Position numbers and translations under genes: made by a program. A stretch of 63,307 nucleotides of DNA from the NCBI GenBank assembly GCA_964426735.1, contig CAYRRP010000004.1, forward strand, positions 25,142 through 88,448, in the 5' to 3' direction. Below, piece by piece: positions 1 through 63,307 of the stretch. Positions within the stretch are counted from its first letter, which is position 1, and each line of letters starts with the position of its first letter. The notes under the pieces were generated by a model. That model ran no database searches. It was given only the letters and a program-made list of their open reading frames with translations, and had not been told where the DNA came from. This stretch comes from an uncultured Candidatus Saccharibacteria bacterium. GTDB taxonomy: Bacteria; Patescibacteriota; Minisyncoccia; Phycocordibacterales; DATDWN01.

Positions 1-55
1 CGTGGGCCGGAGGAAATCTCAATTCGACGGAATTGAGATTATCCAAAGGCACAAA
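1..55. repeat. 55-nt direct repeat, copy 1 (truncated by window edge?)
   Basis: CGTGGGCCGGAGGAAATCTCAATTCGACGGAATTGAGATTATCCAAAGGCACAAA recurs identically at 130-184. It contains the hairpin TCTCAATTC-GACG-GAATTGAGA. Confidence 0.8.
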
Positions 56-129
56 TAATCTACTACTCCAGATTTTTGCTTTATGTGCTCGACGGAGCCA
101 TGTTTTTGTACCAACAAAAACGGGCGAGT

Positions 130-184
130 CGTGGGCCGGAGGAAATCTCAATTCGACGGAATTGAGATTATCCAAAGGCACAAA
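130..184. repeat. 55-nt direct repeat, copy 2
   Basis: Identical to 1-55 and separated from it by a 74-nt unique spacer. Confidence 0.8.
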
Positions 185-204
185 AATATCTAAGGTTAGT
201 TTTT

Positions 205-996
205 ATGTGTTATATTTTATATATGAGTATTGCACAACTCCTTTTGCCAAGAGAGAAGTTTTCAGAAGCTTTTGATAATTATGGACAATCTCCACTTACT
301 TTTGAAATTGAGAAAGAAGGTCAATTATTATTTTATTTTGGAGCAAATCATTCTCATGATCCAGAAAATTATCAATATCCAGTACTTAGAGAATATTGGA
401 ATAGATTTTTGGAAACTACAATAAATAAAGAAAGATTAATTTTAGTAGAGGATACTCAGCGAAGTATACAAATAGATGAGGTGACAGCTATAAAATGTGG
501 TGCTGAGGGAGACTTTGTTTCCTTTCTTGGTGCTCAAACAAATATTAAAAACATTTCTCCTGATATTACTTTAGAAAAACTTGCGAAAAAGTTTCCAGAA
601 ATTCCAGAGGAAGAGGTCCTGTTGTATAGGTTTCTTGATGTGGTTAATGCATTTCAGAGACATCACCTTTCGAGTCCATTTGAGGATGTTGTGAATAATT
701 GGTGTGAAGATAAAAAACAGAAAGGGTTTGATGTTTCTCTGGATAAACTAAAAGATCTGTATAAAAATATTCTCGGCAAAGAATTTGATTTAAAAGATGC
801 TATGAATAACCTAGTTAATCCAAATAATACAGGAACTCGAATTAACGAAATAGCTCGATTGTTATCTGATGCTCGAGAAGTAAACATTGTTTCAGAAATA
901 GAGAAATATTGGAAAGAAGGCAAAAGTTTATTTGTAGTTTTTGGGTCAGGACATTTGGTCGTTCAAAGACCTGCTTTGGAAAAACTTTTGATTTAA
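205..996 (+). CDS. Hypothetical protein, possibly TraB/GumN/Tiki-like
   Basis: Long ORF with alternative ATG at 223. An N-proximal FGANHSHD and a C-terminal FGSGHLV resemble the paired GxxH motifs of the TraB/GumN family. The family assignment is weak. Confidence 0.55.
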   Translation: MCYILYMSIAQLLLPREKFSEAFDNYGQSPLTFEIEKEGQLLFYFGANHSHDPENYQYPVLREYWNRFLETTINKERLILVEDTQRSIQIDEVTAIKCGAEGDFVSFLGAQTNIKNISPDITLEKLAKKFPEIPEEEVLLYRFLDVVNAFQRHHLSSPFEDVVNNWCEDKKQKGFDVSLDKLKDLYKNILGKEFDLKDAMNNLVNPNNTGTRINEIARLLSDAREVNIVSEIEKYWKEGKSLFVVFGSGHLVVQRPALEKLLI

Positions 997-1054
997 TTTT
1001 TGCGACACAAGATATTTGACCTCGGATTTTATATCGTCGCAAAGCTTCGCTTTG

Positions 1055-1114
1055 CTCATCGCGCACAATTAAAAACACCCTCATGTGAGAGTGTTTTTAA
1101 TTGTGCGCGATGAG
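1055..1114. terminator. Perfect 24-bp palindrome (bidirectional terminator-like) that incorporates the tRNA-Val 3' acceptor strand
   Basis: CTCATCGCGCACAATTAAAAACAC (1055-1078) pairs with GTGTTTTTAATTGTGCGCGATGAG (1091-1114). The right arm overlaps the tRNA-Val 3' end. Confidence 0.7.
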
Positions 1115-1176
1115 GGACTCGAACCCCCGGCATCTTCAGTGTAAATGAAGCGCTCTACCAGCTGAGCTAATCGCGC
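1104..1176 (-). tRNA. tRNA-Val (anticodon TAC)
   Basis: The reverse complement folds as a cloverleaf: acceptor GCGCGAT/ATCGCGC, D arm AGCTCAGCTGGTAGAGC, anticodon loop TTTACAC, T arm GGGGGTTCGAGTCCCTC. Confidence 0.9.
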
Positions 1177-1268
1177 GATAAGATACAGTGTACATAAACT
1201 AGTAGATAATTTCAAGGTGTGGATAAATATACTAGTTAATCATCTATTATAAAAGGTATACTCTACTT

Positions 1269-1940
1269 ATGAAAGTTGTTGAAAGAGAACGGTCAATAAA
1301 GCTTAGAAAGCAAGGCAAATCTATTAACCAGATTGTCTTAGAAACAGGTTTTTCAAAAGCAAGTGTAAGTGTTTGGGTTAGAAGTGTTAAACTGACGAGA
1401 AATCAGATGAACAAGCTTTCTCTAAAAGGGAGGAGTGTTGAGTCTATAGAAAAAAGAAGATTGAATAGGCTTATTAACGAGCAAAAAAGAAGACGGTTGG
1501 TTATAGATGAGGCAAAAAAGGATTTCCAGAAAATATCCCTTGATGATTTAAAGCTTACTGGAACTATTTTATATTTGGGAGAGGGTACTAAAAGCAATAA
1601 AGGGATGGTTGTTATCACCAACAGTGATCCTGTGATTATAAAGATTGCAGCTAAATTTCTCAGAAAAGTATGTCAGGTTTCAGAAAGTAAATTTCGAGGA
1701 CATATCCATACGTTTTCTAGTGCTAACATAAAAAAGACTGAGGATTATTGGGCTAATGTGTCGGGAATACCTAAACGTCAGTTTTATAAAACATATATAA
1801 AACCAAGTTCGGCGAGTTTACAAAAAAGACAAACGCTACCGTTTGGGACATTTAGTATATCAACAAATGACACGAAACTTTTTTTAAAAATTATGGGATG
1901 GATTGAAAAAATAAAAGAATTAGTTGTAAATGATTTATAA
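1269..1940 (+). CDS. HTH domain plus LAGLIDADG-like endonuclease-fold protein
   Basis: N-terminal resolvase-type HTH (KQGKSINQIVLETGFSKASVSVWV). This is followed by LYLGEGTK...VVITNSDP, which is typical of single-motif LAGLIDADG-like proteins. Confidence 0.55.
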   Translation: MKVVERERSIKLRKQGKSINQIVLETGFSKASVSVWVRSVKLTRNQMNKLSLKGRSVESIEKRRLNRLINEQKRRRLVIDEAKKDFQKISLDDLKLTGTILYLGEGTKSNKGMVVITNSDPVIIKIAAKFLRKVCQVSESKFRGHIHTFSSANIKKTEDYWANVSGIPKRQFYKTYIKPSSASLQKRQTLPFGTFSISTNDTKLFLKIMGWIEKIKELVVNDL

Positions 1941-1953
1941 TAAGCCTGTAGAT

Positions 1954-2637
1954 ATGAATACAAAAGATAAACATCTGTGTGTAGGAGTCATTATGGACGG
2001 TAATCGTCGGTGGGCAAAAAAACGAAACCTTCCTGTTTTTATGGGTCATATGCAAGGATATGAGACCTTAAAATCACTTCTTGAGTGGGTAAAAGAGACC
2101 TCTGTGCGCACGATTATTGCGTATGCATTTTCAGTAGAAAACTGGAATCGTACCAAAGAAGAGGTTGGTTATATTTTGGATTTATTTCGTAAAGTACTCA
2201 CCAGTGAAATCACAGAACTTATTGAGAAAAAAATAAAAGTTCGGTTTATTGGAAATCTTTCACGTTTTCCTGAAGATATACAAGTATTAATGAAATCTGT
2301 TGAAGAAAAAACAAGACATTATACAGACTTCAATCTTGTTCTTGCGGTGTCATATGGAGGAAGGGAAGAGGTTATACATGCAGTAAATACTCAGTATAAA
2401 CAAGAGGGTTTATGTACCACAGATGGTCTAAAAAAATACCTATACACAAAAGATATCCCGGATCCTGATATGATTATTCGCACTTCAGGAGAGAAACGAT
2501 TATCTGGATTTTTACTCTGGCAGTCGAGTTACAGTGAATTGTTTTTTACTGATACGTTATGGCCTGATTTCTCTAAAGATGAATTTTTAGGTATGATGCG
2601 GGAATACACAGAACGCATACGACGTTTCGGTGTCTAA
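1954..2637 (+). CDS. uppS: Undecaprenyl-diphosphate synthase (cis-isoprenyl transferase)
   Basis: Motifs GVIMDGNRRWA, AYAFSVENWNR, RTSGEKRLSGFLLWQSSYSELFF. The start is chosen at the ATG just after the upstream stop. Confidence 0.9.
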   Translation: MNTKDKHLCVGVIMDGNRRWAKKRNLPVFMGHMQGYETLKSLLEWVKETSVRTIIAYAFSVENWNRTKEEVGYILDLFRKVLTSEITELIEKKIKVRFIGNLSRFPEDIQVLMKSVEEKTRHYTDFNLVLAVSYGGREEVIHAVNTQYKQEGLCTTDGLKKYLYTKDIPDPDMIIRTSGEKRLSGFLLWQSSYSELFFTDTLWPDFSKDEFLGMMREYTERIRRFGV

Positions 2638-2643
2638 AAAATT

Positions 2644-3378
2644 ATGGAACCAACTATTTTATATGAGGACAAAGATATTGTGGCAATCAATAAACCGAGT
2701 GGTTTGGTGGTGCATGGAGACGCCCTGTCTGCGCGGGCAGGTAAATCCATAGAAAAAACTTTGGTTGACTGGGTCAAAGATAAATTTCCAAACATAGAGG
2801 GTGTGGGTGAGCCGATTGAGCTTACTGATGAAGATTTTATTGACCGACCGGGTATTGTTCATCGACTCGACAAAGACACATCAGGGGTGATGCTTGTCGC
2901 AAAAACCAAAGAAGGTTTTGAAACACTAAAGAATCAGTTTCAAGAGCGTGAGATTAAAAAAATATATCATGCATTTGTATATGGAGTACCAAAACACGAA
3001 CGAGGACTAATCGATAAGCCGATAGGACGCAGTCAGCATGATATTCGTATGTGGTCATCCGAGAGGGGTGCGCGAGGATTAAAACGTGAGGCAACAACAC
3101 GATATGTAGTAAAAGAGTCTGGTCATGGAGTTGCTTTTCTGCAAATCATGCCAGAGACGGGACGAACACATCAAATTAGAGTTCATTTTAAGGCTATACG
3201 ACATCCGCTTGTAGGAGATAGTCTCTATGCTCCTACTATGCCCCAGGTACTTGGTTTTACACGTACCGCACTCCATGCACGTAGTATAGAATTTGTTAAT
3301 TGCCAAGGTAAAATAGTTAAAGTGGAAGCTCCATACCCGGCAGATTTTGAGCAAGGGCTTACGTTGTTGCGGAATTAG
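2644..3378 (+). CDS. RluA-family pseudouridine synthase
   Basis: Catalytic motif HRLDKDTSGVMLVAK and the C-terminal GRTHQIRVH motif. Confidence 0.85.
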   Translation: MEPTILYEDKDIVAINKPSGLVVHGDALSARAGKSIEKTLVDWVKDKFPNIEGVGEPIELTDEDFIDRPGIVHRLDKDTSGVMLVAKTKEGFETLKNQFQEREIKKIYHAFVYGVPKHERGLIDKPIGRSQHDIRMWSSERGARGLKREATTRYVVKESGHGVAFLQIMPETGRTHQIRVHFKAIRHPLVGDSLYAPTMPQVLGFTRTALHARSIEFVNCQGKIVKVEAPYPADFEQGLTLLRN

Positions 3379-3405
3379 TATATATATGTTAGATTGATTG
3401 ACATT

Positions 3406-3837
3406 ATGGCAACGGCAACAACACCACAAAAAACTATACATTCTCCAGTTTCTATCGTTGATCGAAAGAAGATGGATATTCGATCTGGAGATACGATTCG
3501 AGTATGGCAAAAGATTCAAGAAAAAGGAAAGACTCGACTTCAGGCGTTTGAAGGTCTTGTTATTGCAGTAAAACATGGGAAAGAGGCAGGTTCTACATTT
3601 ACAGTACGAAAAGTTGCTTCAGGAGTGGGTGTTGAGAAAATTTTCCCACTTTACTCTCCAATGATTGACTCAGTGGAAACTATCAAACGAGCAAAAGTAC
3701 GACGAGCAAAGCTTTATCACATCCGAGACAAGGCAGCAAAAGAAATTCGTCGACAGATGCGAAATACTCGATCAGCAAAAGCTACAGAGGAAACAGAAGG
3801 GGATGCAGAAGAAACAGCAGATCAAGCTTCAGAATAA
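3406..3837 (+). CDS. rplS: 50S ribosomal protein L19 with acidic C-terminal extension
   Basis: IRSGDTIRVWQKIQEKGKTRLQAFEGLVIAVKHG...FTVRKV..GVGVEKIFPLYSP matches the L19 core. Confidence 0.9.
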   Translation: MATATTPQKTIHSPVSIVDRKKMDIRSGDTIRVWQKIQEKGKTRLQAFEGLVIAVKHGKEAGSTFTVRKVASGVGVEKIFPLYSPMIDSVETIKRAKVRRAKLYHIRDKAAKEIRRQMRNTRSAKATEETEGDAEETADQASE

Positions 3838-3921
3838 TCTACTCAAAAAAACACCACCATGGTGTTTTTTGTTGCGGATAAATTAGTAGACTATATAGTG
3901 TGAGGTTATTATAATATATAA

Positions 3922-4602
3922 ATGGAAGGGGATTCAAAAAGAGGACCAAAACCAAAAAAAATTATAGATGAAACCTGGCGACCTGATTTGGCTTACGCTA
4001 TCGGACTACTTGCATCTGATGGGTGTTTGTCGAGTGATGGTTTGCTGATTGATTTAACCTCAAACGAAAGAGAGCAATTAGAAAATTATTCCAAATGTCT
4101 CGGTGTTAATTTTACAATAGGGGAGAAAAAAGCTAACCATGGTATTAAGTATTTAAGGGTTCAATTTAAAAATCGTATTTTCTATAACTTTCTATTATCA
4201 ATCGGACTGACAAGAAAAAAATCTTTAACTCTCAATAAACTTGCTATACCAGATAAATACTTTTTTGATTTTTTAAGAGGACTTTTTGATGGGGATGGTT
4301 GTAGTTATAGTTACTGGGATCCTCGATGGAAATCAAGTTTTATGTTTTATGTTGGTTTTACATCTGGAAGTAAAGATTTTATTTACTGGATTCGACAAGA
4401 AATAAAAAACAAGATAGGAATAAATGGGCATATTACAAAGTCAAAAAGAAAAAATCCTTGTTATCAAATTAAATATGCAAAAAATGAAGCTATTAAATTG
4501 ATCCAACAAATGTATAAAAACAATAAATGTGTTTGCTTGAGTAGGAAAAGGTTGAAAATTAATGAATCTTTAGGTACTATAGGCGTACCTCTAATTGGTT
4601 AA
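3922..4602 (+). CDS. Free-standing double-motif LAGLIDADG homing endonuclease
   Basis: Two LAGLIDADG motifs are present: LAYAIGLLASDGCL and FLRGLFDGDGC. Confidence 0.85.
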   Translation: MEGDSKRGPKPKKIIDETWRPDLAYAIGLLASDGCLSSDGLLIDLTSNEREQLENYSKCLGVNFTIGEKKANHGIKYLRVQFKNRIFYNFLLSIGLTRKKSLTLNKLAIPDKYFFDFLRGLFDGDGCSYSYWDPRWKSSFMFYVGFTSGSKDFIYWIRQEIKNKIGINGHITKSKRKNPCYQIKYAKNEAIKLIQQMYKNNKCVCLSRKRLKINESLGTIGVPLIG

Positions 4603-4621
4603 GTCTAGTGTATGAAAATTT

Positions 4622-4706
4622 GCCCAGGTGTCGTAATTGGTAGCCGAGCACCCTTGAGGTGGGTGTGCCGTAAGGTGTGGAGGTTCGAGTCCTCTCCTGG
4701 GCACCA
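4622..4706 (+). tRNA. tRNA-Leu (anticodon GAG), CCA encoded
   Basis: Acceptor GCCCAGG/CCTGGGC, anticodon loop TTGAGGT, long variable arm, T arm GGAGGTTCGAGTCCTCT, 3' ACCA. Confidence 0.9.
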
Positions 4707-4745
4707 TAAGAAAAAACCGCTTAATGCGGTTTTTTCTTATGGTGC
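4701..4745. terminator. Perfect 20-bp palindrome that includes the tRNA-Leu 3' end and CCA
   Basis: GCACCATAAGAAAAAACCGC (4701-4720) pairs with GCGGTTTTTTCTTATGGTGC (4726-4745). Confidence 0.75.
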
Positions 4746-4793
4746 ACAGAGCAAAGCAAAGCTTTGCGGAGAGGACTCGAACGACGACCCATC

Positions 4794-6071
4794 CTATTTC
4801 TTCGACGGCAATATAATCTCCGTCACGGTATACGCTGGGTCTGTGAGATATATTCCTATATTTTGCATATCTTCAAATGTCATTGTTTCCCGATCTTCGA
4901 TATTCTCAGTAAGTTTTTTTATAGTGTTGGTACGAACAACCTCAGATGTTACATTGTGTGCAATATCTTCACTATCGTGCTCACTTGCTCGAAGTTGTTC
5001 AAGACTTATATGGCGCATTTGTTCAAAACGATTTTTATATACATCTGTATGCGTGAGAAGTTTGATTTGTTCTTTGATTACATCGAGCACAATAACCTTG
5101 TGTTCTTCAGAGGTTTTGATATCAATAGAAAAATTAACATAATGAGCGCCGCGTCTGCTTGATACGTGGACTCCATAACAGAGTGGTTGTTCATCTCGGA
5201 GTTTCTCATGCAAGATATCCTGAAGTACTCGTCGGAACACATGCTCGTGGTCTCGAGGGTTTCCTCGGATATCTTTATGTAGGGAAATGTTTATCTCAAC
5301 CTGTTCTTTTACAAGACCGATTTCATCGGCTATTTTTACAATCTCATTGATGAGAGGAAGTGGAGTTTTTTCTGTAGTATTTTCTGTACGTAGGCCTTTT
5401 GGAAGTGTGTGTATTATTTCTTCCAAATCATGCAAAGATGAATCTTGAATATTTCCCACAAGAATAATATTCATGTTGACTGTGTGATAATGATTTTTGT
5501 GCCACAAACGCACATCCTCGGCAGTGATACCATTGATACTCTCGGGCCAACCAAGTGCACTTGAGACTCGTGAGAGTGAGTGACCAGGAAATACTTTTTG
5601 AGTAAATTCATGGATATAGGAAAGAAGTTTTTCATTTTGAAAATATCCCCACGCTTCCTGAGTGATCACTTTTCTTTCATGTTCAACATCCTCATCTCGA
5701 AGAAGAGGGGAGAAAATCTGCTCCGTCATTTTTTCAAGTACTGGTTTGAATTTTTCCGGAAGGCATTTGAGGTGGTAAGCAGTGTTGTAGTGCCCGGTGT
5801 ACGCATTCCATGTATCAAGTGTTTCATTTTTTCTCCACTCATTTACTTCTTTTCGGTCGGCAAAACTCGGTGAGCCGTCAAATATCATATGTTCGAGAAA
5901 ATGAGACAACCCTTCTTTTCCTCCTGGATCTTTAAACGCACCAGTATTAAATGAAATATATACATGAATACATGGCGCCCATGGGAGGTTCTTGTAATAC
6001 ACGGGCACATCGTTGATTTCTTTTTTAGAGAAATCATACGGGTCAAATGCAAGAGGTTTTGATTGTGTCAT
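4794..6071 (-). CDS. M16 (pitrilysin/insulinase) family zinc peptidase
   Basis: Inverted zinc motif HFLEHMIF (HxxEH) near the N-terminus. Size of about 425 aa fits the family. Confidence 0.85.
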   Translation of the reverse strand: MTQSKPLAFDPYDFSKKEINDVPVYYKNLPWAPCIHVYISFNTGAFKDPGGKEGLSHFLEHMIFDGSPSFADRKEVNEWRKNETLDTWNAYTGHYNTAYHLKCLPEKFKPVLEKMTEQIFSPLLRDEDVEHERKVITQEAWGYFQNEKLLSYIHEFTQKVFPGHSLSRVSSALGWPESINGITAEDVRLWHKNHYHTVNMNIILVGNIQDSSLHDLEEIIHTLPKGLRTENTTEKTPLPLINEIVKIADEIGLVKEQVEINISLHKDIRGNPRDHEHVFRRVLQDILHEKLRDEQPLCYGVHVSSRRGAHYVNFSIDIKTSEEHKVIVLDVIKEQIKLLTHTDVYKNRFEQMRHISLEQLRASEHDSEDIAHNVTSEVVRTNTIKKLTENIEDRETMTFEDMQNIGIYLTDPAYTVTEIILPSKK

Positions 6072-6218
6072 GTGTTGAGTATATGGCTAAAGTGTATGTC
6101 GGGGCAAGAGGGTGTAGTTTTTGGTTTGTTGTCTGTGTAAGTAAGGATGGTGGTTTCTGTATTTACAGAAGCCACCATCTTTACTTGAAAAAATTAATTT
6201 GCTAAAATTTAAATCAAG

Positions 6219-6725
6219 ATGGTAAGTGTATTTTGCATGTTTTGTTCAAAAAATTTTTCCACCAAACCTTCCTGGGTAGCAAGGGGATATGGAAAGTATT
6301 GCAGTATGACATGTAAGATAAAAGCTCAAAAAACAGGTCAGATTGTAAATTGTGCTGTGTGCGGAAAAGAGACGTATAAAACCATAAAAGCACTTAGGTT
6401 ATCTAAAAGTAAAAAATATTTTTGCAATAAATCTTGTCAGGCTATATGGAGAAATGCTGAGTTTGTAGGGGAAAAACACTCAAATTACATCTCAGGTAAA
6501 TCTTCGTATAAAAGTATTTTAACTAGAAATAAATTTCCTAAGATTTGTGGTTTGTGTGGTACGGAGGATGTGAGGGTGTTGGCAGTGCATCATGTTGATG
6601 GTAATCATTATAATAATGAAGTTAATAATTTAGCTTGGCTGTGTCATAATTGCCATCACCTAGTACATCATGATAATGTAGAAAAGCTTAAGTTTGCAGG
6701 TATACATAGACTTAGAGCGCAGTAA
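6219..6725 (+). CDS. HNH endonuclease with N-terminal Cys-rich zinc ribbons
   Basis: HHVDGNHYNNEVNNLAWLCHNCHHLVHH is an HNH core. Upstream CxxC pairs (CMFC, CSMTC, CAVC, CNKSC) are present. Confidence 0.85.
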   Translation: MVSVFCMFCSKNFSTKPSWVARGYGKYCSMTCKIKAQKTGQIVNCAVCGKETYKTIKALRLSKSKKYFCNKSCQAIWRNAEFVGEKHSNYISGKSSYKSILTRNKFPKICGLCGTEDVRVLAVHHVDGNHYNNEVNNLAWLCHNCHHLVHHDNVEKLKFAGIHRLRAQ

Positions 6726-6726
6726 T

Positions 6727-6801
6727 GGTGACTATAGTTTAGTGGTAAAACTCCGGTTTGTGGAACCGGTATCGAGAGTCCGATTCTCTCTAGTCACCCC
6801 A
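6727..6801 (+). tRNA. tRNA-His (anticodon GTG) with encoded G-1 and CCA
   Basis: An extra 5' G pairs with C73. Acceptor GTGACTA/TAGTCAC and anticodon loop TTGTGGA. It starts 1 nt after the HNH stop codon. Confidence 0.9.
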
Positions 6802-6888
6802 CAATGAATTTGTATGTTTGTCAAATACTAAAAAATCCCTACTTGGTGGGATTTTTTAGTTCTATGTAACTCATGATACTCTTTAGTA

Positions 6889-7356
6889 ATGAGAGCGACT
6901 ATAAAAAAGTTAATCAGATTTTTTAGACCTGTCTATTGGCCACTTATAAAAGCTTATTTTATTTTGTTTAGTCCTGAAACTAAAGGAGCGAGAATTATTC
7001 TTACATATAAAAATGAAATTCTTTTTATAAGACATAGTTATGGACTCAAGTATAATTTTCCAGGTGGAGGAATTGGAAAATCTGAAGATCCAGAAGATGG
7101 GGTAAAAAGAGAGGTGAGGGAAGAGTTGGGCATTGATCTTGATAAGGTTCACTACATTACTTCACTTGTGCCAGATGTAGCATATGAGTATAGAAAAAAC
7201 ACGATATCAATCTTTACTGCAGAATTACAAACTAAAGATATTAACATTAACAATTTAGAAATTGCGGATGCACAATGGTTGCCACTCACCAACCCTCCCT
7301 CGCTTGGACATGTTGCATATCAAATCTTCCAGTTGTATAAAACAACTAAGGTTTAA
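6889..7356 (+). CDS. NUDIX hydrolase
   Basis: Nudix box GGGIGKSEDPEDGVKREVREELGI. Confidence 0.85.
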   Translation: MRATIKKLIRFFRPVYWPLIKAYFILFSPETKGARIILTYKNEILFIRHSYGLKYNFPGGGIGKSEDPEDGVKREVREELGIDLDKVHYITSLVPDVAYEYRKNTISIFTAELQTKDININNLEIADAQWLPLTNPPSLGHVAYQIFQLYKTTKV

Positions 7357-7422
7357 GGTTATAAACTTCCCAACAAAACAGAACAAGTAGATAATATAGG
7401 TATTAATTATTAATATTTTTAT

Positions 7423-7968
7423 ATGTCATACGTTGTCATTGAAGAGTCTCCTGTGTCTAAGTTTTTATTTTCAAATACTAAAACAGCGGTGTTTTGGTTT
7501 GTTGTTCGTTTGTATGTAGGGTGGGAGTGGTTGGTAGCTGGATGGGCTAAGGTGTTTAACCCTCTATGGATAGGGACTGATGCAGGAAAAGCAATCACTG
7601 GATTTGTGCAAGGTGCATTACAAAAAACAGGCGGAGCTCATCCGGATGTAACAGGGTGGTATGCAGCGTTTCTTCAAAACTCAGTGCTTCCTCATGCAAA
7701 GGTGTGGTCGTATGCAGTTGCATATGGAGAAGTACTTGTAGGAGTAGGTCTTATTGTTGGATGTTTTGTGGGTATTGCCGCATTCTTTGGTTTGTTTATG
7801 AACCTAAATTATCTGCTCGCAGGTACAGTAAGTACAAACCCTATTTTATTTGTACTTTCTATTGGACTTATTCTTGCGTGGAAGGTTGCAGGGTATTGGG
7901 GATTAGATCGGTATATGTTACCAAAACTGGGTGTACCCTGGAAATCAAACTCATTTTTTAGGAGTTAG
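7423..7968 (+). CDS. DoxX/DoxD-like integral membrane protein
   Basis: Four predicted TM helices. RLYVGWEWLVAGWAKV and the overall layout resemble the DoxX family. Confidence 0.6.
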   Translation: MSYVVIEESPVSKFLFSNTKTAVFWFVVRLYVGWEWLVAGWAKVFNPLWIGTDAGKAITGFVQGALQKTGGAHPDVTGWYAAFLQNSVLPHAKVWSYAVAYGEVLVGVGLIVGCFVGIAAFFGLFMNLNYLLAGTVSTNPILFVLSIGLILAWKVAGYWGLDRYMLPKLGVPWKSNSFFRS

Positions 7969-8039
7969 GTCAGCATACTCACTTTCGTTGTTTTTTGTGG
8001 TACACTGATTATCCTTTACGTCATATAAATATATATCAT

Positions 8040-8528
8040 ATGTATACACGAGAACAATTTTGGAAATCAGCTTCAAATGAAGTAAGAATTATTAAACACT
8101 TGGCAACTAAAATTCCAGAAGGGAAAGGAGACTATCGTCCTTCAGCAGCACAACGAAGTACACTTGAGTTGTTGCAGTATTTAAGTGCAACAGGTATGAC
8201 TACGTTTAAAGTAATGTTGACCGAAAATAAAAATTCATACGAAGACTATGTTGCCTTTAAGGAAAGTGTGACGATTGAAAATTTTAGAGATAAGATGGAT
8301 GAGCAAGAACGAGAGATGAAAGAAATGTTCGAAAAAATCACAGATGAAGATTTGAAGAAAGAATTTGATTATTACGGAAATCGAACAAAAGCAGAACATT
8401 TGATTGAGGGAATTTTGAAGACTTTTGCGGCATACCGAATGCAACTCTTCTTGTATGTAAAAGCATGCGGAGCGCATGTTTCGACTATGGATGTGTGGGC
8501 AGGAGTAGATACTCCATCAGCAAAGTAG
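8040..8528 (+). CDS. DinB-superfamily-like helical protein (hypothetical)
   Basis: Helical protein of about 160 aa with an N-terminal region resembling the DinB/YfiT fold family. The ATG at 8040 is preferred over the TTG at 7995. Confidence 0.45.
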   Translation: MYTREQFWKSASNEVRIIKHLATKIPEGKGDYRPSAAQRSTLELLQYLSATGMTTFKVMLTENKNSYEDYVAFKESVTIENFRDKMDEQEREMKEMFEKITDEDLKKEFDYYGNRTKAEHLIEGILKTFAAYRMQLFLYVKACGAHVSTMDVWAGVDTPSAK

Positions 8529-8640
8529 TACAATCACCTCATTTACGTCGTTGCGGTGCAAATTTTTTCACTCACCGTACGAAAAGTACGGCTTACTCAC
8601 ACATTCTCTTACGTCTAGTATCTGAAGCAATTTTACTACT
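8529..8640 (+). repeat. Dispersed ~115-nt hairpin repeat, copy A
   Basis: Core CTCACCGTACGAAAAGTACGGCT, with flanks CGTTGTTGCGGTGCAAATT and ATCTGAAGC shared with copies C and E. It starts at the stop codon of the upstream gene. Confidence 0.8.
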
Positions 8641-8657
8641 TTGAACAAATACATCAC

Positions 8658-10400
8658 ATGAAATTACTGTTCGCATATCTTAAAAAATATTGGAAGCTCT
8701 GTGTTGCAGTGCTTGTTCTTGCTGCAATCAACCAAGTCTTTTCATTGCTTGATCCGTTGATTTTTAGACATATTATTGATGAGTATGCAACAAAGTATGA
8801 CGCGTACACCCTTGCAGAATTTTCTCGAGGTGTACTGAAACTATTGTTGCTTGCAGTAGGTGTGGCATTTGTTTCTCGTGTTGCAAAAAACTTCCAAGAC
8901 TACTTCCTTAATGAAGTTACTCAAAAGATAGGAGCAGAGCTCTATAGTAATGGAGTAAAGCACTCACTCGCGTTGCCATATGTGGTTTTTGAAGACCAGA
9001 GGAGTGGAGAAACACTCGGTGTACTCCAGAAGGTTCGTACTGATGTAGAGAAGTTTATTGCGTCATCAATTAATATTACATTTGTCTCATTGATTGGTTT
9101 TGTGTTTGTGTCTGTATATGCAATCAGTATTTATTGGGGTATTGCGGTCGCGTACGCAGTGACGATACCTATTATTGGTGGTATTAGTTATGTGCTTACG
9201 CGAAAGGTAAAAAATATCCAACAAGAAATTGTTCGAGAGACCACTGCACTTGCAGGGTCTACTACCGAATCATTACGTAATATTGAATTGGTAAAAAGTC
9301 TTGGACTTGTGGATCAAGAGATAGGGAGACTCAATACAACCACACAGAAGATTCTTGCACTCGAGCTAAAAAAACTCCGCTATATTCGAAGTGTGAGTTT
9401 TGTGCAGGGGACACTTATAAACTTCCTGAGATCTTCAATACTTCTGTTTATGTTGTATTTGATATTTACCCAAGTGATCACTTTTGGTCAATTTTTCTCA
9501 CTCTTTATTTATTCTTTCTTTGTGTTTGGCCCACTTCAGGAGCTTGGGAATATGGTAAATACATATCGAGAGGTTGAAGTGTCTTTAAAAAAATATACTC
9601 AAATTTTGGATATACCAGTAGAAAAAGTTCCAGATCATCCGAAAGTTCTATCTGATGTGCACATTGTTCGATTCGACGAAGTGACCTTTATGTATCCATC
9701 AGGCAACGAACCTGCGGTATCACAAATATCTTTTGATGTGAAAACAGGAGAAACCGTTGCATTTGTTGGTCCATCTGGATCAGGTAAAACAAGTTTGGTT
9801 AAGTTGCTTGTAGGATTGTATGAGCCAGCAGTCGGACAGGTGCTTTACAATAATGTGGCTCATGATGAGGTGGATATGCAAAGTATCCGTACTCATATTG
9901 GTTTTGTAACACAAGATACTCAGTTGTTTGCAGGGACAATTCGAGAAAACTTATTGTTTGTAAAACCAGATGCAACGGATGAAGAGTGCCTCAGTGCACT
10001 TAAAAAAAGTGCATGTGACGCACTGCTTGCTCGGGGAGGCAAGGGTCTTGATACAATGATTGGTGAAGGGGGAGTAAAAGTTTCTGGTGGAGAAAAACAA
10101 CGTCTTTCAATTGCTCGAGCACTCTTGAGAAAACCAAGCATTCTTATTTTTGATGAAGCGACTTCCGCTCTTGATTCGATTACAGAAGAAGAAATCACTC
10201 GAACTATGAGAGATGTGACGGTAGAGGGTGCGCATATCACAGTATTAATTGCACATCGATTGTCGACTATTATGCATGCAGATAGAATCTATGTACTTGA
10301 AAAAGGTAAGATTGTAGAAGTAGGATCGCATCAAAAACTTCTTGAAGAGAAAGGTTTGTATAGTGCGATGTGGCGAGAGCAAATCGGAGAGAGGTCTTAA
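8658..10400 (+). CDS. ABC transporter, fused permease/ATPase (MsbA/exporter type)
   Basis: Six-TM N-terminal half. Walker A GPSGSGKTS, signature VSGGEKQRLSIARA, Walker B ILIFDEATSALD. Confidence 0.9.
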   Translation: MKLLFAYLKKYWKLCVAVLVLAAINQVFSLLDPLIFRHIIDEYATKYDAYTLAEFSRGVLKLLLLAVGVAFVSRVAKNFQDYFLNEVTQKIGAELYSNGVKHSLALPYVVFEDQRSGETLGVLQKVRTDVEKFIASSINITFVSLIGFVFVSVYAISIYWGIAVAYAVTIPIIGGISYVLTRKVKNIQQEIVRETTALAGSTTESLRNIELVKSLGLVDQEIGRLNTTTQKILALELKKLRYIRSVSFVQGTLINFLRSSILLFMLYLIFTQVITFGQFFSLFIYSFFVFGPLQELGNMVNTYREVEVSLKKYTQILDIPVEKVPDHPKVLSDVHIVRFDEVTFMYPSGNEPAVSQISFDVKTGETVAFVGPSGSGKTSLVKLLVGLYEPAVGQVLYNNVAHDEVDMQSIRTHIGFVTQDTQLFAGTIRENLLFVKPDATDEECLSALKKSACDALLARGGKGLDTMIGEGGVKVSGGEKQRLSIARALLRKPSILIFDEATSALDSITEEEITRTMRDVTVEGAHITVLIAHRLSTIMHADRIYVLEKGKIVEVGSHQKLLEEKGLYSAMWREQIGERS

Positions 10401-10431
10401 GGATGGATATACTTCATGATATAATTTTTTC

Positions 10432-11397
10432 ATGACTATTATTTCTGCGTTTGCGACAGTCCTTGCATTGGTGTTTATTATGCTTAATGCGGTTTCAAAA
10501 TTTAGTAAACACATCCAACTTGTCGCAGGGGATACGTTTAAGGATATGATTCGTTCTCTAACCTCAAATCCTTTTCGAGGCACTATCGTTGGTACGGTGT
10601 TTACCGCACTCATCCAATCTTCTGCGGCAACCATGATGATGGTGGTAAGTTTGGTGGATAGCGGGGTGATGACGTTCTATAGTAGTTTGGGTGTTATGTT
10701 TGGTGCAAACATAGGAACTACACTTACATCTCAACTTGTTGCATTAAATGTAACAAGCATTGCTCCTTATGTGGTCATCATTGGTTTTTTAATGTATGCC
10801 TATGACTGGAAGTATAAACGGTACGGTAAGCCAGTGTTGTATTTTGGTATCGTGTTTCTTTCACTTGCGCTTATATCGGATGTAGTACTCAATCTACAGA
10901 CCAACCAGAGCTTTCTTTCATTGTTTAAGTCAATTACTCACACGTACAGCGCAATTATATTTGGGGCATTAGCTGCAATTATATTTCAATCAAGTACAAT
11001 TACTTCAGCGATTGTAGTTATTCTGGCGGGACAAGGATTGCTTTCTGCACCAATTGGTATTGGCATTATGTTAGGTGCAAATATTGGAAGCGCATCAACA
11101 TCATTTATTGCATCATTGTTTATGAATCATGGTGCAAAAAAAGCTGCTACTGCTCATGTGTTATATAATATGATTGGTGTGATATGTATCATTCCGTTTT
11201 TCAATCACTTTACTGCATTGATTGATCTGATCGGAGGAAGTGCTCCTCAGCAGGTTGCGAATGCTCATGTGGTGTTCAATATACTGAGTGCTTTGTTGTT
11301 TTTATTGTTTATTAAACCATTTGCACTTCTTGTTGATTGGGTATCTGAAAAAGCGTATAGCACTATACCACTCAGAGAACAAAAAATTAATTTTTAA
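10432..11397 (+). CDS. Na+/phosphate cotransporter family protein (NptA-like, short)
   Basis: Duplicated QSSxxT motifs (QSSAATMMMV, QSSTITSAIV) and GANIGT(T/S) repeats. Confidence 0.75.
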   Translation: MTIISAFATVLALVFIMLNAVSKFSKHIQLVAGDTFKDMIRSLTSNPFRGTIVGTVFTALIQSSAATMMMVVSLVDSGVMTFYSSLGVMFGANIGTTLTSQLVALNVTSIAPYVVIIGFLMYAYDWKYKRYGKPVLYFGIVFLSLALISDVVLNLQTNQSFLSLFKSITHTYSAIIFGALAAIIFQSSTITSAIVVILAGQGLLSAPIGIGIMLGANIGSASTSFIASLFMNHGAKKAATAHVLYNMIGVICIIPFFNHFTALIDLIGGSAPQQVANAHVVFNILSALLFLLFIKPFALLVDWVSEKAYSTIPLREQKINF

Positions 11398-11400
11398 TAT

Positions 11401-11976
11401 ATGACAGAAGAACAAGAAATTATAAAAAATCCGTATACAAATTTAGAAAGAGATTTGTTTTTTATTGCATTGTCGATATTTGTAGCGATAGGTATCATTC
11501 GTTTTGGCGTGATTCAGAATATCGTATCTGCTGTTGATGAGTTAAAGATTATCGGAAGTCTTATTGCAGGTTTTTTCTTCACTTCTGCATTTACGATTGC
11601 TCCGGCAGCAATCGCCTTGGCTGAAATATCAAAAACAGCATCACCTTTTTTGGTTGCGTTTTGGGGTGCATGTGGATCGTTAGCAGGGGATATGATTATT
11701 TTTTTGTTTGTGCGTGATCGGTTTGCTGATGATATTCGAGAAGTTCTCCATACGTTTAAACAAGAAAAAAAGATCAAGCGGTTTTTCAGAAGAGGTTTTT
11801 TTAGATGGCTTTCTCCGTTACTTGGTGCATTGATTATTGCATCACCGTTGCCTGATGAATTTGCTATCGCACTTATGGGTGTGTCGAAAGTGCATATGAA
11901 ATTGTTTATCCCAATTGCATTTATTATGAATTTTTTTGGTATACTTATTATTGCACTTATCACGGGCGCACTGTAA
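11401..11976 (+). CDS. Integral membrane protein, unknown function
   Basis: About 5 hydrophobic helices. Translationally coupled to the upstream transporter by a 3-nt gap. Confidence 0.6.
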   Translation: MTEEQEIIKNPYTNLERDLFFIALSIFVAIGIIRFGVIQNIVSAVDELKIIGSLIAGFFFTSAFTIAPAAIALAEISKTASPFLVAFWGACGSLAGDMIIFLFVRDRFADDIREVLHTFKQEKKIKRFFRRGFFRWLSPLLGALIIASPLPDEFAIALMGVSKVHMKLFIPIAFIMNFFGILIIALITGAL

Positions 11977-12006
11977 GCGTGTGTTTAGTGGTATAATATC
12001 TCATGT

Positions 12007-13032
12007 ATGATTGATAGAAATAAAGTTGAAATAATCTTTTTTGGTTTATTGTTTGGAGCAGTGATGACGCTTGTGTTTTTTGTATTTAAACCTTTCTTTA
12101 CCACATTGTTTCTTGCGGCAACATTTAGTATTGCTCTTTTTCCTATATATAAGAAAGTATTGATCTATACAAAAGGTAGGGAAACAATAAGTTCATTAAT
12201 TTCTCTCTGTATTGGTATTGTTTTTGTTATGATACCGGTTACATTTTTAGGACAACAAGCTTTTACACAGGCGCATGGTTTGTATAATAAGCTTGCTACA
12301 AATAATGTAAGTGAGCTTGATTTTATTACCGAGGCTGTCGAAAAACCTATTAGAAATATTATCCCAGGGTTTTCAGTGAGTATTAATCAGTACGCAGAAT
12401 ATGCGTTAGGATGGGCAACAGATAATTTTAAAGATGTTCTTTTTGGTACATTGGCAGTTATTGCTGATGTTTTTTTGATTATTCTTGCAATGTTTTTCTT
12501 TTTGAAAGATGGGGAACGAATATTGGAAAAATTAATCAAACTTTCTCCACTGCGTGATTCATATGATAGAGAGTTATTAGAAAAAACGACAGCCACGATT
12601 ACAACAGTGGTAAAAGGTACGTTGTTGATTGCATTGGTACAAGGAGTGCTTGCAGGACTTGGTTTGTTTATATTTGGTGTTCCAAATGCAGTATTATGGG
12701 GAGCACTCGCAGCATTATGTGCATTTGTGCCTGGATTAGGTACAGCGCTCGTAATCATACCTTCAGTTATCTATCTTTTTGTGATTGGAAATATGCCGTT
12801 TGCAATCGGTTTATCAGTGTGGGGTATGTTACTTGTAGGTATGATCGATAATATACTTGGTCCCTATCTGTATAAAAAAGGTACGAGACTGCATTCACTC
12901 ATTGTGCTTTTTTCAGTACTCGGAGGAATTTCTTTTTTTGGTCCAGAAGGATTGTTTTTAGGTCCAGTGATTGCAAGTGTGTTTGTTTCCCTTATACATA
13001 TTTATGAGAGGATGATTATTGGTAATAATTGA
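12007..13032 (+). CDS. AI-2E family transporter (PerM/UPF0118)
   Basis: Multi-TM protein with the typical central loop and the C-terminal GLGTALVIIP...GPxL pattern. Confidence 0.75.
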   Translation: MIDRNKVEIIFFGLLFGAVMTLVFFVFKPFFTTLFLAATFSIALFPIYKKVLIYTKGRETISSLISLCIGIVFVMIPVTFLGQQAFTQAHGLYNKLATNNVSELDFITEAVEKPIRNIIPGFSVSINQYAEYALGWATDNFKDVLFGTLAVIADVFLIILAMFFFLKDGERILEKLIKLSPLRDSYDRELLEKTTATITTVVKGTLLIALVQGVLAGLGLFIFGVPNAVLWGALAALCAFVPGLGTALVIIPSVIYLFVIGNMPFAIGLSVWGMLLVGMIDNILGPYLYKKGTRLHSLIVLFSVLGGISFFGPEGLFLGPVIASVFVSLIHIYERMIIGNN

Positions 13033-13052
13033 GAATAATAAAATAACGAATT

Positions 13053-13511
13053 ATGAAAAAAAATATTTTATACAGTGTAGTAGGTCTCGTAGTGCTTTGT
13101 GTAATAGGGTATATACTCTGGCCAAACACACCACTTGTTGTTGAGAACACTCAAACTGAAACAGATGTAGTTTCAACAACAACCGCAAAAAATACTTCAG
13201 AAGTTAAAAAGACAACTCAAACAGTAAAGTCTGCGCCAAAAACAACATATACTGTGTTGTATACAAAAAAAGGTTTTGAGCCAAGTGAACTTCAGATTCC
13301 AAAAGGTGCAACAGTAAAATTTGTAAACAAAACAAATACATCAATGAGAATTTTTGCAAGTGATACCGCAAAACCTCCATATTCAGATCTCAATCAACCG
13401 AAAGCGCTTGGATTGAATGGTGAGTATATGTTTAATTTTGTATACACAGGTGTATGGACGTATTATAATTCATTGAAACCATCTGATACGGCAAATATTG
13501 TAGTGTATTAA
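13053..13511 (+). CDS. Membrane-anchored cupredoxin-like domain protein
   Basis: N-terminal TM anchor, Thr-rich linker, then FEPSELQIPKGATVKFVNKTNTSM, which is typical of cupredoxin_1-like domains. Confidence 0.45.
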   Translation: MKKNILYSVVGLVVLCVIGYILWPNTPLVVENTQTETDVVSTTTAKNTSEVKKTTQTVKSAPKTTYTVLYTKKGFEPSELQIPKGATVKFVNKTNTSMRIFASDTAKPPYSDLNQPKALGLNGEYMFNFVYTGVWTYYNSLKPSDTANIVVY

Positions 13512-13556
13512 TAGAAGGTAAAAAACTGCTCTCATGCAGTTTTTTTCTTGTGTGGT

Positions 13557-14444
13557 ATGATACATACTATGACAATCCTCATAACACAATCAGTTGGTGA
13601 GTATGCGCTACTAGACTCAGGTGATGGGGAGAAACTTGAGCAGTTCAATGATGTGATTTTAGCTCGTCCTGATCCAGAAGTGTTGTGGGAGAAAAAGTAT
13701 CCCGATCTATGGTCTACGGCACACGCTCAATTTACTTATGGAGAACGTGGTACAAAATGGCATTCAAAAAAAACATTACCACTGAAGTGGGTGTGTAAGG
13801 TGGGGGATATTTCCTTATTGTTAAAACTCGGAAATAATAAACATGTGGGAATGTTTCCTGAGCAAATTGCTCAATGGGATTGGATGGTGGAACGAGTCAA
13901 AAGTAGACAGTCAGAAGTTAGCAGTAAAACAAAAGAAATTAAAATTCTTAATTTGTTTGGGTATACTGGTGGTGCAACCTGTGCACTTGCAAAAGCGGGG
14001 GCTGAGGTGACTCATGTAGATGCATCGAAAGCTGCAATCACATGGGCTCATGAAAACAAAAAAACAGCAGGACTCGATAATGCAAAGATTCGTTTTATGC
14101 TCGATGATGCACGAAAGTTTGTGGAGCGTGATATTAAAAGAGGTGTTGTGTATGACGCGATCTTGATGGATCCGCCAGTGTACGGCAAAGGTGTAAAAAA
14201 AGAAAAGTGGCATATCGATGAAAACTTTCTTCCGTTGCTTGAGCGTTCAATGAAATTACTTTCAAAAAATCCTCTTTTTGTGGTAGTGACAGGGTATGCT
14301 TCGGAGTATTCTCATCTTTCGTATGCCAACGCACTTGAGGGAGTGCTTCCTGGTGTGAAGGTTGAGTCAGGGGAGCTTGCGATTAAAGAAAAAGAAACTG
14401 AGCGACTTTTGCCCGCGGGTATTTTTGCGAGGGCAACGTTTTAA
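13557..14444 (+). CDS. Class I SAM-dependent methyltransferase (RlmI/RlmK-like)
   Basis: SAM-binding loop LNLFGYTGGATCA and the catalytic-type motif ILMDPPVYG. Confidence 0.75.
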   Translation: MIHTMTILITQSVGEYALLDSGDGEKLEQFNDVILARPDPEVLWEKKYPDLWSTAHAQFTYGERGTKWHSKKTLPLKWVCKVGDISLLLKLGNNKHVGMFPEQIAQWDWMVERVKSRQSEVSSKTKEIKILNLFGYTGGATCALAKAGAEVTHVDASKAAITWAHENKKTAGLDNAKIRFMLDDARKFVERDIKRGVVYDAILMDPPVYGKGVKKEKWHIDENFLPLLERSMKLLSKNPLFVVVTGYASEYSHLSYANALEGVLPGVKVESGELAIKEKETERLLPAGIFARATF

Positions 14445-14450
14445 AGTTTT

Positions 14451-14691
14451 AAAAAAGCGCGCGCAGACGGAGGTCCGTTGCGCGCATGTGAGGATGGGGA
14501 GATCAATCAATCGATGTTTTCCCCAAAGTTGTAAGGCTCTGTACCTTGGGGGTACAGAAGGGGTTCTTCTAGGTGTGGGCCGAACTGGGGTGGTTTTGTG
14601 ATTGGCGGTGGCATTGTTCTTGACTCGCCAGTAGTCACTACCTCATTTGCCAGTAAGGCAACGAAAGGACATTCTTTGTGTGGCATATTCT
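14451..14691 (-). ncRNA. Candidate ~240-nt structured ncRNA of unknown class
   Basis: GC-rich island in an AT-rich intergenic region. It has a minus-strand promoter (TTGACT-17-TAGGAT) and a minus-strand intrinsic terminator (GCGCGCA..TGCGCGC followed by a T-run). Several internal hairpins are visible. Confidence 0.4.
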
Positions 14692-14697
14692 ACCCTT

Positions 14698-14726
14698 ATC
14701 CTAACTAGCTCTCTTTAAAGAGTCAA
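14698..14726 (-). promoter_or_regulatory. Sigma70-like promoter for the ncRNA candidate
   Basis: On the minus strand, TTGACT (14726-14721), a 17-nt spacer, then TAGGAT (14703-14698). Confidence 0.45.
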
Positions 14727-14745
14727 GATATACTTTGTGTATGAT

Positions 14746-14849
14746 CCCGTTAGAAATAACGGAAATCACTACGTATCACGTCGAACCATTACAAGTTAAT
14801 ACTTATGGGAAGTACAGAATGCTATCTGTGATTTCCTATTTCTAACGGG
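14746..14849. repeat. ~23-bp inverted repeat pair enclosing 58 nt and abutting the PAP2 start codon
   Basis: CCCGTTAGAAATAACGGAAATCAC (14746-14769) pairs with GTGATTTCCTATTTCTAACGGG (14828-14849). The ATG is at 14850. Confidence 0.75.
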
Positions 14850-15392
14850 ATGAATACAATTGATCAATCAGTGCATTTATTTTTTCAATCAATCCAAAGC
14901 TCAGAACTTACGTATGGTTTGTATGTGTTCACGTGGTTTTTTAACACAGTGCCTGCCGTTATTCTCGTTGTACTCACAACGTATTTTTTGTTTAAGTGGG
15001 GTAATAAAAAAAATGGATTTGAGTTTCTATTTGCCATCAGTTCATCATTTATCTTGGTGTGGCTTATTAAACTTTTTGTAAATCATCCACGTCCTCCGTT
15101 AGGCATCATCACTGCATATGGTCCTAGCTTTCCATCTGCACACACAGCTGTCGCTATCACATTTTTTCTGTTTTTCTTGAGATTTATGCGACATGAAAAA
15201 AATCCCTTTCGCAAGATTATTCATCAAGCGTTTTGTATTCTCGTTCCGCTTATGGTGGGGTTAAGTCGAGTTTATCTTGGAGTTCACTGGCTTTCTGATG
15301 TGCTTGCTGGTATTGTGGTGGGTGTTACTGCTCTGATGATATCTCGATATATATGGAAACAAACTCACAACCTCACATCCTTAAAGGTATAG
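14850..15392 (+). CDS. PAP2-family phosphatase (undecaprenyl-diphosphatase/PgpB-like)
   Basis: PAP2 motifs PSFPSAHTA and SRVYLGVHWLSDV in a multi-TM protein. Confidence 0.85.
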   Translation: MNTIDQSVHLFFQSIQSSELTYGLYVFTWFFNTVPAVILVVLTTYFLFKWGNKKNGFEFLFAISSSFILVWLIKLFVNHPRPPLGIITAYGPSFPSAHTAVAITFFLFFLRFMRHEKNPFRKIIHQAFCILVPLMVGLSRVYLGVHWLSDVLAGIVVGVTALMISRYIWKQTHNLTSLKV

Positions 15393-16204
15393 CTCCACGC
15401 GAAGCACTCCGAGAAAAACTCGCTCTCCAGGTGAGAGCTTTTTCTGTTGCACCTAAGCTCGTGATTATTCAGGTTGGAGATAGAGAAGATTCAAATATTT
15501 ATATTAAACAAAAAATCGATTTCGGAGAGTCTATTGGGGTGGATGTTGTACATAAGAAATTTTCAAACACAATAACTCGAGATGAATTGCAGAAAGAAAT
15601 AGAATCCGTAAACACAGATGATTCTGTGACAGCGATGATTGTACAGTTACCACTTCCTTCGCATATACCCACAGATGTTCTTGAATGCATTGAATCAAAA
15701 AAAGATGTTGATTGTCTTACAGAGTATCATCGGGCAGAGCTTGCAAAAGGTGCAATGTATTCTTCACCAGCAACAGCAAAAGCAGTGCTTGCGTTGCTTA
15801 CATATTATAATGTACCTATTGTAGGTACACATGCTGTTGTAGTAGGAAGATCAGTATTGGCTGGAGGGCCGATTGCTGAGTTATTAAAAATTTCTGGAGC
15901 ACATGTTTCAGTAATTCATCGCGAAACAAAAGATCCAGAAGTGATAAGTCGTACCGCCGATATTTTGGTGGTAGCATGCGGAGTTCCAGCATTGGTAACA
16001 GAGACATGGATTAATCCAGATAAACATACGGTTGTTATAGATGTGGGAATTCATCGAACAGAGCATGGTGTGGTCGGAGATGTGGATGTGCTGTCAGTAT
16101 CGCCATATATACAAGCGATATCTCCAGTACCAGGTGGAGTTGGTCCTCTCACGGTTGCGTGTTTATTTGAGAACCTCATCCATATTCACACACAAAGTGT
16201 ATGA
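15353..16204 (+). CDS. folD: Bifunctional methylene-THF dehydrogenase/methenyl-THF cyclohydrolase
   Basis: ILKG...KLVIIQVGDREDSNIYIKQK, PLP..I, VVVGRS.LAG.P and PVPGGVGP motifs. The start overlaps the PAP2 3' end by 40 nt. Confidence 0.9.
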   Translation: METNSQPHILKGIAPREALREKLALQVRAFSVAPKLVIIQVGDREDSNIYIKQKIDFGESIGVDVVHKKFSNTITRDELQKEIESVNTDDSVTAMIVQLPLPSHIPTDVLECIESKKDVDCLTEYHRAELAKGAMYSSPATAKAVLALLTYYNVPIVGTHAVVVGRSVLAGGPIAELLKISGAHVSVIHRETKDPEVISRTADILVVACGVPALVTETWINPDKHTVVIDVGIHRTEHGVVGDVDVLSVSPYIQAISPVPGGVGPLTVACLFENLIHIHTQSV

Positions 16205-16256
16205 ATATGGTCTCTGTGGTATAATAGCTCTGTTAATAAGTAATTTTAAAAAAAAT

Positions 16257-17060
16257 ATGGACACATTGTTTGATCCAAATGATAAAAAACAGATTGTAAA
16301 ATACGCAATGATTCTTGCGGTAGTACTTGCAGTCTTTGTTGGTGTAAAAACTATCAATGCGCTGAAAGAATATTCTTACATTGGCAAAGATGTGCCCGCA
16401 ATGAATGTGGTATCAGTAACAGGAAAAGGGGAGATTGCAATCAAACCTGATGTTGCTTCTTTTACCTATACAGTAACTGAAGAAGGTAAAACAACAGCTG
16501 ATGCTCAGGAAAAAGCAACGAAAAAAAGTAACGACATGCTTGCTGCACTCAAAGATGCGGGGATAGAAGAAAAAGATATTAAAACTGTTTCGTACAATAT
16601 CTATCCAAAATATGAGTATACACCAGTAGTGTGTACACAGTATTCATGTCCACCAAGTAAATCTACTATATCAGGATATGAAGTATCTCAGTCGATTGAA
16701 GTGAAAGTTCGAAAGATTGAAAAGGCGGGAGATGTACTTGCTCTTGCGGGAACACTCGGGATATCAAATGTATCAGGTCTTAATTTTGTAGTCGATGATA
16801 TGGAGGCTCTAAAATCAGAGGTTCGTAAGCAAGCAATCATTGATGCAAAAGAAAAAGCAAAAATGCTTTCAAAAGAACTTGGAGTAAAATTTGATACTAT
16901 CATTAGTTTCTATGAATCAAACGATCAGATGTACCCATATATGTCAGAACGTGCATATGGAGGAACAATGATGCTTGATACAATGAAAGTGTCACCAGAG
17001 ATTCCATCAGGTGAAAACAAGCTTACCACTCAGGTAACCATTACATACTCTATAAAATAA
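16257..17060 (+). CDS. SIMPL-domain (DUF541) periplasmic/secreted protein
   Basis: N-terminal TM anchor, then a pattern typical of SIMPL (GEIAIKPDVA..., ISGYEVSQSIEV, ...VTITY). The upstream ORF extension overlapping folD was rejected. Confidence 0.65.
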   Translation: MDTLFDPNDKKQIVKYAMILAVVLAVFVGVKTINALKEYSYIGKDVPAMNVVSVTGKGEIAIKPDVASFTYTVTEEGKTTADAQEKATKKSNDMLAALKDAGIEEKDIKTVSYNIYPKYEYTPVVCTQYSCPPSKSTISGYEVSQSIEVKVRKIEKAGDVLALAGTLGISNVSGLNFVVDDMEALKSEVRKQAIIDAKEKAKMLSKELGVKFDTIISFYESNDQMYPYMSERAYGGTMMLDTMKVSPEIPSGENKLTTQVTITYSIK

Positions 17061-17127
17061 TATACAGAGAGAAGTGTAAGTCTAAAAAACGCCTCAACAA
17101 AGGCGTTTTTTAGACTTTACAGGTATG

Positions 17128-17156
17128 TTGACTAATTGTTTAATAAAGAGTATTAT
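17128..17156 (+). promoter_or_regulatory. Sigma70-like promoter upstream of secE
   Basis: TTGACT (17128-17133), 17 nt, TATTAT (17151-17156). It is followed by a GC hairpin plus T-run (17173-17196) ahead of the secE ATG. Confidence 0.5.
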
Positions 17157-17206
17157 ATAGGGTATTAGTGAAGTCGCGCCCCCCGGGCGTTTTTTAGAAC
17201 AAATTT

Positions 17207-17386
17207 ATGAGTCTTATACAATACATTAAAGATACAAACCTTGAGTTAAAACATGTCAGTTGGCCAACACGAGGACAGGCGATTGCATTTACTGTTGTGG
17301 TAGTGCTTACATCATTTGGTGTCGCATTTTTCCTCGGACTATTTGACTATGTGTTTAAGATCATACTGGAAAAATTTGTACTTTAG
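17207..17386 (+). CDS. secE: Preprotein translocase subunit SecE (59 aa, not in the ORF track)
   Basis: MSLIQYIKDTNLELKHVSWPTRGQAIAFTVVVVLTSFGVAFFLGLFDYVF.. The K.V.WP motif plus a single TM helix, located directly upstream of nusG. Confidence 0.85.
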   Translation: MSLIQYIKDTNLELKHVSWPTRGQAIAFTVVVVLTSFGVAFFLGLFDYVFKIILEKFVL

Positions 17387-17390
17387 GTAA

Positions 17391-17494
17391 ACATGCGAAT
17401 ATGCGAATATACACATGATGCGAATGATTACGAATAAGAAAATCAACAGCATGTATGAGTAGTCATTCGTAGATTCGAATTATTCGTTAATTCG
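17391..17494. repeat. Array of CGAAT / ATTCG pentamers in the secE-nusG spacer
   Basis: CGAAT occurs at 17396, 17404, 17421 and 17431. ATTCG occurs at 17465, 17473, 17482 and 17490. The array is roughly symmetric about position ~17448. Confidence 0.7.
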
Positions 17495-17508
17495 TATATT
17501 AAATTATT

Positions 17509-18054
17509 ATGTCGAAACAACAAATTGGTGAAGGTCGTAATTGGTATGTTATCCATACATACGCTGGATATGAAAACGCAGTGATGCGAAATCTTAAACA
17601 GCGTATTGAGTCTCTTGGTATGGAAGATAAAATCTTTGATGTAATTGTTCCAACTGAAAAGAAAATCAAAATCAAAGGAGGGAAGCGAGTAGAGGAAGAA
17701 GAGAAAATATATCCAGGATACGTATTGGTAGATATGATTGTAACCGATGATTCGTGGTATGTGGTACGAAATACTCCTCGTGTGACTGGTTTCGTTGGTT
17801 CAGGAGTGTTTCCGGTGCCTGTTGAAAAGAAGGAGGTTGAAGCGTTGTTTGCTCGTATGAATGCACACACCGCAAAACATAAAATTGATTTATCTGTTGG
17901 AGATATCGTCATGGTTGTAGATGGTCCATTTAAAGACCTCGAAGGTAAAGTGTCTGAGGTTGATGAAGAGAGAGGTAAGGTAAAAGTACTTGTGGCGATG
18001 TTTGGACGCGAAACACCAGTAGAGTTGGACTTTTTGCAAGTTAGAAAAAGTTAA
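17509..18054 (+). CDS. nusG: Transcription termination/antitermination factor NusG
   Basis: NGN domain (WYVIHTYAGYENAV, YPGYVLV) and KOW motif (VGDIVMVVDGPFKDLEGKV). Confidence 0.92.
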   Translation: MSKQQIGEGRNWYVIHTYAGYENAVMRNLKQRIESLGMEDKIFDVIVPTEKKIKIKGGKRVEEEEKIYPGYVLVDMIVTDDSWYVVRNTPRVTGFVGSGVFPVPVEKKEVEALFARMNAHTAKHKIDLSVGDIVMVVDGPFKDLEGKVSEVDEERGKVKVLVAMFGRETPVELDFLQVRKS

Positions 18055-18055
18055 A

Positions 18056-18174
18056 CTTCAAAATCTGGCGAACTCCTTTGTCGGAATTCCAATTGATGAC
18101 CGCTCACCTTACAAAAAGTAAGGCTCAGGATCATCAGTCGGCTTCCTTCGCGGATTTCATCCAGATTGTGAAAG
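18056..18174 (+). repeat. Dispersed ~115-nt hairpin repeat, copy B
   Basis: CTTCAAAATCTGG-CGAACTCCTTTGTCGGAA...CTCACCTTACAAAAAGTAAGGCT...TTCCTTCGCGGATTTCATCCAGATTGTGAAAG. It starts 2 nt after the nusG stop. Confidence 0.85.
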
Positions 18175-18197
18175 TTTTCAGTAGCTATTTAATACGG

Positions 18198-18226
18198 TTG
18201 AAATTAGTTAAAAATTGAGGTATAGT
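18198..18226 (+). promoter_or_regulatory. Sigma70-like promoter upstream of rplK
   Basis: TTGAAA (18198-18203), 17 nt, TATAGT (18221-18226). Confidence 0.5.
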
Positions 18227-18261
18227 GGCACTTCCCACGCTTCTAGGGAAAAAATAATACA

Positions 18262-18684
18262 ATGGCAAAAAAAATAACAAAAAAATTAAAGCTCGTCATT
18301 CCTGCGGGTAAAGCGAACCCAGCTCCTCCAGTTGGTCCTGCGCTTGGTCAGGCAGGTGTAGCTATCGGTGAATTCGTAAAGCAATTTAACGATGCAACTG
18401 CAAAGATGATGGGGGATATTGTACCAGTTGAAATTACTGTGTATGAAGATCGAACATTCACCTTTGTATTGAAAACTCCTCCAGCATCAAGTCTTATCTT
18501 GAAGGCAATCGGAAAGGAAAAAGGTTCAGGTAAACCAAATACTTCAAAAATGGGAACTCTTACAAAAGCTCAGCTTAAGGAGATCGCAGAAAAGAAGATG
18601 GTAGACCTCAATGCTCACGATGTGGACGCTGCGATGAATATTATTGCGGGGACTGCTCGATCTATGGGCGTCGACGTGAAATAA
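18262..18684 (+). CDS. rplK: 50S ribosomal protein L11
   Basis: [24 protein letters not shown]... is the canonical L11 N-terminus. Confidence 0.95.
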
Positions 18685-18892
18685 GAAACGTCGACGAGCC
18701 GGAGGTCGACGGACCGAGGCGGGCTCGCGCAACTTTTCAGTAGAAAAGTATGTGTGAGTGGATGTAACTAAATACCACTAGACTTTTCTATTTTGGTTTT
18801 GATATACTAATTAGACAAAAGACGCCTCCGGGTGTCTTTTGTATTTGTGTTTTCTGGTGTGAATTGCTAGTCTGTTTTCAGAAAGGGTGAGT

Positions 18893-19492
18893 ATGATCAA
18901 GATCGAGCGTCCGAGCTGGGAAGAAGCGTTTCTTCTTGACATTATAGTTGGTGGACTTCGTTCCACCTGCTTAAAGAGAAAGGTGTGTGCAGGATTGGTA
19001 AAGTATAATCGAGTTCTTGCGCGAGGATATAATGGAGCCCCTCCTGATGTAGAAACATGTTTGCAAACAGGAGAGTGTTACTATGAGCGTCTAGCCTGGG
19101 AAGATCATCTTAAGGGTCATGGGGAGTTCCCGATACTGAAAGAGGCAAGAAAACAATTCTGCAATGCAATACATGCAGAAAAGAACGCATTCAATCAGTG
19201 TATTCAAACAGGGGTCATCCCTATCGGAGCATCCTTGTATACCACCAATTTCCCATGTCCGGGGTGTGTGCGAGATGTGGTGATTCCAAACAAAATTGCC
19301 GAAGTGGTTGTGTGGAAGCCATTTCTCTCAAATATCACACTGACTGCTGATGAGTTGACGGTGAGTAAGTCTTGGCTCAGACAAGCGAACATACCGACAC
19401 GTACCATAAACATAACTGATGCACGGTTGCAAGATTTACTTAGCTTGTTTCCTTCTGTTGGAGATCGGATTGAGTATGTTTTTCAACCATAA
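18893..19492 (+). CDS. dCMP deaminase (CMP/dCMP deaminase zinc-binding family)
   Basis: Zinc and catalytic motifs HAEKNAF and PCPGCVRDV. The ATG at 18893 is preceded by GAAAGGGTGA. Confidence 0.8.
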   Translation: MIKIERPSWEEAFLLDIIVGGLRSTCLKRKVCAGLVKYNRVLARGYNGAPPDVETCLQTGECYYERLAWEDHLKGHGEFPILKEARKQFCNAIHAEKNAFNQCIQTGVIPIGASLYTTNFPCPGCVRDVVIPNKIAEVVVWKPFLSNITLTADELTVSKSWLRQANIPTRTINITDARLQDLLSLFPSVGDRIEYVFQP

Positions 19493-19499
19493 AAAGATA

Positions 19500-19536
19500 C
19501 CCCACAGGTGCGCAACGCGCACCTGTGGGGATTTTG
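19500..19536. terminator. Bidirectional GC-rich terminator between convergent genes
   Basis: CCCCACAGGTGCGC / GCGCACCTGTGGGG, followed by ATTTTGTTT. Confidence 0.75.
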
Positions 19537-19537
19537 T

Positions 19538-20860
19538 TTAGACTTCTTTTTTGATGATGTCGTGTCTGCCACGAAGAGTTGACCACTCATCAGGAGACAT
19601 GTCACAGTGCAGCATGATATCTGGAATCACCGTCTTTAGTGCATATCCGATGTTCTGGGCCACAGGACGAAGAGTTGGATGAACGCTTTGTCCACTGCGT
19701 AGTTCAGCAATATAGACACTTGATGGAATGCTAGCTGTCATTTCACAACCAACCTGGTATCCCATTGCGATATAGTATTGCCGAATGAGTGGGTCAGTGA
19801 TTTTCCTGATCTCGTCTTCTTGGAGAGAAATCGTTTCCATGGTACAGGATCGGAGCTCTTCAGGTAGATTTTCCAAGTACCATGGGTGAAAGCCGATGTC
19901 TGTAGTTAACAGCGGCATGATTTGCGTACAGCTCCGTTGTCGTTGGATGTCACGAAACGATCCGAAGTCTATATGGAACATGTATTGTAACTGTCCATAC
20001 CGATCGAACCAGTCAGGGATTTCAGTTTTAGCAGGTCTGTTTGTGAGAAGGTCGAGATGTTTCTTGCGACCATATAGTTTTGCTGTTTGGATTGTGTCAG
20101 TGAAATAAAAATCACTGTCATGTCTCATGTACTCGTACTCGAGTTCTCCGCATCGTGCATAGAACGCATCCTGTTCACTGTAGGATTTGAACGAGAAGCT
20201 GTTTGGGTATTTTGCTTGCAACTCGCTCAGCATGCTTTGTGCGGCTTGGCGCACCTCTTCGAGAGGATGGAACGACATTTCTTTAATGTGATCCCATGCC
20301 TGTCTCAAGTTGGTGTGCCACCCAACATATGTGGTTGATCCTGCTGGAAGAAACGACCGAGCAATATCAAAAGCTTTTGCTTTAATTGCCTTGAAATGCT
20401 CTTTCGGATTATCTGTCTCTAGGGCAGGGTATTTCCCCATTAGAAAAGGAACCAGTTTTTCGAGTGCGATGGAATACAACAGCATCCACCTCTCCTGAAT
20501 CCCTCGCCCCTGTTCTGTGCCAAGTGGGTTGAGTACCGCCTGAGCACTCATGTCTAAATATCGAGTGCTCGCTTCTTGCCCATTGTATAGACGATTGTTC
20601 TGAATCGCTTTTGCATTGAGCATGCTTCCATTCTCGTGACAGATGGTGGTCGAGCCACAGTCGCCAATAGACTTATGGCCGTACCCAACATAGTAAGTTC
20701 CCATAAATCTTTGAGGACCCACCTTGTTAATTTGTTCGAGATGTACTCGCACTGAGCGAGGGTCTCGTGAATACAACGAAAGTGCCATTGCAGCTTCTTC
20801 CGGAGCAAGGTGATCAAAGATGATAACCTCTGACTCTGGTAAGTTAACAATTTTCGGCAT
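19538..20860 (-). CDS. Tandem-duplicated, divergent ThyX-like (Thy1 family) protein, putative flavin-dependent thymidylate synthase
   Basis: Half 1 has GHKSIGDCG (compare GHxSxxEH), QEASTRYL (the SxRY motif) and ARSFLPAGSTT...NLRQ..H. Half 2 has FRDIQRQRS (compare RHR) and AELRSGQSVHPTLRPVA. The canonical motifs are split between the two halves. Confidence 0.5.
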   Translation of the reverse strand: MPKIVNLPESEVIIFDHLAPEEAAMALSLYSRDPRSVRVHLEQINKVGPQRFMGTYYVGYGHKSIGDCGSTTICHENGSMLNAKAIQNNRLYNGQEASTRYLDMSAQAVLNPLGTEQGRGIQERWMLLYSIALEKLVPFLMGKYPALETDNPKEHFKAIKAKAFDIARSFLPAGSTTYVGWHTNLRQAWDHIKEMSFHPLEEVRQAAQSMLSELQAKYPNSFSFKSYSEQDAFYARCGELEYEYMRHDSDFYFTDTIQTAKLYGRKKHLDLLTNRPAKTEIPDWFDRYGQLQYMFHIDFGSFRDIQRQRSCTQIMPLLTTDIGFHPWYLENLPEELRSCTMETISLQEDEIRKITDPLIRQYYIAMGYQVGCEMTASIPSSVYIAELRSGQSVHPTLRPVAQNIGYALKTVIPDIMLHCDMSPDEWSTLRGRHDIIKKEV

Positions 20861-20971
20861 GCGTTTCTCCTATCCAAGTTTGGATTCTGCATCTATTTGT
20901 ACCTTTTGTAGTAAATAAGTCAAATTGACAGGGTTTTGATGGTTGATATGCTGTAAAACAGGAAAGGAAAC

Positions 20972-21661
20972 ATGATGGTTCAAACATATCTACCTCTTCA
21001 GTTGCCAGTATTTGCGTTTGAGGGTATTGATGGTTCTGGTAAGACAACGATAGTTGAGAGGTTGCGGAATGATCCACAAGTTGGCCTCTCTCGAGCTTGC
21101 TTTACTCGAGAACCAGGCGGGTCACTTATTGGTGAAAAGATTCGTTTTCTGCTCCTGAACGATAAAGAGTCAGAAGACGAGTCTCCACTTACGCGACTAC
21201 TGTTGTTTATGTCGTCGCGATCATCAAATGTTGATAAGATTGTCAGGCCGGCTTTACACAACGGAAAGATGGTGATATCGGATCGTTTAGATGCTTCCAC
21301 ATTTGCATTCCAGTTGTGGGGTGGTAAGTGTCAGAATCTCGAAAAGATTTTCTACTATCTACGTAATGAAATTTTGGGACAGCTGCCAATCCAATATATC
21401 TATTTGCGGATTACTCCTGAGGAGGCAGCTCTTCGCAGAGTTGGGAGATCTGAGGCTGCTCGAAATTTTCTTGATGATCTTCCTCCGGATTTCCATCAGC
21501 GGGTATTTGAAGGGTACGAGCTTTTCTTTAAAAGGGTGGCATATGAAGCTATGAAGCAGGAAAACCCTTTACATGTTGTTCATACTGTCGATGCTTCATG
21601 TGACGAAGATGAAGTTTATGGGAAGGTGCTCGATGTTGTGTTGCGAGCGTGGGGAAGTTAG
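20972..21661 (+). CDS. tmk: Thymidylate kinase
   Basis: P-loop FEGIDGSGKTT, the TREPGG motif and a DR...S..AFQ region. Confidence 0.85.
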   Translation: MMVQTYLPLQLPVFAFEGIDGSGKTTIVERLRNDPQVGLSRACFTREPGGSLIGEKIRFLLLNDKESEDESPLTRLLLFMSSRSSNVDKIVRPALHNGKMVISDRLDASTFAFQLWGGKCQNLEKIFYYLRNEILGQLPIQYIYLRITPEEAALRRVGRSEAARNFLDDLPPDFHQRVFEGYELFFKRVAYEAMKQENPLHVVHTVDASCDEDEVYGKVLDVVLRAWGS

Positions 21662-21732
21662 ACACCGTAAGGTGTCCAACTTCCTCTTTTTATTATTAAA
21701 AATGCTATTATGTGCATGTTTTAAAATTTCAT

Positions 21733-22911
21733 ATGAAAGACACACAAATCAAAAAACTTATCGATGCAGAAAAGAAAAGACAAAAGAAAGTTATCAACCT
21801 GATTGCATCTGAAAACTACGTCTCAAAAGATGTGCTCGAAGCGCTTGGTTCAGAACTTACCAATAAGTACGCAGAAGGGTATCCGGGTAAACGATATTAT
21901 GGAGGTCAGGTGCATGTTGATCAGATTGAAATCTTGGCACAAGAGAGAGCGTTAAAACTTTTTGGTTTGTCTTCTAAAAAATGGCACGTCAATGTACAAC
22001 CTCTTTCAGGCTCACCGGCAAACTTGGCGGTGTATGTAGGACTCGTTCCAAAAGAGGGGAAGATTATGGGTATGTCACTCGACCATGGAGGACATCTGAC
22101 TCATGGACACAAAGTGTCTGCGACAGGTAAGTTTTGGCAACAGGTTCCATATGGAGTCGATCCAGTTACAGAAGTTATCAACTACGATGAAATAAAAAAG
22201 ATTGCACAGCAAGAAAAGCCACAAATCATTGTTGCAGGATTTACCGCGTATCCTCGAAAAGTTGATTTTAAAAAGTTTCGGGAAATTGCAGATAGTGTGG
22301 GTGCATTGCTTATGGTGGACATGTCGCACTTTGGTGGGTTGGTCGCAGGTAAGGCATATGCATCTCCTTTTTTATATGCAGATGTGGTGACCACTACTGT
22401 ACATAAGACACTTCGTGGTCCGCGCGCTGCGATGATTTTCTCAAAGATTGATGAAAGAGAATTGTATAAAAAAATAGACCGAGCAGTGTTTCCGGGGCTT
22501 CAAGGCGGACCACATCTAAATCAAATTGCTGGTATTGCGGTAGCGCTCAAAGAAGCAGATACACCAGCATTTAAAACATATGCAAAGCAAGTGGTAAAAA
22601 ATGCATCGACACTTGCAAAAGAATTAAAAAAACGAGGATGGAAAATTATTTCAGGAGGTACTGACACTCATCTTATTTTGATGGATACATGGATGGGAGG
22701 TGCGGGTATTTCTGGAAAAGAGGCGAGTGATCGCTTGGAGGCAGAAGGGATTATTGTAAACAAAAATAGTATTCCCGGAGAGACTCGTTCACCAATGGAT
22801 CCTTCTGGTATCCGCTTGGGTACTGCAGCCGAAACAACTCGAGGTAAAAAAGAGAAAGATATGATAAAAATTGCACAGAAAATTGATACCATCTTACGTA
22901 AAAAGCTATAA
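21733..22911 (+). CDS. glyA: Serine hydroxymethyltransferase
   Basis: LIASENYVS, NKYAEGYPGKRYYGG and the PLP-lysine motif TTTVHKTLRGPR. Confidence 0.93.
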   Translation: MKDTQIKKLIDAEKKRQKKVINLIASENYVSKDVLEALGSELTNKYAEGYPGKRYYGGQVHVDQIEILAQERALKLFGLSSKKWHVNVQPLSGSPANLAVYVGLVPKEGKIMGMSLDHGGHLTHGHKVSATGKFWQQVPYGVDPVTEVINYDEIKKIAQQEKPQIIVAGFTAYPRKVDFKKFREIADSVGALLMVDMSHFGGLVAGKAYASPFLYADVVTTTVHKTLRGPRAAMIFSKIDERELYKKIDRAVFPGLQGGPHLNQIAGIAVALKEADTPAFKTYAKQVVKNASTLAKELKKRGWKIISGGTDTHLILMDTWMGGAGISGKEASDRLEAEGIIVNKNSIPGETRSPMDPSGIRLGTAAETTRGKKEKDMIKIAQKIDTILRKKL

Positions 22912-22955
22912 GAGTGTGTCTTTGTAAATTAAGGTCATAATGCTATTATTGCCTT

Positions 22956-24641
22956 ATGACATTGCAGACTACAATAAAACAGTGGATTGCCTCGACATTA
23001 TCAATCGATGATGATGTTGTTTTGGAGTATCCAGGGGATCTCTCTCATGGAGACTTCGCGACCAATATTGCACTTGTGTATGCAAAACAATACGGCAAAA
23101 ATCCACGTGAACTCGCGGGGGAATTTGTTGAAAAGCTTAATGCGCATAAATTACCTGAAATTGCATCGATTGAAATGGCTGGTCCTGGATTTATAAACTT
23201 CAAACTCACACCAGAGGTTTTTGGAAATGTAGTGGAAAAAATTGTCGCAGCGGGTAAAACATTTGGAAATCATACAAGGCTTAGTGGGCAAAGAGTTGTG
23301 ATCGACTATACTCAACCAAACCCATTTAAAGAATTTCATATCGGACACTTAATGAATAACATTATCGGTGAATCAATATCGCGACTTTTTGAAGCACATG
23401 GTACTGAGGTGATTCGCAGTACGTATCATGGTGATGTTGGTCTGCATGTAGCAATGGCAATCTGGGGTTTGCAAAGTATGGAGGTGGGTACAGAAATGGA
23501 TGCACATATGCTTGGTAAAGCGTATGCAACAGGAGCGAGGTTGTTTAAAGAAAGTGAGGAGGTTAAAAAAGAAATTGTTGCACTTAATAAAGTGATTTAT
23601 GATCGCAGTGATGCTGATGTAAATATGCTGTATGATACTGGACGAAAAGTGTCGCTCGATTATTTTGAATCACTCTACAAACGTCTCGGCAGTAATTTTG
23701 ATTTTCATTTTTATGAAAGTGAAACAGCACCAATCGGTAAAGCACTTGTGGAAGAATATTTAAAAACAGATGTGTTTGAAGAAAGTGAAGGAGCGGTGAT
23801 ATATCGAGGAGAAAAACATGGGTTACATACTCGTGTATTTCTTACCTCTGGTGGTATACCAGTGTATGAAGCAAAGGAGCTTGGTCTTACAGCGTTAAAG
23901 CGGGAAGCAATTGGTAATTTTGATATGTCGGTGACTATCACTGCAAATGAACAAAATGCGTTTTTTACGGTGGTTGAAAAAGCTATTGAGGATATTTTCC
24001 CGGATTTATGTGGCAGACTGTTGCATCTTTCTCATGGCATGATGAAACTTCCTGGTGGAAAAATGTCTTCGCGTACCGGTGATGTGGTTACTGCAGAAGC
24101 AATGATTGAGAGTGTAAAAGAGGCGGCAAAGATGAAAATAAAACCAGGAGTGTTCTCGCAAGCACAACAAGATGATATTGCAGAAAAAGTGGCACTCGCT
24201 GCTTTACGATATACAATCCTCCGACAATCAATCGGCGGTGATATTATTTTTGATATCAATCAGGCACTCTCACTCGAAGGGGACTCAGGTCCATATCTTC
24301 AGTATGCATCAGTGCGTGCTTCTACACTTTTGAAAAAAGCAGAGGGTCTTGTCGAAGTGTCTTCTGTTTTGCCAGAGTCTTGGCAGACAACTCATATCGA
24401 AAAGCTTCTTCAGCGTTATCCACGAATCATTGACCGTGCAGGACGTGAATATGCTCCACATCAGCTCGTTACGTATCTTACAGAGCTTGCAGGGTCTTTC
24501 AATTCGTTCTACGGGTCTCATAAAATCATTGATGCTGATGATCCTACTTCAGAATATCGCCTCGCAATTACAAAAGCATTTTTCGATGTAATGACTTCAG
24601 GCCTTCATCTCCTGGGAATCGAAATCCCTCAAGAAATGTAA
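22956..24641 (+). CDS. argS: Arginine--tRNA ligase
   Basis: Class I HIGH motif (EFHIGHLMN), an N-terminal Arg-tRNA-synthetase additional domain and a C-terminal DALR-type anticodon-binding region. Confidence 0.9.
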   Translation: MTLQTTIKQWIASTLSIDDDVVLEYPGDLSHGDFATNIALVYAKQYGKNPRELAGEFVEKLNAHKLPEIASIEMAGPGFINFKLTPEVFGNVVEKIVAAGKTFGNHTRLSGQRVVIDYTQPNPFKEFHIGHLMNNIIGESISRLFEAHGTEVIRSTYHGDVGLHVAMAIWGLQSMEVGTEMDAHMLGKAYATGARLFKESEEVKKEIVALNKVIYDRSDADVNMLYDTGRKVSLDYFESLYKRLGSNFDFHFYESETAPIGKALVEEYLKTDVFEESEGAVIYRGEKHGLHTRVFLTSGGIPVYEAKELGLTALKREAIGNFDMSVTITANEQNAFFTVVEKAIEDIFPDLCGRLLHLSHGMMKLPGGKMSSRTGDVVTAEAMIESVKEAAKMKIKPGVFSQAQQDDIAEKVALAALRYTILRQSIGGDIIFDINQALSLEGDSGPYLQYASVRASTLLKKAEGLVEVSSVLPESWQTTHIEKLLQRYPRIIDRAGREYAPHQLVTYLTELAGSFNSFYGSHKIIDADDPTSEYRLAITKAFFDVMTSGLHLLGIEIPQEM

Positions 24642-24652
24642 ATACATTTGAA

Positions 24653-24692
24653 TACATAGGGGTACCCTATGTACATAGGGTACCCCTATGTA
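24653..24692. repeat. REP palindrome pair (back-to-back, opposite orientations)
   Basis: TACATAGGGGTACCCTATGTA (24653-24673) and TACATAGGGTACCCCTATGTA (24672-24692). The same motif flanks the RAYT gene at 49.6-50.5 kb. Confidence 0.85.
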
Positions 24693-24740
24693 TTTGCTTT
24701 CTTTATAAAAACTACTGAAAATGATAGTATTGGCGTATAT

Positions 24741-27700
24741 ATGGCAGAAGATAAAGATGTAAAGCTAAAAAGTGAGACCGCACAACGAGAAGAGAGTATT
24801 CTCGATTTTTGGCAAAAAGAAAAAATATTTGAAAAGACCCTCGCAAAGGAATCTCCAAAAGGGGAGTTTGTGTTCTATGAGGGTCCACCGACTGCAAATG
24901 CAAAGCCCGCACTGCATCATCTCGAAGCACGCGCATTTAAAGATGTAATACCGCGTTTTAAAACAATGCATGGTTTTCATGTGCGACGTAAAGGAGGATG
25001 GGATACTCATGGTCTTCCGGTGGAACTTCAGATAGAAAAAAAGCTCGGACTTCAATCTAAAAAAGATATTGAAAGCTATGGTATCGAAGCATTTAATAAA
25101 GAGTGTAAGGATAGTGTATTTGAATATATCGGAGAGTGGGAAAAATTTACTGATCGTATTGGATACTGGGTAGACAAAAAGAATGCGTATTTTACGTTCA
25201 ATCCAAGTTACATGGAGTCGGTGTGGAATATTGTCAAAACAGTTGATGAGAAAAAACTTTTGTACAAAGACTACAAGGTGGTGCCGTGGTGTCCTCGTTG
25301 TGGTACTGGTCTTTCGTCACACGAGCTCGCGCAAGGGTATGAAGATGTGAAGGATCTTTCGGTGTATGTGAAATTTCATTTAAAATCGGGACAGACATTT
25401 GGAGGAGATAGAATTACTAAAGATTCTGCTTATATTGTTGCTTGGACTACAACCCCGTGGACATTACCAGGGAATGTTGGTTTGGCTGTAGGGAAAGATA
25501 TTAAATATACAGCATTGAGAGTGGGTGGTATCTCAGAACTATTGATAGTTGCTAGTGAGAGAATTTTAGATTTGTTTAAAGACCAAAAGATTGAAATAGT
25601 TCATGAGGGTATTTTTGGTTCAGATCTTATTGGTCTTTCATACGAACCGCTATTCCCATATCTTGCGGACAAATTTACTGATAAAAATCCAGAAGCGTTT
25701 CAAAAAGCATACAAAGTATATGCAGGGGATTTTGTAACTACAGAAGATGGTACGGGTATTGTGCACACTGCAGTGATGTACGGACAAGAAGATTTTGATT
25801 TAGGTACAGAGGTTGGTTTGCCAAAATTCCATCTTGTAAATCCAGACGGACATTTTCTCGACGGTATGGATTTTCTTTCAGGGCGCTTTGTAAAAGAAAA
25901 AAGTCCTGAAGGAAAGCCAACCTTGGATGTGGATATCATCAACTATCTCAAGGAACACAATCTATTTTTTGCTCAAGAAAATTACAAACACTCATATCCA
26001 CATTGTTGGCGATGTAAAACTCCACTTATATATTATGCGCGAGATTCGTGGTACATCCGTATGTCGTCTCTCCGAAAAGAACTGATGGCAGAAAATGAAG
26101 GTGTTCGTTGGGAGCCAAAACATATCAAAGAGGGTCGCTTCGGTGAGTGGCTTCGTGAGATCAAAGATTGGGCTATTTCTCGTGAGCGATACTGGGGGAC
26201 TCCGCTTCCTGTATGGACTGATCCAGAAGGGAATTATCGAGTGGTAGGGAGTGTCAATGAACTCAGAAATCTCACTCAGAAATCTGGTAATACATACACT
26301 GTCATGCGTCATGGGCAGGCGGAAAATAATACTCGTGGTATTGCAAGTACAAAAAAAGACAATCCACACCATTTGACTGACCTCGGAAAAGAACAAGTGA
26401 GAGTCTCTATAGAAGATGTTCGCGGTAGAAATATAACAAAGATTATCGCTTCACCATTTGTTCGAACACGAGAGACTGCGGAAATGGTGGCAGAAGCACT
26501 TGGTATTGCAAAAGATGTAATCATATATGATGAACGACTTGGTGAACACAATGTTGGAATATTTGATGGACAATCGATAGAAGCCTATCGTCAGTTTTGT
26601 GTAGATAATGATTATTATACCGGCAGGCCAGAAGGTGGAGAGACGGTAGGTGAAATGAAAAACCGTGTCGGAGATTTTCTCTATGAAATCGAACAGAAAT
26701 ATCAAAATGAAAATATTTTAATTGTTACTCATGAAGATCCGGCATGGATGCTTTTTGCGGTTGCTGCAGGATGTAATCAAGAAGAGACACTCAAACTCGA
26801 TCCTTCAGGATGTGAATTTATAAAAAACGCTGAGGTGCGAGTACTTAATTTTATCCCACTGCCTCATAACAGAAACTTTGAGCTTGATTTGCATCGACCG
26901 CACATCGATAATGCAATGCTTTGTAATGAAAAAGGTCAGCCACTTACTCGTGTGAAAGAAGTGATGGATGTGTGGTTTGACTCAGGTGCTATGCCGTTTG
27001 CTCAGGTCAACTATCCATTTTTAGAAGAGGGGTTGTTATATCCTGCGGATTTTATTTCTGAAGCAATTGACCAGACTCGCGGATGGTTTTATACCCTCCA
27101 TGCGATTGGAGTACTAATGGGTAAAGGTAAAGCATATAAAAATGTGATCTGCCTTGGACATATTCTCGATGCTGAGGGGAAGAAGATGTCTAAATCGATT
27201 GGAAATATTGTTAATCCAAATGAGATGATGGATCTCTATGGTGTCGATGCACTTCGTTTGTGGATGTACAGTGTAAACCAACCAGGGGATTCGAAAAACT
27301 TTGATCCATCAACAGTAGATGAGATTGTTAAAAAAGTTTTCAATCCAACTCGAAATATTCTTGCTTTTTATGAGCTTTATGCTGATGAAGATACAAAAGC
27401 ATTTACAGGAAAATCAAATCATGTTCTTGACCAGTGGATAATGAGTCGTCTCAACGAAGTAATCAGAGAGGGTACTCAATCACTCGAAAACTATCAGGTA
27501 TTTGAGTCTGCCCGCTTAATTCGTGATTTTGTCAATGATTTCTCGACGTGGTATGTACGACGCTCACGAGACAGATTTAAATCCGAAAACAAAAAAGAAA
27601 AAAATGAAGCGCTTGCAACAACTCGCTTTGTACTACAAGAACTCGTAAAATACATGGCTCCGTTTACTCCATTTTTTGCTGAAGATGTATATCGTACGCT

Positions 27701-28277
27701 TCGTCTCGATATTGATCCTGAAAGTGTTCATCTTTCCATGTGGCCACAAGGAGGTGAAGTTAATGAAAAACTTATAGCTGATATGCAAAATGTTCGAGAG
27801 ACGGTGACTCGAGTGCTTGAACTTCGTTCAAAAGCAAATATAAAAGTAAGACAACCACTTGTGTCTTTGGTGGTGAAAGAAGAGTTTGGAGAAGAGCTTC
27901 GTGCAATTATTGCTGATGAGGTGAATGTAAAAGAAGTTGCCTCGGATGCAACTATGGCAGGAGAACTCGAGCTTGATACAACACTGACTCCGGACTTGAT
28001 TGAGGAAGGAATTGCGCGAGATGTAATTCGTGCTATTCAAGATGCTCGTAAAAAAGAAAATCTAACACCGAGTCAGACCGTTACACTTTCTATATCAGGA
28101 ATCGGAACAGAATTTTTGAATCGATGGGGTGAGATGATACAAAAACCTACAGGAGTGAAAAGTATTGAGGTTGTAGATGCACAAGGGGTTCATAAGCTCA
28201 CTCTCGATAACCTCTCGATTTCATTTTCTTTAGAACTTCAAAATCTGAGTGAAGTTCTAGGCGGACAAGAAAAATAA
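24741..28277 (+). CDS. ileS: Isoleucine--tRNA ligase carrying an inserted histidine-phosphatase domain
   Basis: PPTANAKPALHHL (HIGH region), the editing domain WTTTPWTLPGN, ISRERYWGTPLPVW, and KMSKS (KKMSKSIGN). The ATG at 24741 is preferred, since the upstream 24 codons are REP sequence. Confidence 0.9.
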   Translation: MAEDKDVKLKSETAQREESILDFWQKEKIFEKTLAKESPKGEFVFYEGPPTANAKPALHHLEARAFKDVIPRFKTMHGFHVRRKGGWDTHGLPVELQIEKKLGLQSKKDIESYGIEAFNKECKDSVFEYIGEWEKFTDRIGYWVDKKNAYFTFNPSYMESVWNIVKTVDEKKLLYKDYKVVPWCPRCGTGLSSHELAQGYEDVKDLSVYVKFHLKSGQTFGGDRITKDSAYIVAWTTTPWTLPGNVGLAVGKDIKYTALRVGGISELLIVASERILDLFKDQKIEIVHEGIFGSDLIGLSYEPLFPYLADKFTDKNPEAFQKAYKVYAGDFVTTEDGTGIVHTAVMYGQEDFDLGTEVGLPKFHLVNPDGHFLDGMDFLSGRFVKEKSPEGKPTLDVDIINYLKEHNLFFAQENYKHSYPHCWRCKTPLIYYARDSWYIRMSSLRKELMAENEGVRWEPKHIKEGRFGEWLREIKDWAISRERYWGTPLPVWTDPEGNYRVVGSVNELRNLTQKSGNTYTVMRHGQAENNTRGIASTKKDNPHHLTDLGKEQVRVSIEDVRGRNITKIIASPFVRTRETAEMVAEALGIAKDVIIYDERLGEHNVGIFDGQSIEAYRQFCVDNDYYTGRPEGGETVGEMKNRVGDFLYEIEQKYQNENILIVTHEDPAWMLFAVAAGCNQEETLKLDPSGCEFIKNAEVRVLNFIPLPHNRNFELDLHRPHIDNAMLCNEKGQPLTRVKEVMDVWFDSGAMPFAQVNYPFLEEGLLYPADFISEAIDQTRGWFYTLHAIGVLMGKGKAYKNVICLGHILDAEGKKMSKSIGNIVNPNEMMDLYGVDALRLWMYSVNQPGDSKNFDPSTVDEIVKKVFNPTRNILAFYELYADEDTKAFTGKSNHVLDQWIMSRLNEVIREGTQSLENYQVFESARLIRDFVNDFSTWYVRRSRDRFKSENKKEKNEALATTRFVLQELVKYMAPFTPFFAEDVYRTLRLDIDPESVHLSMWPQGGEVNEKLIADMQNVRETVTRVLELRSKANIKVRQPLVSLVVKEEFGEELRAIIADEVNVKEVASDATMAGELELDTTLTPDLIEEGIARDVIRAIQDARKKENLTPSQTVTLSISGIGTEFLNRWGEMIQKPTGVKSIEVVDAQGVHKLTLDNLSISFSLELQNLSEVLGGQEK
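26280..26870 (+). other. Histidine phosphatase (phosphoglycerate-mutase-like) domain inserted in IleS
   Basis: TVMRHGQAENN (RHG motif), LTDLGKEQ, ASPFVRTRETA, ERLGEHNVGIFDG, LIVTHEDP. It lies between ..VGSVNELRNL and ..LDLHRPHID of the IleS body. Confidence 0.75.
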
Positions 28278-28351
28278 TTGGAGCCGTACTAACGTACGGT
28301 GAGAATTATTTTTTGCAGTCCAACAACGAAATTTACCAGATTTTGAAGTTC
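28233..28351 (-). repeat. Dispersed ~115-nt hairpin repeat, copy C (inverted orientation), overlapping the ileS 3' end
   Basis: The outer stem GAACTTCAAAATCTG / CAGATTTTGAAGTTC is perfect over 15 bp. The core is GAGCCGTACTAACGTACGGTGAG. The last 15 ileS codons and its stop lie inside the element. Confidence 0.85.
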
Positions 28352-28355
28352 GATT

Positions 28356-28934
28356 ATGAGCTATCAGATTTATACAACCAAAGCATTAGTCATTAAGCGA
28401 ATACCTTATGACGCAAACGTATCATATCTTTTGTATACAAAAGATATGGGACTCATTAGTGCACTAGCGACTGGTGTGCGAAAAAGTGAATCAAAACTCC
28501 GCTATGCACTTCAAGAGTATTCACTTTGTGAAGTGTCGCTCGTAAAAGGCCGACATACGTGGCGTCTTACTTCTGCAGTACTTGAAACAAATCTTTATCT
28601 CTCTGCTTCTGCACTCGTTGCTCGTGAAGTGATTGCGCGTATTTGTACTCAGGTGGTGCGTCTAGTTGCGGGGCAGGAGAGAGATGAACAGCTATTTAAT
28701 ACACTCACACTTGGTTTAAAAGAGCTCACTTCAACATCTGCAGATATGATATCTCCACTTGAAATACTGATCATGCTTCGAATGCTTCATATACTTGGGT
28801 ACGTGTCTGATGTGGACACTTCTGTCTGTATGCCATATATCTCATATAGTGAAGACGTGATACATAGAGTAGCTCATTCAAAACAGGTGTTTGTTGCACA
28901 TATCAACAAAGGACTACGAGAAAGTCAGTTATAA
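28356..28934 (+). CDS. recO: DNA repair protein RecO (short form)
   Basis: The N-terminal OB-fold pattern (KALVIKRIPYDANVSYLLYTKDMGLISALATGVRK..SKLR) is typical of RecO. Confidence 0.6.
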   Translation: MSYQIYTTKALVIKRIPYDANVSYLLYTKDMGLISALATGVRKSESKLRYALQEYSLCEVSLVKGRHTWRLTSAVLETNLYLSASALVAREVIARICTQVVRLVAGQERDEQLFNTLTLGLKELTSTSADMISPLEILIMLRMLHILGYVSDVDTSVCMPYISYSEDVIHRVAHSKQVFVAHINKGLRESQL

Positions 28935-29005
28935 ATAAAAGGTAAATACTCCAGGTTAATACCTTTTATTCGTATATCAATATAAGATAATGTTATAATA
29001 AATGT

Positions 29006-30889
29006 ATGACTGTAGAAGATGATCGAATCGAACAGCTTAAGCGAAAACTCTATTCACGTGATGGAGTTGTTCCTGCTATATCAACTGATTTTAAAATACA
29101 ACAAAATGCTGTCGATGAAGTAAAAGATGATTGGAGTACAGAGCTGCATATTGATGGTGCTCCATATGAACAATCAACTCATCCGTTTCTAAAAAAATTC
29201 TTTGCAGCATCTCTCGTCTTTTTTCTTGTTGCGCTTGCAGTAGCGGGGTATATGTTTTTTATGGGTACAAATGAAGTGTCTTCTGCAAATGTAGATATTG
29301 TAATCGTTGGGCCAGCAAGTGTTGCGTCAGGTGAACAGGTTGATCTAGGGTTGTCATTGCGTAATAAAAATCGTACAACACTCCATGATATTGTGCTTAC
29401 GATTGAGTATCCTGAGGGTGCTCGAGCTCAAGACAATAGTGCTGAGCCACTGAAACGTACGACAGAACAGATAGCATCTTTGGCAAAAGATTCAGAGCAT
29501 AATACAACAGCGAAGTTTTATGTATTTGGAGATAAAGATGTTCCTAAAACACTCACGATTAAGATGGAGTATTCTGTTACTGGTTCATCTGCGCGATTTA
29601 CGAAAGAAAAAAAATACGATGTTCTTATCGGCTCATCTCCATTGTTGATCAGTGTGTCTGCTCCTCAAGAGATTAATTCAGGTCAACAAGTTTCAATGCA
29701 AGTGACTGTGACATCAAATTCAACATCTCTCTTGAAAGATGTGTTGGTGAAGGCAGAATATCCATATGGGTTTACATACAATCGGGCAACACTCGAACCT
29801 GAAAGTGATAAACAGACATGGAAGATTGGTGATTTAAAAAATGGTGATAAAAAAGTATTTACGGTTATAGGTAGTGTACTCGCTCAAGATAATGAAGAGC
29901 GGACATTTAGATTTCTGGCAGGTGTGGCAAATCTTGATGGTGACGTAGAGACAGTGCTTGGCACAGCGATGCCGACAATTTCTGTACGCAAACCTTTTTT
30001 CAATACTATATTTTCTTTAGATGGTGATGTGTCTGATGTGGTAGGTGCAAAAGCAAACACACGTGTATCAGCTCAACTGTCAGTTGCAAACTCGCTCCCG
30101 GATTCTCTTTCAAATGTTGTATTAGAGGTTAAGATGAGTGGGGCTGCGTTAAATAAATCTGGTGTACGAGTGAATAGTGGAGGTTTTTATCAATCAAGCC
30201 AAAACGTGATTGTATGGGATAAAAATACAGATTCATCTTTTGATTTTATGCGACCAGGAGACAAGGTTTCAGCTCGGTTTGATTTAGAGAGTTTTAATGT
30301 TCCTCAGACAATGAAAAACCCAGAGATTACATTTGATGTGACGCTGAAAGGTGTTCGGTCTTTGGCTGGTGGTGGTGTTGATAATGTAGTGTCTACGGTC
30401 ACAAAAAAACTAAAGTTTTTTACAGATATTACTCTCGCTGCACGTTCATTACGACTTGGTGCATTGCAAAATACTGGCCCTGTTCCTCCGCAGCGAGACA
30501 CTCCTTCAACATATACAATCGAGTGGGTGCTTTCAAATACACACAATGATGTTCAAAAATCACAAGTACAAACAGTGCTTCCGGTGTATGTTGAATGGAT
30601 GGGTGTTGTATCTCCAAGTACAGAAAGTGTGATCTATAATGCAGATACACGTATGGTTACATGGAATGCAGGTACAATCGGTGCAGGTGCGGGGTATCTC
30701 ACGTCTCCTAAAAAAGTACTGTTTCAGGTAAAAATAAATCCAAGTGTATCGCAGGTTGGTTTGAGTCCGGCATTGACCGGCGATCTTCGCGTATCAGGAA
30801 TGGATACTTTTGTAGGTAAGGCGGTGGTGAATGATCTTATTCCGGTTACTACTAATACTGCGGATGGGTTTTCCGGTATAGTACAGTAA
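29006..30889 (+). CDS. Large membrane-anchored beta-rich protein, unknown function
   Basis: Single TM helix (FFAASLVFFLVALAVAGYMFF), followed by about 540 aa of repetitive beta-sandwich-like sequence. Confidence 0.6.
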   Translation: MTVEDDRIEQLKRKLYSRDGVVPAISTDFKIQQNAVDEVKDDWSTELHIDGAPYEQSTHPFLKKFFAASLVFFLVALAVAGYMFFMGTNEVSSANVDIVIVGPASVASGEQVDLGLSLRNKNRTTLHDIVLTIEYPEGARAQDNSAEPLKRTTEQIASLAKDSEHNTTAKFYVFGDKDVPKTLTIKMEYSVTGSSARFTKEKKYDVLIGSSPLLISVSAPQEINSGQQVSMQVTVTSNSTSLLKDVLVKAEYPYGFTYNRATLEPESDKQTWKIGDLKNGDKKVFTVIGSVLAQDNEERTFRFLAGVANLDGDVETVLGTAMPTISVRKPFFNTIFSLDGDVSDVVGAKANTRVSAQLSVANSLPDSLSNVVLEVKMSGAALNKSGVRVNSGGFYQSSQNVIVWDKNTDSSFDFMRPGDKVSARFDLESFNVPQTMKNPEITFDVTLKGVRSLAGGGVDNVVSTVTKKLKFFTDITLAARSLRLGALQNTGPVPPQRDTPSTYTIEWVLSNTHNDVQKSQVQTVLPVYVEWMGVVSPSTESVIYNADTRMVTWNAGTIGAGAGYLTSPKKVLFQVKINPSVSQVGLSPALTGDLRVSGMDTFVGKAVVNDLIPVTTNTADGFSGIVQ

Positions 30890-30892
30890 AAG

Positions 30893-31008
30893 CCTTCAGA
30901 ATGGCAAACTCCTTTGTCGGAACCTTGATTGATGCCCACTCACCGTACGACAAGTACGGCTCGGGAGCATCAATCAGTTTCCTTCGCGGATTTCATCCAT
31001 CCTGAAAG
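30893..31008 (+). repeat. Dispersed ~115-nt hairpin repeat, copy D
   Basis: CCTTCAGAATGG-CAAACTCCTTTGTCGGAA...CTCACCGTACGACAAGTACGGCTC...TTCCTTCGCGGATTTCATCCATCCTGAAAG. It starts 4 nt after the upstream stop. Confidence 0.85.
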
Positions 31009-31063
31009 ACTTTATTAAAACTGAAGTTGATTGTGAAGCGTATTTAATATACTATTTGAAATT

Positions 31064-32452
31064 ATGGCAGAAAAAAATCAAGAATTGATGGAAAAAATTG
31101 TGTCTCTCTGTAAGCGCCGAGGGTTTGTTTTTCCTGGTTCTGAAATCTATGGGGGATTGGCGGGTACGTTTGATTATGGACCGCTTGGTGTTGCATTGCG
31201 CAACAATATAAAAACACTTTGGTGGAAGCGATTTGTTGATGATCGAGAGGATATGTATGGTGTTGATGCAGCAATTTTAATGAATCAAAATGCCTGGAAA
31301 GCCTCAGGGCATGTCGGTGGCTTCAACGATCCTTTAGTTGAAGATTTGAAAACTAAAAAAAGATACAGAGCAGACCATTTGCTTGAGGATGCAGGTGTAG
31401 ATGTAAAAGGTCTCAATATTTCACAAATGGATGCTTTGATAAAAGAAAAAGGAATCAAAAGTCCTGACGGGAATCCTCTTGGTGACGTACGTCAATTTAA
31501 CATGATGTTTAAAACTCATTTCGGTGCCACCGAAGGGGAGGATTCTGTGACATATTTGCGACCTGAAACAGCGGGTGGTATGTTTGTGAATTTTAAAAAT
31601 ATTCTCGACTCATTTCATCCAAAACTTCCGTTTGGTATGGCTCAGATTGGGAAGGCTTTTCGAAATGAAATTGCACCTCGTGATTTTATCTTCCGTCTCC
31701 GCGAGTTGGAGCAGATGGAAATTGAATACTTTGTAGACCCGAGAGATAGTAAAAAAGTAGATGAGATTTTTGATATGTGGTTTGACGAGCAGGTAGCATT
31801 TTTGAAAGACCTTGGTCTTCCCGAATCAAAGATTCATAAAATAGATGTACCTGAGGCAGATAGAGCTCACTATTCAAAGAGAAGTGTTGATACTGAATTT
31901 GATTTTGCTATCGGACAAAAGGAGCTTCTTGGTCTTGCGTATCGTACTGACTTTGACCTCTCTGCACACTCACATGCATCAGGAGTTGATCTTTCGTATT
32001 TTGATGAAGAAACGAAAGAAAGAGTGATGCCTCATTGTATTGAACCAACATTTGGTGTTGATCGCACATTTCTTGCAGTCCTTTCATCTGCATATACTGA
32101 GGATGAGCTTGGAGGGGAAACACGTACTTACTTAAAATTTGCACCAAAAATTGCACCGGTATTGGTTGCTGTATCTCCACTTTTGAAAAACAAACCAGAG
32201 CTTGTAGCAAAGGCGAGAGAAGTGTTCGGAGAACTCAAGAAAAAATTTGGACGAGTAACCTTTGATGACAACGGAAATATCGGAAAGCGATATCGAAGAC
32301 AGGATGAAATCGGTACACCGTTCTGTGTGGTGATTGATTTTGAAACAATCGAACAGGGAACCGGGGTTACTGTTCGAGATCGAGATACTGGAGAACAAAC
32401 TCGCATGCAAGTACCAGAACTCATCGCCTACATTGAAGAAAAACTAGACTAA
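31064..32452 (+). CDS. glyQS: Glycine--tRNA ligase (dimeric class II type)
   Basis: RRGFVFPGSEIYGGLAGTFDYGPLG, FRNEIAPRDFIFRLREL (motif 2 region), and a C-terminal anticodon-binding domain. Confidence 0.9.
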   Translation: MAEKNQELMEKIVSLCKRRGFVFPGSEIYGGLAGTFDYGPLGVALRNNIKTLWWKRFVDDREDMYGVDAAILMNQNAWKASGHVGGFNDPLVEDLKTKKRYRADHLLEDAGVDVKGLNISQMDALIKEKGIKSPDGNPLGDVRQFNMMFKTHFGATEGEDSVTYLRPETAGGMFVNFKNILDSFHPKLPFGMAQIGKAFRNEIAPRDFIFRLRELEQMEIEYFVDPRDSKKVDEIFDMWFDEQVAFLKDLGLPESKIHKIDVPEADRAHYSKRSVDTEFDFAIGQKELLGLAYRTDFDLSAHSHASGVDLSYFDEETKERVMPHCIEPTFGVDRTFLAVLSSAYTEDELGGETRTYLKFAPKIAPVLVAVSPLLKNKPELVAKAREVFGELKKKFGRVTFDDNGNIGKRYRRQDEIGTPFCVVIDFETIEQGTGVTVRDRDTGEQTRMQVPELIAYIEEKLD

Positions 32453-32550
32453 AAAAAACTTAAAAATAGACAATACAAAAGCCCTCTAAACAAGGGCTTT
32501 TGTATTTCATACAAGCATGATATATTCACCCTGATTTTGCGACCCGTACC

Positions 32551-32585
32551 CATTCGGAGCCATTCGCGACATTCGTATAATATTC
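32551..32585 (+). repeat. Four phased ATTCG motifs upstream of the second M16 peptidase
   Basis: ATTCG occurs at 32551, 32561, 32570 and 32581, a spacing of 10, 9 and 11 nt. The last copy is 9 nt before the ATG at 32594. Confidence 0.6.
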
Positions 32586-32593
32586 GTATTCTA

Positions 32594-33862
32594 ATGAAAT
32601 TCACCCAAAAAAAGCTCAAAAATGGTATCAAACTCATGCTTGCGCCCATGAAGGATTCGTTGTCTACTACGGTCTTCGTGATGGGTCGTGTGGGCTCTAA
32701 ATACGAGACAAAAGGGAACAATGGTATCTCTCATTTTGTTGAACACATGGTTTTCAAAGGCACAAAGAAGCGACCAACTGCAATGGATATATCAAAAGCC
32801 CTTGATGAAATGGGTTCTCAGTACAATGCGTTCACTTCACAGGAATGTACCGGATATTATGCAAAAGCGCATCCTAAAAATATCGATACATTGATCGATG
32901 TGATTTCTGATATATATCTTTATCCAACCTTTGATCCAAAAGAACTTCAAAAAGAAAAAGGGGTGATTATAGAAGAGATCAATATGTACGAAGATATGCC
33001 ACATAAGCAAGTGGAAAATGTTTTTGCTCAAGCGATGTATGGTGACCAGCCGGCTGGGTGGTCTATTGTGGGCAGTAAAGAAAATGTGAAAAATATGACG
33101 GTACGTGATTTGGAAAAATACTGGAAGAGTCACTATGTGGCGAGTGCTACTACTGTACTTATCTCGGGAAATTTTGATACACGAACAATTACAAAGAAAA
33201 TAGAGAAAGCATTTGATGGTATTTCTCGAAGCGCAAAAGCAAAGAAGCGTCCGGTGGTAGAACCTCAGAATCGACCAAAGATATTGATTAAATACAAAAA
33301 GACAGATCAGGCACATATTTCACTAGGAGTACGTTCGTTTGCAGGTAAGCATAAGCTTTCACCTGCACTCAAGGTGCTTGATGCGGTTTTGGGTGGAGGT
33401 ATGAGCTCTCGACTTTTTCAGAAGCTTCGTGAAGAGATGGGTGTAGGCTACTACTTACGTACAATGATAGATGAATACACCGACCATGGATATTTTTCAA
33501 TATCTCTTGGTGTTGATTCATCTCGATCAATTGAGGTTGTGAAGGCGATACTTGCGGAGTGTCAAACACTTAAAACACAACTTATATCAAAATCTGAACT
33601 TGAAAAAGCAAAAGAATATTTGATCGGTAATACTATTCTCTCGCTCGAATCATCTGATTCAATGGCGGAATATTTTGCACTACAAGATGTAACAGGGGAG
33701 GAAATCACTACACCTGATGGATTGATTAGAAAAATCCGCAAAGTTACAGCTGCTGACGTACAAAAAGTAGCAAAAGAAATATTTGCAAATGATCGCCTGG
33801 TGCTTGCTATTGTTGGGCCTGTAAAAGAATCTGAAGCACTGAAGAAAGCATTTCAGTTCTAA
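32594..33862 (+). CDS. M16 family zinc peptidase (second copy)
   Basis: HFVEHMVFKGT (HxxEH). Size of about 420 aa. Confidence 0.85.
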   Translation: MKFTQKKLKNGIKLMLAPMKDSLSTTVFVMGRVGSKYETKGNNGISHFVEHMVFKGTKKRPTAMDISKALDEMGSQYNAFTSQECTGYYAKAHPKNIDTLIDVISDIYLYPTFDPKELQKEKGVIIEEINMYEDMPHKQVENVFAQAMYGDQPAGWSIVGSKENVKNMTVRDLEKYWKSHYVASATTVLISGNFDTRTITKKIEKAFDGISRSAKAKKRPVVEPQNRPKILIKYKKTDQAHISLGVRSFAGKHKLSPALKVLDAVLGGGMSSRLFQKLREEMGVGYYLRTMIDEYTDHGYFSISLGVDSSRSIEVVKAILAECQTLKTQLISKSELEKAKEYLIGNTILSLESSDSMAEYFALQDVTGEEITTPDGLIRKIRKVTAADVQKVAKEIFANDRLVLAIVGPVKESEALKKAFQF

Positions 33863-33915
33863 TACGTGTGTTGTGCATAATGACGGAGGATATTTCTTTG
33901 TGTTACTATAGACGT

Positions 33916-34995
33916 ATGGAACAACCTCAAAACATAGTACATATTAGTGCGGGTACGATTATCAAAGCGATTGTAGTGGGTATATTATTCTACGCAGCAT
34001 ATCTACTCAAAGATCTAATACTTATCGTATTGCTGTCCATTATCATTGCATCATCCGTAGAGCCGATGACTCGATGGTTTGTAGAACGAAAGATACCGCG
34101 TATTCTCGGAGTGATTTTAATATATCTTACACTCACTGGGATAATCATTGGGTCTGTTTTCTATCTTCTGATCCCACTTCTTTCTGAATCAACGGATGTA
34201 TTGAAAAACCTACCATCGTATTTGAGTTCACAGGCAGTAGAACAATCACTTCCTACTACAGGCTTTCTGGGTGAACAATCTTCTTTTGTGTCAGGTATTA
34301 AAAGTGCTATCAATATCGAAGAAGTGGTTCTGGGTATTAATGCGATGATTGAAGGTTTCTCTACGGGAGCATTTAATACTATCGCATATGTATTCGGTGG
34401 AGTTGTATCTTTTGTACTTATGATTGTTCTTTCTTTTTATCTTTCTGTGGATGAAAATGGAGTGGCGAAGTTTCTCCGAATCATTACTCCATTGAAGCAT
34501 GAAAAATATATACTTAATCTCTGGGGTCGCGCACAAGGAAAGATAGGTCTCTGGATGCAAGGTCAGCTTATCCTTGCAGTAATTATTGGGATGCTCGTAT
34601 ATCTCGGTCTTACATTACTCAGTGTGCCAAATGCACTTCTGCTTGCGTTTCTTGCGGCACTGTTTGAGATTATCCCACTGTTTGGTCCAATTCTTGCAGC
34701 AATTCCAGCGGTGATGATTTCATTTGTTGACGGAGGTATTTCACTTTCAGTTGTTGTGATCGGACTATATCTTATTATCCACCAGTTTGAAAATCACTTG
34801 ATTTATCCACTTGTGGTAAAAAAAGTGACAGGAGTATCTCCGATTGTGTCTATCGTCGCTCTTGTGGCGGGCTGGGAGCTTGCAGGTTTTCTTGGTCTTG
34901 TGATTTCTGTTCCTGTAGCCACTGTGCTTATGGAATTCTTTGATGATGTAGAGCGAAATAAAATTGCACAGATTGAACATAATAATAAACAGTAA
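33916..34995 (+). CDS. AI-2E family transporter (second copy)
   Basis: Multi-TM protein with a pattern similar to 12007-13032 (..FEIIPLFGPILAAIP..). Confidence 0.75.
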   Translation: MEQPQNIVHISAGTIIKAIVVGILFYAAYLLKDLILIVLLSIIIASSVEPMTRWFVERKIPRILGVILIYLTLTGIIIGSVFYLLIPLLSESTDVLKNLPSYLSSQAVEQSLPTTGFLGEQSSFVSGIKSAINIEEVVLGINAMIEGFSTGAFNTIAYVFGGVVSFVLMIVLSFYLSVDENGVAKFLRIITPLKHEKYILNLWGRAQGKIGLWMQGQLILAVIIGMLVYLGLTLLSVPNALLLAFLAALFEIIPLFGPILAAIPAVMISFVDGGISLSVVVIGLYLIIHQFENHLIYPLVVKKVTGVSPIVSIVALVAGWELAGFLGLVISVPVATVLMEFFDDVERNKIAQIEHNNKQ

Positions 34996-35032
34996 GTCAA
35001 AAATCCATCAAGTCCGTAAAGTCAAAAGTCTA
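34994..35032 (+). repeat. AAGTC-rich short repeat upstream of metG
   Basis: AAGTCAAAAATCCATCAAGTCCGTAAAGTCAAAAGTCTA. An inverted partner lies at 36474-36508 and a related copy at 56379-56456. Confidence 0.7.
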
Positions 35033-35040
35033 ATACCTTT

Positions 35041-36468
35041 ATGAAAGATACATTTTACATTACAACCCCAATATTTTACCCAAATGCAAAACTGCATATG
35101 GGTCATGCGTATACAGTTACACTCTGTGACATTATTGCTCGCGCGCAAAAACTTCAAAGTAAAGAAGTGTATTTTCTTACGGGAGCAGACGAAAATACAG
35201 GTAAAATTTTAAAAGTAGTAGAAGAGCAAGGGCAAACAGTGGAAGAGTACCTCGATCAAGTCACTTTAAATTTTAAAGATTTATACAGCAAACTTGGTAT
35301 TTCATATAATCAGTTTATAAAAACTTCTGATAGAAAAAAACATTGGCCTGGAGCAGAAGCATTATGGAAAAAACTTGTAGATGCTGGTGATATTTATAAA
35401 GCGTCATATACAGGTTTGTATTGTGTAGGTTGTGAGACTTTCTATACAGAAAAAGATTTAGTTGAAGGAAAATGTCCGGTGCATCTTACTGTGCCGGAAA
35501 AAATAGAAGAAGAAAATTATTTTTTCAAACTTTCGAAATATACAAAAAGTATTAAAGAAAAAATTCAAACAGATGAGCTTTCAATTCTTCCTCAAACTCG
35601 AAAAAATGAAATTCTCGCCTTGTTAGAGAGGGGGTTGGAGGACGTAAGTTTTAGTCGTCCACTTAAAAATGTTCCACATGGAATTCCTGTACCTGGTGAT
35701 GATTCTCAGGTTATTTATGTATGGTGTGATGCATTGGTAAATTATATCTCAGCACTCGGATACGGACGTGATGATGAATTGTTTAAAAAATTTTGGCCGG
35801 CAGATGTACATGTAATCGGAAAAGATATTTTACGTTTTCATGCCGCTATCTGGCCCGCAATGCTTTTGTCTGCAGGAGTGCCGCTTCCTAAAAGTCTTTT
35901 GGTGCACGGACTTATTACTTCTGGGGGACATAAGATGTCAAAAAGTTTAGGGAATGTGATTGATCCTTATGTGCTCATCGAAGAATATGGTTATGAAGCA
36001 GTGCGCTATTATCTTGCACGTGAAGTGAGTCCTTTTGAGGATGGTGACATGACACTAGATCGTTTTAAAGAAAGTTATAATGCAAACCTTGCAAATGGTA
36101 TTGGAAACCTCACGTCTCGTATTATGAAAATGGCTCAGGATAATCTTGACGCACCTGTTGTAATAGCGGAATGGGAAGATATGTCAAAGTATTTTGAATT
36201 CTACGATTCATTTGAGATCAGTAAAGCTGCGGATTATATTTGGAATGAAATAAAAGCACTTGATCAGTATATTCAAGAAAACCAGCCGTTTAAAGTAGTA
36301 AAAACTAACAAGGAAACAGGTCAAAAAATGATTTCTGATTTAGTGATTCGACTGTATTCAGTTGCTCGAATGCTCAATCCAATTCTTCCAGAAACTTCAG
36401 AAAAAATTAAAACCCTTATTAAAGAAAACAAAACTCCAGAAACACCCCTTTTTGCACGTAAGGATTAG
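35041..36468 (+). CDS. metG: Methionine--tRNA ligase (minimal form)
   Basis: PIFYPNAKLHMGHAY (HIGH region) and KMSKSLGN. Confidence 0.92.
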   Translation: MKDTFYITTPIFYPNAKLHMGHAYTVTLCDIIARAQKLQSKEVYFLTGADENTGKILKVVEEQGQTVEEYLDQVTLNFKDLYSKLGISYNQFIKTSDRKKHWPGAEALWKKLVDAGDIYKASYTGLYCVGCETFYTEKDLVEGKCPVHLTVPEKIEEENYFFKLSKYTKSIKEKIQTDELSILPQTRKNEILALLERGLEDVSFSRPLKNVPHGIPVPGDDSQVIYVWCDALVNYISALGYGRDDELFKKFWPADVHVIGKDILRFHAAIWPAMLLSAGVPLPKSLLVHGLITSGGHKMSKSLGNVIDPYVLIEEYGYEAVRYYLAREVSPFEDGDMTLDRFKESYNANLANGIGNLTSRIMKMAQDNLDAPVVIAEWEDMSKYFEFYDSFEISKAADYIWNEIKALDQYIQENQPFKVVKTNKETGQKMISDLVIRLYSVARMLNPILPETSEKIKTLIKENKTPETPLFARKD

Positions 36469-36473
36469 TATTA

Positions 36474-36508
36474 CTTTAAGGACTTGATAGACTTTTGACT
36501 TTATGGAC
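36474..36508 (-). repeat. AAGTC-rich short repeat downstream of metG, overlapping the tatD start
   Basis: TAGACTTTTGACTTTATGGAC is the reverse complement of GTCCGTAAAGTCAAAAGTCTA upstream of metG, with one mismatch. Confidence 0.7.
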
Positions 36509-37309
36509 TATAGCTATATCGACATCCACTCTCATTTATACTTCAAAGATTTTGATTCTGATCGAGAAGAGGTGATTCTCCGTATGAAAGAACAGGGAAT
36601 TGCCACTATTTCAATTGGAACTGGTCTTGAAACATCCAAACAATCAGTGGAGTTGGCGCACGCACATGAAAATTTGTATGCATGTGTTGGTGTGCATCCT
36701 GCAGATGTGGCTACCGCGGATGTTCCGGAGGAAATTGACTTGCTCGCAGAAGATCTGAAAGTGGTCGCTATTGGTGAATGTGGTTTTGATTATTTTAGAC
36801 TCGAAGGGGATGCGTCTGAGATTAAAGAAGCTCAAAAGAGAGTATTTGAACATCAGGTTAAGCTCGCGCTAAAGGTGGGTAAGTCACTGATGCTTCATTG
36901 TCGCTCAACAGCTGGAACAATGGACGCGTATCATGACACACTTGATATCTTGGAGAGTTACCATAGGGAACACGGAAGCAAGCTTCGTGGCAATGCTCAC
37001 TTTTTTGCAGGAGACATGGATGTCTTGAAACGTTTTCTTGATATTGGTTTTACTGTCTCTTTCACAGGAGTAATCACTTTTACTCATGATTATGATGATC
37101 TGGTACGCTATACACCGCTTGAGATGCTTCATGCAGAGACCGATGCTCCGTTTGTTGCCCCAAAGCCTCACAGAGGCACTCGCAACAGTCCTGAATACGT
37201 CAAGGAGGTTGTTTCTGCCATCGCTCGTATAAAGGAAGAAGATGAAGAAATGGTCAAAAAAAACCTTATTTCTAACGCCCAGCGTATCTTTAGGGTCTCG
37301 GTTGGGTAG
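36503..37309 (+). CDS. tatD: TatD-family metal-dependent hydrolase
   Basis: IDIHSHL at the N-terminus, GECGFDY, and HCR/AHFF/ETDAPF motifs. Confidence 0.85.
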   Translation: MDYSYIDIHSHLYFKDFDSDREEVILRMKEQGIATISIGTGLETSKQSVELAHAHENLYACVGVHPADVATADVPEEIDLLAEDLKVVAIGECGFDYFRLEGDASEIKEAQKRVFEHQVKLALKVGKSLMLHCRSTAGTMDAYHDTLDILESYHREHGSKLRGNAHFFAGDMDVLKRFLDIGFTVSFTGVITFTHDYDDLVRYTPLEMLHAETDAPFVAPKPHRGTRNSPEYVKEVVSAIARIKEEDEEMVKKNLISNAQRIFRVSVG

Positions 37310-37347
37310 GGTTGCGTTTACCCCGTACTTGTGATAGTCTTTGACTC

Positions 37348-37848
37348 ATGGAAAAAGAGAACAAAAAAAGCTCAAAATCAGCCAATAAAACCGATTCTTC
37401 AAAGGTATATGAACTCGGATATATTTTGGTTGCTTCGTTACCTGATGAGAAGATTGCTGATGAAGTGGTTTCTCTTAAGGATATGTTGGTAAAAAATGGA
37501 TCAGATATTATTTCACACGAAGATCCAATGTTGATCGATCTCGCATACCCAATGGTTAAAGTGGTCTCAACTCAACGACAAAAATATTCACGAGGGTATT
37601 TTGGATGGATTAAGTTTGAAACTGAGCCAAGCGCACTCGCTGAAATCAAAAAAAGTCTCGACCTTTCTTCAACTGTGCTTCGATACTTGATTGTAAAGAC
37701 AGTACGAGAAAATACATTATTGAATGGAAAAATGATTCTTCGAAAAGAGGAAAGAGAGGAGGTTCTCCCTGAAGAAGTGATTGATGATGTTGTTGTTGAT
37801 TCAGGTGAGGTTTTGGATAAATCTATCGATGATCTCGTAATTGCATAA
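37348..37848 (+). CDS. rpsF: 30S ribosomal protein S6 with N- and C-terminal extensions
   Basis: YELGYIL core, and its position at the head of the rpsF-ssb-rpsR arrangement. Confidence 0.8.
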   Translation: MEKENKKSSKSANKTDSSKVYELGYILVASLPDEKIADEVVSLKDMLVKNGSDIISHEDPMLIDLAYPMVKVVSTQRQKYSRGYFGWIKFETEPSALAEIKKSLDLSSTVLRYLIVKTVRENTLLNGKMILRKEEREEVLPEEVIDDVVVDSGEVLDKSIDDLVIA

Positions 37849-37855
37849 CAAATCT

Positions 37856-38314
37856 ATGTATCTCAATAAAGCAATCATTATAGGTAATCTTACGCGCGAT
37901 CCTGAGCTTAAAGCTCTTCCGTCAGGAATTACCGTTACAAGCTTTTCTGTGGCAACGAATCGTGTATGGAAAGATAAGAATGGTGCAAAACAAGAGAGTG
38001 CAGATTATCACAATATTGTAGTGTTTGGCCGTCAGGCAGAGATTGCAAATCAATACCTTCGCAAAGGCGCTTCGGTGCTTGTAGAGGGGAGAATGCAGAC
38101 TCGAAGTTGGGATGATGCAAGTGGTAAGAAAAACTACCGAACAGAAATCATCGCAGATCGAATCCAGTTTGGTCCACGCACAGGAGGTGCATCAACTGTT
38201 CCGTCACAAGCACCAGTGGGTGACTCAGGTGTGCCTGACCAGGGTAGTCCTAAAGGTCTCGATACTATCGAATATCCAGAAGAGGAGATTAACCCTGAGG
38301 ATATCCCATTCTAG
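37856..38314 (+). CDS. ssb: Single-stranded DNA-binding protein
   Basis: NKAIIIGNLTRDPELK...TSFSVATNR OB fold, with the acidic tail ending DIPF. Confidence 0.92.
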   Translation: MYLNKAIIIGNLTRDPELKALPSGITVTSFSVATNRVWKDKNGAKQESADYHNIVVFGRQAEIANQYLRKGASVLVEGRMQTRSWDDASGKKNYRTEIIADRIQFGPRTGGASTVPSQAPVGDSGVPDQGSPKGLDTIEYPEEEINPEDIPF

Positions 38315-38326
38315 TTATTTCTGGTT

Positions 38327-38448
38327 CTTTTGCTCGATTTCTTTGATACTCACTTTTCTCTTTCCCGCGAAGTAGTCAATCTACATCTTGGTCAAGAGAA
38401 AAGTTCCGTCCTTCGAATCGAACAAAAGCCCTCAGAACTAACATGTTG
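38327..38448. repeat. Long imperfect hairpin (~120 nt) splitting ssb from rpsR
   Basis: The arms TTCTGGTTCTTTTGCTCGATT..CACTTTTCTCTT and AAGAGAAAAGTT..AATCGAACAAAAGCCCTCAGAA are complementary. Confidence 0.65.
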
Positions 38449-38506
38449 GGGTACGACTTGACGTTTAGTGAGAAATAATATAATTTACATACAATAATAA
38501 AAAAAG

Positions 38507-38704
38507 ATGAAGTGTTACTTTACTCAAAACAACATACAGCATATCGACTATAAAGACGTTGATTTGCTTAAGAAATTCCTCAACCCGCATGCGCGAATGA
38601 TTTCACGTAAGCGAACAGGTACCACTGCTAAAAACCAGCGAAATCTTGCAGAGGCGGTTAAGCGAGCACGCTTCATGGGTCTTCTTCCATACGTAGCAAG
38701 ATAA
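38507..38704 (+). CDS. rpsR: 30S ribosomal protein S18
   Basis: [47 protein letters not shown]. Confidence 0.93.
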
Positions 38705-38822
38705 ACTTGTAAAATTACTCCATCTGCGTTGTTGCGATTCAAATTTGTTCGCTCACCGTAGGACAAGTACGGCTCACTCACAAATTCTCTCGCGCCTAGC
38801 ATCTGAAGCACTTTTTCAAGTT
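38704..38822 (+). repeat. Dispersed ~115-nt hairpin repeat, copy E
   Basis: CGTTGTTGCGATTCAAATTTGTTCGCTCACCGTAGGACAAGTACGGCTCACTCACAAATTCTCT..CATCTGAAGC. The outer stem is AACTTGTAAAA / TTTTTCAAGTT. Confidence 0.85.
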
Positions 38823-39041
38823 AATAAATACAAAACAAAAACCCCTTACGGGGTTTTTGTTTTAAGTAATCACCAGTGGGAGTCTGAGGATTTTTGTTTG
38901 AGTTTGAGGTGAGGAATGAGTGACCTCATTCCGCAAGACCTTGAATATTTTGTAATCAAAATGTGAAAGGTATACAGCTCCTGTAAGGAGGAAGGATGAC
39001 TTCAAACATACAACAAAGAAATCAGACAAAAAGACCAGACG

Positions 39042-39620
39042 CTAAAAGCTATTACCAACACGTTCGACGTAATCGCCGGTCTCGGTATTGATTCGAATCG
39101 TTTCTCCTTCTTTAATAAACATTGGCACATACACTGACGCACCGGTTTCCACCTTTACTTCTTTGGTTGCACCCTGAGCGGTATTTCCTTTGGTTGCATC
39201 ATGTGCTTCGGTCACTTTGAGATCTACTTTTACAGGGAGTTTTACTCCGATGATTTTCTCCTTAAACATAAGAAGGGAAATAATAGAATTTGTTTTCATA
39301 AACTTTGCCCCCATGCCGATCATATCTTCTTCGATTTTAAATCGTTTAGAAGCATCATCAGTCTCACAGAACCAGTATTCACCTTTGTTTGCATAGAGGA
39401 ACTTCGCGTCTTTTTTGTCGATTTCGGCTTCTTCAACCTTTTCAGATACGTGGAAAGATTGTTCAGTCATTTTTCCAGTGATAAGGTTTTTGAGTTTTGT
39501 TGCATTCACTGGTTTTCGCTGTTGTTTGCGAAATACATGTGAGTCAACTACCTCGTAGGGCGCACCGTCGAGGACAATATATTTTCGCTCTACGATTTCA
39601 TTGTATTCAAGCATTGCCAT
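39042..39620 (-). CDS. efp: Elongation factor P
   Basis: YIVLDGAPYEVVDSHVFRKQQRKPVNATKLKNLITGK is the canonical EF-P N-terminal domain. Confidence 0.92.
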   Translation of the reverse strand: MAMLEYNEIVERKYIVLDGAPYEVVDSHVFRKQQRKPVNATKLKNLITGKMTEQSFHVSEKVEEAEIDKKDAKFLYANKGEYWFCETDDASKRFKIEEDMIGMGAKFMKTNSIISLLMFKEKIIGVKLPVKVDLKVTEAHDATKGNTAQGATKEVKVETGASVYVPMFIKEGETIRINTETGDYVERVGNSF

Positions 39621-39652
39621 AAGATTTTGTGTATTATGAGTATAACTGTGCG

Positions 39653-39681
39653 ATTATAGCGTATTTTAAGTCTCCTTACAA
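39653..39681 (-). promoter_or_regulatory. Sigma70-like promoter for efp
   Basis: On the minus strand, TTGTAA (39681-39676), 17 nt, TATAAT (39658-39653). Confidence 0.55.
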
Positions 39682-39683
39682 TA

Positions 39684-39819
39684 CAAAAGCCCTCCTTTTT
39701 GAGGGTAGGGCTTTGCGTGTCTGACTCCCGCGTACCGTACTAGGATGTTGAGGGGGTGAGCAGCTCTGGTTTAAGGAGGGCTCACACGGAGGAACTAATA
39801 CGGATGAAGTCTCCACTTA
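39684..39819 (-). ncRNA. Candidate ~135-nt sRNA between recA and efp
   Basis: GC-rich segment with its own minus-strand promoter abutting the recA stop and an intrinsic terminator (AAAGCCCT..AGGGCTTTTG). It folds into a rod-like set of nested stems (CCGUAUUAG/CUAGUACGG, GUGAGC/GCUCAC). Confidence 0.4.
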
Positions 39820-39825
39820 GCAAGT

Positions 39826-39853
39826 ACAATACCCGATAGAAATATTTTGTCAA
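39826..39853 (-). promoter_or_regulatory. Sigma70-like promoter for the sRNA candidate
   Basis: On the minus strand, TTGACA (39853-39848) immediately after the recA TGA, a 16-nt spacer, then TATTGT (39831-39826). Confidence 0.4.
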
Positions 39854-40924
39854 TCATTCATCACTTGAAGTTTCGCTTTCAGATCCAGATACGGGTACGG
39901 CAGATCCACCGTTATCTTTGAGCTTTGCACGGATTTGTTTGAGGATTTCCTCTGAAAGCTTCTTGTCTTCTCGGAGAAACTGACGAGTCGCATCGTATCC
40001 ACGACCAAGCTTCACATCTCCGTAGGCATATGAAGTACCTGATTTCTGGATGATACGCATCTTTTCTCCGAGAGCAATGATTTCTCCTTCACGAGAAATA
40101 CCTTCATTGTACATGAGGTCAAACTCTGTTTGTTTGAATGGAGCAGCGACTTTGTTCTTTACCACCTTCACTCTGATACGTCCTCCCATGATCTCTTCTC
40201 CTTTCTTGATCTGAGCGATACGTCGGATATCGATACGTACAGAAGTGTAGAATTTAAGTGCCTTTCCACCTGGGGTAGTCTCAGGGTTTCCAAACATCAC
40301 TCCGATTTGCATACGGATTTGATTGATGAAGATAACCACGGTTTTAGATTTTGCTACAATAGCAGTGAGCTTTCGAAGGGCTTGAGACATGAGACGGGCT
40401 TGTTTACCGACATGATGTGCCCCCATATCTCCTTCGATTTCATCTTTTGGAGTAAGTGCCGCAACAGAGTCGACTACAATCACATCCATTTTTCCTGAAC
40501 GTACGAGAGATTCAACAATTTCAAGGGCTTGCTCACCATTGTCTGGTTGAGAGATAAGAAGCTGATCAATACGCACACCGAGTCTTTGTGCATATTCAGG
40601 ATCCATTGAGTGTTCTGCGTCGATAAATGCACAAATCCCACCAAGTTTCTGTGCTTCTGCCACAACATGAAGAGAAAGAGTTGTTTTACCTGATGATTCT
40701 GGGCCAAAAATTTCAATAATACGTCCACGGGGGATACCACCAACACCGAGTGCAGCATCAAGTCCTATAGATCCTGTTGAAATTGAGTTCACATCAACAT
40801 GAGGTTTGTCACCAAGCATCATGATTGAATCTTCACCAAATTTTGTTTTAATTTCTCTCAGTGTATCTGCAATACCTGCGTCATTTCCTTTTGCTACCTT
40901 TTCTTTCTTCGGTTTTTTCATCAT
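39854..40924 (-). CDS. recA: Recombinase RecA
   Basis: [10 protein letters not shown] Walker [15 protein letters not shown], and L1/L2 loop sequences. Confidence 0.97.
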
Positions 40925-40935
40925 ACCTTTATATA

Positions 40936-41292
40936 TTATGGTTTTTCCTGATAAATAATTTCTATCGTTTTTTTCGTTTCCGCCCCAAACTTATCTTTCG
41001 CCTCGATTGTAATTATATTATAGCCAGGTATGAGGAGCAATGCATCGGTAAAGTTGCCCGAACGATCAATGTAGAGTATTCGATCATTGAGAGTTATAGA
41101 ATTTACATTTTTTGCCACACCACGAACTTCGATCAGCGGGGTAATATAGGTGGCCCCATTCAAAGGAGCGCGTATCTCAATAACCGGTCCCTGGATAATT
41201 TTTTTACCTTGAAATGCGCTATACCCAACAATGAGTATGCCAAGTGCGAGTAAAGAATAAAGTTTGAGGTAGTAAATACCGTTGTGTTTCAT
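40936..41292 (-). CDS. Small membrane-anchored beta-sandwich-like protein, unknown function
   Basis: N-terminal TM helix followed by about 85 aa of Ig-like sequence. It sits between ftsK and recA on the same strand. Confidence 0.55.
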
Positions 41293-41300
41293 GCCAAGTA

Positions 41301-43487
41301 TTAAGAGGTCGATTCAGTATCTTCTTGTTTGATGAGGACTTCACGTGCTTTTGCTCCTGATCCAGGGCCAATAACCTGTTGTTCCTCGAGACTGTCAATC
41401 AGTCGTGCTGCACGTGCATATCCAATACCTAGTTTTCGTTGGAGATATGATGTAGACGCTTTGCCAGATTCTATGACAATTGCGCGTGCTTCTTCATAGA
41501 GTTCATCTTCTGCAGCACCATCACCCTCATCTTCGAGAGTTGATTCAAATATAGAATTCTTACCATCTTGTACTTTTCCAGACAGATCGATTTCATTCGG
41601 GAGTTCAAGTGAATAGTTGTCGGCAAGGTATTTAACTACATCCTTAAGTTCATTTTCTGAGATATATGCAGATTGAATACGCTGAGGTTGTGACATTTCT
41701 CCTGATAGATAGAGCATATCTCCCGCACCAAGAAGTTTTTCCGCGCCTGCCATATCGAGGATTGTTCGAGAGTCGATCTGAGATGCTACTTGGAGTGCAA
41801 GACGGGTAGGGATGTTGGCTTTAATAAGACCAGTAATAACATTTACTGATGGACGTTGTGTAGAAAGGATGAGGTGAATACCGACTGCTCGAGACATTTG
41901 TGCGAGGCGAACGATACCTGCCTCGAGCTCTCGAGGGTATGCTTGCATGATATCAGCCAACTCATCGATTACGATGACGATATATGGCATAGTCTCCACA
42001 GGCGATTCTTCATCACCTGTACGTGTTTTTTTAAGTGCGGGTTCAACAATATTTTTATGATATGACTCAATATTTTGTAGAGACGCCTTTTGTAGTACAT
42101 CATATCGGCGATCCATTTCTTTTGCTGCCCATTTAAGTGCAAGAATAGCTTTCTTTGCGTCAGTAATTACCGGTGTGAGCTGGTGAGGGATTTTGTTATA
42201 CAAGGTAAGCTCCACTCGTTTTGGGTCAACCATGATGAATTTGAGGTTGTCTGGAGAGTTTCTATATAACAATGAAGTAATCACTGCATGGATTGTCACT
42301 GATTTACCAGATCCGGTTGCACCTGCAATAAGCATATGTGGTGCTTTTGCAAGGTTTGCAAAGTATGACATTCCAGAAATTCCTTTACCGAGACAAATCA
42401 TAAGAGGTTTTTCTGAGTTTTGAAATTCAGGTGCACCAAGCAGAGAGCCCATACCTACTGTTGTTTTTGTACTGTTTGGTATTTCAATACCTACCAGAGA
42501 TTTGCCAGGAATAGGGGCTTCGATACGGATCGGGTGTGCCGCAAGGGCAAGTGAAAGATCATTTTGAAGACCGAGGATACGAGAAAGCTTTACTCCTTCT
42601 GCAGGTTTGAGTGCATACCGAGTGATAGATGGTCCAACTGAGACCTCATCCATTTCTACATTAATACCAAAGTTTGCAAGAGTTCGTTTGATAATATTTG
42701 AGTTTGCTTTAATATCTCCAACTCCCGGTTTTCCACGGTCTTTTTCAAGTAAGGTAAGGGGAGGAGGTACAAACTCTTTACCCGAAAGTGAGAGGAATCC
42801 ACCAAGATCAAATCCACCTTTTTCTTCATCAGTTATTTTTTTAGATACTGGTTTCTGATCATCTTTTTTTGCTTCATCAGCTTGTGCTTGAGCAAGTGCT
42901 TGTGCTGTTGCAGGGGCGAGGATTGGTTCTGTATCTAGTGTATTATCACCAGGAGCAAGTCCTTCTTTCTTTTTAAATAAAGATGAAAAATGGAGTTTGA
43001 GAGGAATATCAAACATAATAAGGAGTGATATAACACTAAATGCAAGAAGAATAATCACTGATGCATAGAGATCAAATAAAGAGAGGAGTGGTGATGAGAT
43101 GAGATTTCCGAGGATACCGCCTTTACCTCCAAATCCTGCAGTTGATGTTGCAATATTGAGTAATGCAAGAGTTGAACAGAAAAAGAGTAGTCCTCCAATG
43201 CTATGTGTCAAAGCCAACTTTTTTTTCAATGAATTAAAAAATGATATACAGAGAATCAAAAAAAGAATTGGGAGAAGCCAGTATCCATACCCAAATAAAT
43301 GTTCAAGGAAATCATATGACCATACACCAACTTTTCCACCACGACCAAATCCTGAAAGTGTGAAAAAAGTTGCGAGAACAAAAAAGAGTACCGCAATAAT
43401 ACCTTGAAGAGTTTCTTCTTGTAAGTAAGTAAAAACGCCACCAGATTCTTCCCCCTTTTCTTCAATGTGTTTTTTCTTTCGTCCCAT
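41301..43487 (-). CDS. ftsK: DNA translocase FtsK/SpoIIIE
   Basis: N-terminal TM segments, Walker A GATGSGKSV, Walker B VIVIDELAD, and a C-terminal gamma winged-helix (TSYLQRKLGIGYARAARLID). Confidence 0.93.
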   Translation of the reverse strand: MGRKKKHIEEKGEESGGVFTYLQEETLQGIIAVLFFVLATFFTLSGFGRGGKVGVWSYDFLEHLFGYGYWLLPILFLILCISFFNSLKKKLALTHSIGGLLFFCSTLALLNIATSTAGFGGKGGILGNLISSPLLSLFDLYASVIILLAFSVISLLIMFDIPLKLHFSSLFKKKEGLAPGDNTLDTEPILAPATAQALAQAQADEAKKDDQKPVSKKITDEEKGGFDLGGFLSLSGKEFVPPPLTLLEKDRGKPGVGDIKANSNIIKRTLANFGINVEMDEVSVGPSITRYALKPAEGVKLSRILGLQNDLSLALAAHPIRIEAPIPGKSLVGIEIPNSTKTTVGMGSLLGAPEFQNSEKPLMICLGKGISGMSYFANLAKAPHMLIAGATGSGKSVTIHAVITSLLYRNSPDNLKFIMVDPKRVELTLYNKIPHQLTPVITDAKKAILALKWAAKEMDRRYDVLQKASLQNIESYHKNIVEPALKKTRTGDEESPVETMPYIVIVIDELADIMQAYPRELEAGIVRLAQMSRAVGIHLILSTQRPSVNVITGLIKANIPTRLALQVASQIDSRTILDMAGAEKLLGAGDMLYLSGEMSQPQRIQSAYISENELKDVVKYLADNYSLELPNEIDLSGKVQDGKNSIFESTLEDEGDGAAEDELYEEARAIVIESGKASTSYLQRKLGIGYARAARLIDSLEEQQVIGPGSGAKAREVLIKQEDTESTS

Positions 43488-43733
43488 GTTGTTTGTGTTA
43501 TATAGAAAATTATATCACATATATGTAGGAGGTTTATCGTGGAAAAGTGATCAGGTATGAAGGTTTGATGTATGATCGGGATACAACAACAAAAGTCATC
43601 ATGTGTATTGCTTGTATCTCAATACGACACTGATGTATAATGGACACCAACAGTTGCTCATATAAAAGACGTGTGGTATTATATAAGACAACAAAGGACA
43701 TAAAAATAGTCTTTAATAAAAACTAAAAAATAA

Positions 43734-44534
43734 ATGGACAATCAAGGTCATCAAAAAGACAAATTTGAACAACACAACGGACAAAATTCTGTTGGTATTT
43801 CTGTAAATAATCATAATCCTATTGATTATTTCGCCCAAGACCGTTCATTTGTCTTTGTGTATAAAAAGACAGAGAAGCTCGCAACAGCATTGTATATGGT
43901 GACAAATTTGTTTAATGATACTGAGCCAATGAAGTGGACACTTCGTGCAAAAGTATCAGAGCTTTTGTCTTTTATTATTGGGTTTAAAGACGTGCTTGAG
44001 TCGCGTGAATATGAGTTTTCAAACGAGGTGAAAACTAAAGTTCTTGAGATCGTCTCACTCCTTGAGGTAGCATCACAATCAGGTCTCGTGTCACCGATGA
44101 ATTTTTCAATACTCAAGACGGAGTTCATGAACCTTATTGGAGGACTGATTCCACTTAAGAAACAAACTGAAGAACGAGATCGATTTTCATTACCAAAAAC
44201 ATTTTTTGACGTTGCACAAAGTACACACATACCAGCACAGATACAGCATGCAGGGGGAGTGGGCCCACACCATAAAGGACAAGATATTATAAAGGACAAT
44301 GGTGTGCCTTCTGAGACAGTCAGCGAGATACCTTCGTTTAAAAAGACAAATCGACAGACTATAATCATCAATCTTTTGAAGAAAAAGAAGGATCTTACTA
44401 TCAAGGATATTGCTCAGGTTATACGTGATTGCAGTGAAAAAACCATACAAAGAGAGCTTATTTCGCTTATTGATGCAGGTGTCCTTAAGAAAACAGGTGA
44501 GCGAAGATGGAGTCGGTATGCGTTGGTGGCATAG
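43734..44534 (+). CDS. Hypothetical protein with C-terminal DeoR-like winged HTH
   Basis: C-terminal LTIKDIAQVIRDCSEKTIQRELISLIDAGVLKKTGERRWSRY. Confidence 0.55.
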   Translation: MDNQGHQKDKFEQHNGQNSVGISVNNHNPIDYFAQDRSFVFVYKKTEKLATALYMVTNLFNDTEPMKWTLRAKVSELLSFIIGFKDVLESREYEFSNEVKTKVLEIVSLLEVASQSGLVSPMNFSILKTEFMNLIGGLIPLKKQTEERDRFSLPKTFFDVAQSTHIPAQIQHAGGVGPHHKGQDIIKDNGVPSETVSEIPSFKKTNRQTIIINLLKKKKDLTIKDIAQVIRDCSEKTIQRELISLIDAGVLKKTGERRWSRYALVA

Positions 44535-45330
44535 AGGATGATTTCTCGTTTACACGAACTACATAGACGAGATATATGACGGTTTACAGAGAACTACTCT
44601 TCATAGGGTAGTTTTTCTTTAAACTCCCTCTAATATTGACTTTTGACCCCTCTCTGTGAGATACTTCCTCCTGTGGGTTATGTGTCAAAACCCCTATTTT
44701 TCTTGAGGTTTTCCTTGGGGATTATGGGGGTTGTACGGCATAGTTATCCACAATCATTATTTTGTGAGACCTCGTCTCGCATATATAATTGTCTTAATAG
44801 GTACGCCATAGGGTATTTTGTATACACCTATACTACCTATCTCAGAAACACTGTACCTTCCGCACGAATCAGATCATTGACAACTTAATAGCAAAACGTT
44901 TCAGAGCTTTTATATAAAAAGCTCATTTCCGCTTTTCTGTTTCGTACAGAATTTTCTAGACACACAGACACGCAGACCAAACATCACAAACTATTTTTCA
45001 GATTTGTGTCGGTCTGTACACCTACTGCCACCATGTGGTAGGTCGTGCAAATATAAATCTGAAAGATTAGTTGAGTTGAGTATATGTCTCCTAAAAAGAG
45101 ATATAGGACTCGGTTCACAGTTTATTTGTTTTGATGGTTGCTTGATACATAACTGATATTCAGGTGTGCATCAAGCGTCATCAAAGTAGCAAATAACACT
45201 TTATTAAGTTTTTTCCGCCTAGTGTCGCGAGATACGAAGTCGGAACAATTATTATTATCGGTTCGTGCGCTATTTTTTACATTTTATTAGTAACAGTAAA
45301 AAATAGTCACAATTTACAAAAAACGAATAT

Positions 45331-48300
45331 ATGACAGCAAAATCAAAGTTCGCTAAGGTGGCTGCTGGTTTTGTAGGATTCGCAATGGCATTCTCATTTG
45401 TAGTAACACCAGTTACTGCATCTGCTGCTACTGCAGAAGAACTACAGGCTCAGATTGCTAGTCTCCTTGCAACAATCAATTCGTTGCAGGCACAGCTTTC
45501 ATCTACAACAGGTGGTAGCTCAACTACAACTGGATACACATTTAACACAAACTTAACAGTAGGAAGTAAAGGTACAGATGTAATGAACCTTCAGAAGGTT
45601 TTGAACATGAGTGCTGATACTAAAGTTGCATCAACAGGTGCTGGTTCTCCAGGAATGGAAACATCAACATTTGGACCTGCAACTAAAGCAGCGGTGATCA
45701 AGTTCCAGACAAAATACGGTATCAGTCCAGCAGCTGGTTACGTAGGAGCTATCACTCGAGCAAAGCTTAACAGTATGAGTGGTTCTACTACTACAACAGG
45801 TGGTACAACAACTCCTACTACTGGTGGAGCACTTACAGTTTCAATGGCATCACAGCCTGCAAACTCATTGGCTCCTCAGTCAGCTTCTCGAATTCCATTC
45901 ACAACTCTTACACTTACAGCAGGTGCTTCAGACGTAACTGTTAACTCTATTACTGTAGAGCGATCAGGTCTTGCACAGGATGCAGTATTTTCAGGAGTAG
46001 TGCTCTTGGATTCAAACGGAATGCAGATTGGTATTGCTAAGACTTTGAATTCTAACCACCAGGCAATGGTAGGTGAGCCTTTCACAGTTAAAGCAGGAAC
46101 ATCTATGACCGTTACAGTTGCTGGTAACATGGCCTCATCATTGAGTACATACGCAGGACAGGTTGTTGGTCTTAACGTTGTAGCAATTAATACTTCTGCA
46201 ACAGTTTCAGGATCACTTCCTATCATGGGTGCTCAGCACACAGTGAACGCTACACTTACATTAGGTGCAGCTACACTTGCGCTTTCATCATTTGATCCAA
46301 ACTCAGCTCAGACAAAAGAAATCGGTACAACTGGTTACAAATTTGCTGGTATTCGAGTAACAGCTGGATCAGCTGAGAAAGTACGACTTAACTCTATCCG
46401 ATGGAACCAGACAGGTTCTGCATCATCTAACGATCTTGCAAACGTAATGGTTTATGTAGATGGAACAGCGTACAACACTGTGGTTTCAGCAGATGGTAAA
46501 TACTACTCTGCAGTATTCCCAGGCGGTATCTCAATTGACAAAGGTTTCTCAAAAGACATCTATGTTCAGGGAGATCTCGTTGGTACAAGTGCAGCAGGAC
46601 GAACTGTTCAGTTTGATATCTACAAAACAACAGATATCTACCTAACAGGTGAGACATACATGTATGGTATTACACCATCAGCTGGCTCAACTTCTGCAGC
46701 TTCAACAGCTTCTGAATTTACAACAGGTACACCATTCTTTAGTGGTTCACTTGTAACAGTTTCAGGAGGTTCAGTTACAACAATCCAGAAAGCAACTTCA
46801 GTTGCAGCTCAGAACGTTGCATTGAACGTATCAAATCAGATCCTCGGTGGTTACCAGACAGACATCAAGGGTGAACCAATTTCAGTTCAGTCTTCAGTAT
46901 TCTGGTTTAACTACAGTGCAGGTGTAGCAGCTTCTTCATACCTTTTGACAAACGTATCTATCGTTGATGCAAATGGTGCAGTAGTTGCTGGTCCAGTTGA
47001 CGCAGTAAACGTAGGTGGTGTTGCTCAGAAAGTAACATTTACTGACACAATCACATACCCAATCGGTATGAAGACATACACATTGAAAGGAAAACTTCCT
47101 TCAGGTGTAGCAAACAACACAACACTTACAGCTTCAACAACTCCATCTACAGATTGGACAAGTGTAACAGGACAGACAACTGGAAACTCAGTTAGTCTTT
47201 CATCAAACGGTGTATTCACAATGAACACTGTAACAGTTAAGGCAGCAGCTCTTGCTATTTCAGTAGCATCTACTCCTTCTGCACAGTCAATCGTTGCTGG
47301 TTCACAGGGAGTGACATTCACTAACTACCAGTTCGATGCATCACAGTCAGGTGAGGATGTACGATTCTCTTCAATTCCATTGAAGATTACATTCGGAGGT
47401 GGTGCGGCAGCTAACAACGTAAATGCATGTCAGTTGTTTGATGGTGCAACAGCGCTTAACACTGGCTCAAACGTAGTTAGTCCAGCATCTTCTGTTACAA
47501 CAGCTTCAGACGTAACATTTACACTTGATCAGCAGCTTGTTGTTCCAAAGGGAACAGTTAAGACTCTTGCTCTTAAATGTAATGTAACTTCAGCAGCTAC
47601 AGGAACAATGTCATGGGGTATCCAGGCATCACCTTCTATCGCTGTATCAGGTGTTACATCATCTAATGACGTAACAGAAACTGTTTCAGCTTCAGTTGGT
47701 CAGACAATGACAGTAGGATCAGGATCACTCGTAGTATCTACAGATTCATCTAGCCCTTCATACTCTGTTGTGGCAGCTGGTTCTACAGGTAATACAGCAG
47801 GTGTATTCAAATTCCGAGCTACAAACGAAGGAGTTAATCTAAACCGACTTGGTCTTAAATTGACTTCAGGTTCAGCTTCTGATCTTGTACAGGTTTCTAT
47901 CTGGGACGGTGCAACACAAGTTGGTTCAGCAACATTCACTGGATCTAGCTCATACGCTACATCTACATTTGCTTCACCAGTTGCTCTTCCAAAAGACACT
48001 GACAAGACTTTGACAGTTAAAGTTGACCTCGCTATGGTGGGAACATCACAGCCTGGTTCACAGGGTTCATTGATCAAGGTTGACTTCAACGGTTCTGATT
48101 CAACAGGTACTCAGGGTACAGGTGCAGGTTCTGGTAACACAATCAACGCAACAGGTTCTACAGCAGTAGCTGGTGTACGATTGTTCAAATCATTCCCTAC
48201 ACTTGCTCAGGATACTCTTGGATCAACAGGTATCGCTGATGGTCGTCTTGCACGATTCAAGGTAACTGCAAACGCAAATGGTTCAATCGGTATTTCACAG

Positions 48301-48765
48301 TTCAAGTTTAAAGTTTCAACAACTTCAGCTACTGTGACTCAGATCGCACTCTACGCTTACAATGATGCTGCATACTCAAATCCTATTTCAGGACAGGGTA
48401 CATCAGGTCAGATTGGTTCAAACGTAGCAACTGCAATCAACGATACAGCATTTGCAATTACACCAACATCTAACCCAGTACAGGTTTCAGCTGGTGCAAC
48501 TGTATACTTCGAGCTTCGAGCTTCAGTAGCAGGTGTGACAACAGGATCTTCTGTGGTTACAACACTTATTGGTGATTCAGCATATCCTACACAGATCACT
48601 TCTGGTTACAACGTGGCAACTTCATCAGTTATCACAACTAACCACAACTTCGTGTGGTCAGGTAACGCGACATCTACATCAGCTACAGCTGACGTAGACT
48701 GGTCAAACGGATATGGTCTTCCAGGATTCTCAGCTTCTGGTCTTATCCAGACTCGATCTAACTAA
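45331..48765 (+). CDS. Giant secreted cell-surface (S-layer-like) protein with a peptidoglycan-binding domain
   Basis: Signal peptide (..PVTASAATA), a coiled segment, and a PG_binding_1-like domain (GSKGTDVMNLQKVL...ATKAAVIKFQTKYGI). About 950 aa of T/S/G/V/A-rich beta repeats follow. Codon choice is strongly biased. Confidence 0.7.
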   Translation: MTAKSKFAKVAAGFVGFAMAFSFVVTPVTASAATAEELQAQIASLLATINSLQAQLSSTTGGSSTTTGYTFNTNLTVGSKGTDVMNLQKVLNMSADTKVASTGAGSPGMETSTFGPATKAAVIKFQTKYGISPAAGYVGAITRAKLNSMSGSTTTTGGTTTPTTGGALTVSMASQPANSLAPQSASRIPFTTLTLTAGASDVTVNSITVERSGLAQDAVFSGVVLLDSNGMQIGIAKTLNSNHQAMVGEPFTVKAGTSMTVTVAGNMASSLSTYAGQVVGLNVVAINTSATVSGSLPIMGAQHTVNATLTLGAATLALSSFDPNSAQTKEIGTTGYKFAGIRVTAGSAEKVRLNSIRWNQTGSASSNDLANVMVYVDGTAYNTVVSADGKYYSAVFPGGISIDKGFSKDIYVQGDLVGTSAAGRTVQFDIYKTTDIYLTGETYMYGITPSAGSTSAASTASEFTTGTPFFSGSLVTVSGGSVTTIQKATSVAAQNVALNVSNQILGGYQTDIKGEPISVQSSVFWFNYSAGVAASSYLLTNVSIVDANGAVVAGPVDAVNVGGVAQKVTFTDTITYPIGMKTYTLKGKLPSGVANNTTLTASTTPSTDWTSVTGQTTGNSVSLSSNGVFTMNTVTVKAAALAISVASTPSAQSIVAGSQGVTFTNYQFDASQSGEDVRFSSIPLKITFGGGAAANNVNACQLFDGATALNTGSNVVSPASSVTTASDVTFTLDQQLVVPKGTVKTLALKCNVTSAATGTMSWGIQASPSIAVSGVTSSNDVTETVSASVGQTMTVGSGSLVVSTDSSSPSYSVVAAGSTGNTAGVFKFRATNEGVNLNRLGLKLTSGSASDLVQVSIWDGATQVGSATFTGSSSYATSTFASPVALPKDTDKTLTVKVDLAMVGTSQPGSQGSLIKVDFNGSDSTGTQGTGAGSGNTINATGSTAVAGVRLFKSFPTLAQDTLGSTGIADGRLARFKVTANANGSIGISQFKFKVSTTSATVTQIALYAYNDAAYSNPISGQGTSGQIGSNVATAINDTAFAITPTSNPVQVSAGATVYFELRASVAGVTTGSSVVTTLIGDSAYPTQITSGYNVATSSVITTNHNFVWSGNATSTSATADVDWSNGYGLPGFSASGLIQTRSN

Positions 48766-48801
48766 TCTTAGATTGGTGAAGGTTGAAAGCCTAAGCTAAA
48801 C

Positions 48802-48835
48802 AAAAAACCACTCCCGAAAGGGGGTGGTTTTTTGT
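48802..48835 (+). terminator. Intrinsic terminator after the surface-protein gene
   Basis: AAAAACCACTCCC-GAAA-GGGGGTGGTTTTTTGTT. Confidence 0.8.
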
Positions 48836-48906
48836 TATGTAAAAAGTGTATTTTTTAAGGTGTTTCTGGTAGAATTGACCGTATGTTAACAATATTTGCA
48901 CATAAT

Positions 48907-49596
48907 ATGGAACCAAAAAAAAGAAATACACTCATTGCTGTTGCACTTATACTCGTGCTTGTCGGCTTATATTTTGCATTTGATATATCAAAAAAAGAAC
49001 CTGTACCAGTGGAGACTGTTCCTACAGAATCAAATACATCTACTACAACCCAAGTAAATCTTGGAGATGGTATTGTTGCAACTGTTCCAAATGGGTATAT
49101 GTTTGAGTCAGTGAACACACCATCTACTCCAGTCCCATCATTAAATCGAGCAGTTGTATTTGTGTCAGGTATCGATGAATCAGTACAAAAAGCTATACAA
49201 ACAAAAGTTGCAGAACTACAAACAGAACTTAAAAAAGATTCTTCAAAGGTTGCATACTGGATAGATCTCGGTACGTATCACAAGGTGGCTGGAGATTTTA
49301 GTGGGGCAAAAATATATTGGGATTATGCAGGTAAACGTGCTCCTACAGATTTCATTTCTTTTGGAAACCTTGGAAATATGTACGCATATCAGTTGAAAGA
49401 CATGGTCACTGCAGAAAAGTATTACAACCAAGCAATCAAAAACGCACCGACCCAAGTCTACCTCTACTTCCAGCTCGCAGAAGCATTTCGTGATGTATCA
49501 AAGGATATATCAAAAGCACGTGCAGTCGTAGATCGCGGACTTGTTGCAAATCCAAACAACGCAGACCTTCTAACACTTAAAGAATCATTGAAATAA
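48907..49596 (+). CDS. Membrane-anchored TPR-repeat protein
   Basis: TM anchor (LIAVALILVLVGLYFAF) and C-terminal TPR-like repeats (..AEKYYNQAIKNAP..YLYFQLAEAF..). Confidence 0.65.
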   Translation: MEPKKRNTLIAVALILVLVGLYFAFDISKKEPVPVETVPTESNTSTTTQVNLGDGIVATVPNGYMFESVNTPSTPVPSLNRAVVFVSGIDESVQKAIQTKVAELQTELKKDSSKVAYWIDLGTYHKVAGDFSGAKIYWDYAGKRAPTDFISFGNLGNMYAYQLKDMVTAEKYYNQAIKNAPTQVYLYFQLAEAFRDVSKDISKARAVVDRGLVANPNNADLLTLKESLK

Positions 49597-49650
49597 CAGA
49601 AACAAAAACCAGCAATACTTGCTGGTTTTTTTTGTTAAATAAATCTCGAA

Positions 49651-49726
49651 TACATAGGGGTACCCTATGTATTCCGCAGAAGTAGTTATCCAAAGCATAG
49701 TAGTATACATAGGGTACCCCTATGTA
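49651..49726. repeat. REP palindromes upstream of RAYT (two copies, opposite orientation)
   Basis: TACATAGGGGTACCCTATGTA (49651-49671) and TACATAGGGTACCCCTATGTA (49706-49726). Confidence 0.85.
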
Positions 49727-49749
49727 AATTTATTTGATAATCTATATAT

Positions 49750-50415
49750 ATGTCAACAAGAACACTAAATTTTTCAGTCGGGGAATTTTATCACATCTAT
49801 AATCGAGGAACAGATTCAAGAATTATATTTATAGATAATGCTGATAAAGATAGGTTTATTAAATTATTATATATTGCGAATGGTACCAAACCTTTTGTTT
49901 TTCGTGACTTTCCCATAGGGGTACCCTATGTAAATGTCGATAAAGGAGATCCTATTGTTGCTATAGGTAGCTACTGCCTGATGGATAATCATTTTCATTT
50001 GCTCTTGAAGGAGATAAGTGATGGTGGTATATCTGTATTTATGACAAAAGTACTCACAAGTTATTCGTCTTATTTTAATAAAAAATATAAGCGTACAGGC
50101 AGTTTGTTTGAAGGGACATTTAAAGCAAAACATTTGGATACTGATGAATATTTAAAATATATCTTTTCGTACATTCATCTCAATCCTGTAAAAATTATTG
50201 AACCAAATTGGAAAGAGAATGGTATAAAAGATCGTGATAAGGCTAAGAGGTATTTAAAGGAATATAAGTATTCAAGTTATCTCGAGTATCTTGGGGAGAA
50301 GCGAACAGAAAATGCAATTATTAATAAAGTTGAATTTCCAGAGTATTTTGCTGATTTTAAAGAGTTTGATCTATTTATCAATGAATGGCTTTTGTTTGGT
50401 GAATATAAAATTTAA
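49750..50415 (+). CDS. REP-associated tyrosine transposase (RAYT; IS200/Y1_Tnp-like)
   Basis: HUH motif in CLMDNHFHLLLKE and the catalytic-Tyr helix YIFSYIHLNPVK. The N-terminal FYHIYNRG is typical of the family. Confidence 0.8.
   Translation: MSTRTLNFSVGEFYHIYNRGTDSRIIFIDNADKDRFIKLLYIANGTKPFVFRDFPIGVPYVNVDKGDPIVAIGSYCLMDNHFHLLLKEISDGGISVFMTKVLTSYSSYFNKKYKRTGSLFEGTFKAKHLDTDEYLKYIFSYIHLNPVKIIEPNWKENGIKDRDKAKRYLKEYKYSSYLEYLGEKRTENAIINKVEFPEYFADFKEFDLFINEWLLFGEYKI
49914..49932. repeat. REP-like palindrome inside the RAYT coding sequence
   Basis: CATAGGGGTACCCTATGTA is in frame and encodes ..PIGVPYV.. Confidence 0.75.
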
Positions 50416-50418
50416 GTT

Positions 50419-50479
50419 TACATAGGGTACCCCTATGTAAACTTAGATAAATCTCGAATACATAGGGGTACCCTATGTA
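50419..50479. repeat. REP palindromes downstream of RAYT (two copies)
   Basis: TACATAGGGTACCCCTATGTA (50419-50439) and TACATAGGGGTACCCTATGTA (50459-50479). Confidence 0.85.
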
Positions 50480-50548
50480 AACTTGACTGAAGAACACAAG
50501 ATAATATACTTAGATGTAATTAGTATAATAGTATAATAAAAAAATATC

Positions 50549-53500
50549 ATGACTCAAGCAGATTCTGATTTCCATAGTCTCTTGAAACGAAGTTTCGCGT
50601 ATATTTTATTTGTCTCGACAGTCGCTCTTTTTGGGGCGATTTTTATTATTAATCCAAAACAAGTATCTGCTGAGATTACGGTGCCACTGTATACTGTTGA
50701 TTATAAACCGCAGGTATTATTTGGCGATAACGCATTAGTTGATGGCTATCAAGGCTTGGAAAATTATAGAGCTCAGTATACAAATGGGTATCTACATATT
50801 ACATTTACAACTACACATGGTTATGGTGGTTATGCAAGCTATGCTCCGTTTTTATACATACGTTCTGATAATCCAACAGTCAATCCGTTTACAACACATC
50901 TATATCAAGGGCTTATTCAGAATGTAAATATGAATGCCGGCTTACCAACAGATGTGTATTTTGTTGATATTCAATTTAATGCCGATGGTTATCGAGAAGT
51001 TGTTACTCGTGGTACCAATCGTGAGTTTGTATCGGATGATACAGTACTCATATCCGGTATGAATAAGGAGACATTTATTGCTCTTGCTAATCACTACCCA
51101 TCATTTGGCAGTCAGTATTCAATGTCATTTGAACCGATGAGATTGGTTGAAAATAGACCGTCACATATCGATTTTTTTGAAGTTTCAACAACTACACGTA
51201 AAGTGTCTGTACGTAATTTTATAGCAGTAGATGATGTGGGAGTTAATATGCATTTTATTGTTTCGGATGCGTCAGGTGGTGTGGTGTATACAGGAGAGAC
51301 TGTCCAGGCAACAACTACAGGAGATTTTTATTACACTTGGAATTATCCACAAGTCACTAATCAAGATACTACAAAAGCAAGTAATTTTGTTTTTTATTCT
51401 GACATAACAAAAGATGGTTTAATCTTAAAGTATGTCAGTGCCACAACATCACTCGCATCATCTATTGATGGATATCCAGGGTATTACAATTTTATTGCTG
51501 ATGGTTCTGAGCAAATACAATCATCATATAATTCTGTAATTCAGACATTGGGAACAGGGTTGTCAGGTAGACTTACACAAATTGATGTGCAGACAAGTAA
51601 TGGTGGGTATATATACTATGGTTCTCGACCAGGAGTAACTGTATATGAATGTGTTGATGATACATATGCAAATTTTGTACTACAGTCTGTAGGAGATTGT
51701 GTATCTGTATTTTTTGGGTATTCAGAAGAGGTAAGTAAAGGCACTCAAAGTATTCAAAGTATATATGTAGATGAGGAAGTTATTCTTGATCCTAAAAAAT
51801 ATTATTTTTTCAATACAAGCGGACATAATCAACTCAACACAATTCCTGCATATTACGGTAGTGTTGCTGATGTTGTGGATGGGGCGTGCTATCAAAAAAT
51901 TTCATCACGAGCTGCTCCATGTCAGGAAGTGTCTGACCTATTTTTCTATCTTCGAGGAGTATCAAAGTCTGTACAACCAACAATTACGGGGTATTCAAAT
52001 GTACTATTTTTACCAGGACTTGAAGCAAGTAGATTGTACACAGAAAAGAGTGTCCTCGGTCTAACATATGAAGATCAACTTTGGGAGCCAAATAAAAAAA
52101 CAGATGTAGAGGATTTGTATTTGAATGCTGATGGAACAAGTAAACTATCGGGCGTATATACACGAGATGCAATATCGGAAACAAATGTGATACCAGGAGC
52201 GCTTGGGTCAAATATATATAAAACATTGTTTAGTACACTCGATAGTCTTACGGATACAAATCTACCAGCTGATAAACGGATGGCACGATGGGAAGCCTAC
52301 GCGTATGATTGGAGGCAAAATATTAATGATATTGTACACAACGGTACTCCGTATAAAGATGGTAATAAATCTTTGATTACTACACTTGAAAATCTGATTG
52401 CATCGTCAACTACTGGAAAGGTGACAATTATTGCACATAGTAATGGTGGATTACTTGCTAAAGCCCTTCTTGTAAGACTTGAGGAAATGAAACAGATAGG
52501 GATGAATAATCTCATTGATCATATTGACACTGTTGTGTTGGTGGCATCACCGCAGATTGGTACAGCGGTTGCAGTACCTGCGGTTCTTCATGGATATGAT
52601 CAACGAATTGCATGGGGTGCATTACTTAATGAAGAACATGCTCGAGAACTAGGGAGAAATATGCATGGTGCATATGGACTTCTACCATCAAAAGAGTACA
52701 TAGAACACATAAATATTTCACCAGTAGTGTTTAAAGACAATACAATTCCTTCAGGTATCACTACTGATTTTGTGAGTGTGTATGGGAGCACTACGGATAC
52801 ATATAGCGAGTACAGAAGCTTTTTATTAGGAGAGGAGGGGAGAAATAATCCTGTTGTATCTGCAACAAAGTCACCAATTAAACTTTCTTCTGTGTTATTG
52901 GAAAAAGCAGAAGAACTCCATACGGATATCGATCAGTGGGTAGCACCTGCACATATACGAATGATAGAGGTGGCTGGATGGGGACTCGATACGGTGGCAG
53001 CTTTTGAATATTATCCAAAACGTACAGGATGTGTGAGTACAAGTGTAGGATGTGCAAATCCATATATACTTGATCAAAAACCAATTTTTACAGTGGATGG
53101 TGACAAGACTGTGGTAGAGCCAAGTGCTTTGTATATGGGAGGAGAGAAGTATTGGGTTGATTTTCAAGAGTATAATTCGTTGGATAAAGTAAACAGAGAA
53201 CATAAAGACATATTGGAAGTAGATCAGTTGAATGGTTTTCTTAAATCAGTAATTTCAAAAACAGATATTGTATTTGATTCCGTATTGAAAAACACACAAC
53301 CTACGGATACAAAAAACCGTCTTCGCATCAGTGTTCACTCCCCAGTCTCTATCGGAAGTTATGATTCTTTAGGTAATTTCACTGGAAAAGTATGCTCTGA
53401 TACAGAAGATTTCTGTCGTATCCAGGAGGATATTCCAAACAGCTCATATCTTGAATTTGGAGAAGGTAAGTATATAAACCTCCCGGAGGAAAATATCCAG

Positions 53501-54007
53501 AAAGTGGTATTGCAGGGTACAGGTAGTGGTACTTTCACCTACGTTTCAGAGAAAGTAACACCAGAAGGACAGACTATTTCATCATCATTTACTGATATTC
53601 CTGTAACCACACAAACACAAGGAGAAGTCGTACTCAACACAGTGACACAACTTCCGGAACTCAAGCTTGATGTCACCGGAGATGGCACTACAGATTTTAC
53701 ACTTACTCCTGCTGATAGTTTTGATCCTATTGTATTTCTTCAGGTAATGAAAAAAACAATTGAATCATTTGACATTAAACAATCTCGAAAAACTACACTC
53801 ACAAAACGAATTGATGGTATTATTAAATCAATACAAAAAGGAAAGATATCAAAAGCGCAACTCAAAGCAGAGCGTTTTCAAGAAGTTTTGGTACGAAAGA
53901 CTCATAAGCCAATACCTAAAAAACCAAAACCGCAAAAACTTTCAAATGCAGATGCTGAAGTGTTGATTGAGATGCTTGAGAAATTATTAAGTAATTTAGA
54001 GAAATAA
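50549..54007 (+). CDS. Giant membrane-anchored/secreted protein with an LCAT-like alpha/beta-hydrolase (lipase/acyltransferase) domain
   Basis: N-terminal TM anchor. Mid-protein motifs VLFLPGLEASRLY, AYAYDWRQN (the PYDWR-type motif of the LCAT/PDAT family) and the nucleophile elbow IIAHSNGG. Confidence 0.65.
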   Translation: MTQADSDFHSLLKRSFAYILFVSTVALFGAIFIINPKQVSAEITVPLYTVDYKPQVLFGDNALVDGYQGLENYRAQYTNGYLHITFTTTHGYGGYASYAPFLYIRSDNPTVNPFTTHLYQGLIQNVNMNAGLPTDVYFVDIQFNADGYREVVTRGTNREFVSDDTVLISGMNKETFIALANHYPSFGSQYSMSFEPMRLVENRPSHIDFFEVSTTTRKVSVRNFIAVDDVGVNMHFIVSDASGGVVYTGETVQATTTGDFYYTWNYPQVTNQDTTKASNFVFYSDITKDGLILKYVSATTSLASSIDGYPGYYNFIADGSEQIQSSYNSVIQTLGTGLSGRLTQIDVQTSNGGYIYYGSRPGVTVYECVDDTYANFVLQSVGDCVSVFFGYSEEVSKGTQSIQSIYVDEEVILDPKKYYFFNTSGHNQLNTIPAYYGSVADVVDGACYQKISSRAAPCQEVSDLFFYLRGVSKSVQPTITGYSNVLFLPGLEASRLYTEKSVLGLTYEDQLWEPNKKTDVEDLYLNADGTSKLSGVYTRDAISETNVIPGALGSNIYKTLFSTLDSLTDTNLPADKRMARWEAYAYDWRQNINDIVHNGTPYKDGNKSLITTLENLIASSTTGKVTIIAHSNGGLLAKALLVRLEEMKQIGMNNLIDHIDTVVLVASPQIGTAVAVPAVLHGYDQRIAWGALLNEEHARELGRNMHGAYGLLPSKEYIEHINISPVVFKDNTIPSGITTDFVSVYGSTTDTYSEYRSFLLGEEGRNNPVVSATKSPIKLSSVLLEKAEELHTDIDQWVAPAHIRMIEVAGWGLDTVAAFEYYPKRTGCVSTSVGCANPYILDQKPIFTVDGDKTVVEPSALYMGGEKYWVDFQEYNSLDKVNREHKDILEVDQLNGFLKSVISKTDIVFDSVLKNTQPTDTKNRLRISVHSPVSIGSYDSLGNFTGKVCSDTEDFCRIQEDIPNSSYLEFGEGKYINLPEENIQKVVLQGTGSGTFTYVSEKVTPEGQTISSSFTDIPVTTQTQGEVVLNTVTQLPELKLDVTGDGTTDFTLTPADSFDPIVFLQVMKKTIESFDIKQSRKTTLTKRIDGIIKSIQKGKISKAQLKAERFQEVLVRKTHKPIPKKPKPQKLSNADAEVLIEMLEKLLSNLEK

Positions 54008-54008
54008 A

Positions 54009-54377
54009 ATGAAGAAAATTGTGAGTATTTCATCCTTAATATTATCACTCGTAATATTTTTTGGACTGTATGATTATGTGAAAGTATCCTTTAGTTATCA
54101 GATGGCACAGAATGTTGGGTATATTTTTTACTGGAGTGCAGTTATGTTTCTAATAAGTTTGTTAGCTATTTTTCTTGAAGATAAAAAATACAAAGCGTGG
54201 CTATATCTAAGTGGTGTGTATATGGTATTCTCATTATTTATTGCTTTTAAGGTTGGTGATGGAAACGGAATGATTTTGAGTTTTGATGGTAAGTCACTCA
54301 CGTGGTTTTTTGCTGGACTCTACTCGGTTATCTCGATAATCTATTTTATCGTTCAGTTTGTAAAAAATCGGAGATAA
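54009..54377 (+). CDS. Small 4-TM membrane protein
   Basis: Hydrophobic ORF starting 1 nt after the upstream stop. Confidence 0.6.
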   Translation: MKKIVSISSLILSLVIFFGLYDYVKVSFSYQMAQNVGYIFYWSAVMFLISLLAIFLEDKKYKAWLYLSGVYMVFSLFIAFKVGDGNGMILSFDGKSLTWFFAGLYSVISIIYFIVQFVKNRR

Positions 54378-54392
54378 TCATATTATTAACCC

Positions 54393-54551
54393 ATGAAAGA
54401 ATACGTCGATGAAAAGTTTTGGAGAATGTTTAGCGGATTTATTACCTTGATAGCGGTAAGTCTAATCCTTTTAATTGTGATTAAAGTATATAAAACTAAA
54501 GTAATCTCAGTCGATAGTACTCAGGCTGCAGTTATAATGAGTGAACAATAA
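54393..54551 (+). CDS. Possible 52-aa single-TM peptide (not in the ORF track)
   Basis: MKEYVDEKFWRMFSGFITLIAVSLILLIVIKVYK.., followed by an intrinsic terminator at 54550-54573. Confidence 0.35.
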   Translation: MKEYVDEKFWRMFSGFITLIAVSLILLIVIKVYKTKVISVDSTQAAVIMSEQ

Positions 54552-54587
54552 ACCCTTTGCGGGTTTTTGTTTTAATTACAGAAATAT

Positions 54588-55883
54588 ATGAAAAAGATTA
54601 TTGTGTTGATTGGTATATATCTTTTATATACACACGGTGTTTATGCGGAAGTGAGTCAGTTTGTTTTTACTAATGAACAAAGGAGTGTTGCTCCTGGAGT
54701 AATCTCTGAGTCGCTTACAGTACAATCTCAAAATAGTGGAAGTGCGCAAGAGTCTATAGCGGAGACAACAGATCTGGTATTTCAGAGTAGTTCTCCTACA
54801 GGAGAGTTTCTTAATTCATCAGGGAATCCAGTATCAACAACTATGTCTAAAAATACAGCAAATAGAACTTTTTATTACAGAGATAGTACTACAGGAAACC
54901 ATACTCTCACTGTGACCGCTACTGGAAGGGATACTGCAAAAGTGTTTAAAGCGACGCAGATGATTGTGGTGGGAAATAGTCAGTCTGCAATTGATCAAAA
55001 TCAGAATAATTCCACAACCACCTCGACAAGTGGTACGACAAGCTCATCCGGAGATTCTTTGTCGTCTCATTCAAATCCATCTCCAGCATCTGACTCAAAA
55101 ACTGTGATGAATTTTGAAGTGTCAGCGGGAAGGAAAAGGTTTACATCTATTGCAAGTGAAGTTGTATTTAAAGCTGAGCCATTAAAACTATCTGGTGTTC
55201 CTGAAAACTATATTCAATATACATGGAGTTTTGGTGATGGTACGACTGCAAATGGTCAAGTGGTAAATCATAGGTATAGGTTTGCGGGGGATTATGTGGT
55301 GGTGTTAAATGCAGTATATAGTGACAAATCTGCTGTTTCTCGTACTGATGTTTCTGTTATTAAGCCGATGTTTTCTGTTGGTGTGATTGATGGTGGAGTG
55401 TTAGTAAAAAATAATTCTTCGGGTGAGGTGAATATGGGAGAATGGGTGATAGAAGGTGCACGAAATCGTCTTGAACTACCAAGGGATACTATTATTGAAA
55501 AAGGTAAAAGTATTGTATTTTCGTATACTTCAAGTATTACGGATACAGATACAATAGTACTTAAAGATCCGTTAGGTGGTGTGGTGGCTGAAAGGGTGTT
55601 CGAAGTACAAAAAGAAGAGTTAGAACATGTGATTCCACAACAAATAGCGAATCAAAAAACAGAGCCGATAGTAAAGATTGTATATATCGATAGGCCGATA
55701 ATAAAAAAAGAAGTTTTAGGAGTAACTACTACTCCTGAGAAAAAAGAAGAAGTGGTAGAAAATATTTCATCTGAAAGTCTTGTGGCAAACGTGTACACAG
55801 GTTCAGAGAAAGTCTCCGCACTTGAAAGCTTTCTTTGGATCCCAAAAAAAGGATGGGGGATTTTGGCGGAGTTGTTTCGATAA
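54588..55883 (+). CDS. Secreted PKD-domain protein
   Basis: Signal peptide and the PKD signature YTWSFGDGTTANGQVVNHRYRFAGDYVVVLNAV. Confidence 0.7.
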   Translation: MKKIIVLIGIYLLYTHGVYAEVSQFVFTNEQRSVAPGVISESLTVQSQNSGSAQESIAETTDLVFQSSSPTGEFLNSSGNPVSTTMSKNTANRTFYYRDSTTGNHTLTVTATGRDTAKVFKATQMIVVGNSQSAIDQNQNNSTTTSTSGTTSSSGDSLSSHSNPSPASDSKTVMNFEVSAGRKRFTSIASEVVFKAEPLKLSGVPENYIQYTWSFGDGTTANGQVVNHRYRFAGDYVVVLNAVYSDKSAVSRTDVSVIKPMFSVGVIDGGVLVKNNSSGEVNMGEWVIEGARNRLELPRDTIIEKGKSIVFSYTSSITDTDTIVLKDPLGGVVAERVFEVQKEELEHVIPQQIANQKTEPIVKIVYIDRPIIKKEVLGVTTTPEKKEEVVENISSESLVANVYTGSEKVSALESFLWIPKKGWGILAELFR

Positions 55884-55942
55884 GTAAAAAGGAAAACCCG
55901 CCGAAACGGGGATTCCGTTGGCGGGTGGTTTGTCGGGCAACT

Positions 55943-56260
55943 TTACTTTTTGCAAAGCCTTATGTTTATGTATGCAGCAAGAAAATCTCGATGGGTGTTT
56001 GCTTGACGACTGATCCTACTAAAGATTTCCTGGATAGTTCTGTGGTTGCCAGCAGGTATGGTGATGCCAAGCTGTTCGCATGCCAACTTGGCGTCGTCAT
56101 AGTTGAATGGAATTTTTTGTGCTTGTTTCAGTAACTTGTCGGCAGCTTGTCCTCTGAGTTTGTCGATAAGCTGTGGTTTGCCTGCGTAATAGCGCAAATT
56201 GACCTCCTCTGTGTTTTTATCAAAAACAGGTAAGTATGTCAATGAAGGGTGTTTGACCAT
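55943..56260 (-). CDS. Hypothetical protein (~105 aa)
   Basis: ORF with an internal ATG at 56260 preferred. No recognisable motif. Appears G+C-richer than its neighbours by eye. Confidence 0.4.
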   Translation of the reverse strand: MVKHPSLTYLPVFDKNTEEVNLRYYAGKPQLIDKLRGQAADKLLKQAQKIPFNYDDAKLACEQLGITIPAGNHRTIQEIFSRISRQANTHRDFLAAYINIRLCKK

Positions 56261-56378
56261 TTTGGACTTTTCGGGTATAGTGGGAGGCAATAAGGTCAGA
56301 GACAGTAGGCATCTATAAGCCCTACCGAGACATCTCATATCTTCTTCAAGAAGAAACCTTATGGTCGGATTATCAATC

Positions 56379-56456
56379 AGTCAAAAGTCTATCAAGTCCA
56401 TCAAGTCTAAAGAAATTTCGACTTTACGGACTTTCAACTTTTCGACTTTAAAGACT
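56379..56456. repeat. AAGTC-rich repeat hairpin in the rplJ leader
   Basis: AGTCAAAAGTCTATCAAGTCCATCAAGTCTAAAG ... CGACTTTACGGACTTTCAACTTTTCGACTTTAAAGAC. The left half matches the metG-flanking repeat. Confidence 0.7.
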
Positions 56457-56461
56457 ATAGT

Positions 56462-56950
56462 ATGGCTGTATCAAAAGATAAAAAGTCAGGTATTTTGGAT
56501 AATCTTAAAAAGATTGTCGCAGGATCGAAGTCTTTGGTGTTTTTGAACTTCAAAGGTCTACCGGTTTCGGAGACAGGTGAGATTCGAAAAACATTGCGAA
56601 ATAGTGGTGTGGGTTATGTTGTAGCAAAGAAAACACTTTCTCGAAAAGTATTGAAAGAAGGTGGGATCACAGGCGACATGCCAGAAATGCCAGGTGAGTT
56701 TGCGATGGTGTATGGAGAAGATGCTCTTGCACCTGCACGCGAAATCTTTGCATTTCAGAAGAAGTTTGATAAGAAAGTACAAATCGTCGGAGGTGTGTTT
56801 GAAGGGAAGTTTATGAATCAGTCAGAGATGACTACGGTTGCAAATATCCCAGGTATGAAGACTCTCCAGGCTCAGTTTGTTAACCTCATCAATTCTCCAA
56901 TTCAACGACTCGTTGTTGGTTTGAATGAGATTGCTAAAAAGAAAGCTTAA
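56462..56950 (+). CDS. rplJ: 50S ribosomal protein L10
   Basis: The N-terminal pattern (..LVFLNFKGLPVSETGEIRKTLR..GVGYVVAKKTL) is followed by rplL. Confidence 0.9.
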   Translation: MAVSKDKKSGILDNLKKIVAGSKSLVFLNFKGLPVSETGEIRKTLRNSGVGYVVAKKTLSRKVLKEGGITGDMPEMPGEFAMVYGEDALAPAREIFAFQKKFDKKVQIVGGVFEGKFMNQSEMTTVANIPGMKTLQAQFVNLINSPIQRLVVGLNEIAKKKA

Positions 56951-56960
56951 TTAAATCACA

Positions 56961-57079
56961 CGCTTTCAGAATTTGAATGAAATCCGAGGCGGGCGAAGAA
57001 AATAATTGGAGGCGTACTTGACTGTACGATGAGAATTATTTTCTGAAGTCTAACGAAGGAGTTCGTCAAATTTGAAAGC
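56961..57079 (-). repeat. Dispersed ~115-nt hairpin repeat, copy F (inverted orientation) between rplJ and rplL
   Basis: The reverse complement reads CTTTCAAATTTGACGAACTCCTTCGT..AATTCTCATCGTACAGTCAAGTACGCCTCC..CGCCTCGGATTTCATTCAAATTCTGAAAG. Confidence 0.85.
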
Positions 57080-57109
57080 TCGTTTATAAAAATCACTAAT
57101 AATATTATT

Positions 57110-57505
57110 ATGGAAGAAACAAAAGTAGTAGAAACTCCTGCGAAGTTCAAATCTATCGTAGAAGCAATTGAAACAATGTCAGTTCTTGACCTTCATGAGT
57201 TGGTAAAACACCTTGAAGAAAAGTTTGGTGTATCAGCGGCAGCGGTAGCTATGGCTCCAGCAGCAGGTGGTGCAGCAGGTGCAGCAGAAGAGAAAACATC
57301 ATTTGATGTAGAACTTACTGATGGTGGTGCTACAAAGATTGCTGTTATCAAAGTTGTAAAAGAAGCTCTTGCACTTGGTTTGAAAGAAGCAAAAGACCTC
57401 GTGGATGGTGCTCCAGCAATGCTTAAAACTGGCATGAAGAAAGAAGATGCAGAAGCTTTGAAAAAAGCTGTTGAAGAAGCGGGAGGAAAGGTTACATTCA
57501 AATAA
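57110..57505 (+). CDS. rplL: 50S ribosomal protein L7/L12
   Basis: Ala/Gly hinge ([18 protein letters not shown]) and C-terminal domain [27 protein letters not shown]. Confidence 0.95.
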
Positions 57506-57526
57506 TCAAAAATCTATTCAGATTTG

Positions 57527-57560
57527 AAAAAGGACCGCGACATCATGTCGCGGTCCTTTT
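57527..57560. terminator. Bidirectional terminator after rplL
   Basis: AAAAGGACCGCGACA-TCA-TGTCGCGGTCCTTTT. Confidence 0.8.
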
Positions 57561-58073
57561 GATTTTGCCGGTAGCAATGCGATAGATATCCCGCATCACT
57601 TTTCCTGCTTCTTGCAGACATTCCATTTTGGTGAAGGACTGGTCTCGAGCTGGAACAAAGGTCACCTCCCAGTTTTTTGGTGCAAGTGCCCACCAGTACA
57701 TTTTTACCCGGGGCATGTGTCCAAGGTTAGTACAAATGTATACTTGCGGTTGTACCTCTGGATGAAGAGAAGCATGTGATTTGATTTGCAGAATCGCCCC
57801 TTGTATTTCTGCGAGCGTGCCCCAACCAAATGGTGTAGGGATTGGATTGATTGTATTCTGGGAAATGTGAGTGATATACTGCGCCATCTGCTCTGCCATA
57901 CTCACCGTACGATCGCTTCCTGGAGGAGTTCCTGCGACGAGTATCAAATGAAACTCTGTTTGCAGGAGGGACTCGAACCTAATGATTTTAAGTAACGTAT
58001 TACAACGAATCTGAGTACCTCCAGGTTTTTCAGATACAATCCAGTTGTACCCAAGGGGAATGAAATAAAGCAT
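57543..58073 (-). CDS. DUF218 (YdcF/ElyC-like) domain protein
   Basis: LILVAGT..., SMAEQMAQYI and ICTNLGHMPRVKMYW resemble the DUF218 motif order. Confidence 0.5.
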   Translation of the reverse strand: MLYFIPLGYNWIVSEKPGGTQIRCNTLLKIIRFESLLQTEFHLILVAGTPPGSDRTVSMAEQMAQYITHISQNTINPIPTPFGWGTLAEIQGAILQIKSHASLHPEVQPQVYICTNLGHMPRVKMYWWALAPKNWEVTFVPARDQSFTKMECLQEAGKVMRDIYRIATGKIKRTAT

Positions 58074-58156
58074 ACCCCTCCTTTCTGCGAAAAATATATA
58101 ATGTTAAATATATATAGTCAAGTACATTCATGGAAGAAAATTGCTATAATCTTTTC

Positions 58157-58768
58157 ATGGAAATTCTATCGAAATTATTTGGTGGTGAAGCAAAAGTAAA
58201 AATTATGCGATTATTTTTGTTTAATCCTGACACGGTATTTGAAATCGGCAGTATTGCAGATCGTGTAAAAGAGGATCCGGCACGTGTACGAAGAGAGATT
58301 CTTGGGCTTGATAAAATCTCGTTGATTAAGAAAAAGATTGTTGGTAAAGCTGAAGTGAAGCATGGCAAGAAAACAGAAACACGTATCATGTCATATGGAT
58401 ATTATTTAAATCGAAATTTTTCATACCTTTCTCCGCTTCAAAATTTCCTCATTAATGCAAAACCACTCCAGCCAAAAGAGATTGTAAAAAAACTAACACA
58501 GCTTGGTGCGATTAAACTCCTCGTTATTTCAGGTGTGTTTATTCAGGATTCTGAGAGTCGCGTTGATTTGCTTGTGGTTGGAGATAATATTAAAAAATCT
58601 CACTTGGAAAACCTCATGGGTGTATTGGAGGCAGAAATAGGTAAAGAATTAAAATATGCATATTTCACCACCGCTGATTTTACGTACAGACTTTCTATGT
58701 ATGACAAATTGATTCGTGACATTTTAGATTATCCACATGAAAAGATAATCAATAAATTGGGACTCTAG
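58157..58768 (+). CDS. Winged-HTH (ArsR-like) protein with a C-terminal nucleotidyltransferase-like region
   Basis: N-terminal LFGGEAKVKIMRLFLFNP...IADRVKEDPARVRREI. The C-terminal half contains VDLLVVGD. Confidence 0.5.
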   Translation: MEILSKLFGGEAKVKIMRLFLFNPDTVFEIGSIADRVKEDPARVRREILGLDKISLIKKKIVGKAEVKHGKKTETRIMSYGYYLNRNFSYLSPLQNFLINAKPLQPKEIVKKLTQLGAIKLLVISGVFIQDSESRVDLLVVGDNIKKSHLENLMGVLEAEIGKELKYAYFTTADFTYRLSMYDKLIRDILDYPHEKIINKLGL

Positions 58769-58818
58769 TTCCGTGGTAAGATTAATGTATTAGAAGTTAA
58801 TAGTAACTAATACGATAT

Positions 58819-59508
58819 ATGATCTTTCAATCATGGGGAGGGGTACTAGAAAATTCCTTTCAGACTTTGTGGGCGGGTGTTTTATTGTTTATTCCAAACC
58901 TTATCGTCGCGCTTGTTATTCTTGCACTTGGGTGGATGATTGGTGTACTTGTTGGACATGGGATTACAAAATTTTTGGATGTACTTCGATTTGACGAAGC
59001 TCTTAAAAAAACCGGTTTTGAGAATGTGGTAAGACGTGCAGGTCTTGAGCTTCACGCATCTGCATTTGTCGGATGGCTTTTCAAAGCAGCAATTATTATT
59101 ATCTTTTTGATTGCAGCTTTTGATGTGCTTGGTCTTGTGCAGGTCACTCAGTTTTTGAGTCAGGTCGTACTCGGGTATCTTCCACAGCTTATTGTAGCAG
59201 TACTTATTTTGCTTGTTGGAGTGGTGGTTGGAGATGCATTAGAAAAAGTAGTAGTAGCGTCTTCACGAACAGCAGGACTCACTTCATCAGGAATGTTGGG
59301 TAAGGTATCAAAATGGGCAGTATGGATTTTTGCAATTCTCGTAGCTCTTTCTCAGATGGGTATCGCAGGAGCATTTATCCAGACACTCTTTACTGGTCTT
59401 GTGGTAGCGGTATCGCTTGCACTCGGTCTTGCGTTTGGTCTTGGAGGTCAGGAGGCAGCAGCAGATGCTATACGAAAGGTGAGAGAGGAGATCAAGGAAA
59501 AGCGGTAA
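58819..59508 (+). CDS. Conserved TM-helix-repeat membrane protein (MscS-associated TM_helix type)
   Basis: Repeated units of the form LP.LI.A..IL..G...G. Confidence 0.55.
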   Translation: MIFQSWGGVLENSFQTLWAGVLLFIPNLIVALVILALGWMIGVLVGHGITKFLDVLRFDEALKKTGFENVVRRAGLELHASAFVGWLFKAAIIIIFLIAAFDVLGLVQVTQFLSQVVLGYLPQLIVAVLILLVGVVVGDALEKVVVASSRTAGLTSSGMLGKVSKWAVWIFAILVALSQMGIAGAFIQTLFTGLVVAVSLALGLAFGLGGQEAAADAIRKVREEIKEKR

Positions 59509-59608
59509 TAGTATAGATAGTTGGTTATACAAAAAACACCCTAAAAAGGGTGTTTTTTGTACCTTTCTCGTGAGCGATAAAACCCTTTAAAAATCAGTGC
59601 AAAAGTCT

Positions 59609-59637
59609 GTTGACAGGACTTTAAGCTTCGTATATAC
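59609..59637 (+). promoter_or_regulatory. Near-consensus sigma70 promoter for the 23S rRNA gene
   Basis: TTGACA (59609-59614), exactly 17 nt, TATACT (59632-59637). It lies downstream of the terminator at 59531-59558. Confidence 0.65.
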
Positions 59638-60182
59638 TAGCTTCATTCGGTATGAAAAAAACATTGAATCTAAAAAGCGGCGTTTAGGAAACATGCTTAA
59701 TTGAATGTTGCCCAAATTCCGCTCTAAGCGGATTTTTTGTTCCACAGATTGACTCGATATTTGACAACTAAATCCCGCCACTTACTACTGACCAATGATG
59801 GGTCTTTTCGGGTGAGTAGGCGGACCAAATATTTTGTTACCTAAGATCAATAGATGTTAGATAACAGAGTATGAATGTAAAAATATAATTGTGGTTTTTA
59901 AATTTCCTAATGGGAAATTTAAGAGCATATGGTGGATGCCTAGACTCTAAAAGGCGATGAAAGACGCGGCATGGTGGCGATACGTTTCGGGGAGGTACCT
60001 AGCAACCTTTGATCCGGAAATCTCTGAATGGGGGAACCCAACAGCTTTTGCTGTTACTCTGCAAATTATGCAGAGCGCACACCCAGGGAAGTAAAACATT
60101 CCAGTACCTGGAGGAAAAGAAAACAATGTTCGTAAGAACGATATTTCGTTAGTAGCGGCGAGCGAACACGAAAGAGCCCAAA

Positions 60183-60394
60183 CCGATGCATCACAGTGTG
60201 TAAAATATTTTTGTTTTGAATGGTCCGAGTGAGGAATACCTGTTATGAAAAGGGAGAAGGCCATCCCTGTGTAATGACAAAGCTCCTGCAGAGCTGGTGT
60301 TCCTCGCTCGGTCCACGGAAGTTCTTTCTGTGGCCGATTTTAAAATCGGTTTACCATTCAGTACGAAAATATTTTATATAGCGTGATGCATCGG
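60183..60394 (+). other. 23S insertion 1: helix-9 intervening sequence (~188 nt inside a 12-bp stem)
   Basis: CCGATGCATCAC (60183-60194) pairs with GTGATGCATCGG (60383-60394), between the conserved GCCCAAA and GGTTGTAAGG. The interior has nested stems. Confidence 0.8.
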
Positions 60395-60604
60395 GGTTGT
60401 AAGGCAACAACGTCAAATTTATTTGAGAGAAGTCAAAAAATAGTATGTTAATGGAATGCGCTGGAAAGCGCGACCCCAGAGGGTAATAGTCCCGTACATG
60501 AAAATCTACTATCTTCTTTGTTGTTGTTCTTGAGTACCTCGAGACATGAATAGCTCGGGGGAATCTGCCAGTACTAACTGGTAAGGCTAAATACTTTTAG
60601 AGAT

Positions 60605-60643
<39 letters not shown>

Positions 60644-60698
60644 GTCCGAGAGGACGGTGAAATAGACCTGAAACCATATGCTTACAAGGAGTCGGAGC

Positions 60699-60827
60699 GG
60701 GGGCATCACATGGAATGTGATGCAGTTTTTAGTCATTAGTCATAAGTCAACAGTAGATGCAAATGCATTTTACTGATGACTGTTAACTGTGAACTATTGA
60801 CTGCATCGCGCTTCGCGTGATGCTTCC
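60699..60827 (+). other. 23S insertion 2: helix-25 intervening sequence carrying repeat element rIE copy 1
   Basis: Inserted between CAAGGAGTCGGAGC and GTCACGGCGTGCC. The segment 60704-60822 is about 85% identical to 62413-62532. Confidence 0.8.
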
Positions 60828-61467
60828 GTCACGGCGTGCCTATTGAAGAATGAGCCAACGAGTTGATGGATGCAGCAAGGCTAAGCCCTTTACCGGGCGG
60901 AGTCGTAGGGAAACCGAGTGTGAATAGCGCGTTAAGTTGTATGCATCAGACCCGAAGCCAGAGCGAGCTTACCATGAGCAGGGTGAACTTTGTCGAAAGA
61001 TGAAGGGAGGCCCGAACAGTTTAGCCGTGCAATACTATCTGATGACTTGTGGTAAGAAGTGAAAAGCTAATCGAGCCTGGTAATAGCTGGTTCTCTCCGA
61101 AATAGCTTTTGGGCTAGCGTTAGATGATCCCTTCCGGGGTAGAGCACTGGAAGGACTCGACAGGGAGAAATCTCGCGAGTCCTATCAAACTCCGAATACG
61201 GAAGATTACAGTCTAGCAGTTAGACGGCGGGGGCTAAGCTCCGTACGTCAAAAGGGAAACAGCCCTGATCTCTATTTAAGGTCCCTAAATCTATGTTAAG
61301 TACACGTAAGGTGGTGGATTTTCTCAGACACTGAGGAGGTTGGCTTAGAAGCAGCCATCCTTTAAAGAAAGCGTAACAGCTCACTCAGTAAGAGAATCTG
61401 CGCCGCAAATAATCGGGGTTAAACATGGTACCGAAACTGAGGGTTTGTAGACTTCATCAAGAAAAAA

Positions 61468-61579
61468 TTCCAAAATTGGCGAATTTCATCTTTTTGATTT
61501 TTAAAATACTCGTCACCGTACGTCAGTACGGCTTCTCGTATTTTAAAAATCAAAAAGCGAACTTCATCCAATTTTGAAA
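61468..61579 (+). repeat. Dispersed ~115-nt hairpin repeat, copy G, inside the 23S H45 insertion
   Basis: TTCCAAAATTGG-CGAATTTCAT..TCGTCACCGTACGTCAGTACGGCTTCTC..CGAACTTCATCCAATTTTGAAA. Confidence 0.8.
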
Positions 61580-61602
61580 TTTTATAAAATGTTTTTTAAT
61601 GC

Positions 61603-61677
61603 GCATCGGTCGTCTAATGGTTAGGACATCGGACTCTTAATCCGAAAATTGGGGTTCGAGTCCCTGCTGATGCGCCA
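61603..61677 (+). tRNA. tRNA-Lys (anticodon CTT), CCA encoded, nested in the 23S insertion
   Basis: Acceptor GCATCGG/CTGATGC (one G-U pair), U8, 3-bp D stem GTC/GAC, anticodon stem TCGGA/TCCGA with loop CTCTTAA, T arm TGGGG-TTCGAGT-CCCTG, discriminator G, CCA. Confidence 0.8.
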
Positions 61678-61722
61678 CTCCAATTTTTGGAGTGAATGTT
61701 CTTTAATTTGTGTCCAAAATGT

Positions 61723-61799
61723 GGACGTGTAGCTCAGCCTGGTAGAGCGGTGCGCTGAAAACGCATATGTCGGGGGTTCGATTCCCTCCACGTCCACCA
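61723..61799 (+). tRNA. tRNA-Phe (anticodon GAA), CCA encoded, nested in the 23S insertion
   Basis: Acceptor GGACGTG/CACGTCC, D arm TAGCTCAGCCTGGTAGAGC, anticodon loop CTGAAAA, T arm GGGGG-TTCGATT-CCCTC, ACCA. Confidence 0.88.
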
Positions 61800-62410
61800 C
61801 TCTCTTTCAGAGAGTGGTACACAAATTTTTTCTTTCGATTTTTTAAAATCGAATTCTTGATGAAGTCTACAAGCGGTAGGAGAGTATTCGTATCTGCGCT
61901 GAAGCCAAAGGGGTGACCCATGGTGGAGCGATGCGAAGTAAGAATGTTGGCACAAGTAACCACAATGCAGGTGAAATCCCTGCACGCCGAAAGACTAAGG
62001 TTTCCTGTTCAATGTTAATCAGAGCAGGGTTAGTCGGGCCTAAGGAAATGGAGAGATCCGCATCCGATGGACATAGGGTTAATATTCCCTAACTTTTGTG
62101 TAATGCGATGGAAGGACGGAGTGCTGTATATAGGGCTCATTATTGGATTTGAGTCACTGCCGTGAGATTGTGTTCCAGGTAAATCCGGACACTCACTTAA
62201 ATGTGGAATTCGAGCGGTTGCGAAACCTTGAGATTCGTCAAGAGGGATCCTATAAAGCGCGCTTCCAAGAAAAGTTTCTAAGCTTAAGTACACAAGAACC
62301 GTACCGTAAACCGACACAGGTAGTCAGGTCGAGTAGACCAAGGCGAACGAGTGAGAGATCCCCAAGGAACTCGGCAAAAAAGCAGCCGTAACTTCGGAAT
62401 AAGGCTTGCC

Positions 62411-62535
62411 CCCATCACATGGAATGTGATGGTGGTCATAAGTAGACAGTCATAAGTCAACAGAAAATGCATATGCATTTTACTAATGACTATTGACTGT
62501 GAACTGTTGACTTCATCGCGCTTCGCGTGATGGGG
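62411..62535 (+). other. 23S insertion 4: helix-63 intervening sequence carrying repeat element rIE copy 2
   Basis: Inserted between CGGAATAAGGCTTG and CGCAGCTAAAG..GGCAACTGTTTATCAAAAACACAG. The closing stem is CCCCCATCAC / GTGATGGGGG. Confidence 0.8.
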
Positions 62536-62688
62536 GCCGCAGCTAAAGTATTTCTGGCAACTGTTTATCAAAAACACAGCTCCCTGCGAACTCGCAAGAG
62601 GATGTATAGGGGGTGACACCTGACCAATGCCAGAAGGTCAAATATGGGAGGTGATGTCGCAAGACTGAGCTTGACTGTATAAGCCCTG

Positions 62689-62723
<35 letters not shown>

Positions 62724-62967
62724 TGTGCGAACGAATCATATCGTGCGCACAAGGACTGGGACTGTTGTAGTTCTGTTGATACAATAAAATGTTCAATTTT
62801 ATTTATTGGCATTTTGATAAACTAACTAAACAATAATCATTACATTTCTAGCTACCTATCATGCCGTAATGCATGAATAGTCCAACGTGATTGACGAGAG
62901 ACCAACGTCACGGACCCGAAACTTGCAAAGTTGGGTTAAGAGAGAGTCCAACGGAGAGGAATCGTTG
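62724..62967 (+). other. 23S insertion 5: candidate ORF-less group I intron at about E. coli position 1931
   Basis: It interrupts GGTCCTAAGGT | AGCGAAATTCC. The upstream exon ends in T(U) and the insert ends in G. It contains an AAGAGAGAGTCC (J8/7-P7-like) segment and a duplicated AGTCCAACG. No ORF is present. Confidence 0.45.
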
Positions 62968-63307
62968 AGCGAAATTCCTTGTCGGGTAAGTTCCGACGCG
63001 CACGAATGGTGTAATGACTGGAAAACTGTCTCGGGGATTTGCTCGGTGAAAATACAATACCGGTGAAGATGCCGGTTACCTGCAGTTAGACGAAAAGACC
63101 CCAGGAGCTTTACTGCATCTTGATATTGAGAATATGACTTGCATGCGTAGCATAGTGGTGAGGATTTGAAGGGCACTTCCGGGTAGCCTGGATCCGTCAG
63201 TGAAATAGCCATCTTGTTTGTTATATTTTCTAACCTCGGCGGAAAAAACGACGAGAGACAGTGTCTGGTGGGCAGTTTTAGTGGGGCGCTATCCTCCTAA
63301 AAAGTAA

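Follow-up and report, generated by a model that had tools for sequence, protein, structure and literature searches.

The window, by which we mean the whole stretch of 63,307 nt analysed here, contains seven copies of a repeat of 115 to 125 nt that has no coding capacity of its own and lies in intergenic spacers. The positions and orientations listed for these copies in a preliminary description were borne out by an alignment of ~115 nt that joins all seven copies, by a repeat finder that recovered the same seven, and by the covariance model R1, which derives from 46 relatives and was run over each position of the window. This model gave exactly seven matches with 75.7 to 101.7 bits (E values from 1e-18 to 1e-25), and the runner-up reached 11.6 bits. 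As only the seven listed copies were returned, the list is complete and the window holds no eighth copy. The alignment also showed that the similarity extends past the 20-nt apical hairpin. In one respect the description had to be corrected: in each of the seven copies, the orientation that it termed "+" is the strand that folds less well. We therefore use the term sense strand for the better-folding strand, i.e., the reverse complement of that orientation, and the strands given below refer to it.

Gene context of the seven copies

Copy A (8525..8639, minus strand, 83.7 bits with R1) follows the TAG stop codon (8526-8528) of a 177-aa open reading frame (ORF) and ends 18 nt before an ABC-transporter gene. 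Its folding energy is -31.6 kcal/mol on the minus strand and -21.1 kcal/mol on the plus strand, and the upstream stop codon is paired within the foot of the hairpin. The 177-aa gene had been labeled "DinB-like," which is unsupported because the gene has no Pfam match. Copy B (18053..18177, minus strand, 87.1 bits) begins inside the nusG stop codon (TAA, 18052-18054) and precedes the promoter and leader of rplK. Behind a TATAGT box upstream of rplK, the window (18215-18255) and its relatives (L123-L134, L203-L212) share a conserved hairpin, TCCCRCGCTTCTMGGGA, that is likely the L11-operon leader. Copy D (30890..31012, minus strand, 84.9 bits) is located right after the TAA stop codon (30887-30889) of a gene for a 627-aa DUF11 protein and is followed by a gene for a class II aminoacyl-tRNA synthetase; it is flanked by TA..TA and folds with -59.4 kcal/mol on the better strand versus -43.7 kcal/mol on the weaker one. 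Copy E (38704..38822, minus strand, 97.2 bits) shares the last base of the rpsR stop codon (TAA, 38702-38704), and a canonical terminator is present downstream (38834-38868).

Copies C and F have the opposite orientation. Copy C (28233..28351, plus strand, 101.7 bits; -52.6 kcal/mol, z = -9.3), which places its strong strand in the mRNA, contains the stop codon of ileS (28275-28277), and a recO-like gene begins 5 nt later (both genes were assigned by Pfam). The ileS gene (24669-28277) encodes an isoleucyl-tRNA synthetase of 1202 aa, residues 545-712 of which form an inserted histidine-phosphatase domain (PF00300), and its final ~15 codons and the stop codon lie inside copy C. Copy F (56962..57079, plus strand, 94.7 bits; -45.2 versus -35.2 kcal/mol) is found between rplJ (stop codon 56948-56950) and rplL (start at 57110), and the identical 159-nt spacer occurs in three further loci (L120-L122). 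The preliminary statement that copies begin at stop codons thus held for nusG (copy B), rpsR (copy E), the 29006 gene (copy D), and the 177-aa gene (copy A); at rplJ, copy F starts ~10 nt past the stop codon.

Copy G (61464..61583, minus strand, 75.7 bits) lies within an insertion of ~390 nt in the 23S rRNA gene, alongside genes for tRNA-Lys and tRNA-Phe, and an rRNA alignment confirmed that one copy is located inside an rRNA insertion. This insertion (61446-61869) is closed by a perfect 17-bp stem (61446-61462 and 61853-61869, GTAGACTTCATCAAGAA / TTCTTGATGAAGTCTAC) and holds tRNA-Lys(CUU) at 61603-61677 and tRNA-Phe(GAA) at 61723-61799, with a small hairpin behind each gene. The nesting of tRNA genes in a 23S intervening sequence looks unusual. 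The 23S gene has further insertions, amounting to ~1.1 kb of extra sequence over model positions 1-2300. One of 196 nt (60193-60388) is at model position ~283, and another, near position ~583, contains an 85-nt repeat (60738-60822) that recurs with 91% identity 1.7 kb downstream (62448-62532).

Several other features of the window were recorded. A free-standing LAGLIDADG-type ORF (3922-4602) is situated directly upstream of tRNA-Leu (4622-4706), and at the window edge a perfect 55-nt direct repeat containing the hairpin AATCTCAATTCGACGGAATTGAGATT occurs twice, 129 nt apart (1-55 and 130-184). An IS200-like ORF with a Y1_Tnp domain (49750-50415, 29.3 bits) has the palindrome ATACATAGGGGTACCCTATGTAT on both sides (49650-49727 and 50421-50479), and two further copies of this palindrome, inverted with respect to each other, lie between argS and ileS (24651-24694). 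In this Patescibacteria genome, the ORF and its palindromes resemble a RAYT-type transposase accompanied by REP-like repeats of its own.

Hairpin structure and distribution of the family

Each of the seven copies forms a single long hairpin of ~55 bp, with z scores of -2.9 to -12.6 against shuffled sequences for the better strand. The apical hairpin described as common to all copies was present, but the exact motif CTCACCGTAC-N-GTACGGCT was found only in copies A, C, and D. The other four copies (B, E, F, and G) deviate from it, copy B through the compensatory change CCTTAC/GTAAGG. Scans for terminators and promoters at the copies remained at chance level. An intrinsic terminator, i.e., a short GC-rich stem with a T run, was rejected as an identity of the repeat, as no terminator-like call was obtained at copies C, D, and E. 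The genes downstream of copies A, C, and F start 5 to 30 nt after the repeat.

When the apical motif CTCACCGTAC-N3-7-GTACGGCT was scanned in one genome per GTDB species, at least 119 loci were obtained, which places the family far beyond the window. Among the matches listed, 106 of 119 loci formed a long hairpin of this kind. The family's hosts comprise, among others, numerous Patescibacteria (such as Saccharibacteria, Kaiserbacteria, Paceibacterota, and Uhrbacteria), the cultured Burkholderiales Variovorax, Polaromonas JS666, Xylophilus, Massilia, Janthinobacterium, and Herbaspirillum, and metagenome-assembled genomes of Myxococcota, Acidobacteriota, and Rokubacteria. The window comes from a member of the Paceibacteria that is related closely to Zambryskibacteria. 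A plasmid search with a Variovorax copy detected single copies on Ralstonia megaplasmids only, where matching copies were present in 15 records and carried no annotation. In the megaplasmid of Ralstonia solanacearum (L214, 2985-3110) the copy is located right after the TGA stop codon of a 519-aa gene and is followed by a co-directional ORF, and this cultivable organism offers a convenient system to probe the function. Searches of Rfam with the window, 16 loci, and one Variovorax copy revealed no family at the gathering or E-value thresholds, and only generic long-hairpin microRNA models touched copy G. Nothing relevant was found in literature searches with keywords and with sequence strings of the apex.

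Across the family the outer stems diverge strongly in sequence and nevertheless remain complementary, as had been noticed for the window copies. In the family alignment 90.8% of the cells were paired, compared to 70.1% in shuffles and 29 to 38% in slid controls. Changes on both sides of a pair were counted in 240 cells versus 78.5 in shuffles, and none of 500 shuffles reached 240. RNAalifold analysis of 46 low-GC copies yielded 25 pairs, of which 19 showed compensatory changes. The two arms are paired all the way from foot to apex, so that terminal inverted repeats are present (e.g., AACTTCAAAATCTGG/CCAGATTTTGAAGTT). [quoted passage not shown]

The two strands of the repeat are not equivalent. 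The better strand was the same one in 107 of 113 copies, with mean folding energies of -67.1 versus -54.7 kcal/mol, and across the 113 copies it contained 471 G.U pairs compared to 234 on the weaker strand. The apex of the better strand reads GAGCCGUAC-loop-GUACGGUGAG with GA/GA flanks. An invariant G.U pair closes the apical stem, and the 5'-GA-3' on either side of the stem resembles tandem sheared G.A pairs. Also conserved on this strand is a purine-rich internal loop, YRAGGCG / CGCAACGMAG, which we infer to be kink-turn-like. One Burkholderiales subtype contains GUACGGUGAGGACCG, which we take to resemble the sarcin-ricin loop of 23S rRNA; since the other subtypes lack this sequence, the idea of a relationship to that loop was dropped.

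Placement at stop codons and evidence for mobility

In 68 of the 106 copies among the matches listed, an ORF of at least 80 codons stops before the apex, at a modal distance of 49 to 52 nt and in one orientation only. This anchored orientation, which is the one used in the preliminary description, places the weaker-folding strand in the mRNA. The stop codons at the 68 anchored copies among the matches listed were TGA in 27, TAG in 23, and TAA in 18 cases, and the stop codon is mostly paired within the foot of the hairpin. In the reverse orientation the distances to ORF ends were merely scattered. The GC-rich Burkholderiales, which have long spacers, gave a similar picture: 31 gene ends were located within 60 nt in the anchored orientation, about two-thirds of them within 1 nt of the element edge, whereas the other orientation gave 10 gene ends, none of them nearer than 7 nt. 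In the window, copies A, B, D, and E obey this rule, copies C and F place the strong strand in the mRNA, and copy G is in the rRNA insertion.

This geometry, a palindrome of 60 to 140 nt that overlaps a stop codon and whose functional strand is antisense to the ORF, is shared by the attC sites of integrons, imperfect palindromes whose bottom strand is the one that folds and which begin at the stop codon of the preceding ORF. An attC-type origin of the copies is nevertheless extremely improbable. By inspection, the core sites RYYYAAC/GTTRRRY are absent from the aligned feet, the conserved part is the apex and not the base, there are no cassette arrays, and the neighbors are core genes (nusG, rplK, rplJ, rplL, rpsR, and ileS).

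Comparison of orthologous sites revealed presence/absence polymorphism next to identical L11 or S18 proteins. The nusG-rplK spacer is occupied in ~7 of 80 related species. Contigs whose L11 protein is identical to that of the window (L204-L212) showed four states at this site: the window allele, an allele with the same outer arms and a G-like inner module, one with a C/F-like inner module, and an empty site. The subtypes in L204-L210 differ from copy B, and in the empty alleles (L211, L212) the -35 box of rplK is located 8 nt after the nusG TAA. As the C terminus of NusG is the same in empty and filled alleles, the insertion occurred exactly after the native stop codon. In a further relative (L128, ~2260-2400), a different long hairpin, AAGTCAAAATCAC...GTGATTTTGATTT, is positioned just after the nusG stop codon, and it seems that this spot attracts more than one family of palindromic insertions.

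At the rpsR stop codon, contigs with an identical S18 protein included four empty alleles (L337, L338, L341, and L342) and three subtypes, two of which differ from that of the window (L339/L340 and L344), and every subtype was flanked by TA..TA. In these alleles an element of the form AAC...GTT is bounded by TA on both sides, and the downstream sequence continues with TAAT as in the empty allele. This arrangement indicates insertion into the TA of the TAA stop codon, with the stop codon being rebuilt from the first A of the element. TA..TA flanks were found in the three independent alleles of the rpsR site, in the GC-rich locus L046, and in several window copies, and at copies A, B, and G they are missing or have decayed; as TA is common in AT-rich DNA, they represent weak evidence by themselves. 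The subfamily of Variovorax and Zoogloea has 3-nt repeats, TGA..TGA or TCA..TCA, in place of TA, and its ends GAAGGTGTGAATAAAC / GAAGGTGTGAAGAAAC are similar to the inverted repeats of IS5, GGAAGGTGCGAATAAG / GGAAGGTGCGAACAAG, a resemblance that we regard as a lead only. These two properties suggest that possibly more than one mobilizing enzyme is involved.

No plausible mobilizing transposase was detected in the window, and none was recurrent near the listed copies of the at least 119 loci. Separate HMMs for the two arms, with which an autonomous parent was sought, matched just truncated or interrupted copies. Clustering of the ORFs around the at least 119 listed copies did not reveal a recurrent partner protein; by eye, the top neighbor clusters were ordinary genes (ABC ATPase, LysR, Pol IV), and the DinB/Pol IV neighbor, present in four loci among the matches listed, does not adjoin the element. 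A search for IS5 transposases in plasmids gave no gain, because enterobacterial IS5 swamped the matches.

The alleles described above bear directly on the question of whether the repeat might be an immobile, vertically inherited cis-acting RNA module encoded by the host, such as a 3'-UTR stabilizer, a processing site, or a terminator, with the likeness between copies arising through a shared host factor. The strong covariation, the highly conserved apex with its non-canonical GA/GA flanks, and the constant placement at stop codons would fit such a module, as would the single conserved copy between two co-directional genes on the megaplasmid of R. solanacearum and the position of copy G in an intervening sequence of rRNA, in which long stems serve as sites of processing. 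We nevertheless consider it unlikely. Empty alleles and three subtypes were found at the same nucleotide with identical flanking proteins, TA..TA flanks were seen, and copies C and F show that both orientations occur between co-transcribed genes. Furthermore, the flanking genes are unrelated, the terminator-like calls are missing at copies C, D, and E, and a normal terminator is already present behind copy E.

A second alternative, a single-stranded DNA element moved by an HUH/Y1 transposase (REPIN/RAYT-like or derived from IS200/IS605), would explain why folding of one strand is selected and would agree with the strand asymmetry in 107 of 113 copies and with the presence of the Y1_Tnp ORF at 49750-50415. 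However, the palindrome ATACATAGGGGTACCCTATGTAT flanking this ORF has nothing in common with the family. Y1 transposition is not known to leave a target duplication, whereas TA..TA flanks were seen here. The folding strand is mostly antisense to genes on the leading strand of the window (positive GC skew), which is the opposite of the strand bias of IS608, and the element is one long hairpin rather than a pair of subterminal hairpins. This alternative is therefore very unlikely in our judgment.

We conclude that the seven copies are probably non-autonomous, hairpin-forming miniature transposable elements of the type of the enterobacterial ERIC repeats. According to our proposal, a transposase supplied in trans would insert the elements at TA, the obvious candidate being an IS630/mariner-type DDE transposase that duplicates TA. 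When this TA belongs to a TAA or TAG stop codon, insertion would be harmless, as the stop codon would be rebuilt from the first A of the element, and this, combined with selection, could explain why the copies hug gene ends. Resident copies would be co-transcribed with the flanking genes, and their RNA hairpins might alter mRNA decay in an orientation-dependent manner, by analogy with the ERICs of Yersinia.

Relationship to ERIC and other known systems

ERIC is a MITE with terminal inverted repeats, a target-site duplication, and TA at its termini (Delihas, PMC2229807), and it occurs in Enterobacteriaceae and Vibrionaceae according to a 2024 review (PMC10969869). Its relationship to the family was analyzed with models built from either side. 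On 96 kb from 12 enterobacterial loci, 7 of the 10 matches of R1, a model based on Patescibacteria copies, were ERICs on the right strand (10.4 to 19.2 bits), six of which spanned the full model length, and the E. coli ERIC in the ybhI/ybhJ spacer (L216) was the best match of R1 in that locus. Conversely, R2, a covariance model built from 45 ERICs, ranked copy E (17.1 bits) first and copy G (14.9 bits) second in the window, both on the predicted strand, and thus recognized two of the seven copies. Smith-Waterman comparison of the family with ERIC gave z = 1.8 to 3.0 over shuffles, which is no better than the reversed control, and an ERIC HMM (nhmmer) found no family member. As these plain-sequence tests were not significant, the kinship with ERIC is supported by the structure-aware models and by shared behavior but is not proven by sequence.

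The shared features include several sequence boxes, namely AAGGCG, GAGC(C)KTAC-loop-GTAMG(G)TGA, CAACGCA..ATGC, and an outer ACTTCAA. The apex of the E. coli ERIC is GAGCTTAC-ATAA-GTAAGTGA, compared to GAGCCTTAC-TTTTT-GTAAGGTGAG in copy B, and CGCAAACGCAGCACATGC of the E. coli ERIC corresponds to CGCAACGCAGCAGATGC of the family. In a comparison set of 114 ERICs, the strand of the ERIC2 primer folded better in 108, and 20 of the 29 ends of long ORFs were located at -65 to -68, only with the weaker strand in the mRNA. A 2005 study by De Gregorio reportedly noted an orientation bias of ERIC copies at stop codons in Yersinia, too.

End to end and on its better strand, the E. coli ERIC matched the Rfam family V_AS5 (RF02818) with 46 bits, the gathering threshold being 96. 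AS5 is a 133-nt RNA of Vibrio cholerae confirmed by Northern blotting (PMC2665243), and V_AS5 corresponds to the better-folding strand of an ERIC-like hairpin in its Vibrio form. V_AS5 gave no match to the window copies up to an E value of 5 for the whole window or of 10 for copy E alone. By analogy with AS5, the better strand may also be a discrete antisense RNA. A stronger version of this idea holds that each copy is a small antisense RNA gene whose product is the well-folding strand and which spread while regulating or protecting the 3' end of the upstream mRNA. In most copies the better strand is indeed antisense to the abutting gene, the G.U and GA/GA features are conserved on this strand only, and the match of the E. 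coli ERIC to an RNA detected by Northern blotting (PMC2665243) points in the same direction. On the other hand, the flank columns of alignment A2 are unconserved and thus contain no conserved promoter upstream of the better strand, promoter-like matches were at chance level, and copies C and F carry the strong strand in mRNA sense, which makes the antisense RNA gene quite unlikely.

Taken together, these results support the conclusion that the family is a distant, previously unrecognized branch of ERIC-type MITEs with an unexpectedly wide host range and an unusually conserved apex. Of the initial suggestion of a MITE/REP/ERIC-like element, the ERIC-type MITE was retained in view of the terminal inverted repeats, the TA..TA flanks, the empty and filled alleles, the stop-codon bias, and the reciprocal models, and the REP part was abandoned. 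The further suggestion of a 3'-UTR RNA module would be compatible with the reported behavior of ERIC, whose effect on the upstream mRNA depends on orientation and is linked to RNase E (PMC2229807, PMC10969869); in Yersinia, the orientation of a co-transcribed ERIC decides on destabilization of the upstream mRNA via an RNase E site (PMC2229807). A broader hypothesis, which we regard as possible but rather doubtful, is that a superfamily of ancient origin and pan-bacterial distribution exists, of which ERIC is no more than the enterobacterial branch. The strand-specific core of this superfamily, composed of the GA-flanked apical hairpin and the kink-turn-like AAGGCG / CGC-AAC-GNA loop, would be the RNA or single-stranded DNA target of a conserved factor; it would have spread to at least five phyla on different ends (TA-type in Patescibacteria and enterics, T(G/C)A IS5-like in Variovorax) and would be kept at stop codons for its function.

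ERIC repeats have served as a typing tool for decades and were described as restricted to enterics and vibrios. If the relationship to ERIC is true, the same kind of element extends from ~1-Mb genomes of the candidate phyla radiation to soil Betaproteobacteria, with stop-codon placement, orientation rule, and strand bias alike everywhere. It would then be possible to test in cultivable Variovorax and Ralstonia strains which enzyme moves ERIC-type elements and why one strand is selected to fold. For Patescibacteria, the results mean that such reduced genomes can accommodate about one mobile hairpin in every 9 kb, within ribosomal core operons and even in an insertion of the 23S rRNA gene.

Among the other known repeats, REP/BIME and REPINs with their RAYTs are likewise extragenic palindromes near gene ends, but REP sequences of 20 to 35 nt with a GTAG/GTGG head (PMC2817692) differ from the single ~115-nt hairpin found here, which has TA flanks at several copies, and REP was rejected. 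The beta-proteobacterial repeat element (BRE) was rejected as well, because its published sequences are unrelated. Correia/NEMIS of Neisseria and RUP of pneumococcus resemble the family as hairpins of ~100 to 150 bp with TA duplication, and they are co-transcribed with their neighbors and exert effects at the RNA level (PMC2229807). Their sequences are unrelated to the family, however, their conserved part is the termini and not the apex, and in the literature searched no stop-codon anchoring was reported for them. The closest resemblance is to ERIC (also called IRU or RU-1), a MITE of ~127 bp. Both are imperfect palindromes of 115 to 130 nt that are intergenic within transcription units and between co-directional genes, TA is seen at the insertion site of ERIC and of several copies of the family, and both have one better-folding strand and a common orientation of the copies abutting stop codons. 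In contrast to ERIC, the family lacks the CCCCAG/CUGGGG helix and has GCCGUAC/GUACGGU as apical stem, and its hosts (Patescibacteria, Burkholderiales, Myxococcota, and Acidobacteriota) are outside the range given for ERIC in the 2024 review (PMC10969869).

Follow-up and report, generated by a model that had tools for sequence, protein, structure and literature searches.

The 63-kb stretch of DNA analysed here (63,307 nt; hereafter the window) contains a locus that we read, with a probability of about 0.75, as a REPtron, in which a resident single-copy gene of the RAYT class (TnpA_Y1 class 2) lies among its cognate REPs. The REPs are arranged as inverted doublets, and one more, in frame inside the gene, would belong to the same REP population. 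A RAYT/REP system had been proposed in an earlier sequence-only reading of this DNA, and the proposal is supported on the three counts on which it might have failed: the gene matches the expected transposase profile, the palindrome occurs away from the gene, and the locus differs from an ordinary insertion sequence (IS).

REP/RAYT systems are a textbook example of transposase domestication, in which the enzyme coexists with its non-autonomous repeats, and the long-term matching of enzyme and repeat, as well as the actual role of the enzyme, are open questions in the field. The genomes of Patescibacteria/CPR are about 1 Mb in size and are thought to be poor in repetitive DNA. The present reading would extend REPtrons to this group, in which the source genome is placed by its relatives, and to a 2.1-like RAYT subclass reported without REPs. 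It also draws on a natural data set of great size, with over 7,900 homolog clusters, in which the REP is short, perfect and locus-specific in the approximately 160 loci examined. With the in-gene REP in lock-step with the extragenic copies, a synonymous site included, RAYT-REP co-evolution and the concerted evolution of REPs may be readable from sequence. An in-gene REP has a published precedent in subclass 2.4 (Quentin 2018); the phenomenon is therefore not new in kind, and the advance lies in degree and resolution. New here is an in-gene hairpin at a fixed codon phase, whose stem and loop both change along with those of the flanking and dispersed REPs.

The features of the window that bear on this reading are the following.

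24651..24694, no strand assigned: dispersed REP doublet, 24653-24673 (plus strand, GTA loop) abutting 24672-24692 (minus strand, TAC loop)
49641..49650, plus strand: 10-nt flank AAATCTCGAA, located ahead of the distal upstream REP (read from the sequence)
49651..49671, plus strand: REP copy with a GTA loop, TACATAGGG-GTA-CCCTATGTA (sequence, repeat count)
49706..49726, minus strand: REP copy with a TAC loop, 24 nt before the RAYT start codon (ATG)
49750..50415, plus strand: RAYT-type HUH/Y1 gene, 221 aa (Pfam, homolog alignment, AF2, fold match)
49914..49930, plus strand: in-gene REP core with a GTA loop, in frame, codons 55-61 (49912-49932)
50419..50439, minus strand: REP copy with a TAC loop (sequence, repeat count)
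50449..50479, plus strand: AAATCTCGAA followed by a REP copy with a GTA loop, the REP being 50459-50479 (sequence, folding)

The 17-nt core CATAGGGGTACCCTATG occurs in seven exact copies in the window, against 0.00 expected from 100 dinucleotide-preserving shuffles. Two inverted pairs surround the ORF at 49750-50415, one abutting pair lies at 24653-24692 and one copy is inside the ORF. The window REP can be written as (G)AATACATAGGG-GTA-CCCTATGTATT(C), with a perfect 9-bp stem and a 3-nt loop (GTA or TAC). The sequence-only reading had placed four flanking palindromes at 49651, 49706, 50419 and 50459 in both orientations, and all were found there; the copy within the ORF, the fifth at the RAYT locus and the seventh in the window, had been missed. 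The stem of each unit being perfect, the imperfection in its description of a 21-nt imperfect palindrome is just the odd, asymmetric centre. Likewise, the flank it described as common to the copies is shared by the two plus-strand copies (49641-49650 and 50449-50458) and not by all four. Taken together with the distal upstream REP, the first of these flanks repeats 50449-50479 directly over 31 nt.

All three pairs fold as long hairpins of the REPIN type (-20.7, -27.1 and -20.6 kcal/mol; z = -6.8 to -11.3). On the upstream side, the palindrome of the distal REP reaches 49648-49674 with a 12-bp stem (-9.7 kcal/mol, z = -6.0), and its pairing with 49706-49726 gives a REPIN-like hairpin of 22 bp. 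On the downstream side, the palindrome around 50419-50439 extends over 50413-50445 with a 15-bp stem that takes in the TAA stop codon (50413-50415), and pairing with 50459-50479 gives a REPIN-like hairpin of 26 bp (-27.1 kcal/mol, z = -11.3). The dispersed doublet is a single palindrome with a 20-bp stem. It was recovered in the repeat scan as the back-to-back doublet previously described, 25 kb from the gene, and starts approximately 10 nt past the argS stop codon (24639-24641) and approximately 50 nt before the likely start of an Ile-type synthetase gene (24741). Of its reported position between argS and ileS, the upstream gene was confirmed, and ileS is plausible for the downstream gene, a class-I Ile/Val/Leu/Met-type synthetase with a DUF5915 C-terminal domain, which is found in IleRS. 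On inspection of the sequence, neither GTAG nor GTGG, the forms of the GT[AG]G guide tetranucleotide, was present 5' of the window REP stem. Atypical REPs have also been accepted for subclasses 2.6 and 3 by Quentin et al. (PMC6006769).

The ORF at 49750-50415 encodes an intact HUH/Y1 protein. It matched Pfam Y1_Tnp (PF01797) at 29.3 bits, above the gathering cut-off of 23, and both motifs reported earlier, NHFHLL and YIHLNP, are present. The HUH motif corresponds to N80-H81-F82-H83 and the catalytic tyrosine to Y141 in YIHLNP (aa 141-146), and H81, H83 and Y141 are invariant among 62 aligned homologs. The protein has a segment of approximately 27 aa between helix aA and strand b2 and a C-terminal tail of approximately 75 aa, which contains YSSY; no HTH domain was found by Pfam search at E <= 1. 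The AF2 model (pLDDT 88) had as its top PDB match in Foldseek 4ER8, the E. coli RAYT-REP hairpin complex (E = 3.5e-6, TM(target) 0.65), which ranked above IS608 and ISDra2. A search of PDB sequences with the family profile gave no match at E <= 1, and the link to 4ER8 is therefore one of fold alone. With 32.8 bits against an equivalog cut-off of 80 for NCBIfam NF047646 (REP_Tyr_transpos), the protein is homologous to the curated proteobacterial family but falls short of an equivalog.

The YIHLNP motif fits the Y---NP motif of class 2, the IS200 motif being Y---Q (Table 1, PMC6006769). Within class 2, subclass 2.1 (Bertels group 1, TIRYT) is characterised by NH[YF]H, F-x for WQ, Y[IV]HLNP, 'SS' in the proximal tail and a length of approximately 220-240 aa (Table 1, PMC6006769), and the window protein, compared by eye, shows those motifs and that length. 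The gene would thus be 2.1-like, an assignment made by motif comparison only. For subclass 2.1, REP-like sequences have been reported to be absent from the vicinity of the gene, with terminal inverted repeats alone in some members, and the proteins to have C-terminal HTH-like domains (PMC6006769). Here, by contrast, the gene is flanked by clear REP hairpins throughout the family, and the Pfam search gave no HTH domain.

The family was sampled at approximately 160 homologous loci from Patescibacteria MAGs, with counts made over 155, 161 or 162 loci. A perfect hairpin (>= 8 bp) was present within 130 nt upstream of the gene in 124 of 161 loci and downstream in 98, and the same stem stood on both sides in 60. 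The flanking hairpins are locus-specific, with more than 25 stem types, most of them without GGTACC. Ten MAGs contained two homologs; these paralogs are 42-70% identical and each has its own hairpin. An apparent orthologous site with a flipped loop in loci L002 and L018 was discounted, as one sequence is just the other read as its reverse complement.

These observations bear on the possibility that the locus is an ordinary autonomous IS200/IS605 element, in which the hairpins would be subterminal LE/RE ends, the whole 0.8-kb unit would transpose and the distant doublet would be a derivative of the PATE/MITE kind. The hairpins at both ends of a Y1_Tnp gene, the 31-nt direct repeat that brackets the unit, the low REP copy number, the lower GC content of the gene (30% vs 39% in the window) and the two homologs in some MAGs would all be in keeping with such an element, and IS200/IS608 (TnpA_IS200, subclass 1.1) share the catalytic fold and subterminal hairpins on single-stranded DNA. 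However, we consider it very unlikely. The tyrosine motif is of class 2, not the Y...Q of TnpA_IS200 (Table 1, PMC6006769); the protein has 221 aa with a C-terminal tail instead of a core of approximately 150 aa; a RAYT, not IS608, is the best fold match. The element has no tnpB, and both hairpin orientations occur at each end, with none of the asymmetric LE/RE ends of IS200/IS608. The gene is present once in the window, and the paralogs within a MAG, with their differing hairpins, are far from the near-identical multicopy elements (approximately 99%) seen for IS200. Furthermore, the relative L298 shares the PG_binding-TPR-RAYT synteny with the window, its RAYT protein having diverged to 72% identity at the same chromosomal site. 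The IS copy-number and presence/absence evidence comes from relatives of the source genome. Because the hairpins are locus-specific, the paralogs are this divergent and the 72%-identical relative occupies the same site, the family's behaviour as a RAYT/REPtron and not an IS is supported, in agreement with the sequence-only reading.

The exact REP 19-mer was found in 23 stretches of Patescibacteria MAGs, 17 of which had no RAYT homolog in the stretch, and on up to four contigs of one MAG; with the doublet 25 kb away, this places the palindrome beyond the gene locus. Copy number per MAG is apparently low, at one to five exact cores, and the window has one distant locus in 63 kb. A degenerate pattern for the 'CATAGG' REP group, ACATAGGNNNNNCCTATGT, has 14 specified bases, for which thousands of chance matches are expected in 596 Gb; the matches listed were mostly from non-CPR genomes and were left out of the REP counting. 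Among four ArgS relatives, there was no filled/empty pair for the argS doublet and no insertion polymorphism: L301 and L303 (ArgS 82-83% identical) have another downstream gene and another hairpin, and L302 (60%) has no hairpin. The REPs are accordingly only putatively mobile. Neither the REP 19-mer nor a RAYT homolog was found in viral contigs, and a phage-borne origin was dropped for that reason.

The hairpins could also be host regulatory or structural elements unrelated to RAYT activity, such as terminators or mRNA stabilisers, or targets of a different DNA-binding protein or of a restriction-modification system (e.g., at GGTACC). REPs elsewhere act as terminators or stabilisers and are placed after genes (PMC3733652), three of the window hairpins were terminator-like on one or other strand in a consensus scan, and the distant doublet directly follows the argS stop. 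Against this, the hairpin co-varies with the adjacent Y1 gene across the family's many stem types, one copy is inside the gene, a canonical terminator already follows the upstream gene (49604-49630), and sense-strand T-runs are missing after the REPs, except weakly at 49706. We regard this explanation as improbable in the extreme. A KpnI-type restriction site as the meaning of the palindrome was rejected, as GGTACC is missing from most family hairpins.

The in-gene REP of the proposed REPtron is read in codons CCC ATA GGG GTA CCC TAT GTA (PIGVPYV). It lies in the segment of aa 43-69 between helix aA and strand b2, upstream of the HuH motif (aa 80-83), and the AF2 model shows the segment as a loop, with a helix (aa 30-42) before it and a strand (aa 70-77) after it. 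An exact 14-mer was common to the gene interior and its own flanks in 56/162 loci, at aa 50-64 or 85-99, with a control near zero. The in-gene stem arm equalled that of the flank at the same locus in 39 of 54 loci, compared with 5.3% of other-locus pairs, and the loops were concordant in 36 of those 39 (vs 31%). In close relatives, a loop codon of GTA, GTC or TTA was mirrored by all extragenic copies of the same locus, so that even the synonymous GTA to GTC change is seen outside the gene. Any difference in stem or loop from one genome to another is common to all three kinds of copy, in-gene, flanking and dispersed. In a synonymous-site comparison, the stem codons were identical in 5/5 genes, vs 18/105 columns elsewhere. 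In-frame codon palindromes at residue 56 were present in 33/155 loci, with the residue pairs Q/L, I/Y and E/F; a hairpin at a fixed codon phase imposes reverse-complement codons, which accounts for the Q/L and I/Y pairs. Peptide conservation was rejected as the cause of the in-gene copy in view of the frozen synonymous sites, the loop codon mirrored outside the gene and the reverse-complement codon pairs.

How the in-gene copy is maintained may be explained in two ways. In the first, it would be passive: a REP that inserted in frame long ago into a permissive loop at the protein surface, kept like its neighbours by local gene conversion or cis-favoured re-insertion, and without a role for the enzyme or the cell. 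Such an insertion was proposed for subclass 2.4 by Quentin et al. (PMC6006769), and tolerated in-frame REPs are known in tnpA_REP of that subclass and in other genes (PMC6006769, PMC3733652). In the present family, a subclade carries the in-gene hairpin at aa ~90 as true insertions of variable length, and the segment in the window is a loop in the AF2 model. A perfect flank-matching copy is missing from 117/155 loci under strict criteria, and the in-gene hairpin is thus dispensable. In L027 and L118, the in-gene loop is unlike most flanking copies, which argues that the in-gene copy is not simply the master. On the other hand, the aa ~55 segment has the same length in all family members and its hairpin keeps one codon phase across proteins 43-100% identical, the synonymous sites of the stem are frozen while the remaining gene drifts, and in-gene REPs have at least three independent origins (aa ~55, aa ~90 and subclass 2.4). 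Selection accounts for these observations as well as conversion does, and we give the passive copy a substantial chance of being correct, although one short of even.

In the second, the in-gene palindrome would be functional and selected. It would be the only REP copy shielded by purifying selection on the gene, a durable template ('germline copy') from which short-lived extragenic REPs are re-seeded, and/or an operator limiting RAYT expression. This is a tentative suggestion, and we consider it unlikely as it stands. If it were true, what determines the specificity for the substrate would be a physical part of the gene itself, and DNA palindromy, not protein function, would dictate five RAYT residues.

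The comparison with subclass 2.4 (Bertels group 4; cyanobacteria and Bacteroidetes), in which REPs lie in frame inside tnpA_REP (Quentin, Siguier, Chandler, Fichant 2018, PMC6006769), shows both likeness and difference. In each, a cognate REP is found within the RAYT gene with the frame kept, in a peripheral loop, and in the aa ~90 subclade its location, following the HuH strand, is the same as in 2.4. In the window and in the larger part of the family, however, the hairpin comes before HuH, where its codon phase is fixed and the segment that holds it is common to all members. The REPs here are short and without a GT[AG]G foot, and the motifs NHFH and YIHLNP are as in 2.1, compared with NH[IFV]H and YIxNNP in 2.4. 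Nucleotide-level concerted evolution with extragenic copies is not reported for subclass 2.4 in the main text of that paper (PMC6006769).

For the REPtron reading, a mechanism may be outlined by analogy with E. coli TnpA_REP and IS608 TnpA. The RAYT protein would bind the hairpin (9-bp stem, 3-nt loop) extruded on single-stranded DNA, and would nick beside it by means of Tyr141 and the HUH-bound metal, followed by rejoining. Nicking and rejoining could result in REP units being copied or replaced, and at least one further doublet would have been seeded elsewhere in the chromosome. The in-gene REP, in frame at codons 56-60, probably belongs to the same evolving population as the flanking and dispersed copies, and we infer that the same DNA-level process of copying and replacement homogenises them all, in whichever direction the copying runs. 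Its agent may be the RAYT protein, most efficient in cis, or local gene conversion. As this process would also act on the in-gene copy, the latter may itself be a true site that the enzyme binds or cleaves, and plausibly one used for self-limitation of RAYT expression.

The closest structural counterpart, the E. coli REPtron (rayT/yafM, TnpA_REP, 4ER8; subclass 2.2), has the same HUH and Tyr Y1 fold and Y...NP motif, and its gene is likewise bracketed by inverted REP pairs, with REPs elsewhere in the chromosome too. The window protein has no detectable sequence similarity to 4ER8 and differs in its aA-b2 segment and tail. The REPs differ as well, being perfect and without a 5' GTAG here, but longer, bulged and GTAG-tagged in E. 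coli, where they number in the hundreds compared with an apparent handful. E. coli rayT, subjected to the same comparison of interior and flanks, had no in-gene REP and no interior/flank sharing. The REPIN-RAYT systems of Pseudomonas (groups 2/3), reportedly described by Bertels and Rainey in 2011, resemble the present family in that inverted REP doublets forming long hairpins are the repeated unit, and in a single-copy, vertically inherited RAYT whose paralogs each have their own repeat. They differ in RAYT subclass and REP architecture and have hundreds of REPINs per genome, compared with very few here; we know of no in-gene copy described for them.

The HUH replication initiators phiX174 gene A and pT181 repC have their nick site inside their own gene. 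Theirs are phage and plasmid replication origins, whereas the site here is a member of a dispersed chromosomal repeat, and the analogy is a lead only; in both, the coding sequence of an HUH enzyme contains the hairpin or nick site cognate to that enzyme.

Seven exact copies of the 17-nt core CATAGGGGTACCCTATG of the REP, a short hairpin unit, are present in the 63-kb window, compared with 0.00 expected from dinucleotide-preserving shuffles. Four copies flank the ORF at 49750-50415 (plus strand), which encodes a 221-amino-acid HUH/Y1 protein (RAYT), and two form a distant doublet. The sequence-only reading had described the region in these terms, and the coordinates bore it out; the copy within the ORF had been overlooked.

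Exact REP cores in the window
49653, plus strand: REP core 5' of the ORF
49708, minus strand: REP core 5' of the ORF
49914 (49914-49930), plus strand: REP core within the ORF
50421, minus strand: REP core 3' of the ORF
50461, plus strand: REP core 3' of the ORF
24655 and 24674, plus and minus strand: abutting pair of REP cores, ~10 nt past the argS stop

The unit comprises a perfect 9-bp stem (TACATAGGG/CCCTATGTA) and a 3-nt loop, GTA or TAC by orientation, and is without the GT[AG]G foot of canonical REPs. The three REP pairs each form, as single-stranded DNA, a long hairpin of the REPIN (inverted REP doublet) type, at -20.7, -27.1 and -20.6 kcal/mol (z = -6.8 to -11.3). The 10-nt flank AAATCTCGAA, previously thought to be shared, is common to only the two plus-strand copies beside the gene and is absent from the other flanking copies. 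Of the proposed location of the doublet between argS and ileS, argS was confirmed by its ArgRS domains, and the following gene is best described as encoding an Ile-type class-I synthetase.

The proposed identity of the ORF as a Y1 transposase was upheld by Pfam analysis, with a Y1_Tnp match of 29.3 bits (threshold of 23) that covers only amino acids 71-143. The protein missed the threshold of the NCBIfam RAYT equivalog model (32.8 bits, with 80 required). The family is large, with more than 7,900 homolog clusters, almost all of 215-235 amino acids; where a source is named, the label is a Patescibacteria lineage, and a few are called RayT by JGI. The catalytic residues are intact, with H81 and H83 (HUH) and Y141 (the YIHLNP tyrosine) invariant across 62 homologs. 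The AlphaFold model is confident (pLDDT 88, pTM 0.87) and RAYT-like in fold, its top PDB match being the E. coli RAYT with a REP hairpin (4ER8, E = 3.5e-6), while the IS608 and ISDra2 transposases rank lower. No PDB relative was found using the sequence profile of the family. Judged by motifs alone (NHFH, F-E replacing W-Q, YIHLNP, SS in the tail, ~220 amino acids), the protein would correspond to TnpA_Y1 subclass 2.1, a class-2 (RAYT-side) group without REPs as found by Quentin et al. 2018 (PMC6006769, Table 1). The gene is markedly AT-richer, at 30.0% GC, compared with 39.3% for the whole window.

A de novo hairpin scan of ~160 homolog loci (39-81% identity) from Patescibacteria MAGs identified cognate hairpins family-wide. 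Most loci have a perfect hairpin (stem of 8-12 bp or more, loop of 3-5 nt) 40-65 nt 5' of the start; the same stem recurs no more than ~35 nt from the stop, frequently in inverted doublets, and its sequence is locus-specific. The organisation of gene and flanking hairpins seen in the window is a family trait. An autonomous insertion sequence is argued against by the 10 MAGs with two RAYT homologs, in which the pairs are only 42-70% identical and have a separate hairpin each, whereas IS200 copies within one genome are ~99% identical (PMC6006769). It is further argued against by positional stability: in L298, a relative's stretch with a 72% identical protein, the gene lies in the same position, preceded by genes for a large PG_binding protein and a TPR protein, and thus kept its place during divergence.

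The exact window 19-mer was present in 23 stretches of public genomes, every one from Patescibacteria MAGs. Seventeen of these contain no RAYT homolog, several being on different contigs of one MAG, which together with the distant doublet showed that the REP also occurs away from the gene, as had been suggested. Most occurrences are intergenic single hairpins, with stems reaching 2-16 bp past the core in site-specific sequence, as expected of collapsed doublets. Exact cores number ~1-5 per MAG, a low copy number by REP standards. No filled/empty site pair for REP insertion was found at relatives of the argS doublet, and neither the 19-mer nor the RAYT protein was found in viral contigs. Taken together, the family hairpins, divergent paralogs, position in L298, dispersal of the 19-mer and absence from viral contigs support the window locus being a REPtron, a resident RAYT gene with cognate REPs, in agreement with the original RAYT/REP interpretation.

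Two homolog loci have four-copy upstream hairpin arrays rather than a single doublet (L027, about 225 to 50 nt 5' of the gene; L091, about 262 to 68 nt), regularly spaced at about 55-75 nt. Gene and flanking hairpins were likewise present in loci labelled non-CPR (L101, Omnitrophota MAG; L103, Gammaproteobacteria MAG; 40-45% identity), and the family may therefore not be strictly Patescibacteria.

The in-gene REP (49914-49930) is in frame at codons 55-61 (CCC ATA GGG GTA CCC TAT GTA, PIGVPYV), within the segment of amino acids 43-69 between helix aA and strand b2, and lies outside the Pfam match. An in-gene cognate REP is not peculiar to the window and recurs across family loci. With no hairpin assumed, an exact 14-mer was common to the gene interior and its own flanks in 56/162 loci, almost only at amino acids 50-64 or 85-99; a shuffled-partner control gave practically nothing. 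In 39/54 loci (more than 25 stems), the in-gene hairpin and the hairpin flanking the same gene agreed in the 7-nt inner stem arm, compared with 5.3% for different-locus pairs, and the loop was identical or reverse-complementary in 36/39 loci, compared with 31% for other same-stem loci. In the archetypal E. coli rayT, no 10-mer of the gene recurs in the REP-rich flanks. Among the close relatives of the window gene, codon 58 forms the hairpin loop, and all flanking or nearby REPs of each locus have the same triplet or its complement.

Codon 58 in the window and close relatives (identity to the window protein)
Window, 100%: GTA (Val)
L297, 70%: GTA (Val)
L300, 81%: GTC (Val, synonymous change)
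L298, 72%: TTA (Leu)

The core stem codons ATA GGG / CCC TAT (56, 57, 59, 60) were unchanged in 5/5 close genes, while the same codon was kept in only 18/105 identical-residue columns elsewhere in these genes, a constraint at the nucleotide level. A codon palindrome lies exactly at residue 56 in 33/155 loci. As codons 56/60 and 57/59 are reverse complements, the residue pairs (Q/L in 25 loci, I/Y in 4, E/F in 3) are dictated by DNA palindromy; the next-but-one residue is likewise fixed by the base that ends the Gly codon (GGT, Thr; GGG, Pro; GGA, Ser; GGC, Ala). The segment around amino acid 55 is of equal length across all family members, placing this hairpin in an ancestral segment. The class at amino acid ~90 is a separate subclade; its extra stretches, of variable length around ~7 amino acids, follow directly on the HuH strand and look like genuine insertions.

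In-gene, flanking and dispersed copies change together, and in one case the change is synonymous, which requires that the copies be copied from one another at the level of DNA. By analogy to E. coli TnpA_REP and IS608 TnpA, the RAYT would bind the REP hairpin on single-stranded DNA, nick beside it and then rejoin, whereby REP units would be copied or replaced. Either the RAYT, with a preference for sites in cis, or local gene conversion could do the copying, and both fit the data. As the in-gene loop is unlike most flanking copies in two loci (L027, L118), the data give no direction of copying. A selected function of the in-gene REP, as an operator for self-limitation or a protected template, seems rather doubtful: it persists in a single codon phase in proteins of 43-100% identity, and at least three lineages acquired it independently, but by strict criteria it is absent from most family members.

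REPs inside genes have precedents. Quentin et al. 2018 (PMC6006769) described in-frame REPs in tnpA_REP of subclass 2.4, which they took to be insertions that a peripheral loop tolerates, and some in subclass 2.8 as well. In-frame REPs in other genes were listed by Di Nocera et al. 2013 (PMC3733652). The searchable literature yielded no REP/RAYT description for CPR bacteria, no REPs for 2.1-like RAYTs, no in-gene REP that precedes HuH in a constant codon phase and no nucleotide-level concerted evolution of in-gene and extragenic copies. The results support a REPtron in a probable CPR bacterium, with a RAYT of a type so far reported without REPs. Its REPs are short, have no GTAG and are few in number, and the one inside the gene is conserved and co-evolves with the others. 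Through this in-gene copy, RAYT-REP co-evolution can be read straight from the sequence and put to the test, which is of interest to HUH transposase and REPIN specialists. A CPR source is likely on three grounds: the nearest homologs with a named source are of Patescibacteria lineages, the exact 19-mer was confined to Patescibacteria MAGs, and the 23S gene has insertions.

In the Ile-type synthetase beside the distant doublet (24741-28277, 1178 amino acids), the catalytic domain is split in two by an inserted histidine-phosphatase domain at amino acids 521-688 (Pfam His_Phos_1, 104 bits). The synthetase's mechanical ORF begins at ATG 24669, inside the doublet; the true start is likely 24741. 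In two metagenome relatives with ArgRS 82-83% identical (L301, about 1925-1955; L303, about 1307-1337), the gene 3' of argS differs from that of the window, and ~70 nt past the stop of argS lies another REP-like hairpin, AATTCCCCTAG-GGTAACT-CTAGGGGAATT. Hairpins of its 'CCTAGG' type also stand beside other RAYT homologs (L074, L135).

A ~57-nt direct repeat, CGTGGGCCGGAGGAAATCTCAATTCGACGGAATTGAGATTATCCAAAGGCACAAA..., is present at 1-58 and 130-187 (two copies, 129-nt period) and contains an 11-bp-stem hairpin; as the first copy begins at the window edge, more copies are possible to the left. At the other end, the 23S rRNA gene (59909-63307) is interrupted, with two blocks matching the Rfam LSU model.

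Interrupted 23S rRNA gene
59909-61600: first part of 23S, Rfam LSU positions 1-1225
61603-61677, same strand as 23S: tRNA-Lys(CTT), between the 23S parts
61723-61799, same strand as 23S: tRNA-Phe(GAA), between the 23S parts
61800-63307: second part of 23S, Rfam LSU positions 1215-2300

Two tRNA genes thus lie inside a 23S intervening sequence. Insertions in the 23S gene are common in CPR bacteria. No 16S gene was found 5' of the 23S within the window. Each 23S half exceeds its LSU model span by ~400 nt, and each contains one 9-bp-stem hairpin, (g/c)catcacatGGAatgtgatg(c/g), at 60703-60723 and 62412-62432.

What the first reader, a model, noticed from the sequence alone, without database searches (positions are those of the whole stretch)
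60699..60827. The same ~120-nt structured element is inserted in two different 23S helices (H25 and H63)
The segments 60704-60822 and 62413-62532 align end to end at roughly 85% identity by eye. The shared sequence reads CATCACATGGAATGTGATG...GTCATAAGTCAACAG.A.ATGCA.ATGCATTTTACT.ATGACT.TT.ACTGTGAACT.TTGACT.CATCGCGCTTCGCGTGATG.

They interrupt two unrelated conserved contexts. The first is the H25 region after CAAGGAGTCGGAGC. The second is the H63 region after CGGAATAAGGC.

Each copy has terminal mini-hairpins (CATCACAT-GGA-ATGTGATG and CATCGCG-CTTC-GCGTGATG) and a long central hairpin around the palindrome ATGCA-ATGCAT.

Homologous insertions at two variable-helix tips imply a sequence that spreads between rRNA helices by mobility or gene conversion. 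Independent expansion-segment growth would not produce this.
Basis: seen in the sequence. Interest (0 to 1): 0.75.

Follow-up and report, generated by a model that had tools for sequence, protein, structure and literature searches.

The report
Shared hairpin insert in rRNA helices
The two look-alike 120-base inserts in this 23S rRNA gene belong to an apparently undescribed family of hairpin-shaped, probably mobile inserts with near-identical ends, found at many helix tips of rRNA and RNase P RNA across the Candidate Phyla Radiation bacteria.

Summary
Bases 60704-60822 (helix 25 tip) and 62413-62532 (helix 63 tip) of a CPR-type 23S rRNA gene are paralogues. Their 19-nt ends are identical and their middles are 78% alike.

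Collection scans found more than 80 elements with the same ends (CATCACATGGAATGTGATG ... CATCGCGCTTCGCGTGATG). All lie in sense orientation. They occupy about 12 helix tips in 23S and 16S rRNA, rRNA leader and trailer sequence, and RNase P RNA, in many CPR lineages.

Middles differ between lineages but keep a 7-nt periodicity. Copies within one genome share their middle. A close relative (97.8% identical core 23S) has the same two sites filled. Its middles are only 62-70% like the window's but 93% like each other, and it has a third copy that the window lacks. This indicates ongoing copying or gene conversion.

Both end hairpins match a GTAG-tagged REP pair that flanks a RAYT transposase gene in Pirellulaceae. 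The most likely reading is therefore a REPIN-like hairpin element that colonises stable-RNA helix tips. What mobilises it, and whether the RNA is excised, remain untested.

The searchable literature treats such short CPR inserts as uncharacterised.

The parts
59909..63307 (+). Host gene: bacterial-type 23S rRNA (CPR/Patescibacteria-like), cut by the window end. No 16S lies upstream.
   Evidence: Rfam RF02541, 1623.7 bits. Closest held relatives are L043 (97.8% core identity) and a Zambryskibacteria MAG, L015.
60704..60822 (+). Copy A of the clamped hairpin element (119 nt), at the tip of helix 25.
60704..60722 (+). Copy A, 5' clamp CATCACATGGAATGTGATG: a perfect 8-bp palindrome with a 3-nt loop.
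   Evidence: The stem is 100% paired in 24 family members.
60723..60803 (+). Copy A middle: an imperfect long palindrome built from about 7-nt units (TAGTCAT ... / ... NTGACTG) around ATGCAAATGCAT.
   Evidence: TRF reports period 7 at 60729-60749. Lag-7 autocorrelation is 0.66. Fold.
60804..60822 (+). Copy A, 3' clamp CATCGCGCTTCGCGTGATG: an 8-bp palindrome with one G.U pair and a 3-nt loop.
   Evidence: The stem is 99.5% paired.
62413..62532 (+). Copy B of the element (120 nt), at the tip of helix 63.
62413..62431 (+). Copy B, 5' clamp, identical to that of copy A.
62432..62513 (+). Copy B middle, 78% identical to the middle of copy A.
62514..62532 (+). Copy B, 3' clamp, identical to that of copy A.
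60189..60388 (+). Possible third, degenerate or variant member. This 200-nt insert sits at about Ec 274, a site that intact clamp elements occupy in L008, L026, L029, L036, L041, L082 and L103. Only the outer CAUCAC/GUGAUG pairs (plus GCG) match the clamps.
   Evidence: Low confidence.

Best explanation
The two segments are paralogous copies of a widespread CPR (Patescibacteria) family of non-coding hairpin insertion elements that sit on the apical loops of helices in stable RNA genes.

Anatomy:
- A member has two conserved 19-nt palindromic end hairpins, here called clamps.
- Between them lies a fast-evolving, lineage-specific palindromic middle with a 7-nt repeat register.

Proposed mechanism:
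- The element behaves like a REPIN or PATE-type non-autonomous mobile element.
- Copies are duplicated to new helix tips and keep exchanging sequence within a genome, by transposition and/or gene conversion.
- New copies survive only where a rod-like extension of an RNA helix is tolerated.
- The element is transcribed as part of the pre-rRNA. It then folds either into one long rod (clamps paired with each other) or into a four-way junction (each clamp a hairpin).
- It is then either kept as an expansion segment or cut out at the clamp helix by RNase III, like classical 23S intervening sequences.

Shown here:
- homology of the two copies;
- family membership;
- conserved ends and a conserved 7-nt register;
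- confinement to stable RNAs, always in sense orientation;
- concerted evolution within genomes;
- a copy-number difference between close relatives;
- sequence identity of the clamps to a RAYT-associated REP pair in Pirellulaceae.

Inferred, not shown:
- mobilisation by a HUH/Y1 (RAYT-like) transposase acting on single-stranded DNA hairpins;
- the fate of the element in the RNA.
For: Two paralogous copies:
- The copies are 88% identical with identical ends, far beyond chance.

A family that uses many sites:
- The 5' clamp scan of species-representative genomes gave hits in 15 CPR loci. Together with nearby variants these hold 24 elements. They lie in 23S (Ec about 130, about 274, H25, H45, H63, H68), in 16S (H6, about 180), in the 16S trailer and in RNase P RNA.
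- The independent 3' clamp scan of metagenomes gave about 62 more elements. It added sites near Ec 230, 1545 and 2796 (H98), the 23S leader, and two copies in one RNase P RNA.
- None of the elements whose flanks could be mapped was in antisense orientation.

Clamps:
- The intra-clamp stems are paired in 100% and 99.5% of cells and show compensatory variants, for example CATCACCCGCAGGGTGATG.
- The two loops are complementary and covary (GC 20, UA 2, AU 1, UG 1).

Middles:
- The best self-similarity lag is exactly 7 nt in 56 of 62 distinct elements, although the sequences differ between lineages.

Sequence exchange within genomes:
- Copies share their middle within the window, L013, L019, L020/L029, L040, L043, L056, L068, L087 and L093.
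- Window versus L043: core 23S 97.8% identical; same-site middles 62-70%; within-genome middles 78% (window) and 93% (L043).

Gain or loss:
- L043 has a third copy in its L1931 intron that the window lacks.

REP link:
- In Pirellulaceae the same hairpins carry a GTAG tag, are multicopy and intergenic, occur as 5'-like plus 3'-like doublets, and flank a RAYT-like ORF (NF047646, E = 5e-15).
- RAYT-like genes exist in CPR genomes, including this window (PF01797, 29.3 bits, above the 23-bit cut-off).
Against: - No transposase cognate to the clamps was found in about 800 kb of held CPR sequence.
- The RAYT-like genes in the window, L008, L054 and L095 are flanked by other palindromes, of the ...ATAGG...CCTAT... 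type, not by the clamps.
- CPR copies lack the GTAG tag and show no conserved target motif or target-site duplication.
- Copy numbers per genome are small and no intergenic copy was seen, unlike REPIN populations.
- Exact conservation of the 19-mers across very distant CPR lineages is unusual for REPs, which normally co-diverge with their RAYT. It could instead reflect an RNA-level function.
- The middle folds equally well as sense or antisense RNA (35 of 66), so strand-specific RNA selection is not visible there.
- Both scans were anchored on exact clamp 19-mers, so clamp conservation is partly built into the sample. Each scan did leave the other clamp free, however.
Confidence: 0.7

Rival explanations
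1. The element is a functional RNA module. The clamps are a sequence-specific recognition or processing site in the transcript, for a CPR RNase III, another nuclease or an RNA-binding protein. Selection, not mobility, keeps the 19-mers constant. Copies are homogenised only by gene conversion. The resemblance to Pirellulaceae REPs reflects an ancient shared origin and has no mechanistic meaning today.
For: - All elements lie in highly expressed stable RNAs and in sense orientation.
- The clamp sequences are nearly invariant across lineages whose rRNA cores are only about 75-80% identical.
- The loops of the two clamps covary. This is expected if the two clamps pair in the RNA.
- The clamp-clamp helix is more stable in the sense strand: 4 G.U and 2 A.C pairs, against the reverse counts in antisense.
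- No cognate transposase was found.
Against: - The stems of each clamp are kept paired even where this breaks clamp-clamp pairing. At columns 11/60, 8 of 24 sequences are unpaired, yet the same change makes a G-C pair inside the 3' clamp. Two A.C mismatches are conserved in the clamp-clamp helix.
- Sites are filled patchily, and the number of copies differs between close relatives.
- The same hairpins are ordinary multicopy REPs next to a RAYT in another phylum.
- Nothing here shows a protein partner or cleavage.
Confidence: 0.22
2. These are ordinary, independently arisen RNase III intervening sequences or expansion segments at two variable helices, with only superficial similarity.
For: - Helix 25 is a classical IVS site.
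- Short ORF-less CPR inserts have been presumed to be RNase III IVSs (PMC11270868).
- Both copies form long stems.
Against: - The copies are 88% identical end to end with identical 19-nt termini.
- The same termini occur at about 12 sites in more than 80 elements.
- Helix 63, helix 68, 16S helix 6 and RNase P RNA are not classical IVS sites.
Confidence: 0.04
3. The similarity is an assembly artefact: one locus duplicated, or a chimera through a repeat.
For: Repeat-mediated chimeras do occur with this element. Contig L100 joins the helix 63 5' flank to the 3' flank of the about-274 site across one element.
Against: - The two window copies differ at about 12% of positions and have different, correct rRNA flanks in the expected gene order.
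- The relative L043 was assembled independently with elements at the same two sites.
Confidence: 0.01

Closest known systems
REPINs (REP doublets forming hairpins) and their RAYT transposases
   Same: - Two short palindromes in inverted orientation bracket a spacer, and the whole folds into a hairpin of about 100 nt.
- Copies within a genome resemble each other more than copies in other genomes.
- Both clamps match a GTAG-REP pair of Pirellulaceae (19 of 19 and 17 of 19 positions) that flanks a RAYT-like gene.
- RAYT-like genes are present in CPR genomes.
   Different: - CPR copies have no GTAG or CGTC tag.
- There are only a few copies per genome, all inside stable RNA genes rather than extragenic.
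- The RAYT-like genes seen in CPR are flanked by other palindromes.
- The end sequences are conserved across a whole superphylum.
- The middle is long and has a 7-nt register.
Bacterial 23S rRNA intervening sequences (helix 9/25/45 IVSs of Salmonella, Campylobacter, Leptospira, Coxiella and others)
   Same: - Inserts at helix tips extend the helix into a long stem.
- Their distribution is sporadic.
- Copy A is at the classical helix 25 site.
- CPR short inserts have been presumed to be of this type (PMC11270868).
   Different: - Here one homologous element occupies many helices, including 16S, RNase P RNA and an intron.
- The ends are conserved across lineages. To my knowledge (not checked here), classical helix 25 and helix 45 IVSs of one genome are not related to each other.
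- RNase III excision is untested here.
Mitochondrial repetitive hairpin-forming or double-hairpin elements and yeast GC clusters
   Same: Short mobile hairpin repeats are found in variable regions of rRNA genes. They are reported to stay in the transcripts (PMC2800124).
   Different: - They occur in organelles.
- They are mainly intergenic, with only occasional rRNA copies.
- They have no conserved pair of terminal palindromes around a periodic middle.
- They share no sequence with this family.
Rickettsia palindromic elements (RPE) (from my own knowledge, not checked here)
   Same: Palindromic repeats of about 100-150 nt persist inside functional genes, because they insert where the product tolerates an extra hairpin or loop.
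   Different: - RPEs sit mostly in protein-coding genes, in frame.
- Their sequences are different.
- They are restricted to one genus.
IS200/IS605-derived PATEs (palindrome-associated transposable elements) (from my own knowledge)
   Same: - There are subterminal imperfect palindromes at both ends.
- There is no target-site duplication.
- Orientation is strictly strand-specific.
   Different: - No conserved target tetranucleotide lies next to the left end.
- No cognate TnpA was found.

Membership tests
REPIN (RAYT-mobilised REP doublet) | Two copies of a REP palindrome in inverted orientation that together form a hairpin | tested here: met
   Each clamp is an 8-bp palindrome. The 3' clamp is the reverse complement of the 5' clamp apart from six transitions. 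The whole element folds as one rod.
REPIN (RAYT-mobilised REP doublet) | Conserved GTAG (or CGTC) tetranucleotide next to the palindrome | tested here: not met
   The tag is present in the Pirellulaceae copies. The bases next to the clamps in 24 and about 62 CPR elements are not conserved.
REPIN (RAYT-mobilised REP doublet) | Many extragenic copies per genome | tested here: not met
   The 63-kb window has only the two copies, both inside the 23S. All CPR copies that could be placed are in rRNA, rRNA spacers or RNase P RNA. Whole genomes could not be scanned.
REPIN (RAYT-mobilised REP doublet) | A RAYT gene in the same genome flanked by the same REP | tested here: inconclusive
   The window has a RAYT-like ORF (49750-50415), but it is flanked by TACATAGGGGTACCCTATGTA. 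Homologues in L008, L054 and L095 have yet other palindromes. Only a fraction of each genome is held.
RNase III-excised 23S intervening sequence | Insert at a helix tip that forms an extended double-stranded stem | tested here: met
RNase III-excised 23S intervening sequence | Removed from the transcript without religation, giving fragmented 23S rRNA | not testable with these tools
   No transcript data are available.
MITE | Terminal inverted repeats plus a target-site duplication | tested here: not met
   The ends are inverted repeats. The flanks are complementary host-helix strands, not direct repeats.
IS200/IS605-type PATE | Conserved target or cleavage tetranucleotide 5' of the left-end hairpin | tested here: not met
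   Only a G before and a C after the clamps are common.
Group I or group II intron | Match to the intron covariance models or the catalytic core | tested here: not met
   A permissive Rfam scan of 59800-63307 gives no intron or other family at the two copies. The only match is a chance-level miRNA hit (E = 0.57).

The most novel reading that the evidence does not exclude
The elements may be a new class of genetic element specialised for stable RNA genes. Its own conserved pair of recognition hairpins and a repeat-generating process with a fixed 7-nt step would let it target apical loops of structured RNA genes, through single-stranded DNA or RNA hairpins. Alternatively, or in addition, the elements could recruit a CPR-specific factor to ribosomes and RNase P. 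In either case the conserved clamps would be read by machinery not yet identified, rather than by a classical RAYT.
Probability: 0.25. Interest if true: 0.85.

Novelty: new variant of a known kind. Interest (0 to 1): 0.72.

Why it matters
CPR bacteria are known for heavily interrupted rRNA genes. The introns and homing endonucleases have been catalogued, but the many short ORF-less inserts were left uncharacterised (PMC11270868).

These results show that a large share of them form one coherent family. The family has a simple diagnostic signature, which can be used to:
- annotate and mask the inserts;
- avoid repeat-mediated rRNA chimeras in MAGs;
- trace recombination or horizontal spread among CPR lineages.

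The family also raises three testable questions:
- what reads the conserved clamps;
- why a 7-nt register persists while the sequence turns over;
- whether REP/RAYT-type systems can colonise structural RNAs.

Finally, it links rRNA expansion and fragmentation in bacteria to a defined repeat family rather than to slow growth of each helix.

Tried and rejected
- **Known RNA families.** Rfam at gathering and permissive thresholds gave nothing for the element.
- **Source genome.** Exact-protein look-ups either failed or returned a contig that ends before the 23S.
- **Failed call.** One multi-locus Rfam call failed internally and was split into smaller calls.
- **Literature.** Searches for the clamp sequences and for CPR rRNA insert descriptions found no prior description.
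- **Cognate transposase.** A tblastn search of all held loci found CPR RAYT-like genes only with other flanking palindromes. The idea that the window's own RAYT moves the element is therefore unsupported.
- **RNA-strand selection on the middle.** Comparing sense and antisense folding energies showed no asymmetry (35 of 66, p = 0.79). The asymmetry of whole elements comes from the near-constant clamps.
- **Beggiatoaceae and cyanobacterial heptamer repeats.** A link to the TAACTGA/STRR repeats was considered because of the AGTCAT units. The organism is CPR and that literature reports no rRNA connection.
- **tRNA-like cloverleaf.** This reading of the four-way fold was considered and dropped, because the clamps have 8-bp stems with 3-nt loops.

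Full report
**Context**

The window has about 38% G+C and a CPR-like gene content. It ends in a bacterial-type 23S rRNA gene at 59909-63307, which the window end cuts short. No 16S gene lies upstream.

The closest sequences I could fetch are:
- metagenome contig L043, 97.8% identical over 2210 core positions;
- a Candidatus Zambryskibacteria MAG (L015), about 85% identical.

The organism is therefore a Parcubacteria-group member of the Candidate Phyla Radiation.

The 23S is interrupted several times relative to E. coli:
- about 200 nt near Ec 274;
- the two elements in question, at helix 25 and helix 63;
- about 430 nt in helix 45, containing two tRNA genes;
- 244 nt at Ec 1931.

**The observation**

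The segments 60704-60822 and 62413-62532 align end to end. Identity is 88% with a few flanking bases included and 91% over the 3' 85 nt.

Both start with CATCACATGGAATGTGATG and end with CATCGCGCTTCGCGTGATG. Neither 19-mer occurs anywhere else in the window, even with three mismatches allowed, and shuffles predict essentially none.

The cmscan alignment and an alignment to E. coli rrlH place copy A in the helix 25 loop and copy B in place of the helix 63 tip.

Each copy folds into a single long rod (-70.5 and -72.2 kcal/mol, z about -10.8).

**A large family**

I scanned one genome per bacterial species for the 5' 19-mer. This gave 31 loci.

Fifteen are CPR MAGs: Saccharibacteria, Taylorbacteria, Zambryskibacteria, Berkelbacteria and unnamed Patescibacteria. 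In every one of them the 19-mer opens an element that closes with the 3' clamp or a near variant of it. Relaxed matching found further copies in the same genes, giving 24 elements in all.

Rfam and alignment to E. coli place these elements in:
- 23S rRNA near Ec 130, near Ec 274, and in H25, H45, H63 and H68;
- 16S rRNA in helix 6 and near position 180;
- 30 nt downstream of a 16S gene;
- the P3 region of an RNase P RNA.

An independent scan of metagenome contigs with the 3' 19-mer gave 76 loci. In about 62 elements a 5' clamp lies 70-240 nt upstream, and in roughly 60% of these it is the exact 19-mer.

Their flanks map to the same sites and to several more:
- 23S near Ec 230, near Ec 1545 and at about Ec 2796 (H98);
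- the 23S leader;
- one RNase P RNA that holds two copies.

Every element whose flanks could be mapped lies in the sense orientation of its host RNA. About 20 further 3'-clamp hits had no recognisable 5' clamp. Most of these sit in G+C-rich sequence that does not look like CPR. A few are cut by contig ends or probably have a 5' clamp outside my search pattern (L044, L059, L066, L073).

**Anatomy of the family**

*Clamps.* On a 24-sequence alignment of flanks, clamps and adjoining bases:
- The stems inside each clamp are paired in 100% (5' clamp) and 99.5% (3' clamp) of cells.
- Changes that improve the 3' clamp hairpin (G.U to G-C in 8 sequences) break the corresponding clamp-to-clamp pair.
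- The metagenome set adds a doubly compensated 5' clamp, CATCACCCGCAGGGTGATG.
- The 3-nt loops of the two clamps are complementary and covary: column pair 15/56 is GC in 20 sequences, UA in 2, AU in 1 and UG in 1.

The data therefore support both the individual hairpins and the clamp-to-clamp pairing. This is what two inverted copies of one palindromic repeat would show.

*Middles.* They cannot be aligned between distant lineages, but they share one property. In 56 of 62 distinct elements the arms are most self-similar at a lag of exactly 7 nt (mean 0.54, against 0.38 for shuffles, whose best lags scatter evenly). I cannot explain this conserved register.

The middles fold equally well as sense or antisense RNA, so I see no strand-specific RNA selection on them.

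**Evidence for exchange and turnover**

In every genome or contig that holds several copies, the copies share the same middle. This holds for the window, L013, L019, L020/L029 (one MAG), L040, L043, L056, L068, L087 and L093.

The comparison with L043 is the sharpest test:

| Comparison | Identity |
|---|---|
| Core 23S, window vs L043 | 97.8% |
| Middles at the same site, window vs L043 | 62-70% (shuffled baseline 51 ± 3%) |
| Window, helix 25 copy vs helix 63 copy | 78% |
| L043, helix 25 copy vs helix 63 copy | 93% |

Paralogues are thus closer than orthologues. The middles have diverged about fifteen times faster than the rRNA core.

L043 also has a third copy, with the L043-type middle, inside its intron at Ec 1931. 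The window's intron lacks it.

These facts require ongoing copying between sites, by gene conversion or by reinsertion. They exclude independent growth of each helix. They do not tell the two mechanisms apart.

**Link to REP/RAYT systems**

The remaining hits of the first scan are mostly Pirellulaceae, Planctomycetaceae and Verrucomicrobiota (one is a Salinicoccus sp. hit that may be chance). In those genomes:
- The same hairpin is a multicopy intergenic repeat.
- It carries a GTAG tag.
- It is paired with CATCACACTCCGTGTGATG or CATCACGCTCCGCGTGATG. The latter matches the CPR 3' clamp at 17 of 19 positions.
- It often sits in the same 5'-like then 3'-like order as in CPR.

In L030, arrays of these hairpins flank an ORF that matches REP-associated tyrosine transposase (NF047646, E = 5e-15, below the curated cut-off) and Y1_Tnp. 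GTAG-tagged REPs in the PVC group are known in general (PMC3733652).

The CPR element therefore has the architecture of a REPIN, and its two ends are homologous to a REP pair of a real RAYT system.

However:
- The CPR copies lack the GTAG tag.
- They show no target-site duplication or conserved target.
- The RAYT-like genes I found in CPR contigs are flanked by different palindromes. One of these genes is in this window at 49750-50415 (PF01797, 29.3 bits).

Mobilisation by a RAYT is thus a lead from homology, not a result.

**Most likely explanation and rivals**

I consider it most likely (0.7) that these are REPIN-like, essentially selfish hairpin elements. They persist at RNA helix tips because a rod-like extension is tolerated there, and they keep being copied or converted within genomes.

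The main rival (0.22) is that the clamps are read in the RNA, by a nuclease such as RNase III or by a binding protein, and are conserved for that reason. In its favour are:
- the strict sense orientation;
- the restriction to stable RNAs;
- the covarying loops;
- the phylum-wide constancy of the 19-mers.

The two explanations are not mutually exclusive.

Ordinary independent IVSs (0.04) and assembly artefact (0.01) are contradicted by the data. Contig L100 does show that the repeats can cause chimeric assemblies.

**Comparison with the literature**

- The survey of CPR rRNA inserts detects inserts of at least 100 bp. It classifies the introns and homing endonucleases. It leaves the short ORF-less inserts uncharacterised, suggests they may be RNase III IVSs, and notes that Saccharibacteria have almost only such short inserts (PMC11270868).
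- It does not mention conserved ends. Neither does the earlier ribosome paper from the same group (PMC9297842).
- Full-text searches for the clamp sequences found no relevant paper.
- The nearest described phenomena are REPINs, classical 23S IVSs, mitochondrial repetitive hairpin or double-hairpin elements that sit in rRNA variable regions and stay in the transcript (PMC2800124), and Rickettsia palindromic elements (from my own knowledge).

I therefore rate this as a new variant of a known kind. The literature accessible here is limited to open-access papers and bioRxiv.

**Limits**

- Both collection scans were anchored on exact 19-mers, so more diverged members are under-sampled and clamp conservation is overstated.
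- Whole genomes could not be scanned, so the absence of intergenic copies rests on the anchored hits.
- Helix assignments outside H25, H45, H63 and H68 are approximate, from pairwise alignment to E. coli.
- Many metagenome contigs come from related samples and are not independent.
- The fate of the element in the RNA is untested.

Noticed in passing
window 61443-61873 (tRNAs at 61603-61677 and 61723-61799): The helix 45 insert of the 23S holds two well-scoring tRNA genes, tRNA-Lys(CUU) and tRNA-Phe(GAA) (62 and 71 bits). A stem of about 27 bp bounds the insert. If these tRNAs are processed out, the 23S must be fragmented at this point. The close relative L043 has a short helix 45 without this insert.
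   Followed up: partly
window 49750-50415; palindromes at 49650-49671, 49705-49726, 49914-49935, 50418-50439, 50458-50479 and 24653-24692: A RAYT-like gene (Y1_Tnp, 29.3 bits; REP_Tyr_transpos, E = 6e-8) is flanked on both sides by the palindrome TACATAGGGGTACCCTATGTA. One copy lies inside the ORF. Homologues in L008 (38% identical), L054 (64%) and L095 lie 4-9 kb from rRNA genes. Each is flanked by its own related palindrome, and L008 also has one inside the ORF at the equivalent place.
   Followed up: partly
window 8573-8591, 18105-18123, 30941-30959, 38754-38772 (+), 28284-28301, 57012-57031 (-), 61514-61531 (+): A second dispersed hairpin repeat has the core CTCACCGTAC-N4-6-GTACGGCT and members up to about 100-120 nt (pairs 18066-18163/30902-30999 and 28237-28357/56965-57087). 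It occurs seven times in 63 kb. One copy lies inside the helix 45 insert of the 23S.
   Followed up: partly
window 62724-62967: A 244-nt insert sits at the Ec 1931 intron site, but no Rfam group I or II match was found even at E = 1. The orthologous insert in L043 is longer and carries a third clamp element.
   Followed up: partly
window 60189-60388 compared with L043: The insert near Ec 274 keeps a conserved outer stem of about 45 bp in both relatives, including CAUCAC/GUGAUG. Its interior of about 110 nt is entirely different between the window and L043, although the core rRNA is 97.8% identical.
   Followed up: partly
L043 (reverse complement), inserts opposite window positions about 60934 and about 61205: The relative carries two copies of another hairpin insert of about 190 nt (GAGACCYCACAACAAAAATAATGAC ... 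GTTATTTTTGTTGTGRGGTCT) at two further 23S sites that are empty in the window. This is a second repeat family with presence/absence differences between close relatives.
   Followed up: no
L100 (Ga0209542_10370945): This contig joins the helix 63 5' flank to the 3' flank of the about-274 site across a single element. It is probably an assembly chimera through the repeat.
   Followed up: no
all elements (window 60723-60803 and 62432-62513; loci L002-L109): The arms of the middles have a 7-nt periodicity in 56 of 62 distinct elements, although the repeated heptad differs between lineages. No explanation was found.
   Followed up: partly
window 1-55 and 130-184: A perfect 55-nt direct repeat with 129-nt spacing lies at the very start of the window. 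Each copy contains an inverted repeat (AATCTCAATTC...GAATTGAGATT) (D7 and I20).
   Followed up: no
L020 7471-7632 (-): A Saccharibacteria contig gives an above-threshold Rfam match to the alphaproteobacterial sRNA family BjrC1505 (64.3 bits), just downstream of its 16S gene and clamp element. This is an unexpected taxon for that family.
   Followed up: no
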